Made by a program: the position numbers and the translations under genes | Shown here: positions 1 to 64,000 of the stretch, one piece after another | How positions within the stretch are numbered: position 1 is the first letter of the stretch | Layout of the letters: every line of letters starts with the position of its first letter | Source of the DNA: Escherichia phage vB_EcoM_G53 | Sequence record: MK327943.1 | Length of the DNA: 64,000 bases | Reading direction: 5' to 3' (one strand) | The notes under the pieces: generated by a model | What the model was told of the DNA's origin: nothing | Database searches by the model: none | Seen by the model: only the letters and a program-made list of their open reading frames with translations

Positions 1-2214
1 TTATTTGGCCGCTTCCACGGCCTTCATGAATTTAACGATTTGAGCGACCTGTTCTTTGGAAAGAGTACCACGTCGTCCCATGTAGTCTGACACAATATGA
101 TAATTGGTTTCGAATTCAATAACCATTTTATCATCATTATCGTAAGCATTATCTTTAAGCTTATCGAAAATTTTAGCACACAATTCTAACTTCTTATTCA
201 GGTCTGTATTAGTAGCACCTGCGAATCGATTCCATCCCCAACGATTATTTACTGTTGAGAGTTTTGCAAAGTCTTTACTGATTTCTTTGTTCTTAGAGCT
301 AAAATACTTACTAAGGAAGTTAAGCTCTTCATTACGAGTAATATGATTCAAATAAGGCTGTGCTCTACGACTTGGTGATACATACTCATCATAATCCACT
401 TTATCGATTAGCGTAATATAGTCATTAATTGATTTTTCGAACAAGCATTCTACTTCACCAAGTTTACGAGCTTTCTTAGCAATCTGTGGACGAACTACAG
501 TGAACTCTTTAATACCTGACAAATCAGCAATACGGGTCAAGAAATTGGAGTCATAGTTCAACCAACCTTTATCTGCGTCAAGACATTCAGCATTAGAACG
601 ATTACGAACTATAGCATAACCTTGGATTTCATCAGCTTCACTCGCTGGAATAAAGAGATCTTCTGATACCCAAACATCGTTTTCATTCTTAAAGAACCGA
701 TGAGCACTCGGGGATTTAGGACGAGGCCCATTAGAACGAGTCTTGACTTCAATCCATGGCTTAACGATTTGTAAAAGCTCTGAAGTCTTGTACATGTTAA
801 TGTTGTCGCCATCAAAGATAACTTTAAGACGTTCCAGAAGTTTCATTGCATCTTCGTCTGTAGGGTCAACGAATAGTACGCTTTTACCAAAACCGCGTGG
901 AACTTTACCGGTTAATTTAACCTCGTCTTTAGACATTTCAATTGAATTAAGAGCTCGCATTAATGGAACGCGTCCCTTAACGTCGTCAATAACAATTTCA
1001 ACGTTTTTAATGTTAATGCCAATCAGACTGTTAATTGAAATAGTTGTCGATGAGCTACCACTTTCACGAATACGACGAAGACGAGGGGATTCAACGATAT
1101 CGTATACGACACCAAGATTACACCACTCAGGCCCCATTTTAAAACGTTTGTACAACTCAGAATAAGTTAGTTGTTCTTTAGAGTATTTCAGTGATTCAAT
1201 ATTAGACCCAGCCTTTTCCATGTATTTACGAGCGGTATAACCAAGAGAATCAATTTCACGGAACACATGACGCGGGTATTTACAATCAATCCATTTCTTA
1301 GAATCTTCAGCGAACAATTTAGCATCGATTTCTGCAACGCGTTTATGGATATTTGCTACTGTACGTTTATCAAATGACAATGCTTCACGAGACGGGGCTA
1401 CATCTAGTTCGCCCATAGGGAATTTAATATAAGCTGTAGTGCATCGCGTCATCATCCATGTTTGTTCTTTAATAACACTTCCGATTGGATATACAATACC
1501 ACCATAAACAGCCATGATATTACCACGTTCACCCCATGGAGCTTCCTTGGCCAAATATACATCGTCAAATTCAGGAAAGTATTTAATATCTTTAACACCA
1601 CGAACTTCTGCAATATCACCTAGAGGACGCATAACATATGCAATTTCAGATGCGAACTTTTCAAAATCTTCTGGGTTAACAGGCACAACTACTTCAACGC
1701 CGGTCCGGTCATCAGGTCCCATCTTATCTACGAAGGTTGGCTTAATCTGTGGACCCGTGTCATCTTGGTAGATTACGTAACCACGAACTTCACCGTTGTG
1801 ATAAGACGTAAGGTTAAACGTATCAGTATATGCTAGTGGAGCTTTAGAGCCGAGTCCGAATCCACCAATGAAATCGTTACTCGATGTTTTAGTTGAAGCA
1901 AAATATGAGTTATAGATTCCTGGCTCTTCGTCATTACCTCGAATGGTGAAATCGCTCATACCAGGACCAAAGTCTCGAACTACAAAACGTGGGTCTAAAC
2001 GACCTGGAGCCTGAACAATAAACTTATCGGTGCAACCATTAAGAATTTGTCCATCGATACAGTTTGTGATTAATTCACGTACACAAGCCAATTCTTTGTT
2101 TGTATAAAGGTCATTAGATAAAATCTTATAAACTTTGCTATTGCCTTGAATAGTGAATGCTGTGCTCTTACCACCTGAACCAATAATCGTTTCTTTAGCC
2201 GTTTCAATAATCAT
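1..2214 (-). CDS. rIIA: rIIA protein (lysis inhibition / membrane integrity protector), GHKL ATPase-like N-terminus
   Basis: 737-aa ORF with stop at 1..3; GHKL-type motifs (ELITNCIDG, DFGPGM, GGFGLGSK); position next to gene 39 as in T4. Confidence 0.8.
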   Translation of the reverse strand: MIIETAKETIIGSGGKSTAFTIQGNSKVYKILSNDLYTNKELACVRELITNCIDGQILNGCTDKFIVQAPGRLDPRFVVRDFGPGMSDFTIRGNDEEPGIYNSYFASTKTSSNDFIGGFGLGSKAPLAYTDTFNLTSYHNGEVRGYVIYQDDTGPQIKPTFVDKMGPDDRTGVEVVVPVNPEDFEKFASEIAYVMRPLGDIAEVRGVKDIKYFPEFDDVYLAKEAPWGERGNIMAVYGGIVYPIGSVIKEQTWMMTRCTTAYIKFPMGELDVAPSREALSFDKRTVANIHKRVAEIDAKLFAEDSKKWIDCKYPRHVFREIDSLGYTARKYMEKAGSNIESLKYSKEQLTYSELYKRFKMGPEWCNLGVVYDIVESPRLRRIRESGSSSTTISINSLIGINIKNVEIVIDDVKGRVPLMRALNSIEMSKDEVKLTGKVPRGFGKSVLFVDPTDEDAMKLLERLKVIFDGDNINMYKTSELLQIVKPWIEVKTRSNGPRPKSPSAHRFFKNENDVWVSEDLFIPASEADEIQGYAIVRNRSNAECLDADKGWLNYDSNFLTRIADLSGIKEFTVVRPQIAKKARKLGEVECLFEKSINDYITLIDKVDYDEYVSPSRRAQPYLNHITRNEELNFLSKYFSSKNKEISKDFAKLSTVNNRWGWNRFAGATNTDLNKKLELCAKIFDKLKDNAYDNDDKMVIEFETNYHIVSDYMGRRGTLSKEQVAQIVKFMKAVEAAK

Positions 2215-2226
2215 ATTTTTCTCTCA

Positions 2227-2427
2227 TCACAAGTTACGTTTAAAAATTTCTGCTACTTCAAGAAGTTCTTCTTTAGTAGCTGTATCGGTTTGTATTTTAT
2301 ATCGAATTTCTTTAAAGCGTTCTTTAAAGGACTCTGCTGATTCGATATCAAAAAATCTTTGGATAAGCCGGAATTCCCGGAGCACTGCTTTATCAAAAAG
2401 TTCCAAGTCCACGTTATATGTTCTCAT
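2227..2427 (-). CDS. small hypothetical protein at the rIIA.1 position
   Basis: 66-aa ORF directly upstream of rIIA on the same strand. Confidence 0.4.
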   Translation of the reverse strand: MRTYNVDLELFDKAVLREFRLIQRFFDIESAESFKERFKEIRYKIQTDTATKEELLEVAEIFKRNL

Positions 2428-2519
2428 AATATTCTCTTCAGTAGATTCCTAGGGCACTATTACTAAAGACCATATAATCTATCATCTTATGTGTAATAGT
2501 GCCTCAGGCTATTCAGGAT

Positions 2520-3620
2520 TTACGCTGTGAAGATTTTATCCCACATCGCAACAACTGCATCTCGATTATACTTCTTCCATACTGCTTCAGCACGTTTAAC
2601 TCGAGCTTCGTATGTGTCAGTGAATTCTAATACAGCTTTTGTGTAAAGCGCAACTACTTCTTTCTTAGGAGTAGAGGAATCAATTTCTACACGCACAGTA
2701 TCCGGGTCGTATTCGAATGTCGCATGAGGATAATCCTTAAAAACTAACTGGATTACAGGGACACCTTTAGAGATGGCTTCAATAGAACTATTCTCTACCG
2801 TACCTGTGTCAGGACACGTATTAATAAGTGCTTTAGCCGTTTTAAGACGTTCCATGATTTCACTGTGTGGAGCATCAATAATAACAGGATATTTAGCTGG
2901 TGGTGCCCATTTGCTTGGACAGTATCCTGCACCATTTTCGCCTAGTGCTTTAATCGCTTCAAGAGCAACATCAGTACGACGCATTTTAGTGTCATAACGT
3001 TGTGCACTAATAATCAAATCCGTCGCCGGAAGAACTTCAGGTTTCTCATTCAAACAAATAACCGGATAATCTTCGGCTTCAAACAACGGATTTGCTCGCC
3101 AATAATCATAATCAATTTTGTCAGTCAGACCTGAAGTCATATAACAATATTTGCGTTCAAATTCACGGAAGGCTTTAGTAGGAGCATAACTCTTACCACC
3201 ATTCTTATGAATTTGAATAGTCTGGTCCCAAATTTGAACAATGCCACGAGATACCGGTTCAAATGGTGTTGCCATAAAATTCTTATGAACTTTAGAGAGA
3301 CCTGCGTCTTTAATTGCCTGAACGGTTAGTTTAGTCGGTTCCATAGTAACAACAAAATCGTATTCATGGATGCCGGCTAGTTCAACAATCTTACGAGCCA
3401 TAGTATAACTCATACCTAGACTGAATTTTGTCAGATGACCAACAGGATGATGATTAACCTTCCAATCACCAAACGTGTCATTGTCAAAACCGATATAATC
3501 AATATCAGCACCGATGGACACAAGATATTTCAACACATTTAAATGTACCGCTTCAAGACCACCTTGTACACGTTCTGGGTTAAATGGGACTGCACGAGAT
3601 GGGATAAACATAACTTTCAT
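2520..3620 (-). CDS. GT-B fold glycosyltransferase, candidate DNA 5-hmC glycosyl(arabinosyl)transferase
   Basis: 366-aa ORF; C-terminal GT4-like E-x7-EA-x3-G-x-PVI signature (TGTVENSSIEAISKGVPVI); sits where T4 carries gene 60/mobA. Confidence 0.55.
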   Translation of the reverse strand: MKVMFIPSRAVPFNPERVQGGLEAVHLNVLKYLVSIGADIDYIGFDNDTFGDWKVNHHPVGHLTKFSLGMSYTMARKIVELAGIHEYDFVVTMEPTKLTVQAIKDAGLSKVHKNFMATPFEPVSRGIVQIWDQTIQIHKNGGKSYAPTKAFREFERKYCYMTSGLTDKIDYDYWRANPLFEAEDYPVICLNEKPEVLPATDLIISAQRYDTKMRRTDVALEAIKALGENGAGYCPSKWAPPAKYPVIIDAPHSEIMERLKTAKALINTCPDTGTVENSSIEAISKGVPVIQLVFKDYPHATFEYDPDTVRVEIDSSTPKKEVVALYTKAVLEFTDTYEARVKRAEAVWKKYNRDAVVAMWDKIFTA

Positions 3621-3625
3621 AATTA

Positions 3626-3665
3626 AGCCTTATTAAAATTAAAATGAAGCTCCCGAAGGAGCTTA
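3626..3665 (-). terminator. intrinsic terminator-like hairpin (UUCG loop) plus U-rich tract after gene 39
   Basis: minus strand aagctcc-ttcg-ggagctt followed by cattttaattttaat; 5' arm overlaps the gene 39 stop. Confidence 0.45.
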
Positions 3666-5480
3666 GGACATCCATTCTTTACGAAGTTCTGAATCATCAC
3701 CCATCAACATTTCAAAGAGTTCTTTCCAATTTTCAGGAAGTTTAACTACGTCGTACACAGGGTTCTGAATCATTTCACGATATTCTGACTTTTCAAGGGA
3801 GCCTAATCCCTTGATGTATCTAATACTATGCTTAGGCAGTGTATCTTTAACTTCTTCATACTCAGCTACAGTATAAAACCATTTTTGAGTTTTGCCAATT
3901 TGTGCAATAATTACAGGCGTTTTAACAAAGCGAATACGTCCTTGTTCAAACAATTCAGGCCAATTACTAAAGAAAGCAAGCAAAGCCGGATAGATACTTC
4001 CAAGACCGTCGTGATCTGCATCGGTCATAATTGCAATATTATGATAGTTCGTATTCTCTGCCTTTTCACCAAGAATAAGACCTGTGATAGCACAGATATC
4101 AAAGAGCTCTTTGTTCTTCATCATATCAGCATATGACATACCCCAGCTATTCATCACCTTACCGCGTAATGGGAATCCACCGTGTAGTTCACGGTCACGA
4201 ACATCAATGAGATAACCAATTGCCGAATCACCTTCTGTTAAAAACAATGTCGTATCTGCATCTTTACCACATTGGTTAGCTTTAATATGCTTATGAACCT
4301 TAGCTTTAGTTGCCTTTTTAGCTGCTTTAGTTTCTGCAGCCTTTTCTGCTGCCAATTTACGAGCTAATGCTGCTTCAACAATAGGCATAATCAAGGCTTC
4401 GTTTTTAAGAAGCGCCTGAGCAATTTTCTTAGCATCTAATTGGATATGATTACGAATATCACCATACGTTGACGTTAAACGTTCTTTAGTCTGAGAATCA
4501 AAACGCATGTTGCTCATGTCTCTAATAAACATCAACATTGTGAGGCATTCTTTAACACGAGCTTTAGTGACTTCAATACCCTTATATTTCTTTTTAATAC
4601 CCGGTAAAAGATGTTCGCAGATATCGTCCATTACACATTCAACATGATGTCCACCATTTTTAGTATGGATGTTATTCACATAAGTTAAATGACGGAAGCC
4701 ATCTGGTGATGTTGTGAATGCTATAGAGACTTTATCATTTTCTTGAATGATGTTATCTTCACCAAATTGTTTAGCAAATCGTTTAAAATTACCATCAACC
4801 TTTTTACCATTAAATGTGAACTTGATATCAGGATAAACGACTGCCAATGTTTGAAGTCGGTCTAAAGTAATATCTAAATAAATTTGAGATAAATTATGCT
4901 CTTCAAATGAAGAGAAATCAGGAGTGAAGATTACTTTAGTGCCTTTACCTTTAGATTTCTTAGAAGACCATGATTTGTTTTCCATTCCGTTTGAACAGTT
5001 AACAGTGATTTCATTTTCGCCATCTGACGTGATGCCTGTAAACAACGTAGAGAAGATATTAGTTAAACTACTCCCGACGCCGTTCATACCACCAGTCTTG
5101 CGTTCAGAGTCATCACCAAAGTTACCACCGGCCTTTGGAATAGTCCAGGCTGCTACAGGCCCAGGAATTTGTTCACCCGTTTGGTCAGTAACTAAACCTT
5201 GAGGAATACCACGTCCGTTATCTTCCACCAAAACTTGATTATTTTTAATTTGCACATCAATTTTATTTGCAAACTTAAATGATGTACGAATAGCTTCATC
5301 AACCGAGTTGTCAATAATCTCATCGATTAATTTAACCAGACCAGGAACATATTCAACTTGTTGATATTTACCAAACAAAAAACGCTCATGTGCTTCTTTA
5401 GCAGAAGAACCAATATACATACCACTACGTTTCTTAATATGTTCTACATCTGACAATACCTTAATTTCATTTTTAATCAT
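3663..5480 (-). CDS. 39: DNA topoisomerase II large (ATPase, GyrB-like) subunit, unsplit gp39
   Basis: 605-aa ORF; GHKL ATPase and TOPRIM-like motifs (VEDNGRGIP, GGNFGDD); T4 synteny. Confidence 0.85.
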   Translation of the reverse strand: MIKNEIKVLSDVEHIKKRSGMYIGSSAKEAHERFLFGKYQQVEYVPGLVKLIDEIIDNSVDEAIRTSFKFANKIDVQIKNNQVLVEDNGRGIPQGLVTDQTGEQIPGPVAAWTIPKAGGNFGDDSERKTGGMNGVGSSLTNIFSTLFTGITSDGENEITVNCSNGMENKSWSSKKSKGKGTKVIFTPDFSSFEEHNLSQIYLDITLDRLQTLAVVYPDIKFTFNGKKVDGNFKRFAKQFGEDNIIQENDKVSIAFTTSPDGFRHLTYVNNIHTKNGGHHVECVMDDICEHLLPGIKKKYKGIEVTKARVKECLTMLMFIRDMSNMRFDSQTKERLTSTYGDIRNHIQLDAKKIAQALLKNEALIMPIVEAALARKLAAEKAAETKAAKKATKAKVHKHIKANQCGKDADTTLFLTEGDSAIGYLIDVRDRELHGGFPLRGKVMNSWGMSYADMMKNKELFDICAITGLILGEKAENTNYHNIAIMTDADHDGLGSIYPALLAFFSNWPELFEQGRIRFVKTPVIIAQIGKTQKWFYTVAEYEEVKDTLPKHSIRYIKGLGSLEKSEYREMIQNPVYDVVKLPENWKELFEMLMGDDSELRKEWMS

Positions 5481-5502
5481 GTTGTCTCCTCGTTATGAAG
5501 GT

Positions 5503-5527
5503 ATTCTATCATCCGAAATCTAAAGCA
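5503..5527 (-). promoter_or_regulatory. middle (MotA-dependent) promoter candidate for gene 39
   Basis: minus strand TGCTTTA box, 12-nt gap, TAGAAT -10; followed by GAGGAG SD and the ATG at 5480. Confidence 0.45.
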
Positions 5528-5545
5528 AAAAGGGCCGAAGCCCTT
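5522..5545 (-). terminator. intrinsic terminator (UUCG tetraloop hairpin + U-tract)
   Basis: minus strand aagggc-ttcg-gccctt followed by ttttgcttt, immediately after the stop of the 145-aa ORF. Confidence 0.55.
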
Positions 5546-5981
5546 ATTTAAATTTAATTTTCTGAAGTGTATCAATTGCAGCTAAACGCCCTTGTTCACT
5601 TTTAACTGTAATGACCACATCGCCTGATACGATCACCGAACCATCAACAAATTCTATAGAGCCTTTTTTGAAATCGACAGCTGTATCTGGTTCCGGAACT
5701 TCTTCAAAGAATTTAAATTCTGCACCATAAATCAGAATATCACCTTGCATACTATGAATAGTTCGGCCATAATCACCTACGGCTTCTACAGCAATCACTG
5801 AAACACCATAACCAATCATCTCTTCCACAATAAAATCTTTAGACAATAAAGTAGTATGCAGATTAGTATTAAGACGTTTACCAGTCGTATTAAGAATTCT
5901 CAAGAAATTATCTTCCTGTCCTTTGATAATACGATATTTCTTACCAACTTCAAAACCTTTAAAAGACGTATTAAAAGCCAT
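5544..5981 (-). CDS. hypothetical protein
   Basis: 145-aa ORF between gene 39 and the Zn-ribbon ORF. Confidence 0.5.
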   Translation of the reverse strand: MAFNTSFKGFEVGKKYRIIKGQEDNFLRILNTTGKRLNTNLHTTLLSKDFIVEEMIGYGVSVIAVEAVGDYGRTIHSMQGDILIYGAEFKFFEEVPEPDTAVDFKKGSIEFVDGSVIVSGDVVITVKSEQGRLAAIDTLQKIKFK

Positions 5982-5983
5982 AA

Positions 5984-6163
5984 TTAACCCTTCTTAAGTA
6001 AGTCGTAAAAACCGCCGTTCACATGTTTAGGAGCAGAAACCCGACGAGTAGACAGACGATGACATTCAGGGCAAACATCGTTTTCTCGTTCAGAAATCCT
6101 TTTAATTTTTTCATATTCATGACCACAATCTTCAGATTGACATTTATAGTCGTATAACGGCAT
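5984..6163 (-). CDS. FmdB-like zinc-ribbon protein (59 aa), not in ORF track
   Basis: [18 protein letters not shown]...CPECH: two CxxC pairs; start ATG overlaps upstream stop (TAATG); stop 2 nt before the next ATG. Confidence 0.5.
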   Translation of the reverse strand: MPLYDYKCQSEDCGHEYEKIKRISERENDVCPECHRLSTRRVSAPKHVNGGFYDLLKKG

Positions 6164-6576
6164 TATTGTTCCTTAAAGTGAGCTTTCAACATTTGATACA
6201 AAGACCATGCCTGGTCGTTATTTTTGATAGTAATCGTCATCGCAGGAAATTCAGACAATTCGTCAAGTTCGCCAGAATCTTGCTCTTCAGACTCTTGATA
6301 TGGATTTCCAACTTCGTCAAAGAACTCTGCTTCATTCGTGGAGAGCCAGATAAAGTTTTCATCAAGAATATCACCACCTGTTGCGTATCCAACCATGCCA
6401 GTAGATGTCACAATTTTAGTAGGACGTCCAAGATGGTCAACATCTAATACTTTAAATGGTTCCATGCCAAGACGTCGTGCATAAATCCCATTATCAGTGT
6501 GGTCTTTAATAAACTCTTCTTGGGCACGTTTATCTTTAAATTGGTACCATGAGTTAACGCGGAATTTATTAGCCAT
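6163..6576 (-). CDS. hypothetical protein (start placed at MANKF)
   Basis: ORF 6163..6594; ATG at 6576 overlaps upstream stop (TAATG) with GGAAGGA SD. Confidence 0.45.
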
Positions 6577-6803
6577 TAGTAAGTTTCCTTCCAATAAGTT
6601 GTACCATTTTCAGTGATTTCACGGAAGATACCATAGATAGGCATTTCATCACCGAGTTTTTCGTAAACGTAAACCACTTCGGTGTAGCATAAAAATTCAG
6701 TCCAGCTTTTCTGTACAACAACTAAATCAGGATTAAACAGAACATCTTCAAACTCATCGATGTTTGAATCAGTAGTTACGTTTTTAATGATTTGACGTTT
6801 CAT
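6576..6803 (-). CDS. hypothetical protein (start placed at MKRQ)
   Basis: ORF 6576..6848; internal ATG at 6803 has AAGAGGAG SD and lies downstream of the early promoter. Confidence 0.4.
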
Positions 6804-6831
6804 AATATTCTCCTCTTGTTTTGATAGGTCT

Positions 6832-6860
6832 ATAGTATCATAGACCATAGTTGTTGTACA
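6832..6860 (-). promoter_or_regulatory. early promoter (sigma70-type)
   Basis: minus strand TGTACA -35, 17-nt spacer, TACTAT -10, followed by conserved AGACCTATCAA box. Confidence 0.5.
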
Positions 6861-7385
6861 TCATTTTAGCAAAATAAAATCAACTTGTTCTGCCAATGAA
6901 CGTCTAAACATTAATTGACAACTTCCGAGGATGAAATCAGGTGCTTCATAGACCGCGATGTAGTATCCTTTAGCTTTCAAGAGTTCAACATCCACCTGGT
7001 CATCAAACCATGCATAAACCGCGTCAACACTTTCAAATCCAAAATAGAACCCTTGAGCCCAATCTTCACTCAATTCAAATGTGTGCTCAATTCTATAGTA
7101 TCTTAAGATATTTTGTTCAAGGAGTTTGTCTTCATTTACTGTAGGACGATTAGGGACATTATAGTTGTCGCCGTGATGGTAGAAGTTACCTGAGAGTATT
7201 CCATGTTTATCAAGGAACTCCCATGTTTCTTCAGAGTTGTCGGTGCCCGACCAACCGTATGGCGAGCGAGGTTCTTTATTCCAAGAGGTTTCCCAAATTC
7301 TGACGGCTTTACCGTCTTCGATAGCAATTCCTGGTAATGATTCACGTTGAGTACAAAAACTACGTTCTACACGGTAAACTAACAT
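6861..7385 (-). CDS. hypothetical protein
   Basis: 174-aa ORF; GAGGAG SD upstream of ATG at 7385. Confidence 0.45.
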   Translation of the reverse strand: MLVYRVERSFCTQRESLPGIAIEDGKAVRIWETSWNKEPRSPYGWSGTDNSEETWEFLDKHGILSGNFYHHGDNYNVPNRPTVNEDKLLEQNILRYYRIEHTFELSEDWAQGFYFGFESVDAVYAWFDDQVDVELLKAKGYYIAVYEAPDFILGSCQLMFRRSLAEQVDFILLK

Positions 7386-7411
7386 ATTATTCTCCTCTGG
7401 TTGATATGGTT

Positions 7412-7440
7412 ATAATATCAAAACCGGAGGAGAAGTAAAC
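7412..7440 (-). promoter_or_regulatory. early promoter with spacer/5'UTR inverted repeat
   Basis: minus strand GTTTAC, 17-nt spacer, TATTAT; arm ctcctccgg in the spacer is complementary to ccagaggag carrying the SD. Confidence 0.5.
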
Positions 7441-7444
7441 AACT

Positions 7445-7864
7445 TTATGCAAAAGATGCTGGACAATATTTTTTGATTTGGAACTCAGGAACTACCATGA
7501 ACTGTCCAGCGAAAACGATGTTATAAAGCTTAACACCATCTTCTACCCATTGGTCCGAAATAAAACCAGCAACTTGTTTCGTTGTCCATGGAGACCCGTC
7601 AGTTGCAGCAGCAATAGTAAATTCATGGTCTTTTACAACTAAAACAGACCTGCACAGTTTCCATTTGAACGCACGTTCTTCTGGCTCAATGAACTGGCTT
7701 TTAACGTAACCAATGTTACCATCGGCGTCACGAACTTTAACTTCGTTACGTCCAAAAACCGGATCACTCACAGAAAGAACTTCAACCAACTTCCCAGCAA
7801 CTTTAGAGCGAGAAGCATCCGATACGTGTACATAATCACCAATAGAGAGATTTGCAATATTCAT
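7445..7864 (-). CDS. MotB-like protein paralog (KOW-like N-terminus)
   Basis: 139-aa ORF; N-terminal IGDYVHVSDASRSKVAGKLVEV and shared C-terminal DQWVEDGVKLYNIVFAG with the next two ORFs; T4 motB neighbourhood. Confidence 0.45.
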   Translation of the reverse strand: MNIANLSIGDYVHVSDASRSKVAGKLVEVLSVSDPVFGRNEVKVRDADGNIGYVKSQFIEPEERAFKWKLCRSVLVVKDHEFTIAAATDGSPWTTKQVAGFISDQWVEDGVKLYNIVFAGQFMVVPEFQIKKYCPASFA

Positions 7865-7873
7865 AATAATTCC

Positions 7874-8371
7874 TTAAGCTTTACGAGGAGACACATAGCG
7901 AGTGATTTCAGATTCTTCAACAACTCGGAAGTCACCTAAGAATACAATATTGTATAGCTTTTTACCATCTTCAACCCATTGGTCGCTGATGAAGCCGCAC
8001 ATAGTATCAGTTTTGCTTGGATAACCGTATTCGTCGATGTAATCAAATTCTTTATCGGTTATAAATTCAACGCCTTTGCAAAGGGCCCATTTGAACTGTG
8101 TAGTAGGCTCAACGATATCGCTTGAAGCAAAGTGTGCAGGTACAACTTCTTCGCTTGAAGCAAATTGGACTCGTATATGTTTTTCCAGGAATTTAGGACT
8201 TACGTAAGCATACTGGGCATCTTGTCCGCCAAAACTGGGGATGATTCGAACTTTAACTTCTTTAACACGTCCCATGCCGTTAGTACGAAGCCCTGCTACT
8301 TCAACCAGACGACCTGCAGCTTTAGAACGAGAAGCAGGAGATACACGAAGGATTTCACCAATATTAATCAT
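7874..8371 (-). CDS. MotB-like protein paralog
   Basis: 165-aa ORF sharing N- and C-terminal motifs with 7445..7864 and 8436..8930. Confidence 0.45.
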   Translation of the reverse strand: MINIGEILRVSPASRSKAAGRLVEVAGLRTNGMGRVKEVKVRIIPSFGGQDAQYAYVSPKFLEKHIRVQFASSEEVVPAHFASSDIVEPTTQFKWALCKGVEFITDKEFDYIDEYGYPSKTDTMCGFISDQWVEDGKKLYNIVFLGDFRVVEESEITRYVSPRKA

Positions 8372-8403
8372 ATTTTTTTCTCTCTTTGTTTAAGTTGAAA
8401 TTC

Positions 8404-8433
8404 ATTATACTCCATCCATCCTTGGATGTAAAA
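8404..8433 (-). promoter_or_regulatory. early promoter, member of repeated promoter module
   Basis: minus strand TTTTAC, 18-nt spacer with palindromic core (atccaaggatggatggag), TATAAT. Confidence 0.45.
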
Positions 8434-8435
8434 CA

Positions 8436-8930
8436 TTAATTAAGAATATTAACTACTGCACTACGTGGAACAACACTAAAATCACCAGCATGAACAACGT
8501 TCAGAAGTTCAACACCGTCTTCAATCCACTGATCAGTTACCCATCCACTCACTGGACCTGCGAACGGACGTCGAATTGAAACAGCTTTACACAACAAATC
8601 AGTAGGCTCAATAGGCTTAATCAGAGTACCGTACATACAAGCGATATCCATATCAATACAGATGTCTTTAACGGGTTCTACTTCTTCAATCAACAGTTCA
8701 AAGTCGGTGCTTGGAAGGGCGGCAGTAGAAATTGTACCGTATGAATTTTTAATTTCTAAGAATAACCAAGGGCCTTCAGCTTGTTTGATGAAGTTAACAA
8801 TAGTGAAACTATTACCTTGAGTGGCGCCTAAAATTTCACAAAACTTTTCATAAGCTCGCACTGAAGCACCGTACCAGTTGATTTGTTTTTCGTCTTTCAG
8901 GATGTAAGTAGCCGTAGTATTGATGTTCAT
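8436..8930 (-). CDS. MotB-like protein paralog
   Basis: 164-aa ORF; C-terminal GWVTDQWIEDGVELLNVVHAGDF matches its two neighbours. Confidence 0.45.
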   Translation of the reverse strand: MNINTTATYILKDEKQINWYGASVRAYEKFCEILGATQGNSFTIVNFIKQAEGPWLFLEIKNSYGTISTAALPSTDFELLIEEVEPVKDICIDMDIACMYGTLIKPIEPTDLLCKAVSIRRPFAGPVSGWVTDQWIEDGVELLNVVHAGDFSVVPRSAVVNILN

Positions 8931-8962
8931 AATGTTTTTCCTGTTTGGTTAAGATAGATTCA

Positions 8963-8992
8963 TTATACTCCAACCGTCCTTGGTTGTAAACT
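8963..8992 (-). promoter_or_regulatory. early promoter, member of repeated promoter module
   Basis: minus strand GTTTAC, 18-nt spacer (aaccaaggacggttggag), TATAAT. Confidence 0.45.
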
Positions 8993-8996
8993 GGTT

Positions 8997-9674
8997 TTAT
9001 CGCTGTTTTACACTTAACGGGTCAGGATTCTCAGGGACATCTTCAAGGCCAAGCGCATAACGCTGAGCATATTTTAACATCAAAATATCTTTAGCACAAT
9101 CATGAATACTATCATGGGCAACGAATCCTTTTAGCGTACCCATCGGTAATGGACACATACTTAATCCTCGTGTCAACGAGTAAGCTTCGATTGCCGTACG
9201 AATATCGCGTTGAGCCCAGAATTTAACCGGTTCTAATTTATCAGTATCAATATCCGGTTCAAGAACACCTTCATCACGATAGAGGTCACGAATCAAATCG
9301 ACCAAGATCGGGAAGTCAAAGCTCATACCACGGCACCACATCTGTGATTTCCATTGGTCAACTTTATTAGCTCGGCAATAGTCTAAAAAGATTTTAATGC
9401 CTTCAAGCGTAGTGACATCGTCTTCAGACGGAGCCAAGTTTTTACGTGCTTCAGCCGATTGTTCTTTCCACCATTTCATAGTGGATTTAGCGAAAACTCG
9501 CTTCCCTTTCTGAGAAGCTAAATTAAATTTAATTCGCTTACCTCGTTGAACAAGTTCTTCAAATGATTCAACAACTTCAGGGTCGGAATTATATGCAATA
9601 ACCGCAAGGTCAATAACAGCCGCTTTTGATGTATTGCCGAATGTTTCAAAATCTATAATAACATCAGTGCTCAT
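8997..9674 (-). CDS. dexA: exonuclease A (DnaQ-like 3'-5' exonuclease)
   Basis: 225-aa ORF; N-terminal IIDFETFG Exo I motif; adjacent to dda as in T4. Confidence 0.75.
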   Translation of the reverse strand: MSTDVIIDFETFGNTSKAAVIDLAVIAYNSDPEVVESFEELVQRGKRIKFNLASQKGKRVFAKSTMKWWKEQSAEARKNLAPSEDDVTTLEGIKIFLDYCRANKVDQWKSQMWCRGMSFDFPILVDLIRDLYRDEGVLEPDIDTDKLEPVKFWAQRDIRTAIEAYSLTRGLSMCPLPMGTLKGFVAHDSIHDCAKDILMLKYAQRYALGLEDVPENPDPLSVKQR

Positions 9675-9683
9675 AATTTTCTC

Positions 9684-10997
9684 TCAAATAAAATGGACGT
9701 CAAAACGACCACGAGTTGTGCCGACATACAATAATTGTTTAGCTAATTCTGAATCGGCATAATGGATACACGGTGTATAAACAAAGGCAGTGTCAACAGA
9801 CATACCCTGGGCCTTATGGAAGGTTGACACCGGTAGTGCCTTCACCTTAGTGAACATACGTTTAGCATCCCAGAATTCGCTCCATGGAGCTTTACCACCT
9901 TTATTCCAGAATTTGTATGTTTCTGCGGTCTTAGCCAAAAACAAATTGAATTTATAAAGCTCTTCTTCAGAAGAAATAACCTTTATATCTTCGCGGATGT
10001 ATTCTTCATCATCCCCATATGTTTCTACTGTAAGATTCCAGTATCGTATCATATATTCACCTGAAACACCACGTGCTTTAACGAATGTAGACGTTTCTAC
10101 AGCATCTCGAATACGAACGAATTGCCCATTATTGAAAAGCATTTCAGTCATATTTTTACCGTCTAGTTTATAAGTCTTAGTTAACGGTTCCTGTAGAACA
10201 ATGACTTCGTCTTTAATAAATGGTTTTTCTGTTTCAAGAAGTTTTCGGCGAATAATTGAATTTAACTTGTCCACCGACTTATTTGTGAATGCCATCATTC
10301 GATTTTCGAAAAGGTCTTCAGGAGTTTTAACAACGTTAAAATAGTTCATCATATATGATTTAAGGTCTGTATATCCGTGAACACCATGCCCGTCAACTAC
10401 TTTATCGTAAATCCATTTGCCATTACGAATATCAGTTGCAACATCAATAATTGGTGCATTGCTACGTTTAACTTCTGTAAGGTTGCATTGCACAAAGTCT
10501 TTGTGAGTGAAGAAAGGACTTAGATACGCAGTTGATTCGCCTGGGTCTACCGGACGAATCTGGCATCGGTCGCCGATTCCAATTACTGTACACCATTTAG
10601 GGATACTAGCTAACATTATTTTAAACAGAGAACGGTCACACATTGACGCTTCATCAAATAACAGTACACGACACAAGGCTAAGTCGGGAACCTTTTTCTG
10701 TTCAAACAATACGTTTTCTTCGTATGTAGTTGGGTTGATTTTAAGAATGCTATGAATAGTCGATGCTTCTTGACCCGCAAGTTTTCTTAGAACCTTTTTA
10801 GCAGCATGTGTAGGGGCTGCTAAAATAATACCTGATTCTCCAGAAGAAATAAGGGCTTCAACGATGAATCTAGTAAGGGTTGTTTTACCTGTACCAGCGG
10901 GCCCGTTAATAGTTACGTGATGTTTCTTTTCTTTAATAGCGTTCATAACAACGTTGAAGGCGTTTTTCTGGCCTTCAGTCAAATCATCAAATGTCAT
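9684..10997 (-). CDS. dda: Dda DNA helicase (SF1B)
   Basis: 437-aa ORF; Walker A GPAGTGKTT; T4 Dda is of similar length. Confidence 0.85.
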   Translation of the reverse strand: MTFDDLTEGQKNAFNVVMNAIKEKKHHVTINGPAGTGKTTLTRFIVEALISSGESGIILAAPTHAAKKVLRKLAGQEASTIHSILKINPTTYEENVLFEQKKVPDLALCRVLLFDEASMCDRSLFKIMLASIPKWCTVIGIGDRCQIRPVDPGESTAYLSPFFTHKDFVQCNLTEVKRSNAPIIDVATDIRNGKWIYDKVVDGHGVHGYTDLKSYMMNYFNVVKTPEDLFENRMMAFTNKSVDKLNSIIRRKLLETEKPFIKDEVIVLQEPLTKTYKLDGKNMTEMLFNNGQFVRIRDAVETSTFVKARGVSGEYMIRYWNLTVETYGDDEEYIREDIKVISSEEELYKFNLFLAKTAETYKFWNKGGKAPWSEFWDAKRMFTKVKALPVSTFHKAQGMSVDTAFVYTPCIHYADSELAKQLLYVGTTRGRFDVHFI

Positions 10998-11305
10998 CGT
11001 AAAGTCCCTGCAATTGGAATACTAACAATACGGCCTGTGTCCAGGATTCGTTGATACAATCTTTGCGTCTCCGCATCTAGTTTAATGTGTTTCATTTCAA
11101 GCTTATTAAACCAGAACTTACGCGGAGTTTCGACCATTCTTAGAACTCCCATTTTTAAATCTGTTTTATACTGTGTTTTCAAAGTATCGAAAACTTTATC
11201 TGCAATATCCTTTCTAAAAAATACTGCAGGACGATGCTCATCAAGTGGAACCGGGACAGTAAATCCTTCCATATCTCGATAAACTATTGCATATACATAA
11301 ACCAT
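10994..11305 (-). CDS. hypothetical protein
   Basis: 103-aa ORF overlapping the dda start by 4 nt. Confidence 0.45.
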   Translation of the reverse strand: MVYVYAIVYRDMEGFTVPVPLDEHRPAVFFRKDIADKVFDTLKTQYKTDLKMGVLRMVETPRKFWFNKLEMKHIKLDAETQRLYQRILDTGRIVSIPIAGTLR

Positions 11306-11307
11306 AA

Positions 11308-12054
11308 TTAACCTTTAATCAGTTGGAATAATGATGCGCTAAGTGGTAAGCCACGTTTCAATTTTAATTTACCAATGAAACCAATCTTTTCAAAACGTTG
11401 CAGACCTTGGATAACTTTATCATATGTATCGAAAAGCGATTCAGCGTCAGTTAATTTAGTTTTAGTTTTCCAGTCAGAGCCTTTAAGAAGAACGTTGAGT
11501 TTAGTAAGTTCATGGCCTTCTGCTTGATGTGAGCCGTTAATGCGTGCTTTCAAAGCAACAATTCTAAGTTTAGATTCGTTAGATAAAGGTTGATTTTTCA
11601 TCATGTTCGCCATATGCTTAACACGATTTTCACGTTTTGCTCGGATTTTTAAAATAGTACCATAAACATTTTTAATTTGGGCCCATTTCTTCTCGTCGAG
11701 ATTAAGTTTCTCTACTTTACGGGCAGAAGGATTAGCGATACGTCTTGCAATGGCATCACGTTTCTCAATAAGTTCTTCTAATGTTAAATCAGAACGAGCC
11801 GTGTTATATTTTTTCTTAACCGGGATGACATTACCTTTAATGTAGCCTATATCATTATTAAAACGTTCTAAGGATAATTTCTCACCTTCAACAGAGTTAT
11901 TAAAAGATTCACCTGAGTAAGCGCAGACCTTTTGATCAAGAATGTTTTTAAGGTAATTAAAGTCTAAGTTAAAATCCTTAGAGCGTCTCTTCGCAGAAGC
12001 TCTGGTGTGGTCAAGACGACGATTGATTTTGTTAATTTTATTATTTGATAACAT
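11308..12054 (-). CDS. Srd-like protein (position-based call)
   Basis: 248-aa basic ORF between the dda-proximal ORF and the ART pair, matching the T4 srd position and size. Confidence 0.35.
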   Translation of the reverse strand: MLSNNKINKINRRLDHTRASAKRRSKDFNLDFNYLKNILDQKVCAYSGESFNNSVEGEKLSLERFNNDIGYIKGNVIPVKKKYNTARSDLTLEELIEKRDAIARRIANPSARKVEKLNLDEKKWAQIKNVYGTILKIRAKRENRVKHMANMMKNQPLSNESKLRIVALKARINGSHQAEGHELTKLNVLLKGSDWKTKTKLTDAESLFDTYDKVIQGLQRFEKIGFIGKLKLKRGLPLSASLFQLIKG

Positions 12055-12103
12055 AATATTTTCCTCTGTCTTACGGACGTTTGGTCATTTAGCTGATAAG
12101 CTT

Positions 12104-12132
12104 ATAATATCATGCCCTCAGGTAGTGTACAC
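12104..12132 (-). promoter_or_regulatory. early promoter
   Basis: minus strand GTGTAC, 17-nt spacer, TATTAT upstream of the ATG at 12054. Confidence 0.45.
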
Positions 12133-12206
12133 TCTTTTTTCGTAAAATGCTTTAATTTTTTATGTGTTATAATGGTTCTGAGTTCCATCCGGTTATTCCA
12201 ATTCAG

Positions 12207-12815
12207 TCAGTAACTGACAATAGACAGATTCCAGATTGTATAACGTCCATCTTGAATAATAGAATCTACACGCAGTGTAGTCCCTATAGGGAGCATAAAT
12301 TCACATTCGTCAGATATAAGTCTAGCATTAGACCGTCTTGTCGCTTCAGGGAAAGCTCCATTGAACTCACAAGATGGCGCAGCCAGAATCATGTTAAGCA
12401 TATGTTCACGGAAGTTGAAAGCAAATGGTGCATCTTTAATGCAGAACATATTAAATGTTCCGTAAAAATTATACGAAGCAAAGTTACGTGCTACACCGAA
12501 CACTGGGCTGAAGCTCATTACTCTGTCAAATTTAATAATACTACCAATGCCTTTATCATCAAGTGTGGCCATAGTTTTCTTAGAGATTCCACGATACATT
12601 GTCTCAGGAACAGAAGACGACCAATTTCTACGAACGATTGAACTTAACTCCTGTTGAATACAGTCTGGCTTGTTTTCCATACACTGCCACAGTACACTTT
12701 GTTCAATGTCGCTGAATTGACTATCAATTTCGTATTGCAATTCATCTTGATATTCAGGGTTTTGAGCACGACGAACCATTTCTTCAATTTCACACTCGTT
12801 ATACGGCATAAACAT
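12207..12815 (-). CDS. ADP-ribosyltransferase, ModA/ModB family
   Basis: 202-aa ORF; R-S-E type motifs (YRG, SFSP, ECEF); paralog of 12873..13454. Confidence 0.6.
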   Translation of the reverse strand: MFMPYNECEIEEMVRRAQNPEYQDELQYEIDSQFSDIEQSVLWQCMENKPDCIQQELSSIVRRNWSSSVPETMYRGISKKTMATLDDKGIGSIIKFDRVMSFSPVFGVARNFASYNFYGTFNMFCIKDAPFAFNFREHMLNMILAAPSCEFNGAFPEATRRSNARLISDECEFMLPIGTTLRVDSIIQDGRYTIWNLSIVSY

Positions 12816-12843
12816 TTAGGTTTCTCCTGTGGTTGATAAAGGT

Positions 12844-12872
12844 ATAGTATCATCATCGGAAGAGTTTGTACA
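12844..12872 (-). promoter_or_regulatory. early promoter
   Basis: minus strand TGTACA, 17-nt spacer, TACTAT, directly after the upstream stop. Confidence 0.45.
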
Positions 12873-13454
12873 CTAAAAATTCAACATTTTCAAATGAATG
12901 ATTTTGTATAATCGAGATAAAGGGTCGTATTCTAAGTCTTCAATTTCCACAATCTCAAATCTAGAGATACCTGAGACCATGTACTCTTGTTCAGATTCAA
13001 TCATATCTAGGACGTCAACACGCGTTTCTTCCATAACATGCTTAGGGTTCTTTCCGGCGAGTACAATGTTAACCATGTTTTGGTAGTAATCAAAAATGAA
13101 TGGAGCATTCCTGAGACTAAGAATAGTGTACGTCTGATATTCCCATCTCCCAGAGAATTGACGAGCTGTACTGAAATCAGTTGTGAACGATGTTACTCGT
13201 CCAGGAGACCAATGGCATCCAACAGAAAGAAGAGAAAGACGTTCTACTTCTTCTGGAGTTACACCGCGGTAGAGTTCTACTGGTACTGTAGAAGTCATAT
13301 GCTTACGAACAAGATGGTCTAATTCATAGTGGAAATCCGGGTCTTCCTTAGAATCGGTGCAAGCCCAGAGAATGTTTTGTTCTTGGCGGGTGAATTTGCT
13401 ATCAATAAGATTTGTTAGGTATTCACGTTCTTGAAGTTCAGATTGACATGTCAT
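12873..13454 (-). CDS. ADP-ribosyltransferase, ModA/ModB family
   Basis: 193-aa ORF; YRG...SFTTDFSTARQF...EQEYM motifs. Confidence 0.6.
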   Translation of the reverse strand: MTCQSELQEREYLTNLIDSKFTRQEQNILWACTDSKEDPDFHYELDHLVRKHMTSTVPVELYRGVTPEEVERLSLLSVGCHWSPGRVTSFTTDFSTARQFSGRWEYQTYTILSLRNAPFIFDYYQNMVNIVLAGKNPKHVMEETRVDVLDMIESEQEYMVSGISRFEIVEIEDLEYDPLSRLYKIIHLKMLNF

Positions 13455-13506
13455 GATAGACCTCCATTTAAAGATAAGCCTATCATAACATGAGAGGAGG
13501 GAATGT

Positions 13507-13674
13507 AAACTACTTTTTAAGCTTTCCTACTAAAGGTCCATCAGGGCCAGGTTGTTCTAACATGAATAACGATGCTTTAAAAAGCAATGTTAACCCTTTC
13601 ACCATTCGATACCATGTCTCAAAGTCTTTTTCCTTGATTTCTAGTAAGAATTTCTCTTTAAATTTCTCTTTCAT
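13507..13674 (-). CDS. small hypothetical protein (55 aa), not in ORF track
   Basis: ATG overlaps the upstream stop as ATGA (13671..13674); ORF MKEKFKEKFLLEIKEKDFETWYRMVKG... Confidence 0.35.
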
Positions 13675-13859
13675 TTCCAAGGACTCCATGGTGGAGGGTC
13701 ATCATAATAAGAGGCAAGGTCTTTCAGGGCTTCAACAGGTAAACTAAAGCCGTGTCGTTGTATAATACTATCTAGTTCATCGACAAGTTCACTACGATGC
13801 ACTTTAGGAGCCTTGACTTCAGGCTCGTCAAACATACTCATAAGGTCCATATTATTCAC
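13671..13859 (-). CDS. small hypothetical protein
   Basis: 62-aa acidic ORF. Confidence 0.4.
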   Translation of the reverse strand: MNNMDLMSMFDEPEVKAPKVHRSELVDELDSIIQRHGFSLPVEALKDLASYYDDPPPWSPWK

Positions 13860-14316
13860 CTAAATAAAAACTAGCAGGTTCAGAGAATGTTTCTAGTGCT
13901 ACACCTTTTGTCTTAAAAAATTTCCAAATAGCTCGTTGCAAATGGATTAAATCTGCTAATGATGTAATAAAGTATTTTTTGGCAAAATACTTATGGTCTC
14001 GCTTTTCAAACAAGTCTAAACGCTTTTCAGGATTCACATAAACGGCATTTTCCGTAGATTCATAACCTAAGTCCTTTATGCCTTCTTCAAGACTAAACGG
14101 AGAATTTTTAGAATGAGTAATAGCTCCAACTCGCTCTACACGAATTTTGTAACCTTTAGGAATCTGCAATTTGCAGAATTCTTCTACGATATATTGCGGA
14201 TTATTTAGACTTTTGTTAATGAGAATAGCTATTTCTAGTGGAGTCTTATCTTCTACTGGTATATGTTTAAACGACTTGGCTTCAAGCAAATACATTTTAA
14301 ATAACATAGCATCCAT
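13852..14316 (-). CDS. hypothetical protein
   Basis: 154-aa ORF. Confidence 0.5.
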   Translation of the reverse strand: MDAMLFKMYLLEAKSFKHIPVEDKTPLEIAILINKSLNNPQYIVEEFCKLQIPKGYKIRVERVGAITHSKNSPFSLEEGIKDLGYESTENAVYVNPEKRLDLFEKRDHKYFAKKYFITSLADLIHLQRAIWKFFKTKGVALETFSEPASFYLGE

Positions 14317-14495
14317 TATAATTTCCTCGATGGTTCACCCATATAAAGTTTTACAATACGTTCGCCTTCATCTTCGACGAGCTTTTCTTCATGTTTCTGG
14401 AATTCTTTAGCCATATTCTCTTCAAGAACATCCAGCCAATCTTCCGGACCTACACCATCGTCCCAGCTTTTAAACCATTTAACTATCTTGTTCAT
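14316..14495 (-). CDS. small hypothetical protein (start placed at MNKIVKW)
   Basis: ORF 14316..14522; ATG at 14495 overlaps upstream stop (ATGA). Confidence 0.35.
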   Translation of the reverse strand: MNKIVKWFKSWDDGVGPEDWLDVLEENMAKEFQKHEEKLVEDEGERIVKLYMGEPSRKL

Positions 14496-14692
14496 TCGCA
14501 GCTCCCTGAGCTTGAACCACAATCAGAATAACTTGACCCGGAATCACCAGGCCAAGACGATACGTATGAATGATTATAACTTGAAGAGCTTGAAGCGTTA
14601 ACCTGTTTTGTTTTTGGACGAATAACTTCTTCCATCATGCCGTCACCAATGTATTCCCAACTTTTTTCGTGTGTATCAGGAATAGGCATCAT
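14492..14692 (-). CDS. small Ser/Cys-rich hypothetical protein (start placed at MMPIPD)
   Basis: ORF 14492..14815 trimmed to the first ATG after the upstream stop. Confidence 0.3.
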   Translation of the reverse strand: MMPIPDTHEKSWEYIGDGMMEEVIRPKTKQVNASSSSSYNHSYVSSWPGDSGSSYSDCGSSSGSCE

Positions 14693-14705
14693 ACCTTCGC
14701 CTGGT

Positions 14706-14933
14706 TTAACAGCAAACAACTTCTTCAGCATCGTAAGCATTAATTGTTCCTCGAACAAAACGAACACCACCGTCATCCCAACGGATTTCGGCATTAAATT
14801 TGACGTCTTCACCATCCATCATGAATGAGTGTACAACTACATCATCATAATATCCAAGACCGTATTTCAACGAAACTTCTTGAGCAATCAAAGCACCTAA
14901 TGTGTTATTAGGTTTAATCCAACGATTTAACAT
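14706..14933 (-). CDS. small hypothetical protein (start placed at MLNRW)
   Basis: ORF 14706..15002; ATG at 14933 preceded by AAGAGGAG SD and a GTTTAC/TAAGAT promoter. Confidence 0.4.
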   Translation of the reverse strand: MLNRWIKPNNTLGALIAQEVSLKYGLGYYDDVVVHSFMMDGEDVKFNAEIRWDDGGVRFVRGTINAYDAEEVVCC

Positions 14934-15002
14934 ATTGTTCTCCTCTTGAGTAAGTAAAAATATCTTAACACAGTTTTTAGTGGTTGTAAACTGTAGAAAC
15001 AA

Positions 15003-15037
15003 AAAAAAAAGGAATCCCGAGGGATTCCTTAAATTAT
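15003..15037 (-). terminator. intrinsic terminator after soc
   Basis: minus strand ggaatcc-ctcg-ggattcc hairpin followed by T10. Confidence 0.7.
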
Positions 15038-15274
15038 TTAACCACTTACTGGTGTAGGGGTAAACATTGCAGCGTTCTTAGTTTTCCAGTCAGCTGCATC
15101 AGAAACTACAGTAGAATACGCCGCCTTTTCAGAAGGAAAGGTCTGATAATGAGAATCTGCAATCCGATGTTCGTTTGAATAAATCTCAAACGGTACAGAA
15201 ACTTCCATACCTTTAACTTCTTTACCTTCACCAGCAGGATGCGTAAAGGTTTTGATGTTTACATAACCACCCAT
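15038..15274 (-). CDS. soc: small outer capsid protein Soc
   Basis: 78-aa ORF; GYVNIKTF...HYQTFPSEKAAYSTV matches the T4 Soc sequence as I recall it. Confidence 0.8.
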   Translation of the reverse strand: MGGYVNIKTFTHPAGEGKEVKGMEVSVPFEIYSNEHRIADSHYQTFPSEKAAYSTVVSDAADWKTKNAAMFTPTPVSG

Positions 15275-15305
15275 AATTAACTCCTTTGTTGTTTAATTAC
15301 AGGTG

Positions 15306-15313
15306 TATTTATA
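15306..15313 (-). promoter_or_regulatory. late promoter TATAAATA upstream of soc
   Basis: exact TATAAATA on the minus strand about 32 nt upstream of the soc ATG. Confidence 0.6.
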
Positions 15314-15319
15314 ACTTAA

Positions 15320-15856
15320 TCAGTAACCATTATCCTGGCGTTCAAAGTTGTGTTGGTTTTTCAAGTAGTAAAGTTTAAAGATTTCTTCAGCAGAAAGACC
15401 CAGACCTTGGAACATATTCAGAACAAAGTGGAGGATATCAATCATCTCGAATTTAATTTCAAGCTGGTCTTCAGGAGACAGTTCATCGATACGACGATTT
15501 CGATATTCAGCGTGTTGTGCCTTCCATGGCTTCCATACAGAGCTAGCGGCTTTTTCACCGTTGCTCATACCGCCAAGTGAAGTCAGCAGTTCACGAAATT
15601 CATCATCAATATAATCTTTCTGATTACGCAGCCAATCAACAACATCACCAGCAGTGGCCAATTCATCAGGATGTTTGTTATGTTCAGGCTTGTCATTTGC
15701 CAGACGAACCTGTAAAGATTTCTGCATATCAAGCATTACCTGCAGTGGGTCTTTATCTTCGTGAATAAGAGCATTAAAATAAGCTTCTTCTGCTTTATCA
15801 ACACCAGAAATAAGTTGTGAACATTCGTTAAAGTGTGCCATTATTTTTCCTTTCAA
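15320..15856 (-). CDS. 56: dCTPase/dUTPase (MazG-like), gp56
   Basis: 178-aa ORF with MazG-like nucleotide pyrophosphohydrolase character; T4 position between soc and 61. Confidence 0.65.
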   Translation of the reverse strand: MKGKIMAHFNECSQLISGVDKAEEAYFNALIHEDKDPLQVMLDMQKSLQVRLANDKPEHNKHPDELATAGDVVDWLRNQKDYIDDEFRELLTSLGGMSNGEKAASSVWKPWKAQHAEYRNRRIDELSPEDQLEIKFEMIDILHFVLNMFQGLGLSAEEIFKLYYLKNQHNFERQDNGY

Positions 15857-15929
15857 TTCAGTATAAGAGAGTTAATTCTAACATTAATTTTATAAAGCGT
15901 AATAAATAATAGGTAACTAAGGAGATATT

Positions 15930-16127
15930 ATGTTTAAACTTCCATCGTTAATCAACGCTATTAAAGGCAATAAAAAGAAAACTGCTATCGCTGCAATAGT
16001 TGTAGGTGGCATTATTTCATGGAACTTCTGGATTGCACCATTGTTAGTTGCCCATGGTGTTATGGTTCCTTCTGTTCCATTGGATACTGTAGTTGATTTG
16101 GCCTTTGCTATTATAGGGCTTGTTTAA
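15930..16127 (+). CDS. small membrane protein (only plus-strand gene called)
   Basis: 65-aa hydrophobic ORF; strong SD AAGGAG 6 nt before the ATG; converges on the 3' end of gene 61. Confidence 0.5.
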   Translation: MFKLPSLINAIKGNKKKTAIAAIVVGGIISWNFWIAPLLVAHGVMVPSVPLDTVVDLAFAIIGLV

Positions 16128-17146
16128 ATCTTCGAATAACGAGATAATCTCATTTTAGCATGCAACCCACTTGAAATATTCTGTTTCATATATTCTAAAA
16201 TTTCTTGTGGTGTTGCATTTTCTTTCATTACCATATCATTCACATCCTTTGATCTCCATGGAGCTCGGTCCCAGAACATGACACGTTCGCCTGCATCAAC
16301 TAATCGCTTCATGCGAGCTATAGTATCTGGATGCCTAGGTTCATTATCCATTACCCATACCCGACGTTCTTTAAATGGTACCACATCTAAATCTATTGCG
16401 CCGCCTGTAATAGCGATTGCATTGGGTATGAATAAACTATCAATAGGGCCTTCCATTACCCAGACGTCCCCTTCCTTAACACGTTCAACACCATAAATTT
16501 TTGTTGCAGACTCAAACGCTTTAATAGTGATATATTTCTGAGGAGCATCTTTACGAAGTGCACGTCCTTGGAATGACTCGGCCTTCCCATCTTTATTAAA
16601 AATAGGAATCACTAAACGTGGTTCGGGGATCTCTTTCTTATACGTACCAGGTTGAATCTTGTTGACCAATTTGGGCCATTCTAATGTGAACCATAATCTG
16701 TTCCACGATTCTTTAGGAATACACCGAGACTTAACATATTTCACAATAGGATGCTCTTCAGGCAACTTGTCCAGACGAGAACAAGACGGCAAAGAATTTA
16801 TAGTCTTTTTCTCCGGTTCTGGTTTATGTTCAGGAACCTTTTCAATCTTTGGTTCCATTCTAGCTTTTTCTTTACGAACTTCCATTAGATATTCGCGATA
16901 AAGCTCTTCATCATACTCTTTTAAGTATCCGGAAATTGTATTGTGGTATTGACAGTTATAGCAATGTACATTACCAGGAGTACCACCGTAATACCATCCG
17001 CGAGCTTTCATTGCATCCGTCTGGGAGTCGCCACAAACTGGACAACGAAATGTTAATTTAAATGTGCTTGAATTATTAATTTGTCTAAAACGAGGTAGGT
17101 GAGAAAACGCACGATAAGCAAATTCATTATCTATCCATTCAGCCAT
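16124..17146 (-). CDS. 61: DNA primase gp61
   Basis: 340-aa ORF; N-terminal zinc ribbon CPVCGDS...CYNC; TOPRIM-like core; T4 gp61 is of similar size. Confidence 0.85.
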   Translation of the reverse strand: MAEWIDNEFAYRAFSHLPRFRQINNSSTFKLTFRCPVCGDSQTDAMKARGWYYGGTPGNVHCYNCQYHNTISGYLKEYDEELYREYLMEVRKEKARMEPKIEKVPEHKPEPEKKTINSLPSCSRLDKLPEEHPIVKYVKSRCIPKESWNRLWFTLEWPKLVNKIQPGTYKKEIPEPRLVIPIFNKDGKAESFQGRALRKDAPQKYITIKAFESATKIYGVERVKEGDVWVMEGPIDSLFIPNAIAITGGAIDLDVVPFKERRVWVMDNEPRHPDTIARMKRLVDAGERVMFWDRAPWRSKDVNDMVMKENATPQEILEYMKQNISSGLHAKMRLSRYSKI

Positions 17147-17185
17147 AGTATTCTCCAGAGGCCTTAAATTAATAAGGCCATCTTA

Positions 17186-17680
17186 TCACAACTTATTAAT
17201 ATTTACTTTAATTCGCTTTCTTTTCTTGGAAGGAATTTGTTCGGGACCTTTATTTACGACTGCACCTGTAGTTGTTCCTGATGCAATAACTTGAGGGCTG
17301 CCACCTGAATCGCCAGCAACCATATCCTCAAATAAAGGGAGCTCTTTAAATATTTCTTTCTGTTGTTCTTCCGTAATGTTATAGCGTGAAGCTACAGCAC
17401 TCCAGGCAGACATCATTGAGGCCATTCCATTAAGACCTGGAACAGTGCTCATCATTCGCTTCATTGAACGAACTGAAGCATGAAAAGGTGTATAAGCCGC
17501 TTTCTCTTCAGGAGTAGAAGGACGTTTAAGAACACTTCCACGTTCATCGATGATTTTGGCTTCGTATGCTTTCCATTCGGTAAAAGGTTTTTGCATTAGT
17601 CGAATAAACTTATATGCGTAAACAGAATCTATTGCAGTGTTAATAATACCCATAGGTACCTCCTGAGTATATTTAATCAA
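17186..17680 (-). CDS. hypothetical protein
   Basis: 164-aa ORF. Confidence 0.45.
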   Translation of the reverse strand: MIKYTQEVPMGIINTAIDSVYAYKFIRLMQKPFTEWKAYEAKIIDERGSVLKRPSTPEEKAAYTPFHASVRSMKRMMSTVPGLNGMASMMSAWSAVASRYNITEEQQKEIFKELPLFEDMVAGDSGGSPQVIASGTTTGAVVNKGPEQIPSKKRKRIKVNINKL

Positions 17681-17870
17681 TTACAAAGATTGCTTTGTCA
17701 CCATTTATATCTGTGACTTCATATGTAGTGCCTTCATACTGTGGAATATTCCAAATTACACCATCATTAGCTTTTACGCTAATATGGCATTGGTGTTTTG
17801 AAACAACTTCATAATCTTCAAAACTTGTAAAAACACTAATTTTAGAACCGGTGCAAATTGCAGTAGTCAT
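17673..17870 (-). CDS. small hypothetical protein
   Basis: 65-aa ORF. Confidence 0.4.
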   Translation of the reverse strand: MTTAICTGSKISVFTSFEDYEVVSKHQCHISVKANDGVIWNIPQYEGTTYEVTDINGDKAIFVID

Positions 17871-17871
17871 T

Positions 17872-18531
17872 TTAACCTCGATTCATAAATGCATTAAATA
17901 TTTGGTCATCAACAGAAATTTCTAATTCGACTTCAATTGCTTCAGCCTTTTCTTCAGGTGGTAATTCGTATCCACACACTACAATTTTTTCATCGATATC
18001 AAAATATATAGAAGCAATACGATTAATGTTATTTTCAGTTAAGTCCAAATCAACATCAACATCTTTTTGGCCTACACTTAGAGGATAACTAATACGGGTT
18101 ATTTTATTATCTTTAACAAAGAGTCCACCAACATACTCTGTACTACGTTTGAAGTTTACACGTTTCCGAATTGAAAGATATGATACATCTTTACCGTGAG
18201 CTCGGCTCATAGGACATAATGAATAGCTAGAATAAGAGATGTCAAATCCTACACCTTCAATATGAGCCAACGTGTCATGATTAAACCAATTATAATCATA
18301 TGCCAAATCCATTATATTGTAATATGTGAAAGGCACAGGATTAACATCATATGTTGTACCTTTAAAATCTGCCCAGGCAACGATTTCGTTATCTTTAACA
18401 ATTACAAAAATTACACCAATATGGTATCCGTTATTATTTTCATTCGGCGTTATATTATAACATTGTGCATTAGGAAATTTACCATATTTAAATGGCGCAT
18501 TTTTGTGCATATAATAAATCATATTATTCAC
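17872..18531 (-). CDS. hypothetical protein
   Basis: 219-aa ORF. Confidence 0.45.
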   Translation of the reverse strand: MNNMIYYMHKNAPFKYGKFPNAQCYNITPNENNNGYHIGVIFVIVKDNEIVAWADFKGTTYDVNPVPFTYYNIMDLAYDYNWFNHDTLAHIEGVGFDISYSSYSLCPMSRAHGKDVSYLSIRKRVNFKRSTEYVGGLFVKDNKITRISYPLSVGQKDVDVDLDLTENNINRIASIYFDIDEKIVVCGYELPPEEKAEAIEVELEISVDDQIFNAFMNRG

Positions 18532-18817
18532 CTGTGATTTCGGTTACGATATCTTTGTTATCGAAATTAGGGTCACAATACAAAACATAGTTGTACTGCA
18601 TGATACCGCCAGACTTAAGTTGTTCAACAACTTTATTAACCATATTAGGATGGTCTCGTTTAGTGATGTTCATGATATCAGAGAAGATTTGTTGTTCAAC
18701 ATCTTCTTGATTTGCAGTCATTGACCACTCACAGAGGTCTTTATCATAACCTGCCGTAACTGGAGCCGGTGCACATGATACTGCAAGTAAGATTGCTGCC
18801 AATGATAACTTTTTCAT
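18524..18817 (-). CDS. sp: Spackle periplasmic protein (superinfection exclusion, lysozyme gp5 inhibitor)
   Basis: 97-aa ORF with signal peptide; GYDKDLCEWSMTA...GGIMQYNYVLYCD matches T4 Sp as I recall it. Confidence 0.7.
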   Translation of the reverse strand: MKKLSLAAILLAVSCAPAPVTAGYDKDLCEWSMTANQEDVEQQIFSDIMNITKRDHPNMVNKVVEQLKSGGIMQYNYVLYCDPNFDNKDIVTEITGE

Positions 18818-18880
18818 TTTAACTCCTTAGTTGATTTGATAGGACTACTATACTATAGTCCATCTATAATGTAAACAAGT

Positions 18881-19129
18881 TTATTCTTTTTCGCGAATAA
18901 TAATTACTTGTTGAGGCTGCTGAGCTGATTTCTTTTCGGCAACGATAGACCAAATTAAAGTTCCAATCCAACCAACCATCGTCCAGTTAAAGAGTAAAGA
19001 TACAAAGAAGATTGCTGTTGTGCTTTTTGTGCCACGAATAAGTGCGATTACCCAAGGCAACATGTAAATGATGATTGAACCAATACCTGCGATTAAAACT
19101 GCTACTGAACTAGCTACGAATAATTCCAT
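18881..19129 (-). CDS. superinfection-immunity family membrane protein (Imm-like)
   Basis: 82-aa two-TM ORF with LPWVIALIRG and LLFNWTMVGWIGTLIW motifs typical of the Imm_superinfect family. Confidence 0.5.
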   Translation of the reverse strand: MELFVASSVAVLIAGIGSIIIYMLPWVIALIRGTKSTTAIFFVSLLFNWTMVGWIGTLIWSIVAEKKSAQQPQQVIIIREKE

Positions 19130-19190
19130 GTTAATTTCCTCTTGATTTGTTATGTTTATAGTATCTTGTTTTAACTTTGGTGTAAACCAA

Positions 19191-19559
19191 TTAATTAAAT
19201 TTGTTTAAACGTTCAATACACTGGACGTAGTTATTCGCGATTTGTTTCTGGGTAGGCTCTTTACCAGTTGTTTCAACATAGCGAATGAATGCGATTTCAG
19301 TAGCCTGTAGACAATGTTCTTTAACGCGTTGTTCTTTTGACAATGCTACGGTATCAGAGTCACGATAACGTTGAGCATGGGCATCAGCTTGAATCATTCG
19401 ATTACCTACAGTAACCGGGTCTTCCACTTCAACTTTAGGTTGGTCGTACTGTTTAACATTCGGATTGTAAATCAATTGGCCGACGTTATTAGGGATAAAG
19501 CCATGGGCACCACATCCGGTTAATCCAAATACCATTGCTAAAGCGATTAATTTTTTCAT
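19191..19559 (-). CDS. lipoprotein
   Basis: 122-aa ORF; signal peptide with lipobox LTGC. Confidence 0.5.
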   Translation of the reverse strand: MKKLIALAMVFGLTGCGAHGFIPNNVGQLIYNPNVKQYDQPKVEVEDPVTVGNRMIQADAHAQRYRDSDTVALSKEQRVKEHCLQATEIAFIRYVETTGKEPTQKQIANNYVQCIERLNKFN

Positions 19560-19619
19560 TTCAATTTCCTCTGTAGTTGATAGAAAGATAGTAACACAGT
19601 ATGTGGTGCTTGTAAACAG

Positions 19620-19832
19620 CTATTTTAAACTTTTTCGAAATTTGCGTTTTTCTTGACGAATCTGTCGTTTAGTCGGACGTACAACAAATTTAACGAAGTC
19701 CACTTTGCCGTGTGGAAACTTTTCAGATGCTTCGCAGTCCATCATTAGTTCCCATCCTTCCAGAATAAGAGCTTTCCATTGTGTAGTTGATGCAAATTCG
19801 TATGTTGATGGTTTAAACACAGTTGAATACAT
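19620..19832 (-). CDS. small basic protein, RPTKRQ-motif family (start placed at MYSTVF)
   Basis: C-terminal VRPTKRQIRQEKRKFRK shared with 45364..45543 and 45968..46138. Confidence 0.4.
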   Translation of the reverse strand: MYSTVFKPSTYEFASTTQWKALILEGWELMMDCEASEKFPHGKVDFVKFVVRPTKRQIRQEKRKFRKSLK

Positions 19833-19833
19833 A

Positions 19834-20046
19834 TTATCCTCTGAAATCAGCTTCAAAAACTTTCTCGTCATTAATAAATGCTTTAACTAATGCATTGTTC
19901 ACTTCAGCAAGTTGTACCGTAACCCACTCGATTTCTTCGCGATCACCTGATAACATGATATCTTTAGTGAACATCTCACCGCTTTTAAACCAACCGATAA
20001 AAGTAACTTTAGTTAATTTGCTCATATTTCCTCGCAAAATGCCCAT
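19834..20046 (-). CDS. small hypothetical protein
   Basis: 70-aa ORF. Confidence 0.4.
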   Translation of the reverse strand: MGILRGNMSKLTKVTFIGWFKSGEMFTKDIMLSGDREEIEWVTVQLAEVNNALVKAFINDEKVFEADFRG

Positions 20047-20339
20047 TCAGCGTGATAAACTGTAGCGCCTTTAGTATCATTCATTTGAACTACATCTACC
20101 GGAGAAATTACTCGATAGAGACGTGGTTCACCTCCATAAGAGCGTGCTGCTCGTCCTGCATAAATCTTTGCTAAACCGATATCTTCAGTAAAGAATACAC
20201 GATCCAAGTTTTTCTTACGTCCAGTTTCAGACAGAACTCCTGTTTCTTCAGGAGGACAAAGCATGTTTTCGATGTTAGCTGAACTACTTGAACCGTGATA
20301 AAAAATCTTAAATTCTGCTTTACAATCGATGGTTTTCAT
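20022..20339 (-). CDS. hypothetical protein
   Basis: 105-aa ORF downstream of an early promoter with a GGAG SD. Confidence 0.45.
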   Translation of the reverse strand: MKTIDCKAEFKIFYHGSSSSANIENMLCPPEETGVLSETGRKKNLDRVFFTEDIGLAKIYAGRAARSYGGEPRLYRVISPVDVVQMNDTKGATVYHAEWAFCEEI

Positions 20340-20365
20340 TTTGTTCTCCAGTAGTTGATAGGTCT

Positions 20366-20394
20366 ATAATAACACAACTACTGGAGAAGTAAAC
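20366..20394 (-). promoter_or_regulatory. early promoter with 12-bp perfect inverted repeat spanning spacer and SD
   Basis: minus strand GTTTAC, 17-nt spacer, TATTAT; ctccagtagttg (20376..20387 region) pairs with caactactggag containing the SD. Confidence 0.55.
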
Positions 20395-20769
20395 TTAAAA
20401 ATGTAATTTAGATATATCTGCGTTGATTTCGTTTTGGTTTGCGTCATATGCAATTAAACGAACCGCTTTAGATGGGTCATTCAATGCATAGAAATGATGG
20501 AACATTGCTCGAACGATATCACCATTTACGAGTTCTACCTGGATAGGAGAACCTTTTTCGAGTTGGAAATGTTCGTAAGCTTTGATGGTTCGTAGATAAT
20601 CAAGTTTTTGATTTCCAGCTCCAACTATTTGTACGATACGTTTGCCTGTGTTTTCCATACGAGATACAATAGTTTTAGGAGCAAGAATAACGTAGGTTGC
20701 CAGCGGAGAAACTACTTCAACAGTTGTGTTTTCGGTGATTGCAGTAAAAATTGCTTGAGACATATTCAT
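20395..20769 (-). CDS. hypothetical protein
   Basis: 124-aa ORF. Confidence 0.45.
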   Translation of the reverse strand: MNMSQAIFTAITENTTVEVVSPLATYVILAPKTIVSRMENTGKRIVQIVGAGNQKLDYLRTIKAYEHFQLEKGSPIQVELVNGDIVRAMFHHFYALNDPSKAVRLIAYDANQNEINADISKLHF

Positions 20770-20798
20770 AATGTTTTCCTCTTGGTTTGTGTAAGTAC

Positions 20799-20828
20799 AT
20801 CATATCATGCCTAGAGAAAGATGTAAAC
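20799..20828 (-). promoter_or_regulatory. early promoter
   Basis: minus strand GTTTAC, 18-nt spacer, TATGAT, then AAGAGGA SD. Confidence 0.45.
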
Positions 20829-20857
20829 CCCGAAAGGAGACCGAAGTCTCCTTTTTA
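20829..20857 (-). terminator. UUCG-tetraloop hairpin after gene 41 (terminator or RNA stability element)
   Basis: minus strand ggagac-ttcg-gtctcc followed by tttcgggg; the U-tract is weak. Confidence 0.35.
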
Positions 20858-22300
20858 TTAAAATTTTAACTCATTGGCTAAGCTATCTAGGTCAGCACGT
20901 GTTGCTTTGGCTTTACCTACGCGTTCCGTACGATTCACCTCTGCCTGACGCATCTGAGCACCTGCGTTTTCATTTACTGTGTTAGGTGTGTTCATGCCTT
21001 CTTGCTCAATCTCAACCCATTTCTGATTGCCTTTACGTACACCCATCAGGAATTTATTCCACTTATTCTTATCGCCGTATCGTGATTTGATTTGTTTGAT
21101 AAGTTGTTGTTCAGCTTGTGCAAGTTCTTCGGTTTCAATTACAGCCAACATGAAATCTGCCGTTGCTGGTAAACCTGCTGATTCTGCGATATCACTCATG
21201 TTCATGTCTGAAGCATCCCATGCTGCACGTCCTACTTGAGCTGCAGTCCATAGAACTGTTTCAGATTCTACTGCTAATGCACGAAGTTCTTCTGCGATAG
21301 CTTTAACTAATGTGTAGCTATTTTCAGTGTAAACTCTGATACGACAAGACCCACAAATACCTAAGTAATCAACCATGATTACAGATGGCACAAAGTTCTT
21401 CTTAAGTTTTAACTCATTAAGCAATGCACGGAATGTATTAGCATTAGCTCCGCCAGTAGGATACTGTTTAACTACTAAACGTCCTAATGTTGTTTTTGAA
21501 CGCCATTTTTCCATCTTGGCTTTATATTCAGCATAAGATACGTTACCATCATCGATATCATCGAGTGATACGTCAAGCATGTTTGCATCTATACGCTTAG
21601 CACAAACTTCTTCAGCCATTTCCATGGAAATATAAAGAACATTATGTCCTGTTTGAAGATAATCTGCAGCAAGTGAACAAAGGCCTAAAGATTTACCGAC
21701 GTTAACACCAGCCATTAAAACGTTTAGTGTACCTGTTTCAGCACCACCTTTAGTGATTTTATTCAAAATGTTTAATTTGAACGGGACCTTACGTGCTTTG
21801 TTCAGATAAGAAAGCCAGCGTGCTTCGTAGTCTTCCATCCAGTCATGTCCAACATAACTATCGAACGAAATTGAAAGTGCTTGACGCATAATATCAGGAA
21901 TAGCTCCTACGTCAGGCATTTTCTTGTTACGTTGTTCTGGAGGTAGTTCAGCATTAGACTGAATCTCAATGATTTTGGATGTAGCATTATACATCGCTTT
22001 TTGCTGGACATATTTCTCAGTTTCTTTAACCAACCATTCATGGTCTTCAGGAGTATCAGCCAATTTTTCAATTAGGTCTGAAGTTCCTTTATATTCGGCT
22101 TCAGTTAAAGAACTGTTATCTAAAGCCACCTTTAACGCATTGATAGATGGCATTGCATTATATTCGTTAACGTGGCTCTTTATAATTTTAAAGACATTTT
22201 TTGCCGGTCCACGCTCAAAATACTCAGAATCCATATAAGGCCAGACCTTAGAAAAATAAGCCTGGTCGTATACTAGATGAGACAAAATAATTTCTACCAC
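20858..22300 (-). CDS. 41: replicative DNA helicase gp41 (DnaB-like)
   Basis: 480-aa ORF; Walker A GVNVGKS; T4 gp41 is of similar size; synteny with 61 and uvsX. Confidence 0.9.
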   Translation of the reverse strand: MVEIILSHLVYDQAYFSKVWPYMDSEYFERGPAKNVFKIIKSHVNEYNAMPSINALKVALDNSSLTEAEYKGTSDLIEKLADTPEDHEWLVKETEKYVQQKAMYNATSKIIEIQSNAELPPEQRNKKMPDVGAIPDIMRQALSISFDSYVGHDWMEDYEARWLSYLNKARKVPFKLNILNKITKGGAETGTLNVLMAGVNVGKSLGLCSLAADYLQTGHNVLYISMEMAEEVCAKRIDANMLDVSLDDIDDGNVSYAEYKAKMEKWRSKTTLGRLVVKQYPTGGANANTFRALLNELKLKKNFVPSVIMVDYLGICGSCRIRVYTENSYTLVKAIAEELRALAVESETVLWTAAQVGRAAWDASDMNMSDIAESAGLPATADFMLAVIETEELAQAEQQLIKQIKSRYGDKNKWNKFLMGVRKGNQKWVEIEQEGMNTPNTVNENAGAQMRQAEVNRTERVGKAKATRADLDSLANELKF

Positions 22301-22309
22301 GATAACTCC

Positions 22310-22651
22310 TTAAAAGAATTTAAATTTTTTCTTGGTTCGTTCATTAAAAGCTTGTTGTACTTGCATTGTAACACATTTTTCAACGTGTGGTGCAAGTTCT
22401 GCTTTTCTGTCCTGGTCAAGAACTGCAAAGTCCATTACGATTTTACCATCAACCCAGTCTAGTTTTGTAATATAGACTATATGATGGGAACCGTCTTCAA
22501 GTGTAATCAGAATCTCTTGAATGACATTTTCCATTGCTGAACGGACAATTTTAAGAGATTCATTAAACACTCGTTCTTTGCGAATGTCCTCCCCTTCCGA
22601 AGAAGGGGATTCATCAACGATTTCTAGATTTAAATCATCGAGATTATTCAT
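22310..22651 (-). CDS. gp40-like protein (position-based)
   Basis: ORF between 41 and uvsX, as gene 40 in T4; start placed at the ATG after the uvsX stop. Confidence 0.4.
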   Translation of the reverse strand: MNNLDDLNLEIVDESPSSEGEDIRKERVFNESLKIVRSAMENVIQEILITLEDGSHHIVYITKLDWVDGKIVMDFAVLDQDRKAELAPHVEKCVTMQVQQAFNERTKKKFKFF

Positions 22652-23816
22652 CGAAATCTTCCATTTCGTCAAGGTCGTTTTCTATATCTGCTGCAGATGG
22701 AGCATCAGAAGTTTTAACCGGAACTTTAGTTGTTGCTTTGCAATTAATAAGGTCGTTAACAGCGTCATCAACTTCTTTAATAGAAGAGATAGCACCTAGT
22801 TTATATTTAGTTTCAATTGCATCTCGGAAAGGTTTGTGTTTAAACAAAGGTCCCCAGAATTCTACACAATCAGTAGCTTTAGCACGCCATGATTTTTCTT
22901 CACGAATCATTTCACCTGTTTCTTCGTCAAGGAATTCGCGAGCATACCAACCGGCTTTAGGCTTAACTACAAAACCAATTTCAGTTGCCATTTCTAACAA
23001 GCCACTGAATGGGTCAATACCGCCATCAAAATTAACCGTGATCGGGAAAGTAGATTTCTCTTTAACTGTGCGAGATTTTTCTGCTTTCAACGTGAAGTCA
23101 TAACCGGTCAATTCTGTACCTTCTTTAACCTGACGTTTAGAGATAAAAAACACTGTGTTGGCAGAATAAAGAATACCTGTACCACCGCCCATAATCTCTT
23201 TAGGATACAATCCACCGATTTCCATTGCTGTATGGTTGATTGCAACACATGGAATATCTTTAATAGTCAGATAAGGAGTCACAATGCGGAACAAAGATTT
23301 AAGTGCCTTAGCACGAGACATATCACCTACAACTTTCTCGTTCAACGCATCTTCGGTTTCTTTCTTAGATGCAGTATTACCAATCGAGTCAATAAAGATA
23401 ATAACTTTATCACCACGTTCAATCGCGTCAAGCTGATTAGTCATATCAACTTTAAGTTGTTCGACAGATTGAATCGGAGTATGAACTACACGGTCTAAAT
23501 CAACACCCATCGAACGGAAGTAAGATTCTGAAGCACCGAATTCTGAGTCATAAAACAAACAGATTGCATCTTTATATTTCTTCATATATGCTGCAACCAT
23601 GGTCAGCCCAAACAATGTTTTAAAGTGTTTAGAAGGAGCAGCAAAAATAGTTAAGCCTGATTGCAACCCGGCATTCAGTGCACCACCTAGTGCAATATTC
23701 AACATCGGAATACGAGTAGGGACTTCATCACGATTATTAAACAGCTTAGACTTAGTCAAGTCTGCAGTCATTTTAGAAGTAGAAGCTTTAATCAGACGAG
23801 ATTTTAAATCAGACAT
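22644..23816 (-). CDS. uvsX: UvsX recombinase (RecA-like)
   Basis: 390-aa ORF; N-terminus MSDLKSRLIKASTSK and RecA core match T4 UvsX as I recall it. Confidence 0.9.
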   Translation of the reverse strand: MSDLKSRLIKASTSKMTADLTKSKLFNNRDEVPTRIPMLNIALGGALNAGLQSGLTIFAAPSKHFKTLFGLTMVAAYMKKYKDAICLFYDSEFGASESYFRSMGVDLDRVVHTPIQSVEQLKVDMTNQLDAIERGDKVIIFIDSIGNTASKKETEDALNEKVVGDMSRAKALKSLFRIVTPYLTIKDIPCVAINHTAMEIGGLYPKEIMGGGTGILYSANTVFFISKRQVKEGTELTGYDFTLKAEKSRTVKEKSTFPITVNFDGGIDPFSGLLEMATEIGFVVKPKAGWYAREFLDEETGEMIREEKSWRAKATDCVEFWGPLFKHKPFRDAIETKYKLGAISSIKEVDDAVNDLINCKATTKVPVKTSDAPSAADIENDLDEMEDFDE

Positions 23817-23914
23817 TGTATTTTTCCATAGGCATCATTATATTTTACTCATGTTTAAAAGATAAGATGATTATATACTAAGGGTTATACAGCATTTAAA
23901 ACTTTAAATGGCTC

Positions 23915-24463
23915 TTAACGAGCCCATTTGATAATTTCTGTAATCAAATAATTACGTTCGCTTGCATTAAATCCTATAACTTTGTTAGCACCATCATGAT
24001 TAAGTAATTGATACGTTTGGATTTTGTTATGAATTGCAAACTCTTCAAAATGTGAAATGACTGTATTAAAACCGAATGAAGACAAAGTAATAAGGTCGTC
24101 TTCAAAACTTTCAGTCATTTCGTTACGTGTTAAAATAATTGTGAACACATCATGGTTTTGGCAAAGACGAACATAATCCTGTTCATAAACGTCAAGAACC
24201 GAGTCCGCATCTTGTCGAATACGTCCATAAACCCAGTTACTAATATATCCACGGTCTAACAGATAAATCTTAGTAGGGTCTAAATAATTCAACATCGTTT
24301 CGAAACAACCAACTTCATTTCGAGACTTAACATCGAATCGTCCATCAACTGTTCGTTTAGGGAAATCAATTTTTACATATCTTTCACTAATTTCCATTAT
24401 GTCATTAATGAAAGTTGTTTTACCAGCATTATCCGGGCCATCTACTAAAATAATTTTAGCCAT
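23915..24463 (-). CDS. P-loop nucleotide/nucleoside kinase-like protein
   Basis: 182-aa ORF; Walker A GPDNAGKTT near the N-terminus; sits where T4 carries beta-gt. Confidence 0.45.
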   Translation of the reverse strand: MAKIILVDGPDNAGKTTFINDIMEISERYVKIDFPKRTVDGRFDVKSRNEVGCFETMLNYLDPTKIYLLDRGYISNWVYGRIRQDADSVLDVYEQDYVRLCQNHDVFTIILTRNEMTESFEDDLITLSSFGFNTVISHFEEFAIHNKIQTYQLLNHDGANKVIGFNASERNYLITEIIKWAR

Positions 24464-24464
24464 T

Positions 24465-25364
24465 TTATTCCTCGATTACGACATCTTCATATTTAGGTAT
24501 ATTATACGGTGAAGAAATTAAAGCATTAAAGTAGATGAACTCACCAAGACCTGGATGAAATACTTCTTCAGGATTTTCGAAATATTGAATCTTCGGACGT
24601 CCTTTAAGAATTTGATAGTACTCAGTTTTAGTTGGTTTAAAAATTCGAATCAACGCTTCTTCAGGATACTTATTTCTGTCGAAGCTATTATTTGGATCGG
24701 TTATATAAAGCGGTTGACCTAATTGAATTGCACATTCAACCACTTGTTCAAAACGATAGCATGGGTCACTAATTCGAAATGGATGAAAAATACCATCTAG
24801 ATAAATAGGAGCCAAATCACCTACAAGACGCTGCATGATGGAAGGACGTATAACTTTCTGCGTTACGATAATCTTATTACCATCTGCACCTGCGTTAACC
24901 AGCACTTCTTTTTGACGTTCATTCAACACAGTAGTTTGAAGTGAACGATTAACCGACAACATGTCGGTTTTTAAGAATTCGTCAATATAAAAACGTGGTT
25001 TATTAGGGTCTGCAGTGATATTGAAATTGAATTCCACATCAAAAGCGCCGTCATATCCAGTGATATCTGTGATTAGAAAATCACAATCATAATAAGCAAT
25101 TAATGAATCAACCACAAATTCATTTTCAGACCAGAAATATTTACGAGTGTTATACGCGTTATCTTTATACCATAATGGAACAAACTTAAATTCTGGAAAA
25201 AGACGTTCGCATTCTTTAATATCAGATGCATTACGTGGATATGTAATCACATCACCCGGATTAGCACGGTGCAAATGAAGTTGGAAGTTGCCATCCTTAA
25301 GGATAGCATACTGTCCAGTTTCATAAGACCGCATACTCAAGATAGGTACGCGGAAAATAGCCAT
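24465..25364 (-). CDS. hypothetical protein (in the T4 beta-gt locus)
   Basis: 299-aa ORF tightly packed between the P-loop kinase and the gp42-like gene. Confidence 0.45.
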   Translation of the reverse strand: MAIFRVPILSMRSYETGQYAILKDGNFQLHLHRANPGDVITYPRNASDIKECERLFPEFKFVPLWYKDNAYNTRKYFWSENEFVVDSLIAYYDCDFLITDITGYDGAFDVEFNFNITADPNKPRFYIDEFLKTDMLSVNRSLQTTVLNERQKEVLVNAGADGNKIIVTQKVIRPSIMQRLVGDLAPIYLDGIFHPFRISDPCYRFEQVVECAIQLGQPLYITDPNNSFDRNKYPEEALIRIFKPTKTEYYQILKGRPKIQYFENPEEVFHPGLGEFIYFNALISSPYNIPKYEDVVIEE

Positions 25365-26080
25365 TAGTCAAGGAATCCTTTAACATAATCAAAATCACGT
25401 TCAAACACATGGGCACTTACCATGGTATGAGTATAATCACCAACTTCTACACCACATTCGTTAGCGATATAATGGAGTAATTTTCCTTGGAGATAAAAAT
25501 CCAACTGCATAACAACAGCACAGTTCTGAGAACGCATATGACAGTGGGTATAAAGTTTACCATCACGAATATAATAAGTCACTGAGTCAGTACATGGATA
25601 TTCAAGCGTTTCGTCTGAATCAAGCAAAGCCTGATCAGAACTTTCTAGAATTTGGAACACAACTCTTCGGGAGTTAGGCTTCTCTTTAAGTTCTTTTAGA
25701 AGAGCTGGTAATTGGGCCGCAATGCGAGGACCATAGAAAGTGTTGAAGTTCGCAGGCAAAACATCTGATTTTGGTTTAGAAATAAATTTAGCGACATTAG
25801 GATATGCCTTAAACGCTTCTTCCGCATCAGTACCACCAGAAATCATAAACTTCCAGAAGTCTTCGGCATATTCATAAGAGATGCGGTTAATACGTGGGTC
25901 GGTCATTTTGAATGATGATGGGGTGTCAACAACTACTGTCATAGACCCAATTTCATTACAACGTCCAATACGAGAATCAGTTACGAATTCCGGGTTTTCT
26001 AAAATTTCACGATTGACTGCTTTAAATGCGGCTTGAAAATCTGCGGCTTTGATATATTTCATTGTGTTATGTTTTCCCAT
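25364..26080 (-). CDS. 42: dCMP hydroxymethylase-like (thymidylate synthase superfamily), gp42
   Basis: 238-aa ORF; active-site region PCTDSVTYYIRDGKLYTHCHMRSQN aligns with the T4 gp42 MCTNTVQYLIRD...NMRSND region as I recall it. Confidence 0.65.
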   Translation of the reverse strand: MGKHNTMKYIKAADFQAAFKAVNREILENPEFVTDSRIGRCNEIGSMTVVVDTPSSFKMTDPRINRISYEYAEDFWKFMISGGTDAEEAFKAYPNVAKFISKPKSDVLPANFNTFYGPRIAAQLPALLKELKEKPNSRRVVFQILESSDQALLDSDETLEYPCTDSVTYYIRDGKLYTHCHMRSQNCAVVMQLDFYLQGKLLHYIANECGVEVGDYTHTMVSAHVFERDFDYVKGFLD

Positions 26081-26122
26081 GTTTACCTCAATACAATTTA
26101 TTATATACTCAATTCGTAAAGC

Positions 26123-26362
26123 TTATTTGAATTTCTTGGCAATGTTGATATAACGTAAAGCTTCACCATCAATACTTCCAAGAACACTATGAAGAAATGT
26201 ATCAGCGTAGTATTCCAATTGAACAGGTTCTTTAATCACTTTAGCCGCTTTGGTTTCAAAAAGGCCCATCAGGGCCTTTTTAAGAATTTGTTCGTTAGTG
26301 TTCAGTTTCGTAGTCAAAATCTCTTCATTAAGTTGGTGGTTAAAAGTTTTTCTAGAAATCAT
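26123..26362 (-). CDS. small hypothetical protein
   Basis: 79-aa ORF. Confidence 0.4.
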   Translation of the reverse strand: MISRKTFNHQLNEEILTTKLNTNEQILKKALMGLFETKAAKVIKEPVQLEYYADTFLHSVLGSIDGEALRYINIAKKFK

Positions 26363-27531
26363 TCCGGGTACCTCAAAGCGTCATCAGAGTTAGTTATATC
26401 AATAATAGATATAGAGTTTTCTGCTAACCCGTTTTTAGATAATTGACGTTTATAATATCTTTCACAATATGTACACGTCGTCCCGCAGATTTCATTAGCA
26501 CAATCGAAATCTGGATGTCTGAACCACCTTTTTTCTAAAAAGCCATCTAACAAAGAGGTTTCAATATTTACTGTATGTGAAAACTCGGTCTCATTTTCAA
26601 GAGTGAAAATAGTCTCTAAAGGCTTCCACAGTTCTAACAAATTACCTTCAAACTTTTCAGAAGCGTATGCTTCAAGAACTTTCAAAATGTAGTCTGTGCT
26701 ACCTGTACGTCCTGAAACTTTGAATTGAGTGATACCAATATCATTATAAAGTTTCAAATCTTGAGGACGAACAAAACGAGTTCTCAACCAGTTAAATGGG
26801 TCTGTATCACGAGCTTTAATACAGTGCTGCATTGGATAACCGTTTAAGGATTTAGCATCATCAGCTGTAACATCAGTACTATGGAAAATATAGCAAGAGT
26901 CACGATAGCTACAATGTGTTGTATACCCTTTACCAGCATTAGAACAGAACTCATTTACAAGAACTTCAAATATTATATTGTTCTTATTGCAAAACTCTGC
27001 TGCACGCTTCAGGAAAGAAACTGAACGGTTCTTATGAATTCCACAACAGACCTTTTTGATATTATATTGGTCGTGCAAGTATTTGATTTGAGTTACAGCA
27101 TCGACATGTAGAATTGTTGAAACTTCAATCTCAATGTCTTTATTGACTTCACGAACAATTTCCATAACAACAGGGTTAGCGATAGTAATACGCCATACGC
27201 CTATTGACCAAAGATACTGAACATAATCCTGAATAGCTTTCTTCTTCCACTCAACTAGTTCTCTTTTTGAACCAGGATTTATCGTGTTGAGTGTATAGTT
27301 AAAGCAAATACCTAATTCGTTACAACGTTTAACGTAATCTTCTAACATCTTTTTGTCAACGTCAGGAAGCCTAAAATCAGGTCTGGCTGCTACAAAAGCC
27401 ATTTCTCTTGTAGAGCCGTATACTTCATTTATCAAGCTATTAGGATAAGTTTTATTGAGCTCTACGATTTTATCAAGAAGAGCTAAATCAAAATTCGTTC
27501 CGATTTTAAAAGTATTCATTTTTTTTTGCAT
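26359..27531 (-). CDS. Cys-rich enzyme-like protein, possible Fe-S / U32-like fold (tentative)
   Basis: 390-aa ORF with clustered cysteines (CSNAGKGYTTHCSYRDSC; CANEICGTTCTYC); no radical-SAM CxxxCxxC. Confidence 0.3.
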   Translation of the reverse strand: MQKKMNTFKIGTNFDLALLDKIVELNKTYPNSLINEVYGSTREMAFVAARPDFRLPDVDKKMLEDYVKRCNELGICFNYTLNTINPGSKRELVEWKKKAIQDYVQYLWSIGVWRITIANPVVMEIVREVNKDIEIEVSTILHVDAVTQIKYLHDQYNIKKVCCGIHKNRSVSFLKRAAEFCNKNNIIFEVLVNEFCSNAGKGYTTHCSYRDSCYIFHSTDVTADDAKSLNGYPMQHCIKARDTDPFNWLRTRFVRPQDLKLYNDIGITQFKVSGRTGSTDYILKVLEAYASEKFEGNLLELWKPLETIFTLENETEFSHTVNIETSLLDGFLEKRWFRHPDFDCANEICGTTCTYCERYYKRQLSKNGLAENSISIIDITNSDDALRYPE

Positions 27532-27578
27532 CTCACGTTAATTGACGCGATGGTTTTTTGCAGGTCTTACTTAAATTA

Positions 27579-27980
27579 TTATAGATTCGGTTTATATGAT
27601 TTAAATGTTTCGAATTCGCCTTTATTCATAAGAGCTTTGAATTCGTCAGGACGCATAGCTTTGTCGTCGATAATCCAATCATATACTGGTTTATGTGTTA
27701 GCAAATTATGGTACTTCAAACCAATGTTTGCCAAGTTCTGAATCAGACTTGGGAGAATGTCAATTGCTATACGACCAGGACCTACTGACTTCATACCGCG
27801 AGCAGTGTAAAGCGTTATTGTATGCCCTGCATCATACAGGGCATTAATGGCAGACACCATTTCGACGTCTGGTTTGAAGTTCACGTAATCACGATTGTTA
27901 TTCCACTCTGTTATACAATCATCGACATCAAAACAAAGATTAAGCATGTTTTCTACACAGTGCATTAGATTCGTTCCCAT
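27579..27980 (-). CDS. HAD-superfamily phosphatase (small, sugar-phosphate phosphatase-like)
   Basis: 133-aa ORF; HAD motif I FDVDDCI, motif II LYTARG, motif III/IV K...IIDDK. Confidence 0.6.
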   Translation of the reverse strand: MGTNLMHCVENMLNLCFDVDDCITEWNNNRDYVNFKPDVEMVSAINALYDAGHTITLYTARGMKSVGPGRIAIDILPSLIQNLANIGLKYHNLLTHKPVYDWIIDDKAMRPDEFKALMNKGEFETFKSYKPNL

Positions 27981-29650
27981 TGATGAGTGATATCGCCACC
28001 GATTGGACGATAGGAAACACCAGTTTCTTTATCAGTTAGTACCCATTTACCAGGATTTTTTGTAATCAGAGTAGCCGTTACAGGTTCTGCCACGTCATAA
28101 CTAATAGAGCCGTCTTGAAGTACACGGCCCATGTTACGTAATTGCTTAGTCAGAAGTTCCATACCTTTATAATATGCGGCTACCGCTTTAAGTGGATTAT
28201 TCTTGAAATAACCACCTAATGCAATCCAGATAATTGCCACTGCCAAATGATGATACTCGTTAAACGAACTCATCTTTCCATATTTGTAAACTAATGGATT
28301 GATGTTAATAGTCACATTACAAGTTGTTTCATCAATAGTAAACTGCCCCCAGGTCGGATTAGCGTTGAATTCATCATAACCTGAAACAGCATAAAGCACT
28401 TTAGCTTCATCATACAATTTTGGCCCGTAAATCTTGGTTTCGCCAAAATATCCACGAGGGTCGATAAACTTGACTTCGCCGTTATCAGTAATCATAGTAT
28501 TACTGAAGTTCGGGTCACCGTGAATAACAGAGTACTGTCCCTGAGAACGGTTATGATACCGAATAAGGTGTTCTAAAGCTTGTTTCAGCATTGGCTTCAG
28601 ACGTCCAATCTTAGTGTAGTTCACATGTGTGATTTTACCAAATGAATCAATCAATGGTTGAATGCTTTCACAACGATCAATAACTTTCGTATAGAATTCT
28701 TTAGTGAAATCACGACGAACAGTTTCAGGACTTACAAAATAAGTGTCTGTGCTGAATTTCAGTGCATCTAAAATTGCATCAACAATTTGTGGACGAGCAA
28801 GACTTGATTTGGATTTAATATATTCAAATGCCGGCTTACCTTTAATGCGTTCCATTTCAAAGTTATTTTCATTAACAGAAACTAACTGAGGGACTGAATC
28901 TGATTTCACTTTCAAATACCACGAAATCTCATCTTTCTGAAGAGCTCGGCCCTGTTCGGTTAATGCGAATTTAGTTACAGTTTCTTCACCAATTTCAACT
29001 GCATTAAAACTACGATTAAGTTCACGAACTTCATGAGCTTTTTCAAGTTTAGGCATATCACCTAAATCAATTAGATTCATAAGCTCTGATTTATTGAATG
29101 CGCTGCCGTAAAGGAATTCTACGAAATCACGTCCTTTGCAGTATTCATGAATTTCCTCATCAGTAGAACCCATATAGAATTCCCAGTCTTTGAACTGATA
29201 AATTCCTACAACATTACCACCTGTTGAACCTACGTTAGTGATATTTTCACCGTCGAAATTATATCGACATTCGTCACCCTTAACATAGATTGCGTTAACA
29301 TTCCAAGACCATGAACCAAAATCGGGAATAATATCACACCAGTTAACAATTACGTTATGGCCGTCTAAATCTTTGTGTAATTTAGCAAGAGCATAAGCAG
29401 ATCCATACGCTTCATCAACTGTACGAATAGTCACATTGAACCCTTCTTGCTCACAATAAGCTCGAACAGTTTCAGCAAATTTTGAATGAACTACTACAAT
29501 AATTTCATCTGCGCCAAGGTCAGAATAAATTGTATACAAATTGCTCAGAATAGTGTCTTGTTTATAGTTAACAAGCACCTTAGGAATATGATGCGTTATT
29601 GGATACAAACGAGTTGCCAGTCCAGCACCAAGAATAACAGCTTTTTTCAT
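27965..29650 (-). CDS. bifunctional sugar-1-phosphate nucleotidyltransferase (N-term) / sugar kinase (C-term, APH/ChoK-like)
   Basis: 561-aa ORF; N-terminal ILGAGLATRL nucleotidyltransferase motif (LicC/RmlA-like); C-terminal HGDPNFSN...DNGEVKFIDPRGY kinase motifs (LicA/APH-like). Confidence 0.65.
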   Translation of the reverse strand: MKKAVILGAGLATRLYPITHHIPKVLVNYKQDTILSNLYTIYSDLGADEIIVVVHSKFAETVRAYCEQEGFNVTIRTVDEAYGSAYALAKLHKDLDGHNVIVNWCDIIPDFGSWSWNVNAIYVKGDECRYNFDGENITNVGSTGGNVVGIYQFKDWEFYMGSTDEEIHEYCKGRDFVEFLYGSAFNKSELMNLIDLGDMPKLEKAHEVRELNRSFNAVEIGEETVTKFALTEQGRALQKDEISWYLKVKSDSVPQLVSVNENNFEMERIKGKPAFEYIKSKSSLARPQIVDAILDALKFSTDTYFVSPETVRRDFTKEFYTKVIDRCESIQPLIDSFGKITHVNYTKIGRLKPMLKQALEHLIRYHNRSQGQYSVIHGDPNFSNTMITDNGEVKFIDPRGYFGETKIYGPKLYDEAKVLYAVSGYDEFNANPTWGQFTIDETTCNVTININPLVYKYGKMSSFNEYHHLAVAIIWIALGGYFKNNPLKAVAAYYKGMELLTKQLRNMGRVLQDGSISYDVAEPVTATLITKNPGKWVLTDKETGVSYRPIGGDITHQWERI

Positions 29651-29678
29651 GTTGAAGTCCTCATTGGTAAGTAGGAGT

Positions 29679-29704
29679 ATTGTACACTATTCTAGTTAAA
29701 GCAT
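29679..29704 (-). promoter_or_regulatory. middle (MotA-box) promoter candidate for the kinase/nucleotidyltransferase gene
   Basis: minus strand ATGCTTTAA box, 11-nt gap, TACAAT; GAGGA SD before the ATG at 29650. Confidence 0.4.
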
Positions 29705-29836
29705 TCATACTTTGCCTGTAGACCAATCATAATCCATCCAATTACAAGTGTTGGAACCATTACTGGAGCCGTTAAGCTCCAGTAGATAGTCCATGACAAG
29801 CATCAATAGTAAAAGTCCTATTGTTATTGCTTTCAT
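29705..29836 (-). CDS. small hydrophobic peptide (43 aa), not in ORF track
   Basis: ATG overlaps the SIS gene stop as ATGA; MKAITIGLLLLMLVMDYLLEL... Confidence 0.3.
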   Translation of the reverse strand: MKAITIGLLLLMLVMDYLLELNGSSNGSNTCNWMDYDWSTGKV

Positions 29837-30468
29837 TGTTCGCCTCGTAACATGGCACCTAGTGCACCGCCTGGATGGAACTTAAGGAAATCATTAGAGG
29901 TAAATCCACGTTCAGACGAAAGGTTGATAGCAAACGTATCGATAAGCGCTAACAACAATGTAGTGGACATAGTCGGAGCCAGAGAATTCTCATCAACCTC
30001 TACTGCGATGCCTGTACAGAAAGAGTAATCAAAAAGGGCTTCATTTTCTTGTGGAATGTCTGGGTTACAATGCAACAGAATCTGTTTGACGTTCGGTCGA
30101 ATCATTTTAAGATGCTTAGCCACGCCTATCATTTCTTCAGTTTTACCAGAACGACTAATATGAATCAACACATCATTAGGCGCAATGAATCCTGCATCAC
30201 CGTGAGAATAATGCCCAGTGTTCAAGTACATACTCGGGATACCGAGTGAAGCAAATGTCTCAGAAGCTTTAGTTGCAATATTAGCATTCTTACCAACACC
30301 TGTAATAATTACTCGGCTTTCATAATTACTAAGACCCGGGCGTCGAAGAGTTTCTAGAATAGCATTATAACGAGCAGGGTTTTGACTAATTACTTTGGCC
30401 ATAGCGGCCAAAGAAGAAGCTTGTTTTATGATTGCGTCAATAGCGATAGTAATAGGAGTAGTTTTCAT
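29833..30468 (-). CDS. SIS-domain sugar-phosphate isomerase (KdsD/GutQ-type arabinose-5-phosphate isomerase-like, no CBS domains)
   Basis: 211-aa ORF; GVGKNANIATK...HYSHGD...ISRSGKTEE matches KpsF/GutQ SIS motifs. Confidence 0.7.
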   Translation of the reverse strand: MKTTPITIAIDAIIKQASSLAAMAKVISQNPARYNAILETLRRPGLSNYESRVIITGVGKNANIATKASETFASLGIPSMYLNTGHYSHGDAGFIAPNDVLIHISRSGKTEEMIGVAKHLKMIRPNVKQILLHCNPDIPQENEALFDYSFCTGIAVEVDENSLAPTMSTTLLLALIDTFAINLSSERGFTSNDFLKFHPGGALGAMLRGEQ

Positions 30469-30508
30469 ATTTCTCTCATTTAATTAGTTTACCGTCCATG
30501 GCATTATA

Positions 30509-33220
30509 TCAAAAATCGAACATATCGAACAGAGATGCTTTCTTCTCGTAATCGAGTTTCGCTGCTGATGTGAATCCTTCAAGTGGTTTAATAAATGTCT
30601 TCTCAAGGAGAACAGTGTAGTCCATCCAATGAAGTACGTCGTCTTTAATTAAATCTGTGATTTCAGTGCCAGAAGGCCATGCGATACATTTATCACCGAA
30701 TGGGTTTCCTTCACGTAAAGGCAGAACATATACTTTTTCACCTTCTACAACTTGTGGTGCATCAATATTACCTTTGATAGCTCGGTTATATGTCAGAATT
30801 CCACGAATATGGAACGGACATTTAGGACCCGGGAATCCACCTACGTCGTATTTAGCAATGTTATTCGCAGAAGATACCGACGCGATGCTAATATAATTCA
30901 ATTGACGGAATTCTTTTTCAAACTCTTTAAAATATTCTTGTAATGATTCTTCACCTTCTTGAAGCATACGACGAATACATTCTTTAAGAGCTTTCTGTAC
31001 TGCTTTAGGAGTCGAAGATTTCTGAGTCTCTAGACCCATGATTTTGAGTTTAGGCTCAGCGTAACGAGTACCTTCCATATCCCACACGTTTAATGCATAA
31101 CGTTTCTTACCAGTCCAAAATCCGCCAATACCTTTAGAACCAAGCGGAGGCCCAGCGATAGCTTCTCGGTCCATGAACATTAAGTGTTGTTTATTGTTCA
31201 TGTATTCACACATTTCACGGAAACCTCTATCAATAGCAGGTTCCATACGTTCACGAGCAAACTTATCTAAGAAGTCTACCCAATGGTTGGTATCACGGAA
31301 TTTAGATTCACCAACCTTATCGATAATTTTATCAGCAGATACGTAAATAGAGTCTGTATCACCATAAAGAACGAAAGCTTCACCTTCTGTACCACAAACT
31401 TCATTCAGATATTCATTAACTTTACGTTCAATCCACTGTAAAGCCATTTGCCCGAATGTTGTGATTGCAGTAGCATTACGCAAATCATAATAACGGAACC
31501 AAACGTTGCCAAGTGCACCATAAAGTGAGTTGATAAGCAATTTACGGTTAATTTGTGCAGTCATACCTGCAACTTCAGTACGTTGAGCTCTAAACAACAT
31601 TTCATTAAGAGATTTAGCAGACAACTTTTTAATCTTTTCTTTAATCTCGTCAGTGAAGTCAAAACGATAATCAACATCTAATGGTTCGTCAACAGAAAGA
31701 TTAGGATTATGCAATGCCTCTTTAATTATTTCACCATTACGTTGAGCTGCAAGCATATAACCTTTATGTTCTTTACGTTGATTAAAGACCTTAGTGATTT
31801 CAGTTGGAACTACACCATCACGGTCTTTATAATACATCATGCCGTTAGGAGAACAACTGTACACATCTGAAGGACGTTCAGCGATTGCGTTAATATAATC
31901 ATGCAATGGAGCTACTTTAAACGTTCCTGCTATTGTTTCCGGGCTAATATTCACTTGGCGAATAATACTTGGATACAGAGATGTAAGGTCGAAACTCATT
32001 ACATATTTGTATCGATTTGGAATAGGTTCCTTAACAAAAGCGCCGGGATAAGGTTGAACCGGGTGAGAACGACCTTGTGGAATCACCTTGTTCTGCTCTT
32101 TAAGGCTATTAAAAATAATAGCATCCCATGTTTTAATTGGGCTAAACACAGATTGAATCTGTATCTTAGCATAATAACCCATGTCCAAGCTCAAGTTGAT
32201 GAACTGACGCTTAGCATCAATTTGCAATACACGATACACGTCGATAATGTTATAAGAAATATATCGTTGGTGATTGCTTTCACGAAGTTTAGAAATAGGG
32301 CCGTCATATTTCAGTTTACCAACGTTCAATTCAAATTCTGAAATGTAATCCAGAGAATACGACGGTTGATTGGTAAAAGAGAATTTTTTGTAAAGGTCAA
32401 TGTAATCAAGAACAGAGATACCGAACAATGTAATGATTTCACGAGAACCATACATGTTTTCGATAACTTTAACACGAGTTTTACGATGTGGTGATAAACG
32501 TTTCGCAGTAGATTCGCCAAAAATATTCTTGATTCGGTTATACACATATGGAATATCAAATGACTCAACGTTCCATCCAGTCAAAATGACAGGAGTTTTC
32601 TGTTGCCAGAAGTTGAGATATTCCATCAACAATTCTTTTTCGTTATCGAACGGCATATAAATGATTTTATCGATAATTTCAGATGGAACTTCATCACCGC
32701 CTTGTTCTTGAAGCTTAGCAGCGATTTCAATAGACCATTCTTCTACATTACCATATGGAGAATTCAATAGATCAAATACGTAGAACCTGTCGTCAATTGA
32801 GTCATAATGGGTGATAGCATCAATCGGATGTTTTGCTTGTGACGGCTCAGGGAACCCATCCGGAGATGTTACTTCGATGTCGAAGTTAGCCACACGAATT
32901 TTTGTATGGTCGTATTTGATTTCATAGTTATAAGTGTCAGACAAATACGCCAATTTGAAATCGTCCATGCCAAGTGCTTCAAGTCCGATATCTTCCATGC
33001 GTTTAATCCATTGGGAGGCATCACGCATATTAGCGAACAACTTACGAGTACACGGCTTACCGTAGATATCGAAATATTTCGTAGCCTGACTTTCTGGACA
33101 ATGAGCAAACAGTGATGGTTTATATTCTACTTCACGAGTACGTTCACGGCCATTAGAATCGATGTAACGTTCAAAAATTGAATCACCAATCTGTTCAACC
33201 GTTAAGTAAAATTCTTTCAT
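30509..33220 (-). CDS. 43: DNA polymerase gp43 (family B, with 3'-5' exonuclease)
   Basis: 903-aa ORF; Exo I FDIEV, pol motifs DxxSLYPS, KxxxNSxYG, YGDTDS; N-terminus MKEFYLTVEQIGDSIFERYIDSNGRERTREVEYKPSLFAH matches the RB69 polymerase sequence from memory. Confidence 0.95.
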   Translation of the reverse strand: MKEFYLTVEQIGDSIFERYIDSNGRERTREVEYKPSLFAHCPESQATKYFDIYGKPCTRKLFANMRDASQWIKRMEDIGLEALGMDDFKLAYLSDTYNYEIKYDHTKIRVANFDIEVTSPDGFPEPSQAKHPIDAITHYDSIDDRFYVFDLLNSPYGNVEEWSIEIAAKLQEQGGDEVPSEIIDKIIYMPFDNEKELLMEYLNFWQQKTPVILTGWNVESFDIPYVYNRIKNIFGESTAKRLSPHRKTRVKVIENMYGSREIITLFGISVLDYIDLYKKFSFTNQPSYSLDYISEFELNVGKLKYDGPISKLRESNHQRYISYNIIDVYRVLQIDAKRQFINLSLDMGYYAKIQIQSVFSPIKTWDAIIFNSLKEQNKVIPQGRSHPVQPYPGAFVKEPIPNRYKYVMSFDLTSLYPSIIRQVNISPETIAGTFKVAPLHDYINAIAERPSDVYSCSPNGMMYYKDRDGVVPTEITKVFNQRKEHKGYMLAAQRNGEIIKEALHNPNLSVDEPLDVDYRFDFTDEIKEKIKKLSAKSLNEMLFRAQRTEVAGMTAQINRKLLINSLYGALGNVWFRYYDLRNATAITTFGQMALQWIERKVNEYLNEVCGTEGEAFVLYGDTDSIYVSADKIIDKVGESKFRDTNHWVDFLDKFARERMEPAIDRGFREMCEYMNNKQHLMFMDREAIAGPPLGSKGIGGFWTGKKRYALNVWDMEGTRYAEPKLKIMGLETQKSSTPKAVQKALKECIRRMLQEGEESLQEYFKEFEKEFRQLNYISIASVSSANNIAKYDVGGFPGPKCPFHIRGILTYNRAIKGNIDAPQVVEGEKVYVLPLREGNPFGDKCIAWPSGTEITDLIKDDVLHWMDYTVLLEKTFIKPLEGFTSAAKLDYEKKASLFDMFDF

Positions 33221-33250
33221 TTAATTTCCTTTAGACGAGTTATTGTCTTT
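33221..33250 (-). promoter_or_regulatory. gene 43 translational operator-like hairpin adjacent to the SD
   Basis: mRNA agac-aataactc-gtct (4-bp stem, 8-nt loop) immediately 5' of the AAGGA SD and ATG. Confidence 0.5.
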
Positions 33251-33280
33251 TGTTTGTTGATGAACTTATTATACTCCAAA

Positions 33281-33296
33281 TGGGACCGAAGTCCCA
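33281..33296 (-). terminator. UUCG-tetraloop hairpin after regA (weak terminator or stability element)
   Basis: minus strand tgggac-ttcg-gtccca followed by tttgg and then a TATAAT element. Confidence 0.35.
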
Positions 33297-33301
33297 TTGC
33301 T

Positions 33302-33679
33302 TTAATTACCAATTGTATATTTTGCTTTCAAAGTCCAGTCATCTTTCTGTTTAAAAGAGATAACACGGAAGTTATTAGTCAGGCCAAACAGATCTTCACG
33401 AGCAGAGTCTTCAATAACAATCAATCCCCAGTCTTCAAGCAACTGAGCAATCGAATCACGTCGCTGATAGTCTTCACCGTCAATATCAACCTGACGTCCA
33501 TCCATACGCAGCATTTCTTTAAAGTGGACGATGTAGTATTTACCTTGCTTTTGGAGGATATGACAGGACTGATAAAGGACTTTATCCTTGTTATTAGCGA
33601 TGCCCATACGGGTCAAAGTCTCTTTGACTTTCAGAAAATCTTCAGGGTTCTTCAATTTAATTTCAATCATTTTTACCAT
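33302..33679 (-). CDS. regA: translational repressor RegA
   Basis: 125-aa ORF; near-identical over much of its length to T4 RegA as I recall it ([32 protein letters not shown]). Confidence 0.9.
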
Positions 33680-34236
33680 TCCAATGCTAATTTTTTAAAT
33701 TGTTTTTGTTCTTTCACATTTTTTGTAACTTCTTTGAGAAACTCATCAGTGACCACGGCCTTCAGTTCTTTAAGGACTATTGGCAACTTGTTATTTTTTT
33801 CAAGGAGCCGCTTATACTCGGTAGCATCATTCATGTTGATTGTGTAATGTTTCATCAACAGTTTGATAACTAGTAACTCTGAAGTGTCTTCGACTAGTTT
33901 AGCCCATTTAGAGAATCGTCGGCCACGTGGAATTGCCGCCATCATATAGTTGAAGTGCGCTTCATCACTTAATTCAGAACCAACTAAGTTCATCATGTAA
34001 ACGGCTGGCATACATTCTGGGAACTGGGATAATGAGTTCTCAACCATAAATTTTGAGTAGTCGACCTGAGCAATTGACATAGATTTCTTTTCATTAATAG
34101 CATTAATGATTTTAAAGAATTCATTCTCAGGTTTTTCTTTAAACATGTCAGCACATTTTTGAATCGCATCAGCGTCGTTAGACTTCCATGCAATTTGGTG
34201 CTCGTTAAGTTGGACGTCATCATCAAATAAGTTCAT
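33673..34236 (-). CDS. 62: clamp loader small subunit gp62
   Basis: 187-aa ORF between regA and 44; T4 gp62 is of similar size. Confidence 0.75.
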
Positions 34237-34237
34237 A

Positions 34238-35200
34238 TTATTTCCAAGTCAGTTCGCAGGTCAGTTGAAGAAGCATATACATAACATGTAATTCAATATT
34301 ACTTGCTAATCCATGAAACTTATTATTTTCGCCTGCAATTTCATAAAGCGAAATAATACTTTTACCTGGTGCAACTTTGTCATAACACTCAGAAACTAAT
34401 TTATCGATGAACCATGAATAATCAGCGGCATATTTTGGAGCTAACGCACGAAGCTGTTTGATATCTTTATTTTTCATTGCTTCTATGACATCATCTACCG
34501 TGCCACGATCATTGGTTACAATCGACAAAATACCTGCATCAAGAACACCTTTAGACGAGTACTGGTCTAATTGACCAATTGTACGTCGAAAGTCCGGGAA
34601 GTTCTTTTTAACCAGAGCTGCAACAACTTTCATATCAGCGATTTCGATATTTTCGTTCTTACAGATTTCAACCATGCGATGAATCATTTTCTTCATCATT
34701 GAGATTTTATCTTCTTCGGTTGGACGTCCGAATTCGATAACTCGACAACGACTACGTAACGGTTCGATAATTCCATCGATGTTGTTGGCAGTAATAATAA
34801 TAGAACAGTTACTAGAGAATTCTTCCATGAATGTACGAAGGTGACGTTGTGATTCAGCGAGGCCACTACGGTCAAATTCATCAATAACAATAACTTTAGG
34901 CTTGCCTTCCATTGAGACTGAACGAGCGAATGCAGTTAACGGACCGCGCACAAAATCAATCTTACAATCAGAACCGTTGACGAACATCATTTCGGCATTG
35001 ATATCATTACATAATGCTTTTGCTACGGTTGTTTTACCGGTACCAGGAGATGGAGAGTGTAAAATAATATGAGGAAGTTTTCCTTTAGATACTAAAGACT
35101 TGAATGTTTCATGGTCATACGCAGGCAGAATACATTCGTCAATGGAAGAAGGACGATATTTCTGTTCTAGAATGTGTTCTTTGGAATTGATAGTAATCAT
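34238..35200 (-). CDS. 44: clamp loader ATPase subunit gp44 (RFC-like AAA+)
   Basis: 320-aa ORF; Walker [11 protein letters not shown], Walker [12 protein letters not shown]-like RSRC motif. Confidence 0.9.
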
Positions 35201-35225
35201 GTAATTTTCCTCATTATCATTAAAC

Positions 35226-35246
35226 TGGAGGATTTCTCCTCCATAA
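35226..35246 (-). promoter_or_regulatory. GAAA-tetraloop hairpin in the 45-44 intergenic region
   Basis: minus strand tggagga-gaaa-tcctcca between the gene 45 stop and gene 44 SD; no U-tract. Confidence 0.3.
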
Positions 35247-35275
35247 TCGTATCACAATAAACGTAAAGCTTTGAC

Positions 35276-35962
35276 TTAGAAGTCGTGAGTAGAATCGGCT
35301 TCCATCGCAATAACATAACTTACTTGAGAGCTTTCAAACTTAGCTGCAACTTTATCACCAGCTCCCCACAACATTACTTTATAGTTACCTGGCTGGATTT
35401 TCATATTAGCCATATTGATTACGAAGTTAAAGTTATTAGAACCGTCATAATCAGTAAGAGTCAAAGAATACTTAGGACGAGTTAGTCCGGAATCTTCAAC
35501 TTTATTATAGCCATTGATAACAATTTTACCATCTTTATTTGTAATAGCAATTGTATCAATCTGAAGACCACGTGAAACTCGAAGCAATTGTTGAAGGTCT
35601 TCGGCTTTAATTTCAGTAATCACAGAAGCCACTGGGAATTGAATTGGCTTATTAGGAAAAACAATGGTGCTCTTGTCGGCAGCAGGCCAATAAACTGTGG
35701 AACGTGTATCTGCAATTTTAATATTGCCATCAGTATGCATTGAAATTTCGGCATCATCAGACACTAGACTCAAAATGCTTAAGAAGCTATTCAAATCATA
35801 AAGTGCTACGTCAAAATCAATTTCATCAGAGATATTTGCTTCCGCATAAGTGGTGCCATTAACTGCACGAGTCATAATAAATTTACCTTGACTCAGCAGA
35901 ATGCCAGAGTTAATAGAGGCAAAGTTTTTCAGAATAGCGATAGTATCTTTAGACAGTTTCAT
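35276..35962 (-). CDS. 45: sliding clamp gp45
   Basis: 228 aa from the ATG at 35962 (MKLSKDT...); the ORF-track start at 35977 is a TTG; highly similar to T4 gp45 as I recall it. Confidence 0.9.
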   Translation of the reverse strand: MKLSKDTIAILKNFASINSGILLSQGKFIMTRAVNGTTYAEANISDEIDFDVALYDLNSFLSILSLVSDDAEISMHTDGNIKIADTRSTVYWPAADKSTIVFPNKPIQFPVASVITEIKAEDLQQLLRVSRGLQIDTIAITNKDGKIVINGYNKVEDSGLTRPKYSLTLTDYDGSNNFNFVINMANMKIQPGNYKVMLWGAGDKVAAKFESSQVSYVIAMEADSTHDF

Positions 35963-36004
35963 TTTATTTCCTTTCAAGACAATTCAAAGTTTATAACAAA
36001 TTTA

Positions 36005-36421
36005 TTATGCAGCAACCATCTGCTTTTTAATAGCTTCAGGCAGTGATTCAATATATTCTGGAATTTTAGAAGCAACAATTTCGCCAGCTGCAATTAGTTG
36101 TTCGTCGGCATCAACACAGTAAAAATCTTCAAGGCGTTCAGAACCGTCTTTATCAAGAACGATTTTAGCACCTGCTTCGATAGAATCTTTATAGTGCTTA
36201 CGCATCAAATGAATCCACATATCAGACACATCGTTATCAATAAAACCATAAATCATAAAACGAGTTTCTTGTGGCAAAGATTGGAGTTTTTTAGCACTTG
36301 CGTCATCACAATGCAGGACCCATGCTTTACGAACACGATTATGGTTATGCGGGTTAGCGTCAGTACGGATAGAAGTAACTTTCAGATCAGCAGCGGTAAA
36401 ACCTTTAGCAGTAGTAAACAT
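36005..36421 (-). CDS. RNA polymerase-binding protein RpbA-like (position-based)
   Basis: 138-aa ORF immediately upstream of gene 45, as rpbA in T4. Confidence 0.4.
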   Translation of the reverse strand: MFTTAKGFTAADLKVTSIRTDANPHNHNRVRKAWVLHCDDASAKKLQSLPQETRFMIYGFIDNDVSDMWIHLMRKHYKDSIEAGAKIVLDKDGSERLEDFYCVDADEQLIAAGEIVASKIPEYIESLPEAIKKQMVAA

Positions 36422-36433
36422 ATTATTTCTCTC

Positions 36434-36634
36434 TTATTCGTAGAAGTCGGTAACTGTCCATGCGGAATTGCGATTAGACATTATTTTATTATACTCATCT
36501 TTAAAAGCAGATTTGAGCATTTGTTCAGTGACAATATGTTCTTCACCTGAAAACGTATTGGTCAAAACATATTTTTTAATTTCAGGGACAACGAGAAGAT
36601 GTTGTCCAGTTGAATACTCCATGTTGTTCTCCAT
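36434..36634 (-). CDS. small hypothetical protein
   Basis: 66-aa ORF. Confidence 0.4.
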   Translation of the reverse strand: MENNMEYSTGQHLLVVPEIKKYVLTNTFSGEEHIVTEQMLKSAFKDEYNKIMSNRNSAWTVTDFYE

Positions 36635-36676
36635 TTAATTTGATGTGGTCATTATAACCACATCGTGTTAAAGCGT

Positions 36677-38365
36677 TTATGAAACAGTCATTACAGTAAA
36701 TCGTCCAACTTTGCTCATTTGCAAATGTTGTCCATAACGTTGAGGGTCATGGTCCCTATGAGAAATAATGAACACGTTAGTATTTTGTAAACTTCCAAGA
36801 ATGGTATCTATAGCCTTAACAGCTTCAGAATCAACTGCCCCATCAAAAACCTCATCAAGAATCAGAGTGTTGATTTTAACACCAGAGACCTTTTCAGCAA
36901 TATCTCGCCATGTAAACAACAACGCGATATCAATGCGTGCTTTTTCACCTTGACTAAATGAAGCATAACTAAAATCTTCACGACCACGTGATTTTATAGA
37001 TTCATTGAATTCTTCATCAATAGAAAACACGTAATCAGCTTCCATGATTTTAAGATAATGGTTAATCTGCTTGTTGAACAGAGGCACATATTTTTTAATG
37101 ATAGCACCTTTAATACCAGAATCTTTTAACATATCTGTGATAATACCACGATGGTATTTTTCAAGAACGATATCTGATTTTGTTTTAATGATTTTATCAA
37201 GTTCTTTTTGAAGCAAAGCTATCTCATCGGCATGGTCGATAAATTCTGCTGAGGCTTGCTCTATTGCAGCTTTAACTTTCTTAGCTTTATCAATAGTGGC
37301 AATCATTGCTTGTTTCTTGGTACGAATATCAGATGCAAGGTCCTGTTTAGTCTTAACATTAGCTCTATATTCATCAACTAGGACACTCAGATTATCTCTG
37401 TGACAGGTAAGTTGCTCGAATGAGTGATTACATTCATGAAGCTTATCGGTAATCTTAGAGACAATAGGGTCACCCTGGTGCAATTGTGATGCACAAGTAG
37501 GACATGTGCCACCGTCATGATACATCTTAATAACTTTGTTATATGAGTCGATTTTAGATTTAATCAAGAATGCTTCTTGTCCTATCTTGTTGAATGCCTC
37601 AGTAGGGTCTTCATCAAGAACGATATTAAGTAGTCGCTCATTAGCTTCTTCGATTTCTGCTTTTAATGAACGAGCTTCTTTGGCTAGGTCGTCATACATA
37701 TTCTGTAGACGCGCTACATTATCACCAGATAATTTCTTTTGACGTTCGATATTCTCGTTATAAATCTTAATTTGTTGGATAATACCATCTTTCTTGGCAT
37801 CAAGAACTTGTCCCTGAGAATTAAGTTCGCGAACTTGAGACTTATTGATTTTATCCATTTCAGCGAGTGTGCCGACTTCTAAAAGGTCTTCGACAAGTTT
37901 TCTACGAGCAGGGGTGCTAAGAGCCATGAAAGGGGTATACCCTGCCGTCCCAAGCACAACGATTTGTTTAAAAGACGCGTATGACATTCCGATGCTACGT
38001 TCAAATTCTTCTTGGAAGTCACGACTGCTGGCAGATTCATCGAGACGAACACCGTCAACGGAGATTTCGAAAATATTGGGCTTTTGGCCGCGTCTAATGA
38101 AGTATTTTTTATCATCGAATTCCATCCAAAGCTCAACTAAGAGCTCTTTCTTGTTCGTGCTATTAATGATTTGTCCTTTCTTAACATCACGAAATGGTTT
38201 ACCGAAAAGTCCGAAAGTAATGGCTTCTAACATCGTAGATTTACCACCGCCATTTTTACCGGTGATTAATGTCTTTTGGACTTTATCTAATTGGATATCG
38301 ATAGGATTCCCACCTACCGACATGATGTTTTGATAACGAACACGATTTAATTTAAATGATTTCAT
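36677..38365 (-). CDS. 46: recombination endonuclease subunit gp46 (SbcC/Rad50-like ATPase)
   Basis: 562-aa ORF; Walker A GKNGGGKST, long coiled-coil with CPTC zinc hook, C-terminal Walker B LILDEVFD. Confidence 0.9.
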   Translation of the reverse strand: MKSFKLNRVRYQNIMSVGGNPIDIQLDKVQKTLITGKNGGGKSTMLEAITFGLFGKPFRDVKKGQIINSTNKKELLVELWMEFDDKKYFIRRGQKPNIFEISVDGVRLDESASSRDFQEEFERSIGMSYASFKQIVVLGTAGYTPFMALSTPARRKLVEDLLEVGTLAEMDKINKSQVRELNSQGQVLDAKKDGIIQQIKIYNENIERQKKLSGDNVARLQNMYDDLAKEARSLKAEIEEANERLLNIVLDEDPTEAFNKIGQEAFLIKSKIDSYNKVIKMYHDGGTCPTCASQLHQGDPIVSKITDKLHECNHSFEQLTCHRDNLSVLVDEYRANVKTKQDLASDIRTKKQAMIATIDKAKKVKAAIEQASAEFIDHADEIALLQKELDKIIKTKSDIVLEKYHRGIITDMLKDSGIKGAIIKKYVPLFNKQINHYLKIMEADYVFSIDEEFNESIKSRGREDFSYASFSQGEKARIDIALLFTWRDIAEKVSGVKINTLILDEVFDGAVDSEAVKAIDTILGSLQNTNVFIISHRDHDPQRYGQHLQMSKVGRFTVMTVS

Positions 38366-38616
38366 ATGTATTCTCTTCGAATGAAGTCCTCTACATATTT
38401 TAACATGTCATCTCTATCAGCAAAATATTCATCTAGTTCTGCATACATAACAACACCTGGTGCATACTCACAGGTAACATACATTGTTCCAAAGAAACGA
38501 GGAGTTGATTCCTCGTAATTCTCAGTCCATTCAACGATACCAATATAACCGTCACCAATACTAAATTCATGACGATGGATTTCATAATCAGTCTTCGTCA
38601 TTATACGCATCCTCAA
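38362..38616 (-). CDS. small hypothetical protein
   Basis: 84-aa ORF overlapping the gene 46 start by 4 nt. Confidence 0.4.
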   Translation of the reverse strand: MRMRIMTKTDYEIHRHEFSIGDGYIGIVEWTENYEESTPRFFGTMYVTCEYAPGVVMYAELDEYFADRDDMLKYVEDFIRREYI

Positions 38617-38845
38617 TACACGCTTCAGCCATTTTAAGAATAGAGCCGGGAGTATCGTTGTCCATTATATTAAAGCTAAATTCAATGGCCCAGTCGGTGC
38701 AGACATGAACTGCTTTAACTTCATTGCCTTCAACGCGTAATGGCTCAATCCAATACTTGATAGTGTTCTCGAATCCATCATCGTCTTTAACGTCCATTTC
38801 AACTTCAAGTCCAAGCCCAGCATTATTAAATTCATCTAAAGTCAT
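38588..38845 (-). CDS. small hypothetical protein
   Basis: 85-aa acidic ORF. Confidence 0.4.
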   Translation of the reverse strand: MTLDEFNNAGLGLEVEMDVKDDDGFENTIKYWIEPLRVEGNEVKAVHVCTDWAIEFSFNIMDNDTPGSILKMAEACIEDAYNDED

Positions 38846-39861
38846 TGTGTTGCCTCAATATAAAGTTCGTTGGAATATTTGACCAGCGCTTCTCTGTCTT
38901 CGTCTGAGATATCTGGAATCGCGTCAATATATTCTTTAATGATATCTTGAAGTGATTTAATCTCGATTTCCTGGTCGTCATCAGATTCAACACTGTTATC
39001 AACTTTAGAAACCATGCGAAGAGAGTGAACTACTTTTTCAAGTTCAGATTCAAACTTAGTCAACTCTGAATCAATTTCTGATACTATAACACGTAAGGCT
39101 AGATTAGTATAATCAGAATAATTGATTTTGCCTTTAAACGGATAAGTGATTCGTCGATGCCATGTTGTTTCATTAGGAATAAATTCCATACGTTCAACAT
39201 CAGTGTCAAATACCCAGAATCCGCGCGGGTCATTCTCATCACCTGCAGTAAGGGTCCATGGTGTCCCAATATATTTGACGTTAGCAGCTTCAGAGATTGT
39301 GTGGAAGTGGCCGGACCAGACTTGTTTATAGGTCTTTAAGAAATCAGGTTCAAGCCCATGAGACTTCATTCCTTTATAGAAATAAAAGCCATTCAGTTCC
39401 CAGTGCCCAACACAATACGCTGCGGAAGAAGTCTTGATGTGCTCTAAGATTTCACCTGTATTTTCTTCACACATCCATGGAACGATATCAATCAGACATC
39501 CGTCAAAATCTACAGTAGTCGGATGCTCGTAAATAGTAAAGTTTTCAAATTGAGTTAACAATTCAGAAACAGTGTTAGGTGTTATTGTATTCTTAAACGC
39601 CATGTCATGGTTTCCTATCGTGACATGAACGTGAATGCCTGCTTTAGAAATCATATCAACGATTTCACGATTGAATTCCATTGTACGATGTGTTATTGCT
39701 TTACGGACGTCAAACCAATCACCGTACTGAATCCAAGTTTTAATCCCGTGTTTCTTAGAGTATTCAATTGCTTGTTGAATACCATCACGTTGAATATCTT
39801 GAACCCATGGGTCGTCTTGTTTGACTCCGATATGGAAGTCGCCTAAGTGCAAAATTTTCAT
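38842..39861 (-). CDS. 47: recombination nuclease subunit gp47 (SbcD/Mre11-like)
   Basis: 339-aa ORF; phosphoesterase motifs LHLGDFH, GNHD, GHWH. Confidence 0.9.
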   Translation of the reverse strand: MKILHLGDFHIGVKQDDPWVQDIQRDGIQQAIEYSKKHGIKTWIQYGDWFDVRKAITHRTMEFNREIVDMISKAGIHVHVTIGNHDMAFKNTITPNTVSELLTQFENFTIYEHPTTVDFDGCLIDIVPWMCEENTGEILEHIKTSSAAYCVGHWELNGFYFYKGMKSHGLEPDFLKTYKQVWSGHFHTISEAANVKYIGTPWTLTAGDENDPRGFWVFDTDVERMEFIPNETTWHRRITYPFKGKINYSDYTNLALRVIVSEIDSELTKFESELEKVVHSLRMVSKVDNSVESDDDQEIEIKSLQDIIKEYIDAIPDISDEDREALVKYSNELYIEATQ

Positions 39862-39884
39862 ATTATTTCCTCATTAGTTAATTC

Positions 39885-39910
39885 ATTCTATCATCCGTTT
39901 ATAAAGCAAA
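39885..39910 (-). promoter_or_regulatory. middle (MotA-box) promoter candidate for gene 47
   Basis: minus strand TTTGCTTTA box, 11-nt gap, TAGAAT; box abuts the terminator U-tract. Confidence 0.45.
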
Positions 39911-39931
39911 AAAGGAACTCCGAAGAGTTCC
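39903..39931 (-). terminator. intrinsic terminator (UUCG tetraloop + U-tract)
   Basis: minus strand ggaactc-ttcg-gagttcc followed by ttttttgcttt. Confidence 0.6.
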
Positions 39932-40104
39932 TATCCACATAGTACACCGTACAGAGGCTCATTTGAACTTTTAAATCGAATGGGCTTGTACGTAATAGTT
40001 CCTTCGGCTTTAGCTTTATCATAAGACTCTTTAAAACGTCTCATTCTTTCTGCTTTGCCTTTACGGATTTTATCGAAATTTTCAGAAGTCGGGATGTTCG
40101 TCAT
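39931..40104 (-). CDS. small hypothetical protein (57 aa), not in ORF track
   Basis: MTNIPTSENFDKIRKGKAERMRRFKESYDKAKAEG...; GAGGTG SD; stop overlaps the terminator stem. Confidence 0.35.
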   Translation of the reverse strand: MTNIPTSENFDKIRKGKAERMRRFKESYDKAKAEGTITYKPIRFKSSNEPLYGVLCG

Positions 40105-40143
40105 GCATAAGCACCTCTCAGAAAATACCTAAATCGATTTCTC

Positions 40144-40365
40144 TCATCGTTTCCACCATTTCTTAACTTGAAATGAATCGACCCACACGAGTTGTTTTGG
40201 GTCTGCCTTTACAATAGGCGGACAAATTTCTGTAATAGAACCGTCGTGATATTCCTTTTCAGAAATTTTAACACAAAGAGGACCTCCCAATTTAAGGGTG
40301 AACCCTGCGTTCAGCTTCAGACGTTTAAACTTTGTTTGAACTAGCGCCATTAATGATGTCCTCAA
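40144..40365 (-). CDS. small hypothetical protein
   Basis: 73-aa ORF. Confidence 0.35.
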   Translation of the reverse strand: MRTSLMALVQTKFKRLKLNAGFTLKLGGPLCVKISEKEYHDGSITEICPPIVKADPKQLVWVDSFQVKKWWKR

Positions 40366-40648
40366 TAGCCTGACGAGTAGTAACCCACTGGATTTTAATT
40401 AACTTGTCATTGTATGGTTGTCGTAGAATATCCCGAGATTTCTTAATAGCATATTCGTAAGCTTCGAAGTTGTTTTGAATTGCTGCTTCTTGAGCATGAG
40501 CATAAAGACGGTTTAGTTCAAAACGATTCTTTTTAAGAATCTTTTCGGATTTTTTACGTGCTTCAGCTTCATTTTTCTTTTGGATTTCTTGTAGCATTTT
40601 AGCTACTGCATCTTCTGCTTCTTTATTTTCAATAATCTCGGTAGTCAT
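40325..40648 (-). CDS. hypothetical protein
   Basis: 107-aa ORF. Confidence 0.4.
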   Translation of the reverse strand: MTTEIIENKEAEDAVAKMLQEIQKKNEAEARKKSEKILKKNRFELNRLYAHAQEAAIQNNFEAYEYAIKKSRDILRQPYNDKLIKIQWVTTRQAIEDIINGASSNKV

Positions 40649-40649
40649 A

Positions 40650-40865
40650 TTATCTCATTAAATTAAAATAAAAACGTCCATCCTCTTCAATACAGAACTC
40701 ATATTCAACTGGAGTCCCGTTTATCGAAAATGACACGTCATGTGGGTTCAAAGGGTCGATGTCAAAATTAATTTTAAATTCACGACCCAACAGTTTTACC
40801 AAATAAGGGATTGCTTCGTCAAAAGGTTCTTCTAAGTAGTTAGAGATGTCAATTGTCATCCTCAT
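40650..40865 (-). CDS. small hypothetical protein (start placed at MRMTID)
   Basis: ORF 40650..40943 trimmed to the ATG near the gene 55 stop. Confidence 0.35.
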
Positions 40866-41406
40866 ATAAAAAATCCAAACTAGGCGAATCGCTAACAACT
40901 TCCTTCTTTTCAGCCCCAGGAGCTTTATAAGCGGATTCTTCATAATGCGTCATTTTATCGTAGATGTCTTGAATAAATGTTTCATCTACCAACGCTACCA
41001 TATCATCGTCATGACTGTCGTAGACATTATGAACGAAGTAACTATATTTCTTTGCAACTTCCTTACGTTCTTTTTTGATACGTTGGACAAAAGCATTAAA
41101 ACAAGCTCGAGTTATGTATGCATGTGGGTTATTGTACTTAGTTTCGTCGAAATTATGAAGTCCCTTAATAGAGGCTTCAATCCCATCTGCAATCATCTCC
41201 TGCTTCCAAGACTGGGTATATCCTGAAAAGTTGAAACGTTTGGACAGGCCTTCGGCGATAAGCATAATTGCTAAACCGATGGTATCATTCTGACGAATAA
41301 TTTTGTTTGGGTCTTTATTATTTAAGAGCTCCTTTTTCCACTCGATTATAGCGGCGAGAAGCTCTTTATTATTCACATAGTTATTTTTAGGTTTTTGTTC
41401 AGTCAT
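40849..41406 (-). CDS. 55: late transcription sigma factor gp55
   Basis: 185 aa from the ATG at 41406 (MTEQKPK...); near-identical to T4 gp55 as I recall it over [39 protein letters not shown]. Confidence 0.9.
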
Positions 41407-41478
41407 AAGTACCTCTTGGCTCAATTCATAGGTCTATTATATCATAATATTTAGAGACCTATCTTAAAGCACGAGATA

Positions 41479-41748
41479 CTATCGGAGCAAACAATAAGCC
41501 TGAAACACTTTTTCCATTAAACGTTTGAACTCATGGATATCGATATAAAGCTCAGTAAGACCGGCATTATAAAGAAAATCTAAAAAGTTCTCATGTGTTT
41601 CGTTATAGTCGCCTTCGTTTAATTGAGATACATGAGTTTCCCAAAAACCAACACCTTTAACGAATGGAAAATACGTGACTTTCATGTATTCGTCAACATA
41701 AAATTCGCCCAGCTTTTCTTCAGTTATACTGATTCGAGTTAATTTCAT
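41479..41748 (-). CDS. small hypothetical protein
   Basis: 89-aa ORF. Confidence 0.4.
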   Translation of the reverse strand: MKLTRISITEEKLGEFYVDEYMKVTYFPFVKGVGFWETHVSQLNEGDYNETHENFLDFLYNAGLTELYIDIHEFKRLMEKVFQAYCLLR

Positions 41749-41972
41749 TCTAGTTCCTTTGCTGCTTCAAGAGCAGCATCCAGCGAATCAAATTGGTCAA
41801 CGAAATCAATATTCAACGCATCGTCAACCGTAGCATATAACCACCATTGTTTGAATTCGTATTCTAGAATAAATCCAGGACCTTCAATCTGAGGAAGACC
41901 TAGACTATTTGTACCAACTTCGTAACCAGCTAGACGCAGGTCATTAATCAAAGTTTCTGTTAATACGCTCAT
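41745..41972 (-). CDS. small hypothetical protein
   Basis: 75-aa acidic ORF. Confidence 0.4.
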   Translation of the reverse strand: MSVLTETLINDLRLAGYEVGTNSLGLPQIEGPGFILEYEFKQWWLYATVDDALNIDFVDQFDSLDAALEAAKELE

Positions 41973-42349
41973 TTTACCGCCTTAACAATTTTAAGGTCAA
42001 CGAATTTTTTCTTACGTTGATTTTTCATACGACGGATAGTCTTTTCAGAGATTTCATGTTTCTGATAAGCTTTAGATTCAACACCAAATGCAGCAACGTC
42101 AAATTCAGAAAGAATATATTGTACTAGAATTTCACGAATAGAATTACGTCCAATTTTCTGGTCGTGTTTTTGCATGATTTCATAAAGACGGAATTCCCAC
42201 GCATCAAGAACTTGAGGAGTAACAATATTGCCAGATTCCAGAAGAGCAACAACTTTATCGAAAGCGAAAGAATTAACTACGTTTTTGATTTTAGTAGACA
42301 TATTATTTTCCTCGGTTATTTTATTATCCAACGAGAGAATTATACTCAT
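41969..42349 (-). CDS. hypothetical protein
   Basis: 126-aa ORF; start may be at the internal MSTKIKN. Confidence 0.4.
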   Translation of the reverse strand: MSIILSLDNKITEENNMSTKIKNVVNSFAFDKVVALLESGNIVTPQVLDAWEFRLYEIMQKHDQKIGRNSIREILVQYILSEFDVAAFGVESKAYQKHEISEKTIRRMKNQRKKKFVDLKIVKAVK

Positions 42350-42367
42350 CTCTCAAGAGTTTGTATA

Positions 42368-42607
42368 CTATTTTTTAAGCATGAAAAGTAAGTAATTTGT
42401 ATCACGTGGAGTAATATCAACACCCATATCAAAGATGCCTTTATAGATTGGGTATTTGTTTTCGGTTGTATCGAAGCTGAAACTATTTCCATCACAACTA
42501 ACAGTAATAGCATCTGTTAAAATGTCATACTCAATCCTAACAATTGAATCCCCAATTTTAACGTCGAGGTGTTTTTTGAATTTGATAAAATCTAATTCTT
42601 GGGCCAT
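42368..42607 (-). CDS. small hypothetical protein
   Basis: 79-aa ORF. Confidence 0.4.
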   Translation of the reverse strand: MAQELDFIKFKKHLDVKIGDSIVRIEYDILTDAITVSCDGNSFSFDTTENKYPIYKGIFDMGVDITPRDTNYLLFMLKK

Positions 42608-42670
42608 GATATTTTCCTCATTTTAAGACGATAGGAAGATAATAACATGTCTTCCTATCGTTGTACATTA

Positions 42671-42871
42671 TTAACCGAACTTTTTAGCGCCTTTCCAGCC
42701 TTCGTACATAACTGCACAAGTCAGTAGTACAGCGTGCTGGCATTCTTTGTATTTGTAAATCCAGAACCAGCGTAAGAAGTCTTCGTCCTCAACACCGTTG
42801 AGTTTCATATTGGCAAAGAATTCGGCACGTTCTTCACGAAGCTTTTGCGATAACATAGATTCAGGATTCAT
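42671..42871 (-). CDS. small hypothetical protein
   Basis: 66-aa ORF. Confidence 0.4.
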   Translation of the reverse strand: MNPESMLSQKLREERAEFFANMKLNGVEDEDFLRWFWIYKYKECQHAVLLTCAVMYEGWKGAKKFG

Positions 42872-43002
42872 TTTGTGTTCCAGGCCCCATTTTCATCGAT
42901 GAACTTAATCCAGTCATTTACAGACCATTTAGTTGTATCACCCTTTGGATTAACATTTAAAGTATATAATCCCTGCTTAAAAAGCATTCGTTTGATATTC
43001 AT
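42868..43002 (-). CDS. small hypothetical protein (44 aa; start placed at MNIKRM)
   Basis: ORF 42868..43095 trimmed to the ATG with GAGGAA SD just after the upstream stop. Confidence 0.3.
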   Translation of the reverse strand: MNIKRMLFKQGLYTLNVNPKGDTTKWSVNDWIKFIDENGAWNTK

Positions 43003-43009
43003 AATTTCC

Positions 43010-43303
43010 TCAACTGTAACGATAACATTCGTTAGCTTTACGTTTGGCTTCAGTATGAGAAGTATTATAATCATACTCTTCTTTACTGTAAACATCTTTT
43101 TTCAACTTACGAACTTCTTTGCGGAGTTGTCGATTCATTTCGTTCTTGACTTCAGAATCAACGCCTTTCATACGTTTCCATTTATCTGAGCGGAAGATGT
43201 TTTCAACCATGTCTTTGTGGCTAACACCGTCAGGAGCTTTACGCTTACCAAAATAGTCGTAATCGCGAACTTTCAAATCTTTACGACGATATGTTTTACC
43301 CAT
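43010..43303 (-). CDS. basic hypothetical protein (start placed at MGKTYRRK)
   Basis: ORF 43010..43330; ATG at 43303 with GAGGT SD. Confidence 0.4.
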   Translation of the reverse strand: MGKTYRRKDLKVRDYDYFGKRKAPDGVSHKDMVENIFRSDKWKRMKGVDSEVKNEMNRQLRKEVRKLKKDVYSKEEYDYNTSHTEAKRKANECYRYS

Positions 43304-43310
43304 AAGTACC

Positions 43311-43559
43311 TCAGAGGTTGATTGATACAACGCGTTTGATAAAATTCACTTCACTTACTGAAAGGTCTTTAAGACCGATTGATTCTAAACGCTGAGTAAG
43401 CGTCAACATCGGGATATAATCCCAATGAGTTTTATTTGCTTGATAAGTACGAACGCCATTAGCAATTTCAACGTTCAAATCAGAAATGGTAATGAATATC
43501 GGACGTTCGTTATTTACATTAAGAGATAGAACAACTTTCTTTGAATCTAAACTAATCAT
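43311..43559 (-). CDS. small hypothetical protein
   Basis: 82-aa ORF. Confidence 0.4.
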   Translation of the reverse strand: MISLDSKKVVLSLNVNNERPIFITISDLNVEIANGVRTYQANKTHWDYIPMLTLTQRLESIGLKDLSVSEVNFIKRVVSINL

Positions 43560-43738
43560 GGCTTAATTTCCTTCGCAATTGAACAGAAGATACCGCGGTC
43601 ACAAAGCATTTCACCAATTTCTGGATATTTGATTGAACGGTACCAAACATCCAGGTTTGAAACTTTGGTTATCTGTACTGCATTACCGTTGACAGAATAG
43701 TACTGGTCAACCTTAATTTCTTTATCTTCAATTGTCAT
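43556..43738 (-). CDS. small hypothetical protein (start placed at MTIEDKE)
   Basis: ORF 43556..43900 trimmed to the ATG with GAGGAA SD downstream of a GTTTAC/TAAGAT promoter. Confidence 0.35.
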   Translation of the reverse strand: MTIEDKEIKVDQYYSVNGNAVQITKVSNLDVWYRSIKYPEIGEMLCDRGIFCSIAKEIKP

Positions 43739-43871
43739 TTTATTTTCCTCTATAGTAGATGGTTTAATCTTAACACATTTATTGAGGATGTAAACTGTTT
43801 TATGAAAATATTTTTTGATTTGAGAGGGGCACAAGGAGATAGTGAAGTGAAGATTCCAATGGATTATATTA

Positions 43872-43906
43872 GAAATGAGATAAAGAAGACCAGGCGGCAC
43901 CTGGTC
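43872..43906 (-). terminator. intrinsic terminator after the thioredoxin-fold gene
   Basis: minus strand gaccagg-tgccg-cctggtc followed by a U-rich tract; overlaps the upstream stop. Confidence 0.45.
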
Positions 43907-44228
43907 AATCTTCTATGATATCAGAGTCATATCCTAATGAAATCAAGGACTTTTTAAACTCTGCAATATTCTTTTGTTTCTTATCATTTAAAAATATGAC
44001 AGGATAACGAATATTAAGTGAAGTGAATCCTGCACGTTTAGCAAGAGATATGATTAAAGGACGGTCATATTCAATCTTACCATTATTAGTGAGGACTTTA
44101 TAAAATGTATAAGGAGCATTGAGATCCTTTAAAAGTTTTGTAACAGCATAACATCCTGGACAACGTCCTACTTCTTCAGGGATGCCATAAACTTCAATTT
44201 TATTCTTTGGGTTCGAGTTTTGTTCCAC
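43905..44228 (-). CDS. thioredoxin-fold protein with CPGC motif (glutaredoxin/NrdH-like); start uncertain
   Basis: KIEVYGIPEEVGRCPGCYAVTKLL; GTG at 44228 with AAGGAA SD proposed because the upstream in-frame extension overlaps ORF 44200..44511. Confidence 0.45.
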   Translation of the reverse strand: MEQNSNPKNKIEVYGIPEEVGRCPGCYAVTKLLKDLNAPYTFYKVLTNNGKIEYDRPLIISLAKRAGFTSLNIRYPVIFLNDKKQKNIAEFKKSLISLGYDSDIIED

Positions 44229-44511
44229 GAGAAATAATTCCTTGATAAGCCCAGTACGGCGGGTTAACAGAATCATCACCAGAATTTTCTTCAGGGAAAT
44301 AAACCTGAATAACGAATCCGGATTCGTCAAAGGTAAAATACACTGTAGGCAGTTCACCAAGCAATTCGGAACGAGCGTTAATTTCTTCGAGGTCTTGCTC
44401 ACGTCCAGCCCAGAAACTATGGTTCAGTGTACACTCATAGAAATAATAGTCATTGCCAAACATGTCAAAGCCGTTCCAGCTCTCGGCGACATAACGTTCA
44501 AAACTAAGCAT
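44200..44511 (-). CDS. hypothetical protein
   Basis: 103-aa acidic ORF. Confidence 0.45.
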   Translation of the reverse strand: MLSFERYVAESWNGFDMFGNDYYFYECTLNHSFWAGREQDLEEINARSELLGELPTVYFTFDESGFVIQVYFPEENSGDDSVNPPYWAYQGIISRGTKLEPKE

Positions 44512-44513
44512 AA

Positions 44514-44768
44514 TTAGGCCTTTTTATCAAGAATACGTTCGATGCGACGAGTAATTGATTCACAACGTGCTTTAAACTCGGCAGGCGGAAGTCCCTTTTC
44601 AGGAGAAATCGTTCCAATGATGTAGAACATTACTAATGCCGGAATTGTAACCACAGCACCGATGGCCAACAAAATAACCATCACAATAAATCCGAGTGTT
44701 TGTGCTACTGCTAATCGAAATTTATACATTAGAAAAAGTTCCCGTACATTGATGCAACAAAAAGCCAT
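44514..44768 (-). CDS. small membrane protein
   Basis: 84-aa ORF with two hydrophobic segments. Confidence 0.4.
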   Translation of the reverse strand: MAFCCINVRELFLMYKFRLAVAQTLGFIVMVILLAIGAVVTIPALVMFYIIGTISPEKGLPPAEFKARCESITRRIERILDKKA

Positions 44769-44850
44769 TGAGAAGGATACTCAAGGCCCATTAGACGAAC
44801 CGCATCGTTTACTGCTTCTTGTAATGCGTAGAACACATATCCGTAAAAAT

Positions 44851-45324
44851 TCATTTAAGCGATTTCCTCAGTTGTTTTTTAAATGACGTTACCATTTTAG
44901 CTTTGGTATCGTCTTCATTATAACTAAAACCGTTTGAAAGCATTTCTGCAATCATTTCTTCTTTAGCTAATCTTGAGAACTCTTTAGTTTTGTCCGGAAC
45001 AAAATTAGGATGGATGTTATTAGCAGAATAATCTTGTTTCAAATAAGCAAGAAGAGCTTCAAGCCATTCGAGGTAGTCGACATCACGACCTTTAAGACCA
45101 GAACGGTTGAACTTATGCTTCATTTGACCTTCTGCTGCGTTGCACAGATTACAGAGTAACCCACGAACTCTACCTGCTTTTGGCCCGTTTAATTCGTGGT
45201 CGTGGTCAAGATGGTTACCTTGAACATCAGGGTCTAATTCACGGTGGCAAATAGGACACTTACCGTTCTGTGCATCATAAAATTTTTGTTTTTCTTCTTT
45301 GTATAATTTGCCAGATAATAACAT
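44851..45324 (-). CDS. 49: endonuclease VII (Holliday junction resolvase) gp49
   Basis: 157-aa ORF; zinc/HNH-like motifs CPICHRELD...NHLDHDHELNG...CNLCN; same length as T4 EndoVII. Confidence 0.85.
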   Translation of the reverse strand: MLLSGKLYKEEKQKFYDAQNGKCPICHRELDPDVQGNHLDHDHELNGPKAGRVRGLLCNLCNAAEGQMKHKFNRSGLKGRDVDYLEWLEALLAYLKQDYSANNIHPNFVPDKTKEFSRLAKEEMIAEMLSNGFSYNEDDTKAKMVTSFKKQLRKSLK

Positions 45325-45330
45325 AATAAA

Positions 45331-45361
45331 CCCTTACCATATATAGATAAGGGTATTTATA
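45331..45361 (-). promoter_or_regulatory. gene 49 control region: late promoter TATAAATA plus SD-sequestering hairpin
   Basis: TATAAATA at 45354..45361 (minus); mRNA hairpin ccctta-N11-taaggg whose 3' arm carries the SD-like AAGGG 7 nt before the ATG. Confidence 0.55.
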
Positions 45362-45363
45362 AT

Positions 45364-45543
45364 TTAGTAAACGTTATAAAAGTCTCGATGAAAACGTTTA
45401 TACTGTCGAATCATTCTTTTAGTAGGACGTGTTACCGAAATGATTGAAGTCCTCATGTTTGGATTGTTTGGAGCCCCAATCATAATAAATTTCCAGGATT
45501 TTTGGCCGTTTGTTCTTTCGCCATAAAATAGTTCAGTTTTCAT
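45364..45543 (-). CDS. small basic protein, RPTKRQ-motif family (59 aa), not in ORF track
   Basis: MKTELFYGERTNGQKSWKF...VTRPTKRMIRQYKRFHRDFYNVY; AAAGG SD. Confidence 0.4.
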   Translation of the reverse strand: MKTELFYGERTNGQKSWKFIMIGAPNNPNMRTSIISVTRPTKRMIRQYKRFHRDFYNVY

Positions 45544-45552
45544 AATAAACCT

Positions 45553-45966
45553 TTAACTTAAACGTCTTTCTAAATATTCAACGTATTCCGCTGCGGCTTG
45601 CATCAGATTACCTTCATAACCGTCATTATTTTCTTGGGCGGCTAATTTAGCTAAAGCATAAGAAATACGTTCACCTTCGAATTCGCCAAGTCCACCATCA
45701 CAAACTACTTGGTCAATTTCTTCGAGTTCATCTATTGAATGGGATTCCCAGAAGCACCAAAGAGAAGTATCACGGTCATAGATGCAAAGTTTCTCACCTG
45801 TGTTCAACATCACTTCAATAATGCCATGGTCGCCATAACCATCTTCGGTAGTAGTACCAATTACCTTGATGATCGTATCTTTCTTTAATTCAGGAAACTT
45901 GACTTGTAGTTCTTCATCTTCTTTAACAATCTTGAACCATTTACCGCGAGTTTCAGAAATATTCAT
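45553..45966 (-). CDS. hypothetical acidic protein (start placed at MNISETRGKW)
   Basis: ORF 45553..46104 trimmed to the ATG just after the stop of the upstream small ORF. Confidence 0.4.
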   Translation of the reverse strand: MNISETRGKWFKIVKEDEELQVKFPELKKDTIIKVIGTTTEDGYGDHGIIEVMLNTGEKLCIYDRDTSLWCFWESHSIDELEEIDQVVCDGGLGEFEGERISYALAKLAAQENNDGYEGNLMQAAAEYVEYLERRLS

Positions 45967-45967
45967 A

Positions 45968-46138
45968 TCAATATTCTCTATAAAAGTTACGATGAGAACG
46001 TTTAGCTTTGCGAAGCTGACGTTTAGTAGGACGAACTGTAAACGGTTGTCCAGAGAAAAAATTCGGATCGGTTTTAATAAGCAAATACCAATCATGCTTG
46101 CCATTTTTTAATAAACGGTACAATAATTTAACTTGCAT
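45968..46138 (-). CDS. small basic protein, RPTKRQ-motif family (56 aa)
   Basis: ORF-track start at 46165 is a TTG; ATG at 46138; C-terminal VRPTKRQLRKAKRSHRNFYREY. Confidence 0.4.
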   Translation of the reverse strand: MQVKLLYRLLKNGKHDWYLLIKTDPNFFSGQPFTVRPTKRQLRKAKRSHRNFYREY

Positions 46139-46266
46139 AATAATCTCTTCCCATCTCCATATCAATTAATTCATTTATTGAAGGTTCATCATAACACGTT
46201 TCTTCGTCGTTGTAAACTGTTTCGACGTCCGGCTCGACTGTCTCCCATCGAGCCGAATACCATGGC

Positions 46267-46623
46267 TTAACCCCGGAGTTTATTGAGCTCTTCATAATCA
46301 ATCCAGGATTCTAGCCCTGACGGCAGGTCACATTCAATGTTCCACAGAAGCTCTTCAATGGCTTGCAGGCGATTATATTCTTCAACGGTAATGGTAACCA
46401 TTGGTGCAACCGGTTCTGCCTTTTTAACCATCATGTCGTTCATCAGGACGTAAAGGTCATCACGAACGACAGTGTCGTTCCATCCCCATGATTTGGCTTC
46501 GTAAGCTAATGATGAAGGGAGCACATTTAAAACTTCAATAATAGTTGGAGCATCAGGACCAAGTTCATTGGCACAAACTTCGTATACATCTTGGAAATCT
46601 TTAAGATTTAATGAATATGTCAT
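46267..46623 (-). CDS. hypothetical protein
   Basis: 118-aa acidic ORF. Confidence 0.45.
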   Translation of the reverse strand: MTYSLNLKDFQDVYEVCANELGPDAPTIIEVLNVLPSSLAYEAKSWGWNDTVVRDDLYVLMNDMMVKKAEPVAPMVTITVEEYNRLQAIEELLWNIECDLPSGLESWIDYEELNKLRG

Positions 46624-46641
46624 TTAAAATTTTCTCGCAGG

Positions 46642-46938
46642 TTATTGTTCTACCCATGAACAAGAGACTTCAAAATCAGGACCACCGTATTCCCAGTGAT
46701 ATTCACCAACAGGAATCCAGTCACCGTGCTCGTTTTCTTCATAGTCCTCAGGCTCAAGGCCAACGAATCGCCATTGGACACCGATGATTCGATTACCCAT
46801 CATTACTCGAAATTCGCCCCATGGATTATCGATAGCATACTGAATATCGTTCTTGGCACGAGAGCACATTTCTTGATATAATAAAGCTTCTAATTCACCC
46901 TTGTCATAAGGACCAGGGAAAGTTAAATCAATACTCAT
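46642..46938 (-). CDS. hypothetical protein
   Basis: 98-aa Trp-rich acidic ORF. Confidence 0.45.
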   Translation of the reverse strand: MSIDLTFPGPYDKGELEALLYQEMCSRAKNDIQYAIDNPWGEFRVMMGNRIIGVQWRFVGLEPEDYEENEHGDWIPVGEYHWEYGGPDFEVSCSWVEQ

Positions 46939-47198
46939 TTAAAATATTCTCGTAGTTGGTCAAATCCACCAATGTGACTTCCGTCAGGAGCAAACACCTG
47001 AGGCATAGTCAATCCAACTTGTGATTCACGTCCAAGCTTAACCAGAAGCTCAGTAATTTTCTCATCATCGAACACACCTTTTTCCGGCATAACATTAATG
47101 AATTCGAATGGTTGTTTCTTAACAGTCAGCAATCGTTTCGCATTATCACAATAAATGCATTTATGAATAGTAGAGTCATACCCGTACACTTTAAACAT
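46935..47198 (-). CDS. nrdC: thioredoxin NrdC
   Basis: 87 aa from MFKVYGYDS; CIYCDNAKRL active site; near-identical to T4 NrdC as I recall it. Confidence 0.85.
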   Translation of the reverse strand: MFKVYGYDSTIHKCIYCDNAKRLLTVKKQPFEFINVMPEKGVFDDEKITELLVKLGRESQVGLTMPQVFAPDGSHIGGFDQLREYFK

Positions 47199-47604
47199 TA
47201 TTTTTCCTTTCATCGATTAAATATGCAATGCCAAATACAATACATGTAATAAAACCTGTGATACAGATAGAAACCAACAATACTGTACCAAAGAACCAAA
47301 TCAAGTTATCTTTGGTAGTTTGTTTGATATCCATCTCACGAATTTCTATAGCTATCGTATCACCTTTATTCAGAAGCGTATAAAACGATGGCGATACACG
47401 CCTGTCAAAAACTCGTCCTTGCTCATCTTTATAGACTGCAATAAATTCTAATTTAGAATATTTTCCTGTAGATTGGCCTGAGATTAATTCCACTACCTCC
47501 ACAGGAATTACTTTAGTTTCCATGTAAGTATTCTGGCTGTTCCAAATGAATGGAATAATAGCAAAAACTAAAGCTGCGATAAAACAACGAAGGCTATATC
47601 TCAT
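47191..47604 (-). CDS. membrane protein
   Basis: 137-aa ORF with N- and C-terminal hydrophobic helices. Confidence 0.45.
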   Translation of the reverse strand: MRYSLRCFIAALVFAIIPFIWNSQNTYMETKVIPVEVVELISGQSTGKYSKLEFIAVYKDEQGRVFDRRVSPSFYTLLNKGDTIAIEIREMDIKQTTKDNLIWFFGTVLLVSICITGFITCIVFGIAYLIDERKNNV

Positions 47605-47909
47605 TATAATGTTCTCTCAAATTTGTGGAAGCATTTACGGCATTTCAATTTCAAGTTATCAGTGGTCCAGTTAACCAATTGGACTTGGATAGTTCCACAT
47701 TCCGGACACGGGTGTTTTGCTGCCGATTTGGCAGCATTTTCACGTCGTTCAACCATTTTCATTATTTCGTTCCATGCCGGAGGAACAAACTCTTCTTCAC
47801 CGTGGATTTTATCTCGCTGAACAAATTCAATCTTTGAACTATCGTCAATAAACTTAACCAAGCCATGATTAGTGCTCATATCAATATCCTCTAAAAGACG
47901 TAGTTTCAT
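47604..47909 (-). CDS. zinc-ribbon protein
   Basis: 101-aa ORF with CPECG...CRKC. Confidence 0.45.
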   Translation of the reverse strand: MKLRLLEDIDMSTNHGLVKFIDDSSKIEFVQRDKIHGEEEFVPPAWNEIMKMVERRENAAKSAAKHPCPECGTIQVQLVNWTTDNLKLKCRKCFHKFERTL

Positions 47910-48856
47910 TATAACACCTCAATGGCATTTCGTAAACCATCCGCTTTCGCATTCAGAGCTTTTAACGATTTAGTTTGTTCTGCAATCTGGGCTTCGACTT
48001 CTTTCAGACGAGATTTGAGATATTCGCGTTCTTCTCTTAAGTTATCAACTTTTTCTGCTTTAGGCTCTTTAATAGGCTTAGGCTTATACTCGTTAGGGTT
48101 CTTCAACTTAATTTGAATGCGAGAACTGTATAACATTGAACCATTATCTTCGGTTTCATCATACATTTCTACCACGTCCATGATTCTTAACATCATGCGA
48201 AGTTTATAAGACAGCGAACGAATGGTTTTATTGTGCTTCTTAATTTCTTCAGCTTTCATGGTGCCGAGATTACGCGAGTAATAATAAGGAACCTGAATAT
48301 CAATTGATAATGATGCGGTACCATTACCGGTTGGTTTGAACACTGCAGTAACCCAATCTTTAGCATGAACTGTATTTGTACGATCATCGCCGCCTGTGAA
48401 TAATTTACGAGAATGTTTAAAAAGCATATTCACTTGGTTATTGAATTCACAAGCAAATTTATCAGCAAATTTAGTTTCAGGAATGGTAGTTAACCAATCA
48501 GCCAAATGAGTCTTTTTAACATCATTAACAATAGTGAATTCAACCAAATCGGTTTTAGATGTCACAGATTTAATAAAGCTCGGCTTCATAAAGTTTTTAA
48601 TGTTATCGCGAGCTACAGTAGAAGATAATAAACGAGAACGTTTGAACCATTGAAGCAGCGTCCCTAATGAATGAGAATATGCATTTTGAGTATCTTTACA
48701 GATATGATTTTCTTGGCCTGTGTATGTAAGAAAATCACGAAGAATACTATAAACCACACCTTTATGTGGAACATCAGTCCAAGCACCAGTAGCACGTTGA
48801 GCGTGAGCGTTAGCGATAAGACCGGCAAAGTATTCAATGTAATGTGAACGTGTCAT
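47909..48856 (-). CDS. hypothetical protein with C-terminal coiled coil (tandem trio member)
   Basis: 315-aa ORF; C-terminal heptad-rich region; own promoter copy upstream. Confidence 0.45.
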   Translation of the reverse strand: MTRSHYIEYFAGLIANAHAQRATGAWTDVPHKGVVYSILRDFLTYTGQENHICKDTQNAYSHSLGTLLQWFKRSRLLSSTVARDNIKNFMKPSFIKSVTSKTDLVEFTIVNDVKKTHLADWLTTIPETKFADKFACEFNNQVNMLFKHSRKLFTGGDDRTNTVHAKDWVTAVFKPTGNGTASLSIDIQVPYYYSRNLGTMKAEEIKKHNKTIRSLSYKLRMMLRIMDVVEMYDETEDNGSMLYSSRIQIKLKNPNEYKPKPIKEPKAEKVDNLREEREYLKSRLKEVEAQIAEQTKSLKALNAKADGLRNAIEVL

Positions 48857-48884
48857 AATATTTTCCTCTCGTTAAGATAAATTC

Positions 48885-48914
48885 ATTATACTCCAACCAT
48901 CCTTGGTTGTAAAC
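48885..48914 (-). promoter_or_regulatory. early promoter, repeated module with palindromic spacer
   Basis: minus strand GTTTAC, 18-nt spacer aaccaaggatggttggag, TATAAT. Confidence 0.5.
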
Positions 48915-48918
48915 TGAT

Positions 48919-49878
48919 TTATGATTTTAACGCATTCATTGCGTTAAAAAGTTTAGAATACTGCAACTGGAGATTCGTTACAACACTTTGAGCATCACGA
49001 AGCTTAGCTTGTGCTTTGTCAAGTTCAACAGACAGTTGGTCCATAGTGGCCTTGATTTGATTGTAATGGTAATCTTCGACCGGAAGAAGGTCATTAGAAA
49101 CATTTAGTTTTACTGCAGACAGTTTGCACACATTTGGCGAACCTTTAAACATTGATTTACCCGAAGTAGAATAAGCACTTAGGACTTCGGCCTGTTCAAT
49201 TGGGGTCCCAGTAAGCGATGCTTCAAACAATGCATTTTCCTTTTTAAGATTTTGATAATATTCGGAGTCTTTGTGCCACCATGGCGCCGGAACCTTTTTA
49301 CCAATAGATACACGAGCCTGGATAGCGATATGGCCCTTATTCTTGATAGGGTTGATAATATTAAGCTCACGAGAATAAATTGCTTTAATCTGGTGAATAT
49401 TATCACCTAAAACTTCCAATGCTTGGTGGAATACACGAGCAACATTATCATTCTTAGGTTTATACGTAAGAGTGAACTCATTCTCACTGATAACCATGAT
49501 TTCCAACTTATCGTAAGTATATTTCAAATGTTTCATGTTAATTGCTTGAGAACGAATACGAGAAGCAATGGCCATCAGATTGTTAAGGTTATTCCGGAAC
49601 TGCTTAGCGAAATATTGTCCTTCACCGCCAATACAAAAATTACGAAGTTTCTGTTTGGCCAATAAACGGCTGAACTCGCCATTTTTAATGAACTCTTTAA
49701 CGGGTGTGTTAGTAACGCATTCAAATTGAGTAAACTTACGAGAATTAATCCCATAATATGAACAGATTTCCTCAATCTCTTCAGGAGTCTTTACAGGCAT
49801 ACGGATAGGATTAGGTCCTGGAGTATATGCGTTCGAGGTAAATTCTTTGATAAGTTCTCTACGTGTAATAAAAGCCAT
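48919..49878 (-). CDS. hypothetical protein with C-terminal coiled coil (tandem trio member)
   Basis: 319-aa ORF; C-terminal coiled coil; own promoter copy. Confidence 0.45.
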   Translation of the reverse strand: MAFITRRELIKEFTSNAYTPGPNPIRMPVKTPEEIEEICSYYGINSRKFTQFECVTNTPVKEFIKNGEFSRLLAKQKLRNFCIGGEGQYFAKQFRNNLNNLMAIASRIRSQAINMKHLKYTYDKLEIMVISENEFTLTYKPKNDNVARVFHQALEVLGDNIHQIKAIYSRELNIINPIKNKGHIAIQARVSIGKKVPAPWWHKDSEYYQNLKKENALFEASLTGTPIEQAEVLSAYSTSGKSMFKGSPNVCKLSAVKLNVSNDLLPVEDYHYNQIKATMDQLSVELDKAQAKLRDAQSVVTNLQLQYSKLFNAMNALKS

Positions 49879-49904
49879 TTTATATTCCTCATGTTGAAAA
49901 ATTT

Positions 49905-49934
49905 ATTATACTCCAACCATCCTTGGTTGTACAT
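49905..49934 (-). promoter_or_regulatory. early promoter, repeated module
   Basis: minus strand ATGTAC, 18-nt spacer aaccaaggatggttggag, TATAAT. Confidence 0.45.
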
Positions 49935-50929
49935 CATTCCTTAAGAAGTTTTACTACTTGAATAAGATTAGCTCGTTCTGTTTTATTTTTACCGTTTAAG
50001 CCTGCTAATCGTGAGATTTCATCGTCAGTCTGTTGAATAGTTACATTAAGTTCGTTAATCAAAGCTTCAAAGTATTTGATTTGCTCAGCATGTTTTGATT
50101 CAAATTTCTGAACCGGAATAACGTCTTGGTTCAGTTCATCAATAAGGTCTTTAAGAGCATCTTCTTGGTTGATATCATATTCAACTTCTTTTATTTCTTC
50201 AACGAGCTCGTCTTTATATCTAACGTCTTTTAGTCCTGGAGCTGGTCCTGAAATCTCTTCTTTAAGAGTACAAACATACCCAATACGGTATCCAATGCCG
50301 TCTCGCTTGATATCAACTTCGTCGATAAATCCACAATGTTTAAGCCCGGAGCCGATTATGTCAAAATATCCTTGACGTCGTCCTTCAAACGTTACACGAA
50401 CTACTAAGACAGTTTTACCTGCAACCTTTTGAAGCTCACATTTATAAAAGTCAGTTGAACCTGAATAACGTGGATGAGTTTTAAAGTTCATCTGACGATC
50501 TAGGCCCATTTGTAAGCGTGCTGTTACGGCCATAAAACGTGTTTGGTTCTCGTTAAGATGAGCAACAATCCATTTCAAAGGCATTTTACACTGTTCACGG
50601 CCGAACAAATCAGTACGTCCTAGATTACGCAGGATGTTGTTAGAGTTAATCATCGACAGAACGTTAAGTTTATTCAGCGCGCTGAAGATTCCATCAGCCA
50701 TTGATTTTCCATAACCTTTACACGCTTTAATAAGTGCTCGCGGCAGATTAGTATAGATTTCAGACGGCATATGAAAATCAAATTTACTAGTCAGTAATTG
50801 ATGAACTTGGATAGCAATTTGCTCATAATTAAGTGCTCTGCGATCGTTATGGTCTTTAAACCATACTTTAATCTGTGAAGCACATAAACCGTTAATTTCA
50901 TGTTTTACCGCATCAGATGTAATGCTCAT
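49934..50929 (-). CDS. hypothetical protein with C-terminal coiled coil (tandem trio member)
   Basis: 331-aa ORF; C-terminal coiled coil. Confidence 0.45.
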   Translation of the reverse strand: MSITSDAVKHEINGLCASQIKVWFKDHNDRRALNYEQIAIQVHQLLTSKFDFHMPSEIYTNLPRALIKACKGYGKSMADGIFSALNKLNVLSMINSNNILRNLGRTDLFGREQCKMPLKWIVAHLNENQTRFMAVTARLQMGLDRQMNFKTHPRYSGSTDFYKCELQKVAGKTVLVVRVTFEGRRQGYFDIIGSGLKHCGFIDEVDIKRDGIGYRIGYVCTLKEEISGPAPGLKDVRYKDELVEEIKEVEYDINQEDALKDLIDELNQDVIPVQKFESKHAEQIKYFEALINELNVTIQQTDDEISRLAGLNGKNKTERANLIQVVKLLKE

Positions 50930-50964
50930 AACTATTTCCTCAGATTGAATTGGAACTCAAAACC

Positions 50965-50988
50965 ATTATAACCCGTCCTTGGGTAAAG
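50965..50988 (-). promoter_or_regulatory. degenerate copy of the repeated promoter module
   Basis: TATAAT retained but the spacer is shortened to about 12 nt (CTTTAC-ccaaggacgggt-TATAAT). Confidence 0.3.
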
Positions 50989-50991
50989 CGT

Positions 50992-51519
50992 TTATGCGTG
51001 AACCGTCTTTAAACGTTCTTCAAATTTCCGAAGAGTACTAATACGTTCTGCTTTCTGTTTTGTATAGTTTGCAATACGTTCTGAAGTGAGAGCGTATCGT
51101 TCGTTTACTGTTTCTTTCATGAAGTCAGGGATTTCACGAGAAGCTTTAATTTCATCAAACTTATCGAGTACTGCCTGGTCTTCAGCAATTAAATTTTCGT
51201 ACATCTCGATATCTTTCTTGATGAAGTCGATATCTTCCTGGGTTACTTTGGATAAACGAGATGCTTTATCCTTTTTGTACTGCTCGTTAGTTTCACGAGA
51301 CCAGAATAATGTACGTTTTTTGTTAGTGTTTTTGTAGACTTCCACAATTCCAACTGAATCGATGATAACAATCCAATTCCAGCGAGATTTGAAAATCTGA
51401 CCTCCGTCCACGGTAATCTCGTTACCATAAGCAACGTCATTAAAGAACTTACTTTGTGCTTCAGATTTAAATTTACCGTCGTTATAATTTACCAGGTTGA
51501 AAATATCTTTAGCGTTCAT
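50992..51519 (-). CDS. hypothetical protein
   Basis: 175-aa ORF downstream of a GTTTAC/TATTAT promoter. Confidence 0.45.
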   Translation of the reverse strand: MNAKDIFNLVNYNDGKFKSEAQSKFFNDVAYGNEITVDGGQIFKSRWNWIVIIDSVGIVEVYKNTNKKRTLFWSRETNEQYKKDKASRLSKVTQEDIDFIKKDIEMYENLIAEDQAVLDKFDEIKASREIPDFMKETVNERYALTSERIANYTKQKAERISTLRKFEERLKTVHA

Positions 51520-51577
51520 GTTTTACCTCCAGTAGTTGATAGGTCTATAATAACATAACCATAGACCTTGTAAACAA

Positions 51578-51865
51578 CTAAAAGAAACTTTTTTCGGTAT
51601 TTTTTCCACTGAACCAAACAGACTTCGGGATTTTTTGTAATTTTTCAGATTTAAGTTTCTCTTCCTGTTCTTTCTTATATACACCCTTGTCGTACTGGAG
51701 CATCTCTATGGCATTCTTTTGCAAACGATCTAAGGTAATTAAGGCTTTAGTTTTTCCTTTCAAGGAAGAGTCCTGGCGAACCTCCTCGCTATATTGCATT
51801 GTAGAACTAACCATACGATGAGCATAGAGTTCGACTGCGGCTTTAATTTTTTGCATAAAATCCAT
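51578..51865 (-). CDS. hypothetical protein
   Basis: 95-aa ORF; AAGAGGA SD. Confidence 0.45.
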   Translation of the reverse strand: MDFMQKIKAAVELYAHRMVSSTMQYSEEVRQDSSLKGKTKALITLDRLQKNAIEMLQYDKGVYKKEQEEKLKSEKLQKIPKSVWFSGKNTEKSFF

Positions 51866-52003
51866 AACATATCCTCTTTGATTTGTACATCATTATTTTT
51901 AAATATTTCTATGCCCTCAGTAGGTTCCTGGTGTCCTTCTTTGAGGTAAGCCATATGATTATTCATCTTTATGGCTTTTGTTACCTCAGAACTTCCTATA
52001 AGC

Positions 52004-53005
52004 TTATTTCAGTAAAGTTACTTCAGAGATTTCCTCCCAACCATCTTTATCAGTTGAAATAAAATCTGCTACATAAAGAGCGGTACGTAATGATACATTG
52101 CGAAGACGAGATACATTAGCCTTCATCCAGGACAATGCTTTGTACGTTTCTGCATCCGTCAGGCCACGTTTCTGCATCATGTCAGTAGATAATATTACAT
52201 CTTCAACTCGAACCATAATCTCTTCATTAGAGTGTACTCCAAGGTCGAGATACACTGAACGAGATACTAAAGCTTGAAGGTGTGGAGCAAGTTTCGAACC
52301 CCGTTCTAACTCTTTATCGATATCAACGTTTGTAATGAAAACGATAGTACCTTCAAACTCAAATTCTTTATCAATACCCTTATCCTCGAGATAAGATGAC
52401 GCAGTGCTCCAACAAACTTTGCGTTTATCTCCGGTATCTAATGCTGCTTTAAGAAGGTTCAGGATGTCCATATCTGAGAATACGTCAACGTCATCGATTA
52501 AGAGAACGCTGTCTGCATCACGGTTGAGCCAAAGTTGTTCGTAAAGGCCAATACCAGAGATTTTACCATTAATGCTTTTGTATTTGATGAAACCATTATC
52601 ATTAGCATTATTAAGTGCTTTATCCAGAGAATACGTCTTACCAATACCAGCTGCACCTGAAATAATGAGTGAACGAATTTTGCCATCGATAATACCATTC
52701 GTCATCATGTTCATTACTTTAAAGCGTTTGTTGATACGGGTTTTCATATCTTCAGTGCTTTCAACAACTGCAACTGGTGATGTCTCAACTCCTTCCATTA
52801 CGATGTCTGATTTGAAGACCCATACTCCACGTTCAGAACCATCAATAATAACGAAAATTTTACCATCACCTAAGTGGGAACATTCAGGATTAAGCTTTGC
52901 CGGGAACCAGGTCTTTGTGGCAACATAAGAACCAGAGATTTCGTTATTACGATAGATACCTTTTTTGATTTGAACGTTGAACATTTTATTCTCCAATTTA
53001 CTCAT
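52004..53005 (-). CDS. P-loop ATPase (AAA-like)
   Basis: 333-aa ORF; Walker A GAAGIGKT, Walker B LLIDDVD. Confidence 0.5.
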   Translation of the reverse strand: MSKLENKMFNVQIKKGIYRNNEISGSYVATKTWFPAKLNPECSHLGDGKIFVIIDGSERGVWVFKSDIVMEGVETSPVAVVESTEDMKTRINKRFKVMNMMTNGIIDGKIRSLIISGAAGIGKTYSLDKALNNANDNGFIKYKSINGKISGIGLYEQLWLNRDADSVLLIDDVDVFSDMDILNLLKAALDTGDKRKVCWSTASSYLEDKGIDKEFEFEGTIVFITNVDIDKELERGSKLAPHLQALVSRSVYLDLGVHSNEEIMVRVEDVILSTDMMQKRGLTDAETYKALSWMKANVSRLRNVSLRTALYVADFISTDKDGWEEISEVTLLK

Positions 53006-53022
53006 TTCGTTTCGATAGGTCT

Positions 53023-53051
53023 ATAGTATCATATCCTAAAAGCATGTACAC
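53023..53051 (-). promoter_or_regulatory. early promoter
   Basis: minus strand GTGTAC, 17-nt spacer, TACTAT, then the AGACCTATC box. Confidence 0.45.
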
Positions 53052-53069
53052 TACTTTTTAAAAATATTT

Positions 53070-53100
53070 TAACCCCCTAAAGGGACCCGAAGGTCCCCAA
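53070..53100 (-). terminator. UUCG-tetraloop hairpin after the secreted-protein gene
   Basis: minus strand gggacc-ttcg-ggtccc followed by tttagggggtt. Confidence 0.4.
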
Positions 53101-53102
53101 AT

Positions 53103-53369
53103 TTACTTATCGCACTTAGCAACATAATTAGGCATATCACAGAATACAGAGCGAGTAACTACTCGGCCCTTTGACCATGCTTCAGTTGCTTGTCCGGCCG
53201 TGCTATTAATATAGCTTGATTTGATATTCTCAATACCCTGAGAATGTGATGCATTTACCGAACCGTTGGAAGGCCCAGAAGACTGGTTACCACCAGCTCC
53301 TGTACCTGTGGTAGCACCAACAGAGAATGCCATCATTACTGCGAATAAACCAATTACTAATTTTTTCAT
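53103..53369 (-). CDS. secreted Gly/Ser-rich protein
   Basis: 88-aa ORF with signal peptide MKKLVIGLFAVMMAFSVGA. Confidence 0.5.
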   Translation of the reverse strand: MKKLVIGLFAVMMAFSVGATTGTGAGGNQSSGPSNGSVNASHSQGIENIKSSYINSTAGQATEAWSKGRVVTRSVFCDMPNYVAKCDK

Positions 53370-53400
53370 ATTTACCTCAAGTTAAGGGTTATTTATCTAT

Positions 53401-54390
53401 TTATTTATAGTAAGAATTATGATTTTCGAGATAGACTTGCTCAAGGAAATCATCCCAGAAACTCATATCTACTTTTTGTTGCATACCGTTCTTAGCGGCT
53501 TGTTCTGATGCTTGTTCTACCTGGTCAACAATGTCTTCCAGGAATTCTTGTACAGTTTTAAACGTATGTTTACCAAGCTTAACATCGAGAATAAATGGAG
53601 CATCCTGAAGTGGGTAAACCAAGTCACCGGTTTTGTAAATTTCCAATAATTGAAGTCCACCACGACATGCATGGCTCAATGCTTTCCAGTCAATACCTTC
53701 GTTGGCTTCTGCCTTACGAGCACGTTCGCCATAGTTCTCTTCCAGTTTAACCAGGATGGCATTGAACTCTTTATTGGTTAACGTATCTTGGAATTTACGG
53801 TCTAACAGATTATAGAATGTTTGCTTACCTGTTTTCTCGTTTTCGGTTTCAACCCACGAAGCAAATTCACCTACAGGCAGAACATTCTTCATATGTGATA
53901 AACGAATTACTGCACCATTATCAAAGTATCGTCCCCATTCATTAGAACGTTTAAGGGCTTGACGAAGAACAGCCAGTCGAGAACCCTTGACACCGTATTT
54001 AGAAGCTTGCTTACGGACATACCCTAAATAAGATTTCATGTTAGTGGTATAGAAACGAGACCTGTTATCTTGAATATACTTCCATACATCAGGCAAATCA
54101 GATTTAACTACTAGACTTTGTGGAGTGTGAAGCATATCTAATGCGACGGTTTCACCATCCGCAGCTAGTTTAAAGAAATATTTGAGACTATACAACTCAT
54201 GGTCCACGTCGTCTTTTGTGTTCTTAGAAGCCGTGTTGTTAGTGTTCTTGCTCATGTGTTCTTTAACGTTACCGGTCAAGATATCGCGAGCATGAGGGAC
54301 ATAAATTTCTTTAAAATCGACGTCAGAATCAGGAGTAGACGTTCCATAAAGGTGGCTACCAAAGTAAGCCTTAACAATCGTTTTCATCAT
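53401..54390 (-). CDS. pol-beta-superfamily nucleotidyltransferase
   Basis: 329-aa ORF; N-terminal GSHLYGTSTPDSDVDF (GS-x9-DxD) nucleotidyltransferase signature. Confidence 0.5.
   Translation of the reverse strand: MMKTIVKAYFGSHLYGTSTPDSDVDFKEIYVPHARDILTGNVKEHMSKNTNNTASKNTKDDVDHELYSLKYFFKLAADGETVALDMLHTPQSLVVKSDLPDVWKYIQDNRSRFYTTNMKSYLGYVRKQASKYGVKGSRLAVLRQALKRSNEWGRYFDNGAVIRLSHMKNVLPVGEFASWVETENEKTGKQTFYNLLDRKFQDTLTNKEFNAILVKLEENYGERARKAEANEGIDWKALSHACRGGLQLLEIYKTGDLVYPLQDAPFILDVKLGKHTFKTVQEFLEDIVDQVEQASEQAAKNGMQQKVDMSFWDDFLEQVYLENHNSYYK
53402..53409 (-). promoter_or_regulatory. late promoter TATAAATA
   Basis: exact TATAAATA on the minus strand about 33 nt upstream of the ATG at 53369. Confidence 0.45.
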
Positions 54391-54860
54391 TTAGCCTTAT
54401 ATTCAAGAGTAGGACAGACTTTTTCTTTACGAGCTTTAAGGTATTCACCTATTAATGATTTCTTACGTTCAATAGGCTCAAGTCCATTTTTAATTCGTTC
54501 TTGGTTTTGTGCAATGAGCTCAATTTCTTTATAATATTTTCTGTCGTTATACTTGTCTAACAACCAAGACGGACCAATTACCGCCCCGACAGCAATAAGA
54601 ACCATTACTGATATTGTTAAAATGCCTATACCAATTGAAGCAGGAACTAATGTCCATAAACTACTAAAGACAAAGAATTTAGTTAAAATTTCTTGGCCAA
54701 TGATCGCGGCACCTGCTAAAGTTGCAAATCCAACAATTGAAACAGCTAATACCGGGATAAACGTTTTCCAAAAATAAGCACATAGCGTTTTTGGACGATT
54801 CCACGTACTATTGAACGCGGCATAAATTTTAAAGTGCCAAGAGTTTTCATTGATAATCAT
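54387..54860 (-). CDS. membrane protein
   Basis: 157-aa ORF with multiple hydrophobic helices. Confidence 0.45.
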   Translation of the reverse strand: MIINENSWHFKIYAAFNSTWNRPKTLCAYFWKTFIPVLAVSIVGFATLAGAAIIGQEILTKFFVFSSLWTLVPASIGIGILTISVMVLIAVGAVIGPSWLLDKYNDRKYYKEIELIAQNQERIKNGLEPIERKKSLIGEYLKARKEKVCPTLEYKAK

Positions 54861-54869
54861 AATAATTCC

Positions 54870-55400
54870 TTATTTCAAAGTCGGGATAATAGAATCAAGA
54901 TAAGCTTTAAGAGCAACTGCTTCATCTTTGTCTAATGTAATGATATGTTGACGAAGGTCGTCAATTTGATGAATAACTACGACATCACCATCTTCATAAG
55001 AAGGATTAACGCTCAGGACTGTTGTATAGTCAGGGTTGTCCTGATTTGTAATAAAAGCATTACGACATTTAGCCCATTGAAGTTTGGCCTTTTTGACTGT
55101 TTCAGATTCCATGAATTCTTTCACTTTAGTGACGAATGTTTTCCAATTATTAATAGAAAAACATTCGTCTTCAGTTTCGATATTAACCCCACTATAAAGT
55201 CCGTGATAAAAACGAACTTGAAGGTCTTCATCAATGTTAATTACAGATGCATGGCCTGGCGGATTGAGTTTCAAAATCTTGTCTAGTTCCATAGGAAGAA
55301 TAGTAACAGCATCATCTTCTTGCGTCAGAACGTAAGCATAACCGCGTTTTTCAATACATAAATCACCGAACAACTCTGTTGTTTCAATTACAGTTTTCAT
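54870..55400 (-). CDS. hypothetical protein (start placed at MKTVIETT)
   Basis: ORF-track start at 55412 is a TTG; ATG at 55400. Confidence 0.45.
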   Translation of the reverse strand: MKTVIETTELFGDLCIEKRGYAYVLTQEDDAVTILPMELDKILKLNPPGHASVINIDEDLQVRFYHGLYSGVNIETEDECFSINNWKTFVTKVKEFMESETVKKAKLQWAKCRNAFITNQDNPDYTTVLSVNPSYEDGDVVVIHQIDDLRQHIITLDKDEAVALKAYLDSIIPTLK

Positions 55401-55401
55401 A

Positions 55402-55581
55402 TTATTCACCAATTAAAGTTTCAACAAAATTCACCAAAGCATTCTGGCAAGCGTCAACCTGATTTTCATAAAAATCTCCATTATCATTTACCGCATGATA
55501 AGCTACGTCATTCAAATCTGAATCAGCTTCACGTAAGTCACGGATAAGGTCCATCAATTTATTAGCTTGTTCACGGGTCAT
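55402..55581 (-). CDS. small acidic protein (59 aa), not in ORF track
   Basis: MTREQANKLMDLIRDLREADSDLNDVAYHAVNDNGDFYEN...; ATG overlaps the upstream stop (ATGA). Confidence 0.35.
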   Translation of the reverse strand: MTREQANKLMDLIRDLREADSDLNDVAYHAVNDNGDFYENQVDACQNALVNFVETLIGE

Positions 55582-55688
55582 TTTACCATACTCGTTTCAA
55601 TAAGATTCACTATGCCGTTTACCATGTTATAGGTAAACATCGGATAATTGTATTGTACTACAACATAAGCGATAAGCAAAAGTTTCAT
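55578..55688 (-). CDS. small hydrophobic peptide (36 aa), not in ORF track
   Basis: MKLLLIAYVVVQYNYPMF...; GGAG SD 6 nt upstream; follows an early promoter. Confidence 0.3.
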   Translation of the reverse strand: MKLLLIAYVVVQYNYPMFTYNMVNGIVNLIETSMVK

Positions 55689-55711
55689 TTTGTTCTCCGT
55701 TTGTTTTGATA

Positions 55712-55741
55712 GGACTACTATAACATAGTCCTACCAAGATG
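55712..55741 (-). promoter_or_regulatory. early promoter
   Basis: minus strand GTTTAC, 18-nt spacer, TATAGT, then AGTCCTATCAAA box. Confidence 0.45.
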
Positions 55742-55745
55742 TAAA

Positions 55746-56003
55746 CTACCGATTGTGTTTTAAATGTTGATAAAGTTCTTCAACTTGTTTTGGGTCCAAA
55801 ACAATTAGGTCATTTTCTTGGCGAAGATAAATCCATCCATTATCCCCAGGACCATTTTTACAAAACATCACCACCATATCATCATCTTCAGCGCTTTCAG
55901 GTAAAAGTTCAAGTACACCGTCTTCAGATTTTCCAGTATAATCGTAAAGCATAATATCCTCACATAATCTCGTTAACATACATTTGCAATTCGGTGTGGG
56001 CAT
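55746..56003 (-). CDS. small hypothetical protein
   Basis: 85-aa ORF. Confidence 0.4.
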   Translation of the reverse strand: MPTPNCKCMLTRLCEDIMLYDYTGKSEDGVLELLPESAEDDDMVVMFCKNGPGDNGWIYLRQENDLIVLDPKQVEELYQHLKHNR

Positions 56004-56139
56004 CGGCCATCTTTTTCATAGCTCTGTTAATGTCGATGTCTCCATCTTCGCAACCATGAGCATTTTCCCAATCAGATACCGCATTAGCGTACTCTTCAAT
56101 CAAAAACATTAACTTAGAAATTTTTTCTTTACGTGACAT
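55960..56139 (-). CDS. small hypothetical protein (start placed at MSRKEK)
   Basis: ATG at 56139 with GAGGAG SD downstream of a GTTTAC/TATAGT promoter. Confidence 0.4.
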   Translation of the reverse strand: MSRKEKISKLMFLIEEYANAVSDWENAHGCEDGDIDINRAMKKMADAHTELQMYVNEIM

Positions 56140-56240
56140 AACGTTCTCCTCTAGTAAGTAAGGTTTACTATAACACAACCTGAGGAGAAGTAAACTGATA
56201 GATGCCAAAAAGCCCCAACCATAAGGAAGGGGCTAGTAAA

Positions 56241-56543
56241 TTAGATAGATGTAGGCTCTAATTTTATTTTCATGAACTCGGCAAATTGTCTGGCAGTTTT
56301 TATGCCTTGTTCATGACATTCAAATGCATCATCACAGGGACTATTTTTGTAATGCTTTGCCATATACTTATAGAATTTTTCAGAATTCTCGACATTTTGA
56401 ATTTCAAACAAAGTATATACGTTTTTAATCCCTGATTCCATAAAGTTATCAAAATATGGGTCGATATGTGCAGTACCAACGATAGGAGTTGTTGCTGCAA
56501 AAAACCCCAGCATCGCTATGACAGCTATCGCTCTTAAGGCCAT
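56241..56543 (-). CDS. secreted/periplasmic protein
   Basis: 100-aa ORF with N-terminal signal-like hydrophobic segment. Confidence 0.45.
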   Translation of the reverse strand: MALRAIAVIAMLGFFAATTPIVGTAHIDPYFDNFMESGIKNVYTLFEIQNVENSEKFYKYMAKHYKNSPCDDAFECHEQGIKTARQFAEFMKIKLEPTSI

Positions 56544-56555
56544 ATAGGCCTCCTG

Positions 56556-56768
56556 TTAATTTTGGCCAGTATTTATTTTTCGCCTTTGGACGGCCTTAAC
56601 ATCTGTGAGGTATTTTTCCAGCTTGCGCTTGCGTGTATAATCAGCTTTAGAACCGGTTTGACGGATATCCTCGTTTAAATGAGAAATAGAATGTCCTAAT
56701 TCTCTTCGGATTTCATCTAATTGGGTTACAGTAAGATTACGAAGTTGTCTTTCGTTTAATTGCTGCAT
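56556..56768 (-). CDS. small basic protein
   Basis: 70-aa ORF. Confidence 0.4.
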
Positions 56769-56795
56769 ATATACCTCTTGGTTAGATATTAGTAT

Positions 56796-57377
56796 TTATA
56801 ACAACCCTGTCAAATCATTCCAATGCTTCCGGCATAATGACACATATCTATCGGTATCACCAATTTCAATTTGACTGCCATCTGTAATTGGAAGTCCGTC
56901 TTCCGTGACTCTAGCTACCATTGTGGCCTTTTTACCACAATGACAGACACCTTTAAGTTCAACAAGCTTATCGGCAATAGCCATTAATGCTTGAGAACCT
57001 TCAAATAGATTACCTTTAAAATCTGTTCGTAGTCCATATGCCATTACCGGCACATTGTACACGTCAACAATACGACTAAGTTGATACACCTTTTCAGTAG
57101 TTAAGAACTGAGCTTCGTCAACAAATACACAATGAATATCCTTTTGTGCTGCAGCCCATTTATAAAATTCAAAGATATCCATGTCTTTTGTAATTATATT
57201 GGCATCCTGACGAATACCAATACGAGAGACTATTTCACCTTTTGAATCGCGAGTATCAATAGCCGGTTTAAGAACTAATACACCCATGCCACGTTCTTTA
57301 TAGTTATGTGCGGCAGTAAGTAATGAAGCAGACTTACCAGCGTTCATAGCGGCATAGGTAAAAATTAAACTAGCCAT
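56796..57377 (-). CDS. tk: thymidine kinase
   Basis: 193-aa ORF; P-loop AMNAGKS; C-terminal zinc ribbon CHCGKKA...CRKH; same length as T4 Tk. Confidence 0.85.
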   Translation of the reverse strand: MASLIFTYAAMNAGKSASLLTAAHNYKERGMGVLVLKPAIDTRDSKGEIVSRIGIRQDANIITKDMDIFEFYKWAAAQKDIHCVFVDEAQFLTTEKVYQLSRIVDVYNVPVMAYGLRTDFKGNLFEGSQALMAIADKLVELKGVCHCGKKATMVARVTEDGLPITDGSQIEIGDTDRYVSLCRKHWNDLTGLL

Positions 57378-57386
57378 AAGAGTCCC

Positions 57387-57569
57387 TTATAGTGAATTCA
57401 CGTAGTCAATGAGTTCTTGTTCTTTCCTGTCAAATGATTCCAACAATGCTTGATATTCTTCGTCTGTTAAAGGAGCATATTCATCGTACGCATTGGTGGC
57501 TGCTTGCTCATCCAATAGGTCATGGATAAGTTCGAACAGTTTAGTTTTCTCTTCTTTAGTCAATTTCAT
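57387..57569 (-). CDS. small acidic protein
   Basis: 60-aa ORF. Confidence 0.35.
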   Translation of the reverse strand: MKLTKEEKTKLFELIHDLLDEQAATNAYDEYAPLTDEEYQALLESFDRKEQELIDYVNSL

Positions 57570-57793
57570 TTAGGTTCACCTTCTTTAACGAAATCTGGGT
57601 AAGGGTAAAATCCTGAGTAAAACCCTTCACCTTTATGATTGCTACAACCTTTGTTCGAACAGTAACACCAATAATCAAAATCACAAGCCATTTCGTCATT
57701 GCATAAAGCAAAAACTACAGGCCATTCGCATTTTTCGCATTTAGCACCTGTAAGAATTTTTGTTTGACTCATAGCCATGTCACCTTTAAGCAA
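57566..57793 (-). CDS. small Cys-rich (zinc-binding-like) protein
   Basis: 75-aa ORF with 9 Cys (CEKCEW...CNDEMACDFDYWCYCSNKGC). Confidence 0.4.
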   Translation of the reverse strand: MLKGDMAMSQTKILTGAKCEKCEWPVVFALCNDEMACDFDYWCYCSNKGCSNHKGEGFYSGFYPYPDFVKEGEPK

Positions 57794-57996
57794 TATTCTT
57801 CTACATGTTGTTTACGGCCTTTCTTATCAATAAAGGTATATTCAACGAATGTTCCGATGTAGTCTTTATCTACATCATGTGGACTATTAATTGGACATTT
57901 GGTACGACAAATGCGTTCCCATTGACGAATAATTACTGCCTTATTCTTTGGGTCATATGGATGTGGATAATGTATATTCATAATAACGGTTCCCAA
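57769..57996 (-). CDS. small hypothetical protein
   Basis: 75-aa ORF. Confidence 0.4.
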   Translation of the reverse strand: MGTVIMNIHYPHPYDPKNKAVIIRQWERICRTKCPINSPHDVDKDYIGTFVEYTFIDKKGRKQHVEEYCLKVTWL

Positions 57997-58475
57997 TCAA
58001 CAATCACAATTTCTAGTTTAGTAGAATACGTATCTAAAATCTCTTCGATGACATCCCAGTTTCCACCACCAATACCTGCACCAATTCTTGGCATATAAAT
58101 TACAGGCTTTATTATCTTATTCTTTCCGAATTCATTTAATTCTATTATACAATTCATTAAAGCAGAGTACTCAAAATTAGGTCCCGGCTCAAACTGTGTA
58201 TAAAGATTAAAGCAATAAGCTTTATGGGTCTTAAAATATTTTTCATAAACCGAATAAGTCCCGAGTTTAGACTCGTCTCCGAATTCGGTTTGAAGTTTAT
58301 CGGCTTCCAGAATTTTTGGATAAGCCTTTGCTAATTGTCCTGCCACACCCGCGCCCATTGTATGAAAACAATTACACCCATGAGCAATATTATTACCTTT
58401 AGAAAACAGGGCGACAATATCGCCCTTGATATAGTTTTTAATCACTTGCTGCAAGTCCTCTATTATAAGAGTCAA
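57978..58475 (-). CDS. macro-domain protein (ADP-ribose binding/processing)
   Basis: 165-aa ORF; NIAHGCNCFHTMGAGVAGQLAK and PRIGAGIGGGNW match macrodomain motifs. Confidence 0.6.
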   Translation of the reverse strand: MTLIIEDLQQVIKNYIKGDIVALFSKGNNIAHGCNCFHTMGAGVAGQLAKAYPKILEADKLQTEFGDESKLGTYSVYEKYFKTHKAYCFNLYTQFEPGPNFEYSALMNCIIELNEFGKNKIIKPVIYMPRIGAGIGGGNWDVIEEILDTYSTKLEIVIVDWEPLL

Positions 58476-58785
58476 CTAGACGGTCCACCATAGAATTGCA
58501 TGCTGCCTTATCTTTAGGTTCCGCCACCGAGCATTCTAATATTTGCCATTTTTTATAGTATCTTTTAATTAAGGTAGACGCCTTGAACCTACTAGACGCC
58601 CCGTCTTTTTCTCCGTCTTTATACGCATATAACAATTTTTGTGAAAAATCTACTTTACACTCTTGACTTTTACCACAGTAATCAGACGCCGTTCTGTTTG
58701 TATACTCCGTTACATCAGTATATGTAGTATTAGCAAGAGCGTTAAATGAAACCAAGCCAACTATTAAAGCCAACATTTTGGTCAT
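58438..58785 (-). CDS. secreted Cys-containing protein
   Basis: 115-aa ORF with signal peptide. Confidence 0.45.
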   Translation of the reverse strand: MTKMLALIVGLVSFNALANTTYTDVTEYTNRTASDYCGKSQECKVDFSQKLLYAYKDGEKDGASSRFKASTLIKRYYKKWQILECSVAEPKDKAACNSMVDRLVDSYNRGLAASD

Positions 58786-59324
58786 TCTTTTATTTCCAGT
58801 AGTTTATTTGATTTAAGGTAATTAGCCTTTTCTAGGACTTCAGAAGCATATTTACTTCCGGCACTTGTCTTCCATCCCGCATTATATGAGGATATAGCTT
58901 TTCTTATATCCCCGTTATGTATATTTAACCAATAAGAAAATTCGATATAAGCCCATCTGGCTGAATTAGACCGCTTAGATAGCATTTTCTTAATTTGGGC
59001 ATCAGTCATATTATAACCAAGTTGGTTAATTCTTGCCCTCATTGTTGGTAGATAATTTTGGAACATTCCATACGCATGGTGACCTTTCTTATCTTTAAGA
59101 TTAATACCGGCAGATGATTCCTGCCATAGTATTGCGGCCATTATGTATCCAAGTCCTTTCTTATGCATATTTTCATGCGTTTTAAATTTTCCATCCTTAG
59201 AAAACTGTTCCCCAAACTGATAAGCATAATTCAAGTTATCGAGTTGGACATTACTAAAAGTATGCTCGGAGCTATGTGCTGATAACGAAAGAGCAAATAG
59301 ACCAGCGAGTAGTGCTTTTCTCAT
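58782..59324 (-). CDS. periplasmic lytic transglycosylase-like protein (SLT domain)
   Basis: 180-aa ORF; signal peptide; WQESS catalytic-Glu context and AYGMFQ motif. Confidence 0.5.
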   Translation of the reverse strand: MRKALLAGLFALSLSAHSSEHTFSNVQLDNLNYAYQFGEQFSKDGKFKTHENMHKKGLGYIMAAILWQESSAGINLKDKKGHHAYGMFQNYLPTMRARINQLGYNMTDAQIKKMLSKRSNSARWAYIEFSYWLNIHNGDIRKAISSYNAGWKTSAGSKYASEVLEKANYLKSNKLLEIKE

Positions 59325-59332
59325 GTTTACCT

Positions 59333-59791
59333 CTAGATTTTAATCACTGCTTTAGAAGCTTTTCCTGGTAGTCGTTTACTGTTAATAATAGCCATTCTAC
59401 ATCGAAGAGTCTTCATTTTGAATGCCGGATTTTCGCGACAAACTGTAAGTCCTAACCAAAGATTTCCGTCAGTTATTTCTAAACGGCCTGGACGATACTC
59501 GACACCTTCGACAAAATCTTCATCAACATCTGGACGTGCCGGCATTGATAAAAATTCTGCAACTTCTTTAACGTGATTTTTTACTTTATGAAATAATTCA
59601 AAAACGTAATTCTCATCTATTTCTCTCTGGATGGCACGATCTAAGAGATGTTGAGAATACTTGATATGAAAGCCTGGTAGTCCAAGAGACTTTGCAGCAT
59701 CTTTTATACCGGCATTTATTTTGCGGAACTCCGTTTCAAAGATTCGACGGAGTTTATTACGGCGGATAAAAACTTCCGAATTGATAGTCAT
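59333..59791 (-). CDS. regB: RegB endoribonuclease
   Basis: 152 aa from the ATG at 59791 (MTINSEVFIRRNKLRR...); highly similar to T4 RegB as I recall it. Confidence 0.85.
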   Translation of the reverse strand: MTINSEVFIRRNKLRRIFETEFRKINAGIKDAAKSLGLPGFHIKYSQHLLDRAIQREIDENYVFELFHKVKNHVKEVAEFLSMPARPDVDEDFVEGVEYRPGRLEITDGNLWLGLTVCRENPAFKMKTLRCRMAIINSKRLPGKASKAVIKI

Positions 59792-59819
59792 TTTGATTTC
59801 TCCTCTAGTTGACAAGTCT

Positions 59820-59849
59820 ATAGTAACACAACTAGAGGAGAAGTAAACT
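59820..59849 (-). promoter_or_regulatory. early promoter with 12-bp perfect inverted repeat spanning spacer and regB SD
   Basis: minus strand GTTTAC, 18-nt spacer, TACTAT; ctcctctagttg in the spacer pairs with caactagaggag carrying the SD. Confidence 0.55.
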
Positions 59850-60147
59850 ACTCTTTGAAAGGAATTAACTTTTTAACTGCTTTAGATACTTCGTCACGAA
59901 CCTGATGGAAGTTCTTGAGCTGTTCAAGGCGTTGTTCGTAATACGCAATCTCATCTTCTTCAAGACAATCGTCAGCGTCTTCTTTCAGATATGCCTTGTA
60001 CTCATTAAAGAGGGCCCATAGGCGGTTCTCAAAGTCATCAAGGCTTTGAATTTTCTTGTGCTTCGGAACAAGGCCAAAAGGATTGCTTTCAGTTATGCGT
60101 CTAGATGCTTCATAATGAGTTCCAAAGCCTGATAGGATTTGAGCCAT
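59848..60147 (-). CDS. hypothetical protein
   Basis: 99-aa ORF. Confidence 0.45.
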
Positions 60148-60413
60148 TAGTATTTTTCCTCAGGTCGAAATACCGCACGACATGCCCACATGCTGGCTTC
60201 TTTTAGATGTTGCTTAGCATACTTAAGAGCCTGCACTGCATCCATATCTTCTTTGGTTTGTTGCTCTGTTTCATTTTCTTTCAAGATATATGCTTCTTCA
60301 ATCAGAGCATCAAACAACAATCCAAGACGGACTTCTGCATCTTTAATAGCGTTCACTTTACCGATTTTATCATCGGTATGCGGCTTGTAGCCTTTGATGT
60401 CTTCAATCGACAT
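60147..60413 (-). CDS. hypothetical protein (start placed at MSIEDIKG)
   Basis: ORF 60147..60581 trimmed to the ATG near the upstream stop. Confidence 0.4.
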
Positions 60414-60627
60414 AAGGAATTTCCTCATCTGTGGCAAGGTCATATTCGACCAATTGGATAGGCTCATTAATACCATATCCACGTACAGTGATATCAGTTG
60501 TCGGATAGTTTCCAGTAATATCACCCATTCTAAATGATTCAGTGAATGATTGCTCGCCTGAGCAACTAAACCAGGCGGCAAAACATTTTAAAACATCTTC
60601 AGACCCTTCTATAATCAATTTAGCCAT
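60403..60627 (-). CDS. small hypothetical protein
   Basis: 74-aa ORF. Confidence 0.4.
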   Translation of the reverse strand: MAKLIIEGSEDVLKCFAAWFSCSGEQSFTESFRMGDITGNYPTTDITVRGYGINEPIQLVEYDLATDEEIPYVD

Positions 60628-60989
60628 TATAGACTCTCAGTAAAGGTGCGAGCGATAACGTCACGCTGCTGTTCCGGAGTCAGAGAGTTAAAGCGAACTG
60701 CATAACCGGATACACGGATGGTCAGCTGCGGATATTTTTCCGGATGCTTAACTGCATCTTCCAGAGTTTCACGACGCAGAACGTTAACGTTCAGGTGTTG
60801 ACCACCTTCAATTTTAACTTTAGGTTGATGTTCAATTTCAATTTCACGGGCATTCAAACCGTAGAAAATTTCCGGGTCTACAATAGCGTCTTCTTTAAAA
60901 GTCTTAGAGACAATAATCCGGGCTTGAGTACCGTCTTCAAAATAAATAGTGCCTTTATGTGCACCTTCAAGAATTTGATATGCTTTCAT
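60627..60989 (-). CDS. autonomous glycyl-radical cofactor protein (GrcA/YfiD-like)
   Basis: 120-aa ORF; C-terminal [27 protein letters not shown] glycyl-radical (PFL-type RVSGY) motif. Confidence 0.65.
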
Positions 60990-60995
60990 ATAACC

Positions 60996-61304
60996 TCAAT
61001 TAGAAAATAAATTTATCCAAGTTTTTTCTTTAATCAAAAATGGGTCGGAATTAAACGCCATTAAACTTTGAGTGATTAATCCCTTAAATGGCCCATCAAT
61101 AAATTCCATTTTGAAATGTGGAATACTAGTCATCAACCGTGCATTAGGAGCAGTACAAAGAACCTGCTGCCCTGCGAACGGACCTTTAGTCAAACGATAT
61201 CGTTTAGGTTTAAAATGGTAAATCTCGTAATTTTCTACAAGGGCCCTTTTATTGCATACTGGGCTGTTATAACAATATTCAAAAACTTCAATAGTGGTCA
61301 TCAT
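60996..61304 (-). CDS. hypothetical protein
   Basis: 102-aa ORF. Confidence 0.45.
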   Translation of the reverse strand: MMTTIEVFEYCYNSPVCNKRALVENYEIYHFKPKRYRLTKGPFAGQQVLCTAPNARLMTSIPHFKMEFIDGPFKGLITQSLMAFNSDPFLIKEKTWINLFSN

Positions 61305-61840
61305 TGCATTCCAATCACAAAAAATTGAGGACGAGCATTACCGCCGATGCAATATTTGCTTTTGCAACAGTGTTGGACTGTTTTAATATGTACATTGTAA
61401 ATCTTATCCATATCAGGAGCTTTAATAGGCTCGTCAATTATATACAGAATACGAGAAAGCGTTAATCCACGGAATTTAGAACCTTCATTGCCAATAAAAC
61501 TACGAACAGAATCAGTAAATAAACGGAATCGAATATCGTCGCTAGAATAACGAGAAAATTCTTTTTCAATGTTGCCAGCAGAAATTTTAGCATAAGCTGA
61601 AGTATTAGAAAGAACAATAACTGTTCCGCCATCATACAGCCAATTAGCAGCAAAGTTAGTCACAGCAATTGATTTACCTGATTGTCGGCCGCCGTCTAAA
61701 CGAAGTGTACAGTACTGCTTGAGTACGTCTTCAAATGGTGGGACATAACCGTTCTTACAAATTTCTTCTACTCTAGCATCAGAATGGTGTGTAAAAGCAT
61801 TCATCAGGGATAGATAAGGTCCAGTTAAAAATGTTCTCAT
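61301..61840 (-). CDS. P-loop protein (start placed at MRTFLTGP)
   Basis: ORF-track start at 61876 is a GTG; ATG at 61840; GGRQSGKS Walker A-like. Confidence 0.4.
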   Translation of the reverse strand: MRTFLTGPYLSLMNAFTHHSDARVEEICKNGYVPPFEDVLKQYCTLRLDGGRQSGKSIAVTNFAANWLYDGGTVIVLSNTSAYAKISAGNIEKEFSRYSSDDIRFRLFTDSVRSFIGNEGSKFRGLTLSRILYIIDEPIKAPDMDKIYNVHIKTVQHCCKSKYCIGGNARPQFFVIGMQ

Positions 61841-62012
61841 ATTATTTCTCTTAAGGTTGGGGCCATTCCGTGGCACATGTTAGGTCCTTCGACTCGCTAT
61901 GTAAACCCATTACCGCATTGCGCTCGACCTTATTACAGGTTGGAAAAGGTACATCACTCAGAGGACTCGACGTTCATGAGGAGAGGTTGCGTTTCCCTTT
62001 ATTAGGCAAGAA

Positions 62013-62342
62013 TTATACTCTAGGCTTTTGAGCTTGTTTGGTATTGGATTCCCATGCGGCTTTGGTAATTTTGTTAGCGGCATAACCAAAGGCATTAGAT
62101 AGAACACCTTTAGAGTTGAATACATCCAATCCAATAAGTACACCGGCTGTGTTAAATTTAGGAGCAAAGTACGCATTAGTTTTAGAAAGAACTTTTTTCA
62201 ATTCAGGGTCTTGAACCAAGCCATCAAAAACGCCTTTACTATTTACTTTGTATGTTACTTTGGGATTTTTACCTTCTTCGATAGCAGCTTTCTGTTCCGC
62301 AGATAATGTAACTTCAGTGATAAACTCCTGATATGTTTTCAT
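62013..62342 (-). CDS. internal protein (IP) with capsid-targeting leader
   Basis: 109-aa ORF beginning MKTYQEFITE, the T4 IP leader consensus; AAGGA SD. Confidence 0.6.
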   Translation of the reverse strand: MKTYQEFITEVTLSAEQKAAIEEGKNPKVTYKVNSKGVFDGLVQDPELKKVLSKTNAYFAPKFNTAGVLIGLDVFNSKGVLSNAFGYAANKITKAAWESNTKQAQKPRV

Positions 62343-62367
62343 TTTGTTCCTATTGTTTTAATTTATG

Positions 62368-62682
62368 TTATTCTTTAGGGAAGTTTTTAGAGTATGCATC
62401 ATAAAGTTTATTACCAATACGACGGAAGACTTTAGCTGCAAAACGGTTTTCAGGGTTTTTAATCATGATTTGCATCATGTAAGTTCCTGCATCCGAAAGA
62501 GCTTCTTCATAGTACCCATTAATTTCTTTAAGAGTCCTACGTTTACCGCCAGGACCATCAACAGTAATTTTCCATTTACCTGTAGAAGTGCGGCTCGGTG
62601 GCTCAACTTGTTCAATCCAAATATAACCACCTTCAACGCGTTGGTTGGCGGATTCTGCAATAAATTCTTTATACGTTTTCAT
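62368..62682 (-). CDS. internal protein (IP) with capsid-targeting leader
   Basis: 104-aa ORF beginning MKTYKEFIAE. Confidence 0.6.
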   Translation of the reverse strand: MKTYKEFIAESANQRVEGGYIWIEQVEPPSRTSTGKWKITVDGPGGKRRTLKEINGYYEEALSDAGTYMMQIMIKNPENRFAAKVFRRIGNKLYDAYSKNFPKE

Positions 62683-62746
62683 TTTTTGTTTCCTTGTTTG
62701 TTTTGATAGAGTAATTATACCATATTAATACTTAAGCGTAAACAAT

Positions 62747-63007
62747 TTAAGCTTTACCGCCAGAAATAATTCCGAAGTTGTTAAAATCGTATCCAATATC
62801 GTCAACATCTACTTTAGGGCTTGCTACAACATAAGCAATTTCACTACGTTTTGCATAGGTGTTGATTTCTTTACCATCGCCACCTAAGAAAGAATACCCA
62901 TTACGTTTTAATGAGCCAAAGTCTTCCGCATCACCAATGAAAGCTTTAACTTTAAATTTGGGGTCTTTGGCATCTGCTTCAATGATAAATTCTTGATACA
63001 TTTTCAT
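62747..63007 (-). CDS. internal protein-like product from the internal start inside the denV frame
   Basis: ATG at 63007 preceded by TAAGGAAAAA; [14 protein letters not shown] leader. Confidence 0.45.
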
Positions 63008-63427
63008 TTTTTCCTTAGTAAATTGATTACCATAGTATTTGTACCAAGTCGGACGTTGAGCAATTTTTTCATCTAAGCGTGCTTGACTTATCGCAATGGA
63101 CGCTTCGGACGGGACGTAATTATTACGAAATTCGGCAGGAATGTCGGAAATATCCTGGACAGTCGTGTCCTTGATTTTGAAACCGCGTTTCAAGCATTCA
63201 GCGATTAGCTCGATTTGTCGTAAACGTAAAAATTCGAGTTTGTCGTAAAAGAATGTTACGTGACCTGTGCCTAAGATAAATGTTGGAGAGATTTTAAAAT
63301 CCTTTACACGTTTACCGTTTTGAACATGTTTACGGACTGCACCAAATACGCGTGGTAATTCACGATACTCAGCCATAAGATGTTGGTCGGACAGTTCAGA
63401 AACAAGTGTTAAATTGATACGAGTCAT
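62747..63427 (-). CDS. denV: DenV endonuclease V (pyrimidine-dimer glycosylase) reading in-frame into an IP-like C-terminal module
   Basis: from the ATG at 63427: [34 protein letters not shown] matches T4 DenV as I recall it; no stop before [10 protein letters not shown] at 63007. Confidence 0.75.
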
Positions 63428-63455
63428 AATTTCCTCCAAGTAGTTGATGAATGTA

Positions 63456-63485
63456 TAGTATCAAAACCCTTGGAGGAAGTAAACA
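63456..63485 (-). promoter_or_regulatory. early promoter with inverted repeat spanning spacer and denV SD
   Basis: minus strand GTTTAC, 18-nt spacer, TACTAT; cctccaag pairs with cttggagg carrying the SD; coordinates approximate. Confidence 0.45.
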
Positions 63486-63767
63486 CTATTTTTCTGAAGC
63501 GCCTGAAATATATTTTTCAAGACGTTGTTTCATTAGCGAGCCGTTCTTAGCGATTTCTTCCGGTTTATCGCACATACGTAACAAGGCTTCAAGCTTAGCG
63601 ATATCGCTGGTACGTTCAAATTTGCGAGTATCTATTTTACTAGCAAGTTCAGAAATACGTGCTAATAGACTTTCAGCTTCAACCAAAGCTGCACCTAGCT
63701 TAGTTGCAAATGTGTCGGTAGCTTCGTTAAGAATAGATTCTGATAAAAATTCACTATATGTTTTCAT
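63486..63767 (-). CDS. internal protein (IP) with capsid-targeting leader
   Basis: 93 aa from [10 protein letters not shown]; ATG overlaps the e stop codon (ATGA). Confidence 0.55.
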
Positions 63768-64000
63768 ATATACGCTTTCCAAGTTCCTGTTTTAAATGTT
63801 GAGATTACGCGTTTCGCGCGATTAGGTGTCTGACGATACCATTTAGATTGGGCTAGATTTACTGCCGCTTCATCCCAACGTTTCTGTTGAAGCATACGAA
63901 GAGAATTAGTAAAACCGGCGACGCCTGCTACACCCATTTGGAAGACCATATTGACCAATGCACAACGACGAACTGCATCTAAAGAATCATACACCGGTTT
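63764..64000 (-). CDS. e: lysozyme e (endolysin), 3' portion only; 5' end lies beyond the window
   Basis: C-terminal 76 aa [62 protein letters not shown] matches T4 lysozyme as I recall it. Confidence 0.85.

Follow-up and report, generated by a model that had tools for sequence, protein, structure and literature searches.

The window, the whole 64-kb stretch of DNA that was analysed here, comprises the first 64 kb, starting at base 1, of the genome of a Mosigvirus, an RB69-like T-even phage. Near its beginning, on the minus strand, lies a gene for a protein of 366 amino acids. An ORF check places the reading frame at exactly 2520..3620 with an ATG start codon, and it is a real gene. It is the orthologue of RB69 ORF003c, also referred to as gp3, and encodes a soluble, UDP-binding glycosyltransferase of two domains (GT-B, GT4-like) for which we propose a role as the second (beta-1,3) DNA arabinofuranosyltransferase. 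On one side the gene is flanked by rIIA (1..2214) and rIIA.1 (2227..2427). The other flank is formed by the gene for the large subunit of topoisomerase II (3663..5480, minus strand), a protein of 605 amino acids whose C-terminus matches T4 gp60, such that a single ORF spans both T4 gp39 and gp60. This fused gene 39/60 is found without the split, without the 50-nt translational bypass element and without a mobA remnant. In T4 the equivalent interval, from rIIA.1 to gene 39, contains gene 60, 60.1 and the mobA remnant, whereas in the window it contains the glycosyltransferase gene. A preliminary description of this DNA had placed a glycosyltransferase where T4 has gene 60/mobA, which is a fair account, as the gene fills the T4 60/60.1/mobA interval. 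Bases 2000-4000 show 99% identity to Escherichia virus vB_Eco_mar005P1 and 98-99% identity to around 150 other Mosigvirus records.

The 92-nt spacer between the stop codon of the transferase gene and rIIA.1 (2428..2519) folds into a long hairpin in the minus-strand transcript (-28.6 kcal/mol; z = -4.4 relative to shuffled sequences), which has an 11-bp GGCACUAUUAC/GUAAUAGUGCC stem and a structured loop. This hairpin may serve in RNA stability or processing, or act as a terminator that lacks a U-tract. Upstream, a terminator-like GC hairpin (AAGCTCC-TTCG-GGAGCTT; 3647..3664, minus strand) with a T-rich run behind it immediately follows the stop codon of gene 39, 26 nt ahead of the transferase start codon. 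Expression of the transferase may therefore require read-through, or a promoter located within gene 39.

The protein is already known. It is identical to RB69 ORF003c/gp3 (RB69p003, NP_861693.1) at 364 of 366 positions (99.5%), differing by the two conservative substitutions E16D and T327I, and the RB69 gene has identical coordinates (2520..3620, complement strand), the same length and the same neighbours. In phage Bas46 the same gene is bas46_0103, found at the same position within DNA that is 98.5% identical, and the Bas46 record annotates its product as a 'putative hmC-arabinosyltransferase'. Over its full length the protein is 98% identical to the 'phage HY126 glycosyltransferase' of PDB entries 9IQZ (apo) and 9IR0 (with UDP), both released on 2025-07-16, with six substitutions in the printed alignment. 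These structures, which we take to be those of He et al. (Nat Chem Biol, 2026), establish experimentally for this family both the binding of UDP and the GT-B fold, in which two Rossmann-like domains are combined and the nucleotide-sugar site belongs to the C-terminal one. The preliminary description had called the protein a GT-B nucleotide-sugar transferase, and the identities to 9IQZ/9IR0 and to RB69 ORF003c mean that this assignment is correct and also that it was already available. The enzyme was described in 2018, when HMM and HHpred comparisons identified RB69 ORF003c as a likely arabinosyltransferase with a GT-B fold (Thomas et al., PMC6024577); it has since been crystallised, in structures released in 2025, and was placed within a two-transferase pathway in 2026, so that nothing about the protein itself is new here. 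In print it was the 'hmC arabinosyltransferase' in 2018 and had become 'beta-arabinosyltransferase 2 on arabinosyl-5hoC' by 2026.

Structure comparison, which the preliminary description had proposed as a check, returns the GT-B fold, with GT4-type enzymes as the nearest non-phage relatives. Foldseek gives 162 matches at E <= 0.001, and the best 50 of these are nearly all GT-B glycosyltransferases, together with one UDP-GlcNAc 2-epimerase of the same fold. After 9IQZ/9IR0 the next matches are the GT4-type GT-B enzymes PimA (2gej), WaaG and BshA, which are the best non-phage neighbours at 11-14% identity. They share with the phage protein the C-terminal EA-x3-G-x-PV motif and a glycine-rich N-terminal loop (G20 G21). 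In contrast, the phage protein is missing the first glutamate of EX7E and has no match to Pfam Glycos_transf_1, and the acceptor proposed for it is a sugar on DNA, where those of the bacterial enzymes are lipids or small molecules. An AF2 model of the protein has a good C-terminal domain but is poor overall (pLDDT 61), as this tiny family supplied only five homologue clusters for an alignment of six sequences. The assignment of the fold rests on the solved structure 9IQZ/9IR0 and not on this model.

The signature on which the preliminary description had based its family call, E-x7-EA-x3-G-x-PVI, is present in its second part only. The EA-x3-G-x-PVI segment corresponds to residues 281-290 (EAISKGVPVI), but the upstream glutamate is E276, giving E276-x4-E281, and the canonical -8 position is occupied by G273. 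The C-terminal domain thus has no EX7E, and the sole literal E-x7-E in the protein is found at residues 86-94, in its N-terminal half. Within the family G273, E276 and E281 are invariant, and A282-G286 and P288/V289 are invariant or nearly so. Profile searches give little further guidance. The protein has no Pfam match at E <= 1 and no NCBIfam match, and neither set of models places it in GT4 or Glycos_transf_1. PF20706, 'GT4-conflict', matches just two of 13 family members, weakly (best E 0.0028), a profile of the 13 members finds nothing among PDB sequences beyond 9IQZ/9IR0, and an exhaustive search of 1.84 billion proteins brought no bacterial GT4 enzymes into the family. PHROG 8302 matches residues 1-366 at E 9e-223 and is labelled 'unknown function'. 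The family consists of five clusters in a set of 5.8 billion proteins and about 10 in the 1.84-billion representative set. The earlier family call was thus based on a short motif, which by chance gave the right direction.

The window harbors a second GT-B glycosyltransferase. It is a protein of 299 amino acids, encoded at 24465..25364 on the minus strand, in the slot that T4 uses for beta-gt, and it is the orthologue of RB69 gp46:47. The gene lies directly downstream of the gene 42 homologue (25364..26080), and on its other side are found a nucleotide (thymidylate-like) kinase gene (23915..24463, minus strand; phrog_761, 99% identical to RB69p045, the gene for gp45) and uvsX (22644..23816, minus strand). 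We propose that this enzyme is the first, base-proximal arabinosyltransferase. The preliminary description had held that no ORF of the size of alpha-gt or beta-gt is present at either of the T4 positions. Between genes 47 (38842..39861) and 55 (40849..41424) this is so, only ORFs of about 73-107 amino acids being found there, but in the interval from uvsX to gene 42 the 299-aa enzyme contradicts it. Its view of the 366-aa protein as the best candidate for the DNA-modifying transferase has to be revised as well, since a second GT-B enzyme sits in the beta-gt slot and comparative genomics favours the latter as the base-proximal one.

The two transferases are 21 kb apart in the window and have no detectable sequence similarity to each other (BLAST E > 10; hhalign probability 0.4%). 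The 299-aa enzyme is smaller, is far more widely distributed and, in the records examined, is encoded next to the 5-hydroxy-dCMP synthase. A tblastn comparison of T4 alpha-gt and beta-gt with the window returns nothing below E = 1, and the profile of the 366-aa family compared with T4 alpha-GT and with T4 beta-GT gives hhalign probabilities below 1% in each case. The profiles are thin (Neff 2.7), so that relationships among these glycosyltransferases are visible only at the level of the fold, and Thomas et al. likewise reported a relationship of RB69 ORF003c to the T4 families at the HHpred level only (PMC6024577). The genes for the 299-aa enzyme and for a 561-aa protein (27965..29650) are intact single ORFs here, whereas the RB69 reference splits them into p046/p047 and p052/p053, a difference that agrees with the published attribution of the RB69 splits to errors of sequencing.

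The base that is modified in these phages is 5-hydroxycytosine. The gene in the T4 gene 42 position (25364..26080, minus strand; Pfam Thymidylat_synt) encodes a 5-hydroxy-dCMP synthase of the thymidylate synthase family, identical at 236 of 238 positions (99%) to RB69 gp48 (RB69p048) and just 25% identical to T4 gp42, although neighbouring core genes are 67-91% identical to their T4 counterparts. RB69 gp48 has been confirmed experimentally to convert dCMP into 5-hydroxy-dCMP (PMC13326640). RB69 DNA contains beta-D-Araf-(1->3)-alpha-D-Araf-5-hydroxy-2'-deoxycytidine, in which the sugar is linked through O5, as well as the mono-arabinosyl form (PMC13326640), and the DNA of the Mosigvirus phages NP, Bas46 and Bas47 is also di-arabinosylated (PMC13390438; PMC12923530). 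The acceptor is therefore not hmC, because the gene 42 homologue is 99% identical to a 5-hydroxy-dCMP synthase. The hmC-DNA named as acceptor in the preliminary description does not apply to this phage, and the assay on hmC-DNA with UDP-glucose that it proposed would not contain the right acceptor and might not contain the right donor either.

The genes for the sugar donor follow on the same strand. They encode a HAD-like phosphatase of the RB69 gp51/HY126 AfhF type (27579..27980; phrog_1238, 99% identical to RB69p051), which converts Araf-1,5-bisphosphate into Araf-1-phosphate (PMC13326640), and a bifunctional nucleotidyltransferase and sugar kinase of 561 amino acids (27965..29650; Pfam NTP_transferase and weak kinase matches), 99.5-99.7% identical to RB69p052/053. 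The RB69 ORF53_52c/AfhE-like enzyme to which the latter corresponds makes UDP-arabinofuranose (PMC6024577; PMC13326640). A SIS-domain arabinose-5-phosphate isomerase (29833..30468; Pfam SIS, phrog_5670) is 100% identical over 194 amino acids to RB69p055, the gene for gp55. All of the pathway genes, for the 5-hydroxy-dCMP synthase, for UDP-arabinose formation and for the 299-aa transferase, are thus present in the window. The preliminary description had put the 366-aa transferase 25 kb from the sugar-activation genes, and had noted that it is encoded far from the enzymes of donor synthesis; both statements agree with the measured distance of about 24-27 kb between 2520..3620 and the genes at 27579..30468.

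The division of labour between the two transferases was approached through their distribution in 50,697 phage records, with tblastn used for the 366-aa family. The 299-aa family is found in 348 of these records at 351 places, with one place in almost every record, and includes phages of Escherichia, Klebsiella, Serratia, Yersinia, Proteus, Enterobacter, Erwinia, Kosakonia, Acinetobacter and other hosts; among the matches listed it adjoins a ThyA homologue. The 366-aa family is found in 211 of the records, in one copy in Mosigvirus and in two tandem copies in the Acinetobacter Twarogvirinae, where the copies directly adjoin the genes for the kinase, the 299-aa enzyme (GT1) and ThyA. It is restricted to genomes that also carry the 299-aa transferase (Mosigvirus and Acinetobacter phages). 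One record with an organism name beginning 'Tegunavirus' also appears among the tblastn matches to the 366-aa family and could be an exception to this pattern. Dhakavirus JS10 has genes for the ThyA-like enzyme, the 299-aa transferase, the kinase, the HAD phosphatase and the NTP-transferase/kinase, and no homologue of the 366-aa transferase was found in it. At the Mosigvirus transferase position, between rIIA.1 and gene 39, JS10 has 588 bp without an annotated gene (2437..3024), in which tblastn detected no transferase remnant.

The 299-aa family accompanies the synthase in every genus that has the synthase, whereas the 366-aa family is restricted, and this makes the 366-aa enzyme most likely the transferase of the second sugar. 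The number of transferases also matches the number of sugars. Thanatos, which has a single glycosyltransferase, syntenic with gp46:47, has mono-pentosyl DNA (PMC13326640); RB69, NP, Bas46 and Bas47 have two transferases and di-arabinosyl DNA (PMC13326640; PMC13390438; PMC12923530); and DLP3 has three transferases and tri-arabinosyl DNA (PMC13326640). In vitro, DLP3 gp76 and gp77 together with UDP-Araf add a further arabinose to arabinosylated RB69 DNA (PMC13326640). The individual DLP3 transferases are inactive on 5hoC-DNA, and the first step may even take place on the mononucleotide (PMC13326640). Both Lee et al. (2026; PMC13326640) and the Durham Collection paper (PMC13390438) have proposed gp46:47 as the first transferase and the enzyme encoded between rIIA and the topoisomerase gene as the second. 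From the comparison of genomes we likewise consider it probable that the 299-aa enzyme acts next to the base and that the 366-aa enzyme extends the chain on DNA. A deletion of aat in Bas46 is also said to have been made by Mahler et al. (Cell Host Microbe, 2025).

In the pathway that we propose, the ThyA-like enzyme (25364..26080) would replace dCMP by 5-hydroxy-dCMP, while ribulose-5-phosphate would be converted into UDP-D-arabinofuranose by the isomerase, the kinase/uridylyltransferase and the phosphatase (27579..30468). The 299-aa GT-B enzyme (24465..25364) would then link the initial arabinofuranose, in alpha configuration, to the base through O5, and the 366-aa transferase, with UDP-Araf as donor, would add another arabinofuranose at O3 of this sugar. 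This would yield the beta-D-Araf-(1->3)-alpha-D-Araf-5-hydroxycytosine of RB69-type virion DNA, and DNA di-arabinosylated in this way would be shielded from DNA-targeting host defences. For the 366-aa enzyme we infer its action at step 2 rather than step 1, its acceptor, DNA-bound mono-arabinosyl-5hoC, and the linkage that it forms.

Related systems differ in their organization. The products of genes 077 and 078 of the Acinetobacter phage Maestro belong to the same family as the 366-aa transferase (41-43% identity over the full length), and DLP3 gp76/gp77 are encoded at the same syntenic position as this pair. In DLP3 and Maestro two tandem paralogues are found inside the cluster, whereas in Mosigvirus there is one displaced gene, and DLP3 gp76/gp77 attach a third sugar through a beta-1,5 link that is absent from Mosigvirus DNA. 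The Acinetobacter paralogues share 54-56% identity with one another and 42-44% with the Mosigvirus protein, which is the outgroup to both in a neighbor-joining tree. Orthology to one paralogue or the other was considered, and the tree gives no such assignment; function is therefore not transferable by strict orthology. The T4 alpha- and beta-glucosyltransferases and the T2/T6 gentiobiosyl transferase resemble the 366-aa enzyme in having a GT-B fold, a UDP-sugar donor and modified cytosine in phage DNA as their target. The gentiobiosyl transferase, which adds a second sugar, is a functional analogue of a second-sugar transferase. The T4 enzymes differ from the Mosigvirus one in sugar (glucose versus arabinofuranose), in base (5hmC versus 5hoC) and in genome slot, with no detectable sequence homology.

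The reverse assignment, as envisaged by Thomas et al. (2018) and in the preliminary description, would make the 366-aa protein the first, base-proximal transferase on the modified cytosine and the 299-aa enzyme the extender. The 366-aa protein was the sole transferase to emerge from the 2018 HMM searches (PMC6024577), the Bas46 annotation as an hmC-arabinosyltransferase reads the same way, and the crystallisation of its family with UDP may reflect a tractable activity. However, many genera keep the 5hoC/UDP-Ara module with just the 299-aa transferase and no homologue of the 366-aa one, and such phages would be left without a first-step enzyme if the 299-aa protein were an extender. The one transferase of mono-glycosylated Thanatos is, moreover, that syntenic with gp46:47 (PMC13326640), and homologues of the 366-aa enzyme act on DNA that is already arabinosylated. 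We regard this reversal as unlikely.

The separation into two steps might itself be wrong, if the 366-aa transferase worked solely as a partner of the other transferase or of replication proteins within a complex, or if the two enzymes were partly redundant. DLP3 gp76 and gp77 are each inactive alone and active together (PMC13326640), and in the crystal structures the sequence is found in four chains across two entries, the example chain of 9iqz being chain H. Mosigvirus, in contrast, has a single member of the family, so that a pairing of the gp76/gp77 type is not directly applicable, and its two transferases are without detectable sequence similarity and are encoded 21 kb apart, which makes such an arrangement quite improbable to our minds. 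That the enzyme acts not on phage DNA at all but on, say, a glycan of the host envelope or a protein of the phage, we hold to be highly improbable. Such an acceptor would suit the closest structural neighbours, the lipid, LPS and small-molecule transferases PimA, WaaG and BshA, and the position of the gene outside the modification cluster. Yet the family is confined to phages with the 5hoC/UDP-Ara module and is found inside the module in Acinetobacter phages, its copy number varies with how many additional sugars the DNA carries, and its homologues are active on DNA in vitro.

If the 366-aa enzyme is the second transferase, a question of stereochemistry arises. The two enzymes presumably share a pool of UDP-D-arabinofuranose, and the first sugar is alpha and the second beta, so that one transferase should retain and the other invert the configuration. 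GT4-like enzymes are typically retaining, and the product linkage proposed for the 366-aa enzyme is beta. It is conceivable, although we put it forward only tentatively, that this enzyme is an inverting exception among GT4-like proteins that reads a sugar on duplex DNA, and that it represents a portable add-on for going from mono- to di-arabinosylation. Were it inverting, it would depart from the retaining chemistry typical of GT4-like scaffolds, and its placement between rIIA and gene 39, away from the cluster in which its Acinetobacter relatives are found, would mark the portability of the gene. Arabinosylation of DNA protects Mosigvirus and its relatives, many of which are candidates for phage therapy, from restriction enzymes and some CRISPR systems, and which defences are evaded seems to depend on how many sugars are attached. 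A model with a single transferase acting on hmC-DNA, and with no glycosyltransferase near gene 42, is out of date.

Inside the 5-hydroxycytosine cluster, near the hydroxylase gene, the window also contains a gene for a U32-family Fe-S protein of 390 amino acids (26359..27531, minus strand), the orthologue of RB69 gp50, which matches Pfam Peptidase_U32 with 42 bits against a cut-off of 22.4. Homologues are found in 221 phage records, and the protein is much more conserved than the 299-aa transferase, with 82-87% identity between Mosigvirus and phages of Klebsiella, Yersinia, Proteus, Edwardsiella, Erwinia and Shewanella. Ten cysteines are invariant across 121 homologues, including the series C344-x4-C349-x3-C353-x2-C356. 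In 54 records outside Mosigvirus, a small ORF similar to the chorismate mutase of Virsaitis27 adjoins the ThyA-like gene; its position, in the loci inspected (including L009:7158-7502 and L010-L014), is between the U32 and ThyA-like genes. Six of these ORFs were tested, and each proved to be a genuine chorismate mutase of type II, matching Pfam CM_2 above threshold. Prephenate is the product of chorismate mutase. In the window the slot of this enzyme of about 80 amino acids is taken by a 79-aa ORF (26123..26362, minus strand; phrog_8601, RB69p049) that overlaps the U32 stop codon by 4 nt. Its identification as a diverged chorismate mutase was rejected, with no Pfam match and an hhalign probability of 0.07%, and it is either a replacement of the mutase or one that has diverged beyond recognition.

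In E. coli the U32 protein RlhA forms 5-hydroxycytidine in 23S rRNA, a reaction that requires both Fe-S clusters and prephenate (PMC5727448). In Lee et al. the phage U32 protein is listed only as a 'sugar or heterocycle reductase' and is not discussed in the text (PMC13326640), and we found no discussion of an O2-independent route to 5-hydroxycytosine in the accessible phage papers. The ThyA-like synthase uses O2. By analogy with RlhA, the presence of a U32 protein and a chorismate mutase beside the gene for this O2-using hydroxylase suggests that there may be a prephenate-dependent, O2-independent route to 5-hydroxycytosine, which would serve these phages in anoxic hosts.

Follow-up and report, generated by a model that had tools for sequence, protein, structure and literature searches.

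Predicted UUCG terminator hairpins run directly into putative MotA-type middle promoters upstream of genes 39 and 47 in an RB69-like phage

Middle promoters of phage T4 follow the consensus (a/t)(a/t)(a/t)TGCTTtA near −30, with a −10 element TAnnnT located 12 ± 1 bp downstream (PMC2988021), and the middle-promoter consensus of RB69 resembles that of T4 (Nolan et al. 2006, PMC1524935). The 58 mapped T4 middle promoters include P39 (+1 at 5349), P47 (+1 at 36576), and PmobB (+1 at 38682) (PMC2988021, Table 1); the mapping of P39 is credited to Guild et al. 1988 and that of P47 to Guild 1988 and to Hsu & Karam 1990 (in PMC2988021). Composite terminator/promoter cassettes of T4-like phages have already been named as well, the general form being called PeSL and the version with a Mot box PmSL (PMC2839356; PMC4122927). 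In both, a terminator or attenuator stem-loop lies directly upstream of a promoter, which is followed by a Shine-Dalgarno sequence and a start codon within one intergenic gap; the promoter of a PmSL consists of a TGCTT Mot box and a −10 element. Terminator and promoter activity of PeSLs has been demonstrated in reporter assays (PMC2839356; PMC4122927), in which termination by the RB49 PeSL stem-loops equaled that of rrnB T1 (PMC2839356). PeSLs mostly occupy hyperplastic regions, where they occur in many near-identical copies, while PmSLs have been described in Vibrio phage nt-1.

A further comparable case is the T4 mobE terminator with the nrdB middle promoter, where termination is partial (~30% of transcripts end at the poly(U)) and the adjacent middle promoter restores transcription of the downstream essential gene (PMC2988022). 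This terminator, however, is part of the mobE coding region, the promoter occupies an intergenic space of its own, and the U-tract and the Mot box do not overlap. For RB69, middle promoters Pm:5538 (5498-5538) and Pm:40046 (40007-40046, score 22, among the three best) and TransTerm terminators at 5535-5546 and 40044-40061 have been predicted (Nolan et al. 2006, PMC1524935, Additional files 4 and 6). These correspond to the two units described below, and the promoter and terminator coordinates already overlap in the published tables, but the elements are listed separately as predictions only and their overlap is not discussed. In GenBank record MK327934.1, which belongs to the same species, both hairpins are annotated as putative transcriptional terminators. 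Thus, both elements, and also their arrangement, are already known from the T4 experiments, the RB69 predictions, and the PeSL/PmSL concept.

The DNA analyzed here, referred to as the window, is a stretch of 64,000 nt that corresponds to the first 64 kb of an RB69-like Mosigvirus genome. Sequence comparison showed that RB69 is collinear with the window and 96.7% identical to it across 44 kb. At site 1, upstream of gene 39, the two sequences do not differ, while at site 2, upstream of gene 47, a single base is different and falls within the −10 element (TAGAAT in the window, TAAAAT in RB69). Phage vB_Eco_mar005P1 is 100% identical to site 2 of the window and its 500-nt surroundings. A first-pass annotation had proposed that at both sites the T-run of a UUCG hairpin leads straight into a MotA box, followed 11-12 nt later by TAGAAT. 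Reading of the sequence revealed exactly this arrangement at both positions, and the window sequence, the annotated RB69 record, and BLAST bore out the proposed coordinates, spacings, and gene names. Both units read on the minus strand; the annotation had named no strand. The products gp39 (topoisomerase II large subunit, in its fused 39+60 form) and gp47 were identified through the annotated RB69 record and BLAST. The features are as follows:

6860-6832, minus strand: early-type promoter TGTACA-17-TACTAT after an AT-rich stretch, upstream of cef; matches RB69 Pe:6863
5544..5981, minus strand: ORF upstream of site 1, 145 aa, RB69ORF005c-like; TAA stop at 5546-5544
5530..5545 (5545-5530), minus strand: site-1 hairpin AAGGGC-UUCG-GCCCUU, predicted terminator stem-loop (sequence, folding, RB69 TransTerm, GenBank)
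5531-5527, minus strand: site-1 T-run, candidate U-tract and A/T-rich 5' part of the MotA box
5529-5521, minus strand: site-1 MotA box TTTGCTTTA, 9/9 consensus matches
5508-5503, minus strand: site-1 −10 element TAGAAT, after a 12-nt spacer from the MotA box
5491-5486, minus strand: Shine-Dalgarno sequence GAGGAG of gene 39
3663..5480, minus strand: gene 39, fused 39+60 topoisomerase II large subunit, 605 aa; ATG at 5480
39931..40104, minus strand: a-gt.2 homologue upstream of site 2, 57 aa; TAG stop at 39933-39931
39913..39932, minus strand: site-2 hairpin AGGAACTC-TTCG-GAGTTCCT (as RNA, AGGAACUC-UUCG-GAGUUCCU), predicted terminator stem-loop (sequence, folding, RB69 TransTerm, GenBank)
39913-39908, minus strand: site-2 T-run, common to the candidate U-tract and the MotA box
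39910-39902, minus strand: site-2 MotA box TTTGCTTTA, 9/9 consensus matches
39890-39885, minus strand: site-2 −10 element TAGAAT, after an 11-nt spacer from the MotA box
39872-39868, minus strand: Shine-Dalgarno sequence GAGGA of gene 47
38842..39861, minus strand: gene 47, SbcD/Mre11-like recombination nuclease subunit, 339 aa; ATG at 39861

Each unit has the same order of elements, namely the upstream gene's stop codon, a C(UUCG)G hairpin, five or six T, the MotA box, a spacer, TAGAAT, a Shine-Dalgarno sequence, and the ATG of the next gene. The site-1 stem consists of a core of four G-C pairs (GGGC/GCCC) extended by two A-U pairs. At both sites, the 5' arm of the hairpin overlaps the stop codon of the preceding gene, which is the TAA of the 145-aa ORF at site 1 and the TAG of the a-gt.2 homologue at site 2. 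The gaps between the stop codon and the next ATG measure only 63-70 nt, and each of them holds a stem-loop, a promoter, a Shine-Dalgarno sequence, and a start codon, which is the layout that defines PeSLs and PmSLs (PMC4122927). As with the described cassettes, both units mark junctions between variable and conserved genes. In contrast to PeSLs, however, there are just two copies with different stems, and these precede core replication and recombination genes instead of occupying a hyperplastic region.

This arrangement is non-random. The pattern TTCG-N(4-12)-TTTGCTTTA-N(11-12)-TAGAAT has exactly two occurrences in the window and was absent from all 100 shuffled sequences, while a looser MotA-promoter pattern was observed 18 times as compared to 4.6 ± 2.1 expected. 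C(UUCG)G hairpins with stems of at least six pairs are found seven times on the minus strand, the one that also encodes the surrounding genes, and never on the plus strand. Both hairpins fold as drawn, with minimum free energies of −11.1 (site 1) and −13.9 kcal/mol (site 2) for stretches of ~50 nt and core hairpin energies of −6.3 (site 1, 6-pair stem) and −9.6 kcal/mol (site 2, 8-pair stem). The folding z-score of the 50-nt context of site 1 was modest (−1.6). A generic terminator scan of the window recovered both hairpins, and an Rfam scan of the whole window at gathering thresholds returned no family, so the hairpins correspond to no curated RNA family.

Both sites fit the T4 middle-promoter consensus, with all nine positions of the box matching and TAGAAT following at 12 nt (site 1) and 11 nt (site 2). 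RB69 encodes MotA and AsiA; motA and asiA are absent from the 64-kb window and in this genome type are located near 160-163 kb. The first-pass annotation had placed genes 39 and 47 behind MotA middle promoters, and this part of it is strongly supported by the consensus matches, the presence of motA and asiA in RB69, and the mapped T4 orthologues. We thus regard both sites as predicted MotA-dependent middle promoters. When the coordinates were checked on the T4 sequence, the P39 and P47 starts each lay exactly 7 nt past the −10 hexamer. By analogy with T4 P39, transcription from site 1 is predicted to start near 5496; the predicted start of site 2 lies near 39878.

The closest experimentally mapped relative of site 1 is T4 P39, which also precedes gene 39 and has its parts in the same order. 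A C(UUCG)G hairpin that ends at −32 follows a stop codon, the MotA box and the −10 element after it are separated by 12 nt, and the short leader contains a Shine-Dalgarno sequence. The T4 sequence reads AAAGGCC-TTCG-GGCCTTT-AGCTTTA-12 nt-TATAAT and thus differs from site 1 in the box, TTTAGCTTTA (A for T), and in the −10 element, TATAAT. The stems also differ, GGCC/GGCC in T4 as compared to GGGC/GCCC in the window, which amounts to a compensatory pair swap. The U-tract of T4 P39 is just UUU. The upstream genes are unrelated: in T4 this position is occupied by 39.1, to which the 145-aa ORF of the window showed no homology. Moreover, T4 gene 39 is split from gene 60.

The T4 counterparts of site 2 are P47 and PmobB, both of which are cassettes of a hairpin and a MotA promoter with the hairpin ending at −31 or −33. 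Upstream of 47.1/47, the T4 sequence reads AAAGGGC-TTCG-GCCCTTT-AGCTTTA-12 nt-TATAAT. PmobB shares the 5' flank of site 2, that is, the 3' end of a-gt.2 (...CCTCTGTAyGGyGTAyTATGTGGATAGGA), and the a-gt.2 homologue of the window is 76% identical to the T4 protein. With P47, in turn, site 2 has the downstream gene 47 in common. T4 runs from a-gt.2 through the PmobB cassette, mobB, a-gt, and a second cassette (P47) to 47.1 and 47, whereas the window, like RB69, has one cassette and neither a-gt nor 47.1. Our initial assignment of site 2 as a plain orthologue of T4 P47 was therefore revised, its 5' half corresponding to PmobB. The site-2 stem (GGAACUC) is unlike the stems of either P47 or PmobB, whose U-tracts are weak.

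The hairpin is not a general attribute of middle promoters. In a survey of the region upstream of all 58 mapped middle-promoter starts on the assembled T4 genome, only 3 (P39, P47, and PmobB) had an adjoining C(UUCG)G hairpin, which ended at −31 to −33 in each case; the idea that all or most middle promoters carry one was rejected. Thus, the hairpin is no part of middle-promoter function but a feature of a few junctions. Among the other T4 promoters, P43 has a hairpin inside the promoter itself, and at P24.3 one is found further upstream.

As to the terminator half, six of the first eight nucleotides 3' of the stem are U at both sites (T-scores of 4.26 and 4.76). A d'Aubenton-Carafa-type score, computed with modern energy parameters and hence with an approximate threshold, was positive for both, with d = +11 at site 1 and d = +21 at site 2. 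The same score fell below the threshold for T4 P39, P47, and PmobB (−13, −14, and −27, respectively), since the boxes there read TTTAGCTT or TATATTGCTT; the terminator predicted at T4 P39 is thus weak as compared to that at site 1. Immediately before GCTT, the 6 nt contain a mean of 5.2 T in the fused promoters of the window and of its non-T4 relatives. The mean at the same positions is 2.35 T and 2.15 A for 34 unfused T4 middle promoters, just one of which has at least five T. Because the MotA box needs only A or T here, the near-all-T run looks like a selected U-tract, and its excess of T argues for real termination in the window phage. Together, the T content and the terminator score suggest that termination is plausible and probably partial in the window phage and weak in T4. 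The weak T4 U-tracts also imply that the hairpin cannot have been conserved in all cases as an efficient terminator.

The terminators proposed by the first-pass annotation are accordingly predicted by several routes (RB69 TransTerm, the putative terminators of the GenBank record, the d score, and the T-rich run), all of them computational. A literature search found no genome-wide 5'- or 3'-end maps (Cappable-seq, Term-seq) for T4 or RB69 and no S1 mapping, and a DksA RNA-seq paper makes no mention of these promoters. The same annotation held that the units insulate genes 39 and 47 from early transcription and place them under middle-mode control. This was right in kind, as a terminator is predicted to be combined with a MotA promoter, but overstated in view of the weak T4 U-tracts and of read-through in T4, where many and perhaps all such genes receive transcripts both from middle promoters and by read-through from early ones (PMC2988021). 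Given this dual route, "insulation" is better read as attenuation, and full insulation by the hairpin is unlikely to be general.

To follow the units across relatives, we surveyed the region upstream of gene 39 in 36 IMG/VR loci, which yielded 25 distinct upstream sequences whose stems were read by direct inspection. A perfectly paired hairpin was present in 17 of the 25, and in 16 of these 17 it abutted a MotA-like box with a −10 element; in the remaining one (L037), the hairpin is followed by a different, uvsX-like promoter. Six sequences lack the hairpin but retain the MotA promoter, and three lack both. Five kinds of stem were found (GGGC/GCCC, GGCC/GGCC, GGAGC/GCTCC, GGAGCC/GGCTCC, and GAGCC/GGCTC), together with five loops (UUCG, UACG, UUAG, UAAC, and CUAGU). 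The gene 47 unit was found in Mosigvirus, Dhakavirus (JS98), Karamvirus, Jiaodavirus, and T4, again with differing stems, while in Gelderlandvirus gene 47 has the promoter alone. The upstream sequences indicate that the hairpin-plus-promoter unit has been kept across at least five genera with changed stem sequences, and that the promoter is older than the hairpin. Retention of the hairpin despite differing stems suggests that it has been selected as a structure at this spot. The unit predates the split of T4, RB69, JS98, Karamvirus, and Jiaodavirus and outlives the replacement of its stem. Its U-tract appears to be selected in most lineages and to have decayed in T4 itself; thus, the T4 model may under-represent the separation of early and middle units in relatives.

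The genes upstream of the two sites form early units. At site 1, the unit cef-goF-39.2-ORF5544 starts at the early-type promoter at 6860-6832, which probably supplies the early transcripts arriving at the hairpin, and ends at the hairpin, with ORF5544 as its last gene. Early promoters at about 42.3-43.9 kb feed the unit ending at site 2. The RB69 early-promoter list of Nolan contains no entry below 6813 and none between 20971 and 42465. With no early promoter predicted downstream, the genes past both cassettes would rely on middle promoters and read-through, in agreement with the idea of the first-pass annotation. By coordinate, the RB69 lists contain at least eight predicted terminators that precede a predicted early promoter by no more than about 25 nt, and another three that precede a middle promoter. 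In T4, the minus strand carries 19 of the 21 C(UUCG)G hairpins with stems of at least five pairs, and early-type promoters come after several of the hairpins. A terminator followed by a promoter is thus the usual way in which the early region of these genomes is punctuated.

We consider it probable that each unit is a composite cassette in which the intrinsic (Rho-independent) terminator of an early unit is joined without a gap to a MotA/AsiA-dependent middle promoter. According to this model, early transcripts would originate at sigma70-type early promoters located 1.3-3 kb upstream of the cassettes. The C(UUCG)G hairpin would form while the polymerase transcribes the T-run, and a fraction of the transcripts would terminate, leaving the upstream mRNA with a 3' end capped by the hairpin. 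The T-run would at the same time provide the A/T-rich 5' part of the MotA box. AsiA would remodel region 4 of sigma70, and MotA, once present, would bind TTTGCTTTA at about −30. RNA polymerase is then expected to start about 7 nt past TAGAAT and to produce a leader of 16-17 nt with a strong Shine-Dalgarno sequence, followed by gene 39 or 47. The extreme compaction of the region, with 63-70 nt from stop codon to ATG, would account for the fusion of terminator and promoter.

Compaction might also be the whole explanation, the terminators and promoters simply being crowded into tiny gaps and the overlap of the U-tract with the MotA box being a matter of economy that has no function of its own. 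We hold this to be possible, with somewhat less than an even chance. The size of the gaps and the adjacencies in the RB69 lists fit such economy, as does the T4 survey, in which 3 of the 58 middle promoters abut a hairpin that promoter function evidently does not need. Against it, the adjacency has been kept over five genera while the stems were replaced, and two of the seven window hairpins stand in exact register with a MotA promoter, for which we estimate a chance probability of about 2e-5 from the hit density of the looser pattern. Economy, moreover, explains the geometry and is compatible with the composite cassette, so it is no true alternative to it. A rather unlikely reading is that the hairpin serves mainly as a stabilizer of RNA 3' ends or as a processing barrier. 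It would protect the upstream mRNA from 3'->5' exonucleases after partial termination or endonucleolytic cleavage, while most early transcripts would continue past it into genes 39 and 47, which would be fed by this read-through together with the middle promoter and would not really be insulated. This would explain why the T4 orthologues keep the hairpin despite their poor U-tracts and negative d scores, and why C(UUCG)G hairpins are also found where no terminator is expected, within coding sequence (window 22609-22590; T4 22348-22329). The stems are short (4-7 G-C/A-U pairs), yet the UUCG tetraloop provides unusual stability (PMC4371310). However, in the window and most non-T4 relatives the near-all-T run before GCTT goes far beyond the A/T preference of the MotA box and bears the signature of a selected U-tract; both window sites score as terminators, and the PeSL stem-loops of RB49, a related phage, terminate as efficiently as rrnB T1 in a reporter assay.

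An explanation of another kind, which we find unlikely, is that the cassette persists chiefly as a junction that is mobile or prone to recombination (a PmSL as understood by Comeau, Arbiol, and Krisch), that is, as a crossover point for the flanking genes with which the regulation travels along. The concept is documented for PeSLs (PMC2839356; PMC4122927), and several comparative observations agree with it. The site-1 upstream gene is unrelated to T4 39.1 while the hairpin, the promoter, and gene 39 are kept; site 2 combines the 5' flank of T4 PmobB, a-gt.2, with the 3' flank of P47, gene 47; mobB, a-gt, and 47.1 lie between two cassette copies in T4 where the window has a single cassette; and uvsX-promoter-like sequence lies past the gene 39 hairpin in L037. 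The two window cassettes, which both belong to the core replication region, share TTTTTGCTTTA and the 13-mer CGGATGATAGAAT, through which they are each other's best match in 64 kb and in the same register, and T4 P39 and P47 share an unusual TTTAGCTTTAT box and a nearly identical hairpin. Yet a 13-mer match is expected by chance about 0.07 times in 128 kb by our own estimate, which leaves only the identical register as significant. The hairpins differ in sequence, and the shared homology is limited to two blocks of 11-13 nt. The window contains just these two copies, separated by 34 kb that include essential genes; excision between them would be lethal, and no recombination product was observed. 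A junction is also compatible with the regulatory reading, as it accounts for the persistence of the cassette and not for its function.

Read as composite cassettes, the two units are a re-discovery of a textbook-level feature of regulation in the T4 family, one that opens no new question. For the annotation of this genome, they set the boundaries of two transcription units and provide two middle promoters with probable start sites, and the comparative results add modest value.

Two further ideas are improbable and are given as speculation. The zero-distance fusion could be a functional coupling device and not mere compaction, as a terminating polymerase would be released within the MotA box, some 30 bp short of the next start. 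This position allows two possible consequences. Released core RNA polymerase may stay on the DNA and be recaptured by the AsiA/MotA-remodeled sigma70, so that termination and reinitiation recycle the enzyme; alternatively, MotA or RNA polymerase at the box may act as a roadblock that raises termination, turning a leaky terminator early in infection into a tight one in the middle period. Such coupling, if true, would be a compact natural case of cross-talk between a terminator and a promoter. The other idea is that gene conversion homogenizes the two cassettes of one genome, which is suggested by the 13-mer shared in the window and by the box and hairpin that P39 and P47 have in common in T4.

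The promoters of the hairpin-promoter cassettes upstream of genes 39 and 47 have in common an identical 13-mer, CGGATGATAGAAT (minus strand, 5515-5503 and 39897-39885), which covers the end of the spacer and the -10 element and lies in the same register in both. In T4, the middle promoters P39 and P47 share an unusual TTTAGCTTTAT box and have nearly identical hairpins. Together, the common 13-mer in the window and the common box and hairpin in T4 suggest homogenization of the cassettes within a genome.

Window 39861-39933 was compared with T4 36447-38735 (locus L057). In T4, two hairpin-promoter cassettes enclose the homing endonuclease gene mobB, a-gt, and 47.1, whereas in the window and RB69 a-gt.2 is separated from gene 47 by just one cassette, which marks the indel junction.

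Further hairpins, promoter-like sequences, and an ORF found in the window are as follows:
20854-20833, minus strand: C(UUCG)G hairpin and T-run, followed directly by an early-type promoter, GGTTTACA-17-TATGAT
53098-53081, minus strand: C(UUCG)G hairpin and T-run, followed directly by an early-type promoter, GTGTACA...TACTAT
33298-33279, minus strand: C(UUCG)G hairpin AATGGGAC-TTCG-GTCCCATT upstream of gene 43
33298-33323, plus strand: perfect TGCTTTA-11 nt-TATATT beyond this same regA/43 hairpin, on the opposite strand
23925-23870, minus strand: promoter region upstream of uvsX, with hairpin GGCTC-GTTAA-GAGCC
22609-22590, minus strand: 8-bp C(UUCG)G hairpin TCCCCTTC-TTCG-GAAGGGGA within the 5' portion of gene 40
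3664-3647, minus strand: C(UUCG)G hairpin with a weak T-run (CATTTTAATTTT), overlapping the gene 39 stop codon
2520..3620: ORF of 366 aa, RB69ORF003c, next after the gene 39 stop hairpin

The units at 20854-20833 and 53098-53081 are terminator/early-promoter cassettes of the PeSL type known from T4-like phages, and as such they are the early-class counterparts of the hairpin-middle-promoter units of genes 39 and 47.

For the hairpin upstream of gene 43, the T4 orthologue extends to -19 relative to the start of P43, a mapped middle promoter, and the GCTT within its GGGGC-TTCG occupies the position expected for the MotA-box core; thus, the box is supplied by the terminator loop itself. In contrast, the window has ACTT at this position; TATAAT lies 5 nt past its hairpin. 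The plus-strand sequence is directed antisense into regA, and T4 has TTGCTTAA-10 nt-TATATT at the equivalent position. This antisense match probably arises incidentally from the conserved 3' coding sequence of regA.

The uvsX hairpin is weaker and is followed 13 nt on by AAATGCTGTA-12 nt-TATAAT. Past the gene 39 hairpin of an IMG/VR relative (L037), TTTAAAGTTT..AATGCTGTATAA replaces the usual box and closely resembles the uvsX promoter of the window. Given this uvsX-like sequence at a gene 39 hairpin, promoter modules appear to be exchangeable.

The gene 40 hairpin, conserved as an 8-bp C(UUCG)G hairpin at T4 22348-22329, lies within coding sequence just past the uvsX stop and lacks a U-tract. 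Instead of terminating transcription, it may act in RNA stability or processing. Past the 3' end of gene 39, which encodes the unsplit 605-aa 39+60 form, RB69ORF003c takes the position held in T4 by mobA/60.1/60.

Follow-up and report, generated by a model that had tools for sequence, protein, structure and literature searches.

Three small ORFs of the window (the whole stretch of 64,000 nucleotides analysed here), located at 19620..19832, 45364..45543 and 45968..46138, encode basic proteins with closely related C-terminal tails. What is this tail, and do the three genes make up a family of their own? The initial annotation considered them a new family, with a tail that looked able to bind nucleic acids and with no named T4 counterpart. 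We found that all three ORFs lie on the minus strand and carry the Pfam DUF7279 domain, which confirms that they are related small basic proteins. The reading that we favour, with a probability of roughly 80%, is that they are coding members of the TifA family in an RB69-like phage: ORF1 is tifA, and ORF2 and ORF3 are short paralogs that would bind RNA and have a target other than ToxN.

Results

The three ORFs belong to a family already described

Family membership was assessed with the Pfam model PF23945 (DUF7279, gathering threshold 24.5 bits). The scores of ORF1, ORF2 and ORF3 were 72.7, 53.1 and 54.5 bits, with E-values from 2e-20 to 3e-14, and thus all passed the threshold. When all stop-to-stop segments of the window were scanned with the profile, only these three ORFs were retrieved, the next segment having an E-value of 0.14. 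Because all three are above the Pfam threshold and are the sole profile matches in the window, their similarity reflects homology and not chance. Two weak matches, at 51041-51124 (E = 0.14) and at 43013-43345 (E = 0.21), were attributed to chance resemblance between basic helices, and no additional copy of the family was present in the remaining sequence (about 100 kb) of a complete genome with 99.6% identity.

ORF2 and ORF3 are 28-33% identical to ORF1 and 38% identical to each other. The alignment, which the initial annotation had suggested as a check together with a profile search, contains 13 invariant columns, including R52, P53, T54, K55, R56, R59, K62, R63 and R66 (ORF1 numbering), and supports homology as well. 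The element R-P-T-K-R-x-[IL]-R-x-x-K-R is common to the three proteins, and the motif first spotted corresponds to R52-P53-T54-K55-R56-Q57-I58-R59 of ORF1. In an alignment of 54 family sequences no variation occurs at T54 and R59, and conservation reaches 90% or more at P53, K55, R56, Q57 and K62.

ORF1 is assigned to PHROG 2375, ORF2 and ORF3 to PHROG 3272, and NCBIfam holds no model for any of them. An exhaustive search of a collection of 5.8 billion proteins with the three-ORF profile gave only 12 matches (E <= 1e-3), because the proteins are so short; a search of the same collection with the single ORF3 sequence gave only two close relatives. A broader profile collected 46 database relatives, all of which (46/46) carry PF23945. 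A search of a literature library for "DUF7279" returned no papers, and the word "paralog" is absent from both TifA papers (PMC10853763, PMC9391042). The family is therefore not new, since it is already present in Pfam and in the PHROGs. It is the known TifA (DUF7279) family, ORF1 is a known anti-ToxN gene, and the observation is mostly a rediscovery; ORF2 and ORF3 are minimal paralogs and thus new members of this known family.

ORF1 is the tifA ortholog

ORF1 (19620..19832, minus strand) encodes a protein of 70 aa (MYSTVF...VVRPTKRQIRQEKRKFRKSLK). Its DUF7279 domain, its identity to the RB69 and T4 proteins and its position next to dmd indicate that it is the ortholog of T4 gp61.4, now named TifA (ToxN inhibitory factor A). 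Compared with the published RB69 TifA (supplementary Table S2, PMC10853763), 61 of 63 aligned residues are identical (97%), and in tblastn the identity to gp61.4 of T4, T2 and T6 is 56% over the full length. This provides the named T4 protein that the initial annotation could not find. ORF1 differs from the assayed RB69 TifA by S16T, A50V and a tail two residues longer (EKRKFRKSLK in ORF1, EKRFKSLK in RB69 TifA); H41, P53, T54, K55, R56 and R59 are all present, and H41 is as in RB69. Codons R52 to K67 (19632..19679, minus strand) would encode the Pro-Thr helix cap and the basic RNA-binding helix, as suggested by the invariant columns and by the published TifA mutants. The pentapeptide RKSLK ends both ORF1 (19620-19637, minus strand) and gene 49, which encodes endonuclease VII (44851-44868, minus strand); this is probably a coincidence.

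The ATG of ORF1 is separated from the stop codon of dmd by 1 nt, the same layout as that of T4 gene 61.4 after dmd. Of the three ORFs, only ORF1 has this dmd-adjacent position, which corresponds to the dmd-tifA operon described for T4 (PMC9391042). The dmd gene (19834..20046, minus strand), whose product is the antitoxin against RnlA/LsoA, abuts tifA in the same orientation; it was recognised with the Pfam Dmd model (76.6 bits, residues 11-70) and from the dmd annotation in close relatives, and its real start is probably the ATG at 20025. Upstream of dmd are two ORFs of 105 and 124 aa (20022-20339 and 20395-20769, minus strand), which have no Pfam match and belong to phrog_2110 and phrog_10668, two PHROGs with no assigned function. 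The stop codon of the 105-aa ORF overlaps the likely dmd start in the sequence ATGA (20022-20025). In T4, gene 41 is found upstream of dmd instead, and thus the neighbourhood of dmd-tifA here is unlike that of T4. An assignment of the 105-aa ORF as an ADP-ribosyltransferase was dropped, Pfam and a PDB sequence search being empty.

The tail corresponds to the element published for TifA as a "Pro-Thr cap plus basic helix" (Guegler et al., PMC10853763). In RB69 and T4 TifA, the P53A/T54A or K55A/R56A/R59A mutations led to the loss of RNA co-purification, ToxN neutralisation and ToxN co-immunoprecipitation (PMC10853763). The tail of the three ORFs includes exactly these residues, which bears out its initial description as nucleic-acid-binding, and the near-identity of ORF1 to RB69 TifA suggests that ORF1 binds RNA through this helix. 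Synthesised RB69 TifA bound RNA with a KD of 0.36-2.3 µM; TifA preferentially associates with 16S rRNA, and a large ToxN-TifA-RNA complex is enriched in it (PMC10853763). RB69 TifA neutralises ToxN and restores plating on toxIN hosts (PMC9391042, PMC10853763), and natural as well as evolved substitutions of residue 41, which is in a loop at the predicted ToxN interface, alter the strength of ToxN inhibition (PMC10853763). The TifA homologs of JS98, VR7, EcS1, vB_EcoM_005, PM2 and CB4, none of which belongs to the T2/T4/T6/RB69 group, were inactive against all seven toxins assayed (PMC10853763). Because of this last result, the specificity within the TifA family is narrow, and membership does not predict the target.

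Two short paralogs flank the pin gene

ORF3 (45968..46138, minus strand; 56 aa, ending in ...TVRPTKRQLRKAKRSHRNFYREY) is located upstream of pin and matches phrog_3272 with an E-value of 5.8e-27. ORF2 (45364..45543, minus strand; 59 aa, ending in ...VTRPTKRMIRQYKRFHRDFYNVY) is located between pin and gene 49 and matches phrog_3272 with an E-value of 3.8e-30. The predicted PT cap and basic helix motif spans codons R36 to R50 of ORF3 (45989..46033, minus strand), as placed by alignment, model and codon comparison, and codons R39 to R53 of ORF2 (45385..45429, minus strand), as placed by alignments and by synonymous codon differences from ORF1 and ORF3. The pin gene between them (45553..45966, minus strand) encodes PinA, the host Lon protease inhibitor (Pfam Inhibitor_I24, 158 bits, residues 7-137). 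The three genes are co-oriented and tightly packed: 1 nt separates the ORF3 stop from the pin ATG, and 9 nt separate the pin stop from the ORF2 ATG. Shine-Dalgarno-like sequences were read 5-10 nt before the ATG of ORF1 (GAGGA), ORF2 (AAAGG) and ORF3 (GGGAAGAG), in agreement with the initial proposal of one RBS per ORF. A 183-aa mechanical ORF (45553-46104, minus strand) is an artefact: it prolongs pin upstream across ORF3, in a frame that is not that of ORF3. The ATG at 45966 is where the PinA domain begins.

About 50 nt upstream of ORF3 a consensus scan gave a weak promoter-like site (46188..46216, minus strand; TTTACA, 17 nt, TG-TATGAT); such sites are not strongly enriched, with 13 observed for 7.5 ± 2.5 expected. 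On the other side, after ORF2 and directly upstream of the gene 49 ribosome-binding site, a hairpin (ACCCTTATCTAT...GGTAAGGGT) is located at 45330-45354 (minus strand), which we take to be the known T4 gene 49 translational-control hairpin. It is kept in T4, in PP01 and in every Mosigvirus variant, and it forms the right-hand boundary of the ORF2 deletions described below. The homolog of T4 gene 49.1 (46128-46301) belongs to phrog_2382 and has no DUF7279 match, and it was thus rejected as a family member. Two genes upstream of ORF3, a 118-aa ORF (46267-46623, minus strand) matches phrog_3402, annotated "antitoxin from a toxin-antitoxin system", over its residues 64-118 (E = 1e-32). The equivalent region of PP01 contains a 56-aa gene with the same antitoxin annotation.

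ORF2 and ORF3 share with TifA the Pfam domain, the PT/basic motif and a predicted fold of three strands and a helix. Unlike tifA, they are found beside pin and gene 49 and not dmd. Because they are 26 kb from ORF1 and flank pin, they are paralogs and not tifA orthologs.

The paralogs are predicted to lack the long loops of TifA

The AlphaFold2 model of ORF3, made with the 54-sequence alignment, has a mean pLDDT of 92.7 and contains strands at residues 2-9, 15-24 and 27-33, followed by a helix at 39-55 that begins directly after P37-T38. The ORF1 model (pLDDT 71.5) has strands at 2-6, 27-33 and 43-49 and a helix at 55-69; it reproduces the published TifA architecture of a sheet, a loop of about 20 aa and a helix. 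Its strands β1 and β2 are joined by a loop of about 20 residues (7-26), and β2 and β3 by a loop of 9 residues (34-42) that contains H41, these boundaries being approximate since the confidence of the model is moderate. Whereas ORF1 has both loops, as expected for a tifA ortholog, they are reduced to turns of 5 and 2 residues in the ORF3 model. ORF2 aligns like ORF3 with three extra residues, and its 38% identity to ORF3 and common PHROG suggest that it has the same fold.

ORF2 and ORF3 have 11-14 residues fewer than ORF1 and are highly basic (pI 10.8); unlike TifA, they terminate in a conserved H-R-x-F-Y sequence. They keep the strand-2 tryptophan and every residue needed for RNA binding in TifA. 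According to the models, they would consist of a minimal TifA core, three β-strands and a basic helix, without the parts implicated in ToxN recognition. A PDB sequence search with the family profile gave no match, and a PDB fold search with the ORF3 model gave nothing significant (best E = 0.9), and thus neither a solved structure nor a known RNA-binding fold was assigned to them. The BFVD fold search returned only small uncharacterised proteins of T4-like phages, the nearest predicted viral structures to ORF3 being proteins of 54-56 aa such as those of S16 and of Citrobacter phage Merlin (TM 0.9 for the latter).

The pin locus is polymorphic among T-even phages

The region is 99.7% identical to that of isolates of Mosigvirus, a group of RB69-like T-even phages. 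ORF3 was not found outside the Mosigviruses. Some Tequatroviruses, PP01 among them, have an ORF2-type gene immediately upstream of gene 49, and so do other T-even contigs of the viral collection. We compared the window (45364-46138) with loci L015, L016, L017, L018, L026, L027 and L028, and three arrangements were seen in Mosigviruses. Type A has the order 49.1-ORF3-pin-ORF2-49, as in the window; in type B, ORF3-pin is retained and ORF2 is cleanly absent; in type C, pin is deleted and a single hybrid gene has the body of ORF3 and the tail of ORF2, ending in NFYNVY. In an evenly spaced sample of ranked hits, the Mosigvirus entries comprised 7 of type A, 9 of type B and 3 of type C. Since about half of the Mosigviruses sampled have no ORF2, the gene is dispensable. 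One deletion in type A would be enough to give type B, and one to give type C, and type A is therefore probably the ancestral arrangement. In the hybrid genes the switch from ORF3 to ORF2 occurs inside a 9-nt sequence common to both (ACTTTTATA), the mark left by the recombination between short homologies that has been reported in T4 (PMC9391042).

T4 has no intact ORF2-type gene. We compared its pin-49 region (L003:6840-7420) with that of PP01 (L002:2040-2740) and with the window (45310-45990). Relative to PP01, a deletion of 137 nt in T4 takes out the stop codon of pin together with about 42 paralog codons, and pin is fused in frame to the last 15-16 codons of the paralog (...MIQQYKRLHQMFYNT), the resulting T4 Pin having 161 aa. 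Within this protein the PinA domain of Pfam spans residues 4-141, and the paralog-derived tail is outside it. T4 Pin thus ends in what is left of an ORF2-type TifA paralog.

A gene for a 60-aa DUF7279 protein (6001-6183) was also found at the edge of an integrated element in Vibrio chromosomal contigs (L019-L022), between the gene for a PvuRts1I-like/SRA restriction enzyme and a phage integrase gene; the cargo beyond is variable. The family thus extends outside the lytic T4-like phages.

Coding capacity and alternative explanations

According to the initial annotation, the motif could also be the translation of a conserved nucleotide element within ORFs that are not expressed. A stretch of 12 identical nt common to ORF2 and ORF3 (CGTCCTACTAAA) would fit such an element, but the motif varies at synonymous positions: among the copies one arginine is encoded by CGA, AGA or CGT, the proline is encoded by CCG or CCT, and in the three ORF pairs 5/10, 4/9 and 2/8 of the identical residues have different codons. 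The dN/dS ratio was 0.12-0.27 for ORF2 compared with its orthologs of other T-even genera (dS saturated), and 0.09-0.14 for ORF3 compared with divergent Mosigvirus alleles, the KAW3E185 allele differing by 16 synonymous and 8 non-synonymous changes (dN/dS 0.09). ORF2 and ORF3 are thus under purifying selection (dN/dS about 0.09–0.27). The ORFs remain intact across genera, and no frame-disrupting allele was seen in the loci examined, which number at least 20. Moreover, T4 tifA loses its function when its start codon is deleted and retains it with 55 nucleotides recoded (PMC9391042). Because of the synonymous codons, the dN/dS values below 1 and these T4 results, which all contradict a nucleotide element, we consider this scenario practically excluded.

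With coding genes as the preferred reading, the question becomes what ORF2 and ORF3 act on. They could be extra ToxN inhibitors that raise the dosage, a natural equivalent of the laboratory amplification of tifA in T4. They are in the same family and have the same RNA-binding helix, and dosage does matter, since T4 escapes plasmid-borne toxIN by amplification of dmd-tifA (PMC9391042). However, their identity to ORF1 is only 28-33%, they have neither of the long loops, one of which carries residue 41 and lies at the predicted ToxN interface, and the JS98 and VR7 homologs, although much closer to TifA, neutralised no ToxN (PMC10853763). The divergence of ORF2 and ORF3 (dS about 0.75, dN about 0.6) is also unlike that of a recent dosage duplication, and we regard this explanation as improbable. 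Somewhat better placed, though still unlikely, is a role of ORF2 and ORF3 as general RNA or ribosome binders serving phage gene expression or host shut-off and not counter-defence. Their pI of 10.8 and the retained helix would fit, as would the preference of TifA for 16S rRNA (PMC10853763), which may mean that the family began as ribosome binders. Against it, the presence, absence and hybrid formation of these genes among close relatives are a pattern typical of accessory counter-defence genes and not of core factors of expression. Moreover, the one member of the family that has been characterised is an anti-toxin, and the genes nearby are pin and an ORF with a match to an antitoxin-annotated PHROG.

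Discussion

We therefore retain ORF1 as tifA and ORF2 and ORF3 as short paralogs with another probable target. For ORF1, the orthology comes from this analysis and the mechanism from published work on a protein that is 97% identical over 63 residues. tifA would be an early gene co-transcribed with dmd, and its product would bind RNA by its Pro-Thr-capped C-terminal basic α-helix and contact the type III toxin ToxN by its β-sheet and loops. As proposed for TifA, it would trap ToxN on abundant cellular RNA, notably 16S rRNA, leaving phage transcripts uncut (PMC10853763). ORF2 and ORF3 would be ancient short paralogs in which the three-stranded sheet and the RNA-binding residues were kept and the residue-41 loop was lost. 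Because the RNA-binding residues are kept and the two long loops of TifA are lost, we infer that they bind RNA as TifA does, as the conserved motif suggests, and do not act on ToxN in the manner of TifA; most likely, they would tether or block some other RNA-directed defence factor of the host.

Several known systems resemble TifA. Dmd (T4 gp61.5) is also a small early T-even protein directed against a host RNase toxin, encoded directly upstream of ORF1 in the same operon, but it belongs to an unrelated Pfam family (PF17587) and inhibits RnlA directly (PMC9391042). The antitoxin ToxI neutralises ToxN as TifA does, the ToxN residues needed by TifA overlap the toxI pocket, and the binding of TifA and of toxI to ToxN is mutually exclusive (PMC10853763). 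ToxI, however, is an RNA and assembles with ToxN into a closed heterohexamer, whereas TifA is a protein that needs an RNA co-factor (PMC10853763). The authors of the TifA study drew an analogy with HIV-1 Vif-APOBEC3-RNA, in which a viral antagonist holds an antiviral enzyme with RNA as glue (PMC10853763); there is no homology in that case, the virus is eukaryotic and the enzyme is of another class.

ORF2, ORF3 and pin would constitute a tightly packed, co-oriented accessory cassette. The inhibition of Lon by Pin has been counted among anti-TA strategies (review PMC10286901), and dmd-tifA-adfA was proposed to be an "anti-TA island" of T4 (PMC9391042). As far as annotations go, the neighbourhood of pin is compatible with a second counter-defence cluster similar to that island. 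A more extended, tentative proposal, which we consider possible but doubtful, is that ORF2 and ORF3 represent a "mini-TifA" subfamily that extends to other T4-like genera and whose RNA-binding helix, the same as in TifA, traps a non-ToxN RNA-targeting effector. Together with pin and the antitoxin-PHROG ORF they would form a second anti-toxin cassette, and the flanking paralogs would drive its loss and reshuffling by short-homology recombination.

Altogether, a motif spotted in the raw sequence turns out to be the RNA-binding element that experiments have defined in a published counter-defence protein of phages, and the Pfam "unknown function" family DUF7279 is the TifA family. RB69-like phages have three TifA-family members and not one, two of them stripped of the ToxN-facing loops. 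The pin locus appears as a natural recombination playground, which bears on the gain and loss of accessory genes in T-even phages, and ORF2 and ORF3 are cheap candidates for new anti-RNase or anti-defence specificities.

Follow-up and report, generated by a model that had tools for sequence, protein, structure and literature searches.

Many tandem promoters serve the early regions of T-even phages, and the polycistronic RNAs that they produce overlap, so that each gene lies on several transcripts. Stem-loops ahead of two such genes of T4, regB and denV, were reportedly remarked on by Valerie et al. in 1986. In IS10, transcripts that enter from outside are said to fold back on the transposase TIR while RNA from the resident promoter is translatable, an observation credited to work by Davis, Simons, and Kleckner in 1985. 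The IS10 fold-back is cited as an instance of sequestered translation signals (PMC13181058). In T4 itself, the Shine-Dalgarno sequence (SD) or AUG of e, soc, 49, and I-TevI is hidden on long transcripts and free on transcripts from internal late promoters, and this masking logic has been proven, with late promoters, for e and I-TevI (Uzan & Miller 2010, PMC3014915).

Early SDs are cleaved by the RegB nuclease at GGAG(R)A(Y)A(R)AA unless secondary structure blocks it; T4 modB RNA is structured in vitro (RegB literature), and RegB may cut nascent RNA ahead of structure formation (Durand 2006). PeSLs are repeated early-promoter/stem-loop/SD cassettes that shuffle the ORFs of T4-like phages, and their stem-loops, drawn apart from the SD, have been interpreted as sites of termination or of recombination (Arbiol 2010, Comeau 2014). 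The RB49 and phi1 PeSLs carry a G-run and a C-run between or over the promoter boxes, those of T4 and PST lie just upstream of the promoter, and the RB49 stem-loops lowered downstream lacZ in a terminator-like manner (PeSL literature). Neither SD pairing nor a translational role nor RB69 appears in the PeSL papers of Arbiol 2010 and Comeau 2014.

Here we compare with these systems a 64,000-nucleotide stretch of Escherichia phage vB_EcoM_G53 (the window), which starts near rIIA. Over a 6-kb piece it is 98 to 99% identical to RB69 and related phages (Mosigvirus, Tevenvirinae), and on this identity the window is assigned to an RB69-like Mosigvirus. Almost all genes lie on the minus strand, and coordinates are therefore to be read as the reverse complement. 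Scanning that strand for TT[TG]AC-N16-18-TAnnnT followed by an SD and an ATG yielded ~20 to 26 cassettes. All of the masked sites fit GTTTAC-N17/18-TAnnnT (8 exact matches, 0.9 expected), and the RB69 orthologues of all masked-gene promoters are present among the HMM-based early-promoter predictions of Nolan et al. 2006 (PMC1524935, supplementary file 3), which are independent of the present scan. Both results support the assignment of these sites to T4-type early promoters, made in a preliminary description of the window.

Upstream of the homologue of RB69ORF040c, the minus strand reads TAA-GTTTAC-TTCTCCAGTAGTTGTGT-TATTAT-AGACCTAT-CAACTACTGGAGAA-CAAA-ATG. The parts of this cassette (20340..20394) and its neighbors are as follows.

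20395..20397, minus strand: stop codon TAA of the upstream ORF, abutting the -35
20389..20394, minus strand: -35 hexamer GTTTAC, early promoter of the RB69ORF040c homologue (RB69 orthologue Pe:20537 in Nolan 2006)
20375..20388, minus strand: 5' arm (anti-SD) TTCTCCAGTAGTTG, within the 17-nt promoter spacer
20366..20371, minus strand: -10 hexamer TATTAT, in the hairpin loop; predicted start at ~20359
20344..20357, minus strand: 3' arm CAACTACTGGAGAA, containing the SD GGAG at 20346..20349
20022..20339, minus strand: downstream gene, 105 aa, RB69ORF040c homologue; ATG at 20337..20339

The first 14 bases of the spacer, TTCTCCAGTAGTTG, form 14 perfect Watson-Crick pairs with the leader segment CAACTACTGGAGAA, which ends in the SD GGAGAA. 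With the start as predicted, this 5' arm occurs in read-through RNA from upstream only.

The preliminary description had listed six early promoters whose spacer carries an arm complementary to the downstream SD. Besides the cassette above, the following were found.

59789..59848, minus strand: regB cassette; -35 at 59843..59848, arm TTCTCCTCTAGTTG at 59829..59842, -10 at 59820..59825, arm CAACTAGAGGAGAA at 59798..59811, ATG at 59789..59791; arms TTCTCCTCTAGTTG/CAACTAGAGGAGAA pair over 14 bp, perfectly
63425..63484, minus strand: denV cassette; arm TTCCTCCAAG (63469..63478) with CTTGGAGGAA (63431..63440), 10 bp plus an extension
7383..7440, minus strand: motB.2 cassette; arm TTCTCCTCCGGTT (7422..7434) with AACCAGAGGAGAA (7390..7402), 8 + 4 bp with a single C.A mismatch (13 bp and perfect in the RB69 counterpart)
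56137..56195, minus strand: mobD.2a cassette, weak; 8-bp arm TTCTCCTC (56182..56189) with GAGGAGAA (56144..56151)
13450..13510, minus strand: modB cassette, variant geometry; -10 and discriminator (13477..13489) paired to 13450..13462, which covers the AUG and the 3' portion of the SD
43736..43795, minus strand: cassette of a 60-aa ORF, weak; TCCTCAATA with TATAGAGGA, 5 + 3 bp; SD unpaired probability 0.01 in the long RNA
51517..51595, minus strand: nrdC.8 cassette (51575), nested variant; inner hairpin AGGTCTAT/ATAGACCT across the -10

Five of the six listed promoters do pair a spacer arm with the SD (20394, 59848, 63484, 7440, and, weakly, 56195). The sixth, modB at 13510 (listed as 13455..13500), does not: its spacer-SD pairing is limited to CCTCC/GGAGG, and the true helix, of 13 bp, joins the -10 and discriminator to the AUG together with the 3' portion of the SD. 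Even with this other geometry, modB keeps its 5' arm ahead of the start site, and the logic still applies. Arm lengths run from 8 to 14 bp, so that of the 8 to 12 bp given earlier only the lower bound stands. The cassettes at 43795 and 51575 add TIR masking beyond the six sites; at nrdC.8 the SD is masked by a G.U-rich outer stem whose arm comes from the end of the upstream ORF, upstream of the -35.

A canonical terminator (AGCCCC-loop-GGGGCTTTTT; 56200..56243, minus strand) lies ~10 nt upstream of the mobD.2a -35 and was overlooked by our simple terminator scan because of its 12-nt loop. Little read-through is therefore expected at mobD.2a, which retains its arm behind the terminator. Two further observations concern gene content. 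The denV ORF (62745..63427, minus strand) runs 226 aa; it differs from RB69 by two single-base changes within A-runs that throw a few codons out of frame, with the result that DenV, lacking its final 4 residues, is fused in frame to the RB69ORF125c homologue. The fusion may be real or a homopolymer sequencing error. At 44533..44850 (RB69 44666..47257), nrdG and nrdD are missing, with ~316 bp in their place, and tblastn with nrdG and nrdD found no match anywhere in the window.

Early promoters of the window mostly lack an SD arm (~12 of 20). The class that carries one amounts to ~20% of early promoters, with 4 strict and 2 to 3 borderline cases among the 20 of the window; the T4 figure is 4 of 20. 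The masked cistrons of the window are motB.2, modB, the RB69ORF040c homologue, the 60-aa ORF, nrdC.8, mobD.2a, regB, and denV, and no clear property was found that separates them from the other genes.

To evaluate the pairing at the RNA level, read-through RNAs of 86 to 88 nt were folded, and the MFE and z-score were obtained for each site: -22.1 kcal/mol and -4.6 at 20394, -23.2 kcal/mol and -3.3 at 59848 (regB), -19.8 kcal/mol and -2.9 at 63484 (denV), -19.8 kcal/mol and -3.5 at 7440 (motB.2), -24.9 kcal/mol and -4.1 at 13510 (modB), and -16.7 kcal/mol and -0.8, which is not significant, at 56195 (mobD.2a). RNAs beginning at the predicted start were unstructured (0 to -2.5 kcal/mol). The predicted probability that the SD is unpaired was 0.00 in the long RNA versus 0.4 to 0.7 in the short RNA, and in a 365-nt context the arms were predicted to pair with probabilities of ~1.0. 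These predicted folds support the proposal that the SD is sequestered in read-through RNA and open in the short RNA.

Duplexes between a spacer and its own leader had energies of -15 to -23 kcal/mol and ranked 1, 1, 1, 2, and 6 among 26 leaders (own versus permuted leaders, p ~0.001). Masked SDs were found at 8 of 17 promoter-adjacent genes versus 8 of 54 genes without an early promoter. The promoter matches, the permutation result, and the fold z-scores together rule out a chance origin of the pairing: the observed complementarity of arm and SD is confirmed, and the feature is clearly beyond chance. We also considered and rejected the reading of these hairpins as intrinsic terminators, since the 3' arm is followed by CAAAATG, ATCAAAATG, or the like, without a U-run, and the sites are absent from the list of terminator-like elements. 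A search of the whole window against Rfam at the gathering score gave 0 matches.

The cassettes are compact. The intercistronic gap of ~55 to 60 nt is fully taken up by the -35, the spacer, the -10, a ~20-nt leader, and the ATG; upstream of the start, the spacer is thus the sole stretch that neither codes nor serves as a fixed signal, and it lies just past the reach of a ribosome terminating upstream. At 20394, 59848, 63484, 13510, and 7440, the upstream stop overlaps the -35 or lies 0 to 4 nt away (TAGTTTAC, TAAGTTTAC), and the arm therefore falls outside translated RNA. The predicted start lies 2 to 13 nt ahead of the 3' arm at every site, the entire 5' arm being upstream of it and the entire 3' arm in the leader, in agreement with the earlier statement that a transcript begun at the promoter lacks the 5' arm.

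The adjacent stop at these five sites could also point to translational coupling, in which a ribosome terminating there melts the 5' arm and opens the downstream SD. The arm begins 6 to 10 nt past the stop, and a ribosome leaves ~7 to 9 nt unwound 3' of a stop in the A site. By this geometry, no more than the outer 0 to 3 pairs of a 10- to 14-bp stem would be opened on termination, with the CUCC::GGAG core 9 to 13 nt beyond the stop, and coupling is therefore unlikely. Moreover, unmasked promoters show an equal stop-to-promoter distance, and the arm at 56195 is 45 nt and a terminator away from its upstream stop.

A different primary role is suggested by the SDs themselves. RegB targets are of the early-SD type and their cleavage is blocked by structure; GGAGAACAAAA, in the 3' arm at 20394, fits the RegB consensus GGAGRAYARAA exactly, the window encodes regB and masks its SD, and RegB acts in vivo on the SDs of T4 regB, motB.2, and modB (literature). 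The helix might thus serve mainly to guard the intercistronic GGAG of long delayed-early or middle polycistronic RNAs and so preserve the downstream cistrons, with the loss of translation of the masked cistron as a side effect. Against this role, the T4 denV GGAG is a poor substrate by sequence and is masked nonetheless, the arms of Winklervirus and of lineage L036 mask GAGGA without a GGAG, and GGAGAA also occurs in many unmasked early SDs. We consider RegB shielding a doubtful candidate for the primary function and give it a low probability.

The same design is present in T4, at the orthologues regB, motB.2, nrdC.8, denV, and modB. In T4 regB, the spacer TTTTCCTCTTGACTG pairs with the leader CAGTTAAGAGGAGAA through 13 Watson-Crick and 2 G.U pairs; in T4 denV, ATCTCCTGTAG pairs with CTACAGGAGA. 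The T4 modB mask is of the -10::AUG type, as in the window, whereas T4 nrdC.8 has a spacer::SD arm, unlike the nested form of the window. In total, the SD is masked in 7 of 21 T4 cassettes. That T4 already has this early-promoter design was missed in the preliminary description.

To follow the arms over greater distances, regB loci were gathered by protein homology alone from viral contigs, metagenomes, and a phage collection (11 from IMG/VR and 19 from metagenome scans). A spacer::SD helix is found at regB in seven lineages (Mosigvirus, Tequatrovirus, L013-15, Winklervirus, Kanagawavirus, L035, and L036), and its distal part differs in each: CTAGTTG/CAACTAG, CTTGACTG/CAGTTAAG, TGTAAG/CTTACA, ATTTG/CAAAT, TTTTAGT/ACTAAAA, TGTAG/CTACA, and TCTCTG/CAGAGA. 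Two lineages, Jiaodavirus and L040, have nested forms, and Gaprivervirus has the -10::SD/AUG form. In L019 and L034 (Klebsiella-phage), a covarying hairpin spans the -10 only and leaves the SD free. No promoter was found at the Krischvirus regB locus, and Aeromonas phages have a terminator and a promoter without an arm at regB.

When 13 distinct SD-type cassettes were compared, the own leader was the best partner in 11 (-20.7 versus -12.3 kcal/mol); the set was partly picked for strong pairing, so that it demonstrates diversity of the arms with pairing kept rather than an unbiased P value. RNAalifold returned no structure for a MAFFT alignment of eight regB leaders because arms of unequal length were misregistered. 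Judged from these comparisons, arm pairing is kept by covariation in T4 and the seven regB lineages.

The stems are mostly perfect Watson-Crick palindromes (226 of 239 positions), and selection at the RNA level is therefore not cleanly separable from selection at the DNA level; the counts of G.U versus A.C in stems, 7 versus 2, are few and come from scoring that favored G.U. T4 is a classic system for templated mutation at quasi-palindromes, and the stems might be by-products of that process, or of cruciform-related DNA effects at promoters, with no function in RNA. The near-perfect palindromes are in keeping with such an origin, as are hairpins around the -10 that do not touch the SD (class II, below). 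Against it, pairing persists at the same genes across genera with different sequences, the sense strand accommodates G.U pairs (T4 regB, motB.2, and nrdC.8; modB of the window), and the predicted start falls between the arms at every site. Given the conservation across genera, a palindrome without function is therefore highly unlikely.

The cassettes have much in common with PeSLs. They combine a sigma-70-type early promoter, a stem of 8 to 14 bp with the -10 in its loop, and an SD and start at the 3' end, and they are repeated beside variable ORFs or indels and recombine; no T-tail follows the 3' arm, and none is terminator-like. Except for this terminator signature, they belong to the published PeSL class. 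Natural recombinants were observed in the ORF041c/ORF040c cassettes of Escherichia phage vB_VIPECOMC06 (L046), LF82-5 (L044), and VR5 (L045), all three with the gene 41 terminator directly upstream, and where further Mosigvirus and Dhakavirus genomes match the focal region, the match starts inside the cassette or at its edge. The ORFs just upstream of the regB and nrdC.10 cassettes (59858..60142 and 53032..53403) are unrelated in sequence to RB69, with the replacement breakpoints ~10 to 20 nt or less from the -35 boxes. These observations point to PeSL-type shuffling of cassettes with internal joints, which went unrecognized in the preliminary description.

One could therefore regard the cassettes simply as mobile modules whose short homologies shuffle ORFs at the DNA level and whose stem-loop attenuates or terminates transcription, the involvement of the SD being incidental. 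They form a repeat family (68% mean column identity), and a 321-nt query found 703 places in 287 records. Relative to RB69, replacement breakpoints fall at the edge of the regB cassette (59858) and at the nrdC.10 cassette (53032). vB_VIPECOMC06 lacks ORF041c, with the tandem cassettes 20828 and 20394 joined at the SD; LF82-5 is joined at the -10; VR5 has a chimeric cassette with mismatched arms; and an L035 cassette, at regB, hardly differs from that of T4 denV. The reduction of lacZ by RB49 stem-loops also fits this reading. Yet no hairpin has a U-tail or a terminator-like call, homologous recombination requires direct rather than inverted repeats, and the 3' partner is mostly the SD, which a DNA-level role does not predict. 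Recombination within the loop, as in VR5 and LF82-5, breaks the complementarity of the arms, and covarying pairing persists in many lineages all the same, so that selection on pairing is needed. We conclude that the recombination role of PeSLs is real and compatible with SD masking, that it gives no account of the inverted complementarity, and that as an explanation of the cassettes by itself it is improbable.

The reading that we prefer is SD masking. We propose that composite promoter/leader cassettes of T-even phages have come to use the 17- to 18-nt promoter spacer as an anti-Shine-Dalgarno arm. RNA entering from an upstream promoter would hold both arms and form an 8- to 15-bp hairpin whose loop contains the -10 box; the hairpin would bury the SD of the next gene (and, in the modB type, the AUG as well), giving poor initiation on read-through RNA, and would shield the GGAG from the structure-sensitive RegB nuclease. 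RNA from the cassette's own promoter, beginning 2 to 13 nt before the 3' arm, would lack the 5' arm and leave the SD open. Consequently regB, modB, motB.2, denV, nrdC.8, and ORF040c would be translated essentially only from their own early transcripts, while early promoters fire. On balance we lean toward this model, in which read-through RNA would hide the TIR and the RegB site, own-promoter RNA would expose both, and translation would occur only while the early promoter fires. The formation of the hairpin in vivo on a translated polycistronic RNA, the lowered initiation, and the physiological purpose are steps that we infer. The comparative data make the mechanism put forward in the preliminary description plausible and the best supported of the readings.

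A broader form of the proposal is possible but tentative: across the Tevenvirinae, about one-fifth of early promoters might encode a spacer anti-SD, with the cistron translated only from its own promoter and read-through RNAs silent and immune to RegB at that point. Another candidate rule, that a mask occurs only where no terminator precedes, was rejected: it has anecdotal support (LF82-5, VR5, pEC-M719, and the Aeromonas phages), and across the window and T4, masking showed no significant correlation with the absence of an upstream terminator.

A second group of hairpins, class II, pairs the 3' part of the spacer with positions +1 to +10 of the leader, with the -10 in the loop and the SD free (TAGGACTAT/ATAGTCCTA; in T4, GACAAGACTAT/ATAGTCTTGTC). 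They are found on another 10 to 20% of early promoters, as follows.

18811..18882, minus strand: class II hairpin, window (18876)
55681..55752, minus strand: class II hairpin, window (55746)
51513..51581, minus strand: class II hairpin, window (inner hairpin)
T4 (L003/L004): class II hairpins at the dmd, mobD.2, and ipI promoters

Class II hairpins are left unexplained by SD masking. They and the hairpins of L019 and L034 leave the SD free, and therefore what is conserved may be the hairpin across the -10, and not the masking of the SD.

Several related elements were noted in passing. The motif (C)TATCAAC(T)AC is conserved at ~+1 to +10 of early transcripts in the leaders of many cassettes, with or without a complementary spacer (for example, 20350..20362, 51530..51545, and 19575..19590 in the window; 27013, 53885, 55320, 65355, 70623, and 73514 in T4). 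The promoters at 8991, 48914, and 49934 (-35 positions, minus strand) have a common spacer, AACCAAGGAYGGTTGGAG, an AACC/GGTT hairpin, and the -10 TATAAT, and on these shared sequences they form a separate cassette subfamily. Upstream of gene 55 (~41406..41490, minus strand), a nested structure is predicted to mask the SD of gp55, the late sigma factor. Within this structure lie a middle promoter with a MotA box (TGCTT) and, around the -10 of that promoter, an inner hairpin, AGGTCT/AGACCT; the predicted arrangement resembles that of the early cassettes, with a middle promoter in place of the early one.

If SD masking operates as proposed, the cassettes would provide a cis-encoded, immediate-early-only window of translation. 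A cis-element readable only on the RNA of its own promoter would insulate gene dosage from upstream promoters and tie translation to the 2 to 3 min during which early promoters live. It would also interact with RegB, with regB itself as the best-conserved example of a masked gene. Masking would also explain the RegB resistance of some early GGAG sites and the halt in synthesis from masked genes despite continued transcription. It would add a functional constraint to PeSL shuffling, in that recombination within a cassette breaks arm pairing, as in VR5 and LF82-5. The design packs promoter, mask, SD, and start into ~55 nt, might be of use in synthetic operons, and, being present in T4, is directly testable there.

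Compared with the described systems, the cassettes share with PeSLs an early promoter, stem-loop, SD, and ATG in a repeated module with joints between copies, and they differ from them in that the 3' arm is the SD itself and the terminator signature is absent. As in the RegB/S1 targets of T4, the masked SDs are early SDs of the GGAG(A)A type; the RegB literature, in contrast, treats structured GGAGs as uninformative resistant sites, with no tie to a promoter spacer. The analogy to T4 gene 49 and e drawn in the preliminary description is correct, and reviews list late-promoter cases only: no early-promoter masks are found in Uzan & Miller 2010 (PMC3014915), Hinton 2010, or Nolan 2006 (PMC1524935), though older T4 literature may mention them. 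Like e, soc, 49, and I-TevI, the cassettes place the SD or AUG in a (here predicted) helix on the long RNA, and the RNA of the internal promoter lacks the 5' strand. Those genes have a late gp55 promoter, TATAAATA, and late-only translation, whereas the cassettes, in which this motif was not found, have a sigma-70 early promoter and predicted early-only translation; moreover, unlike in the late masks, the 5' strand here is the -35/-10 spacer itself. With the fold-back protection of IS10 and IS50 and the RBS occlusion of IS200, the cassettes share a sequence upstream of a resident sigma-70 start that pairs with the TIR. IS10 thereby avoids accidental activation of a single transposase gene, whereas here many phage early genes are concerned (regB, denV, modB, motB.2, and others, rather than a transposable element), and read-through is the normal state. 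Among systems with a sigma-70 promoter, the fold-back protection of IS10 is the closest analogue of these cassettes.
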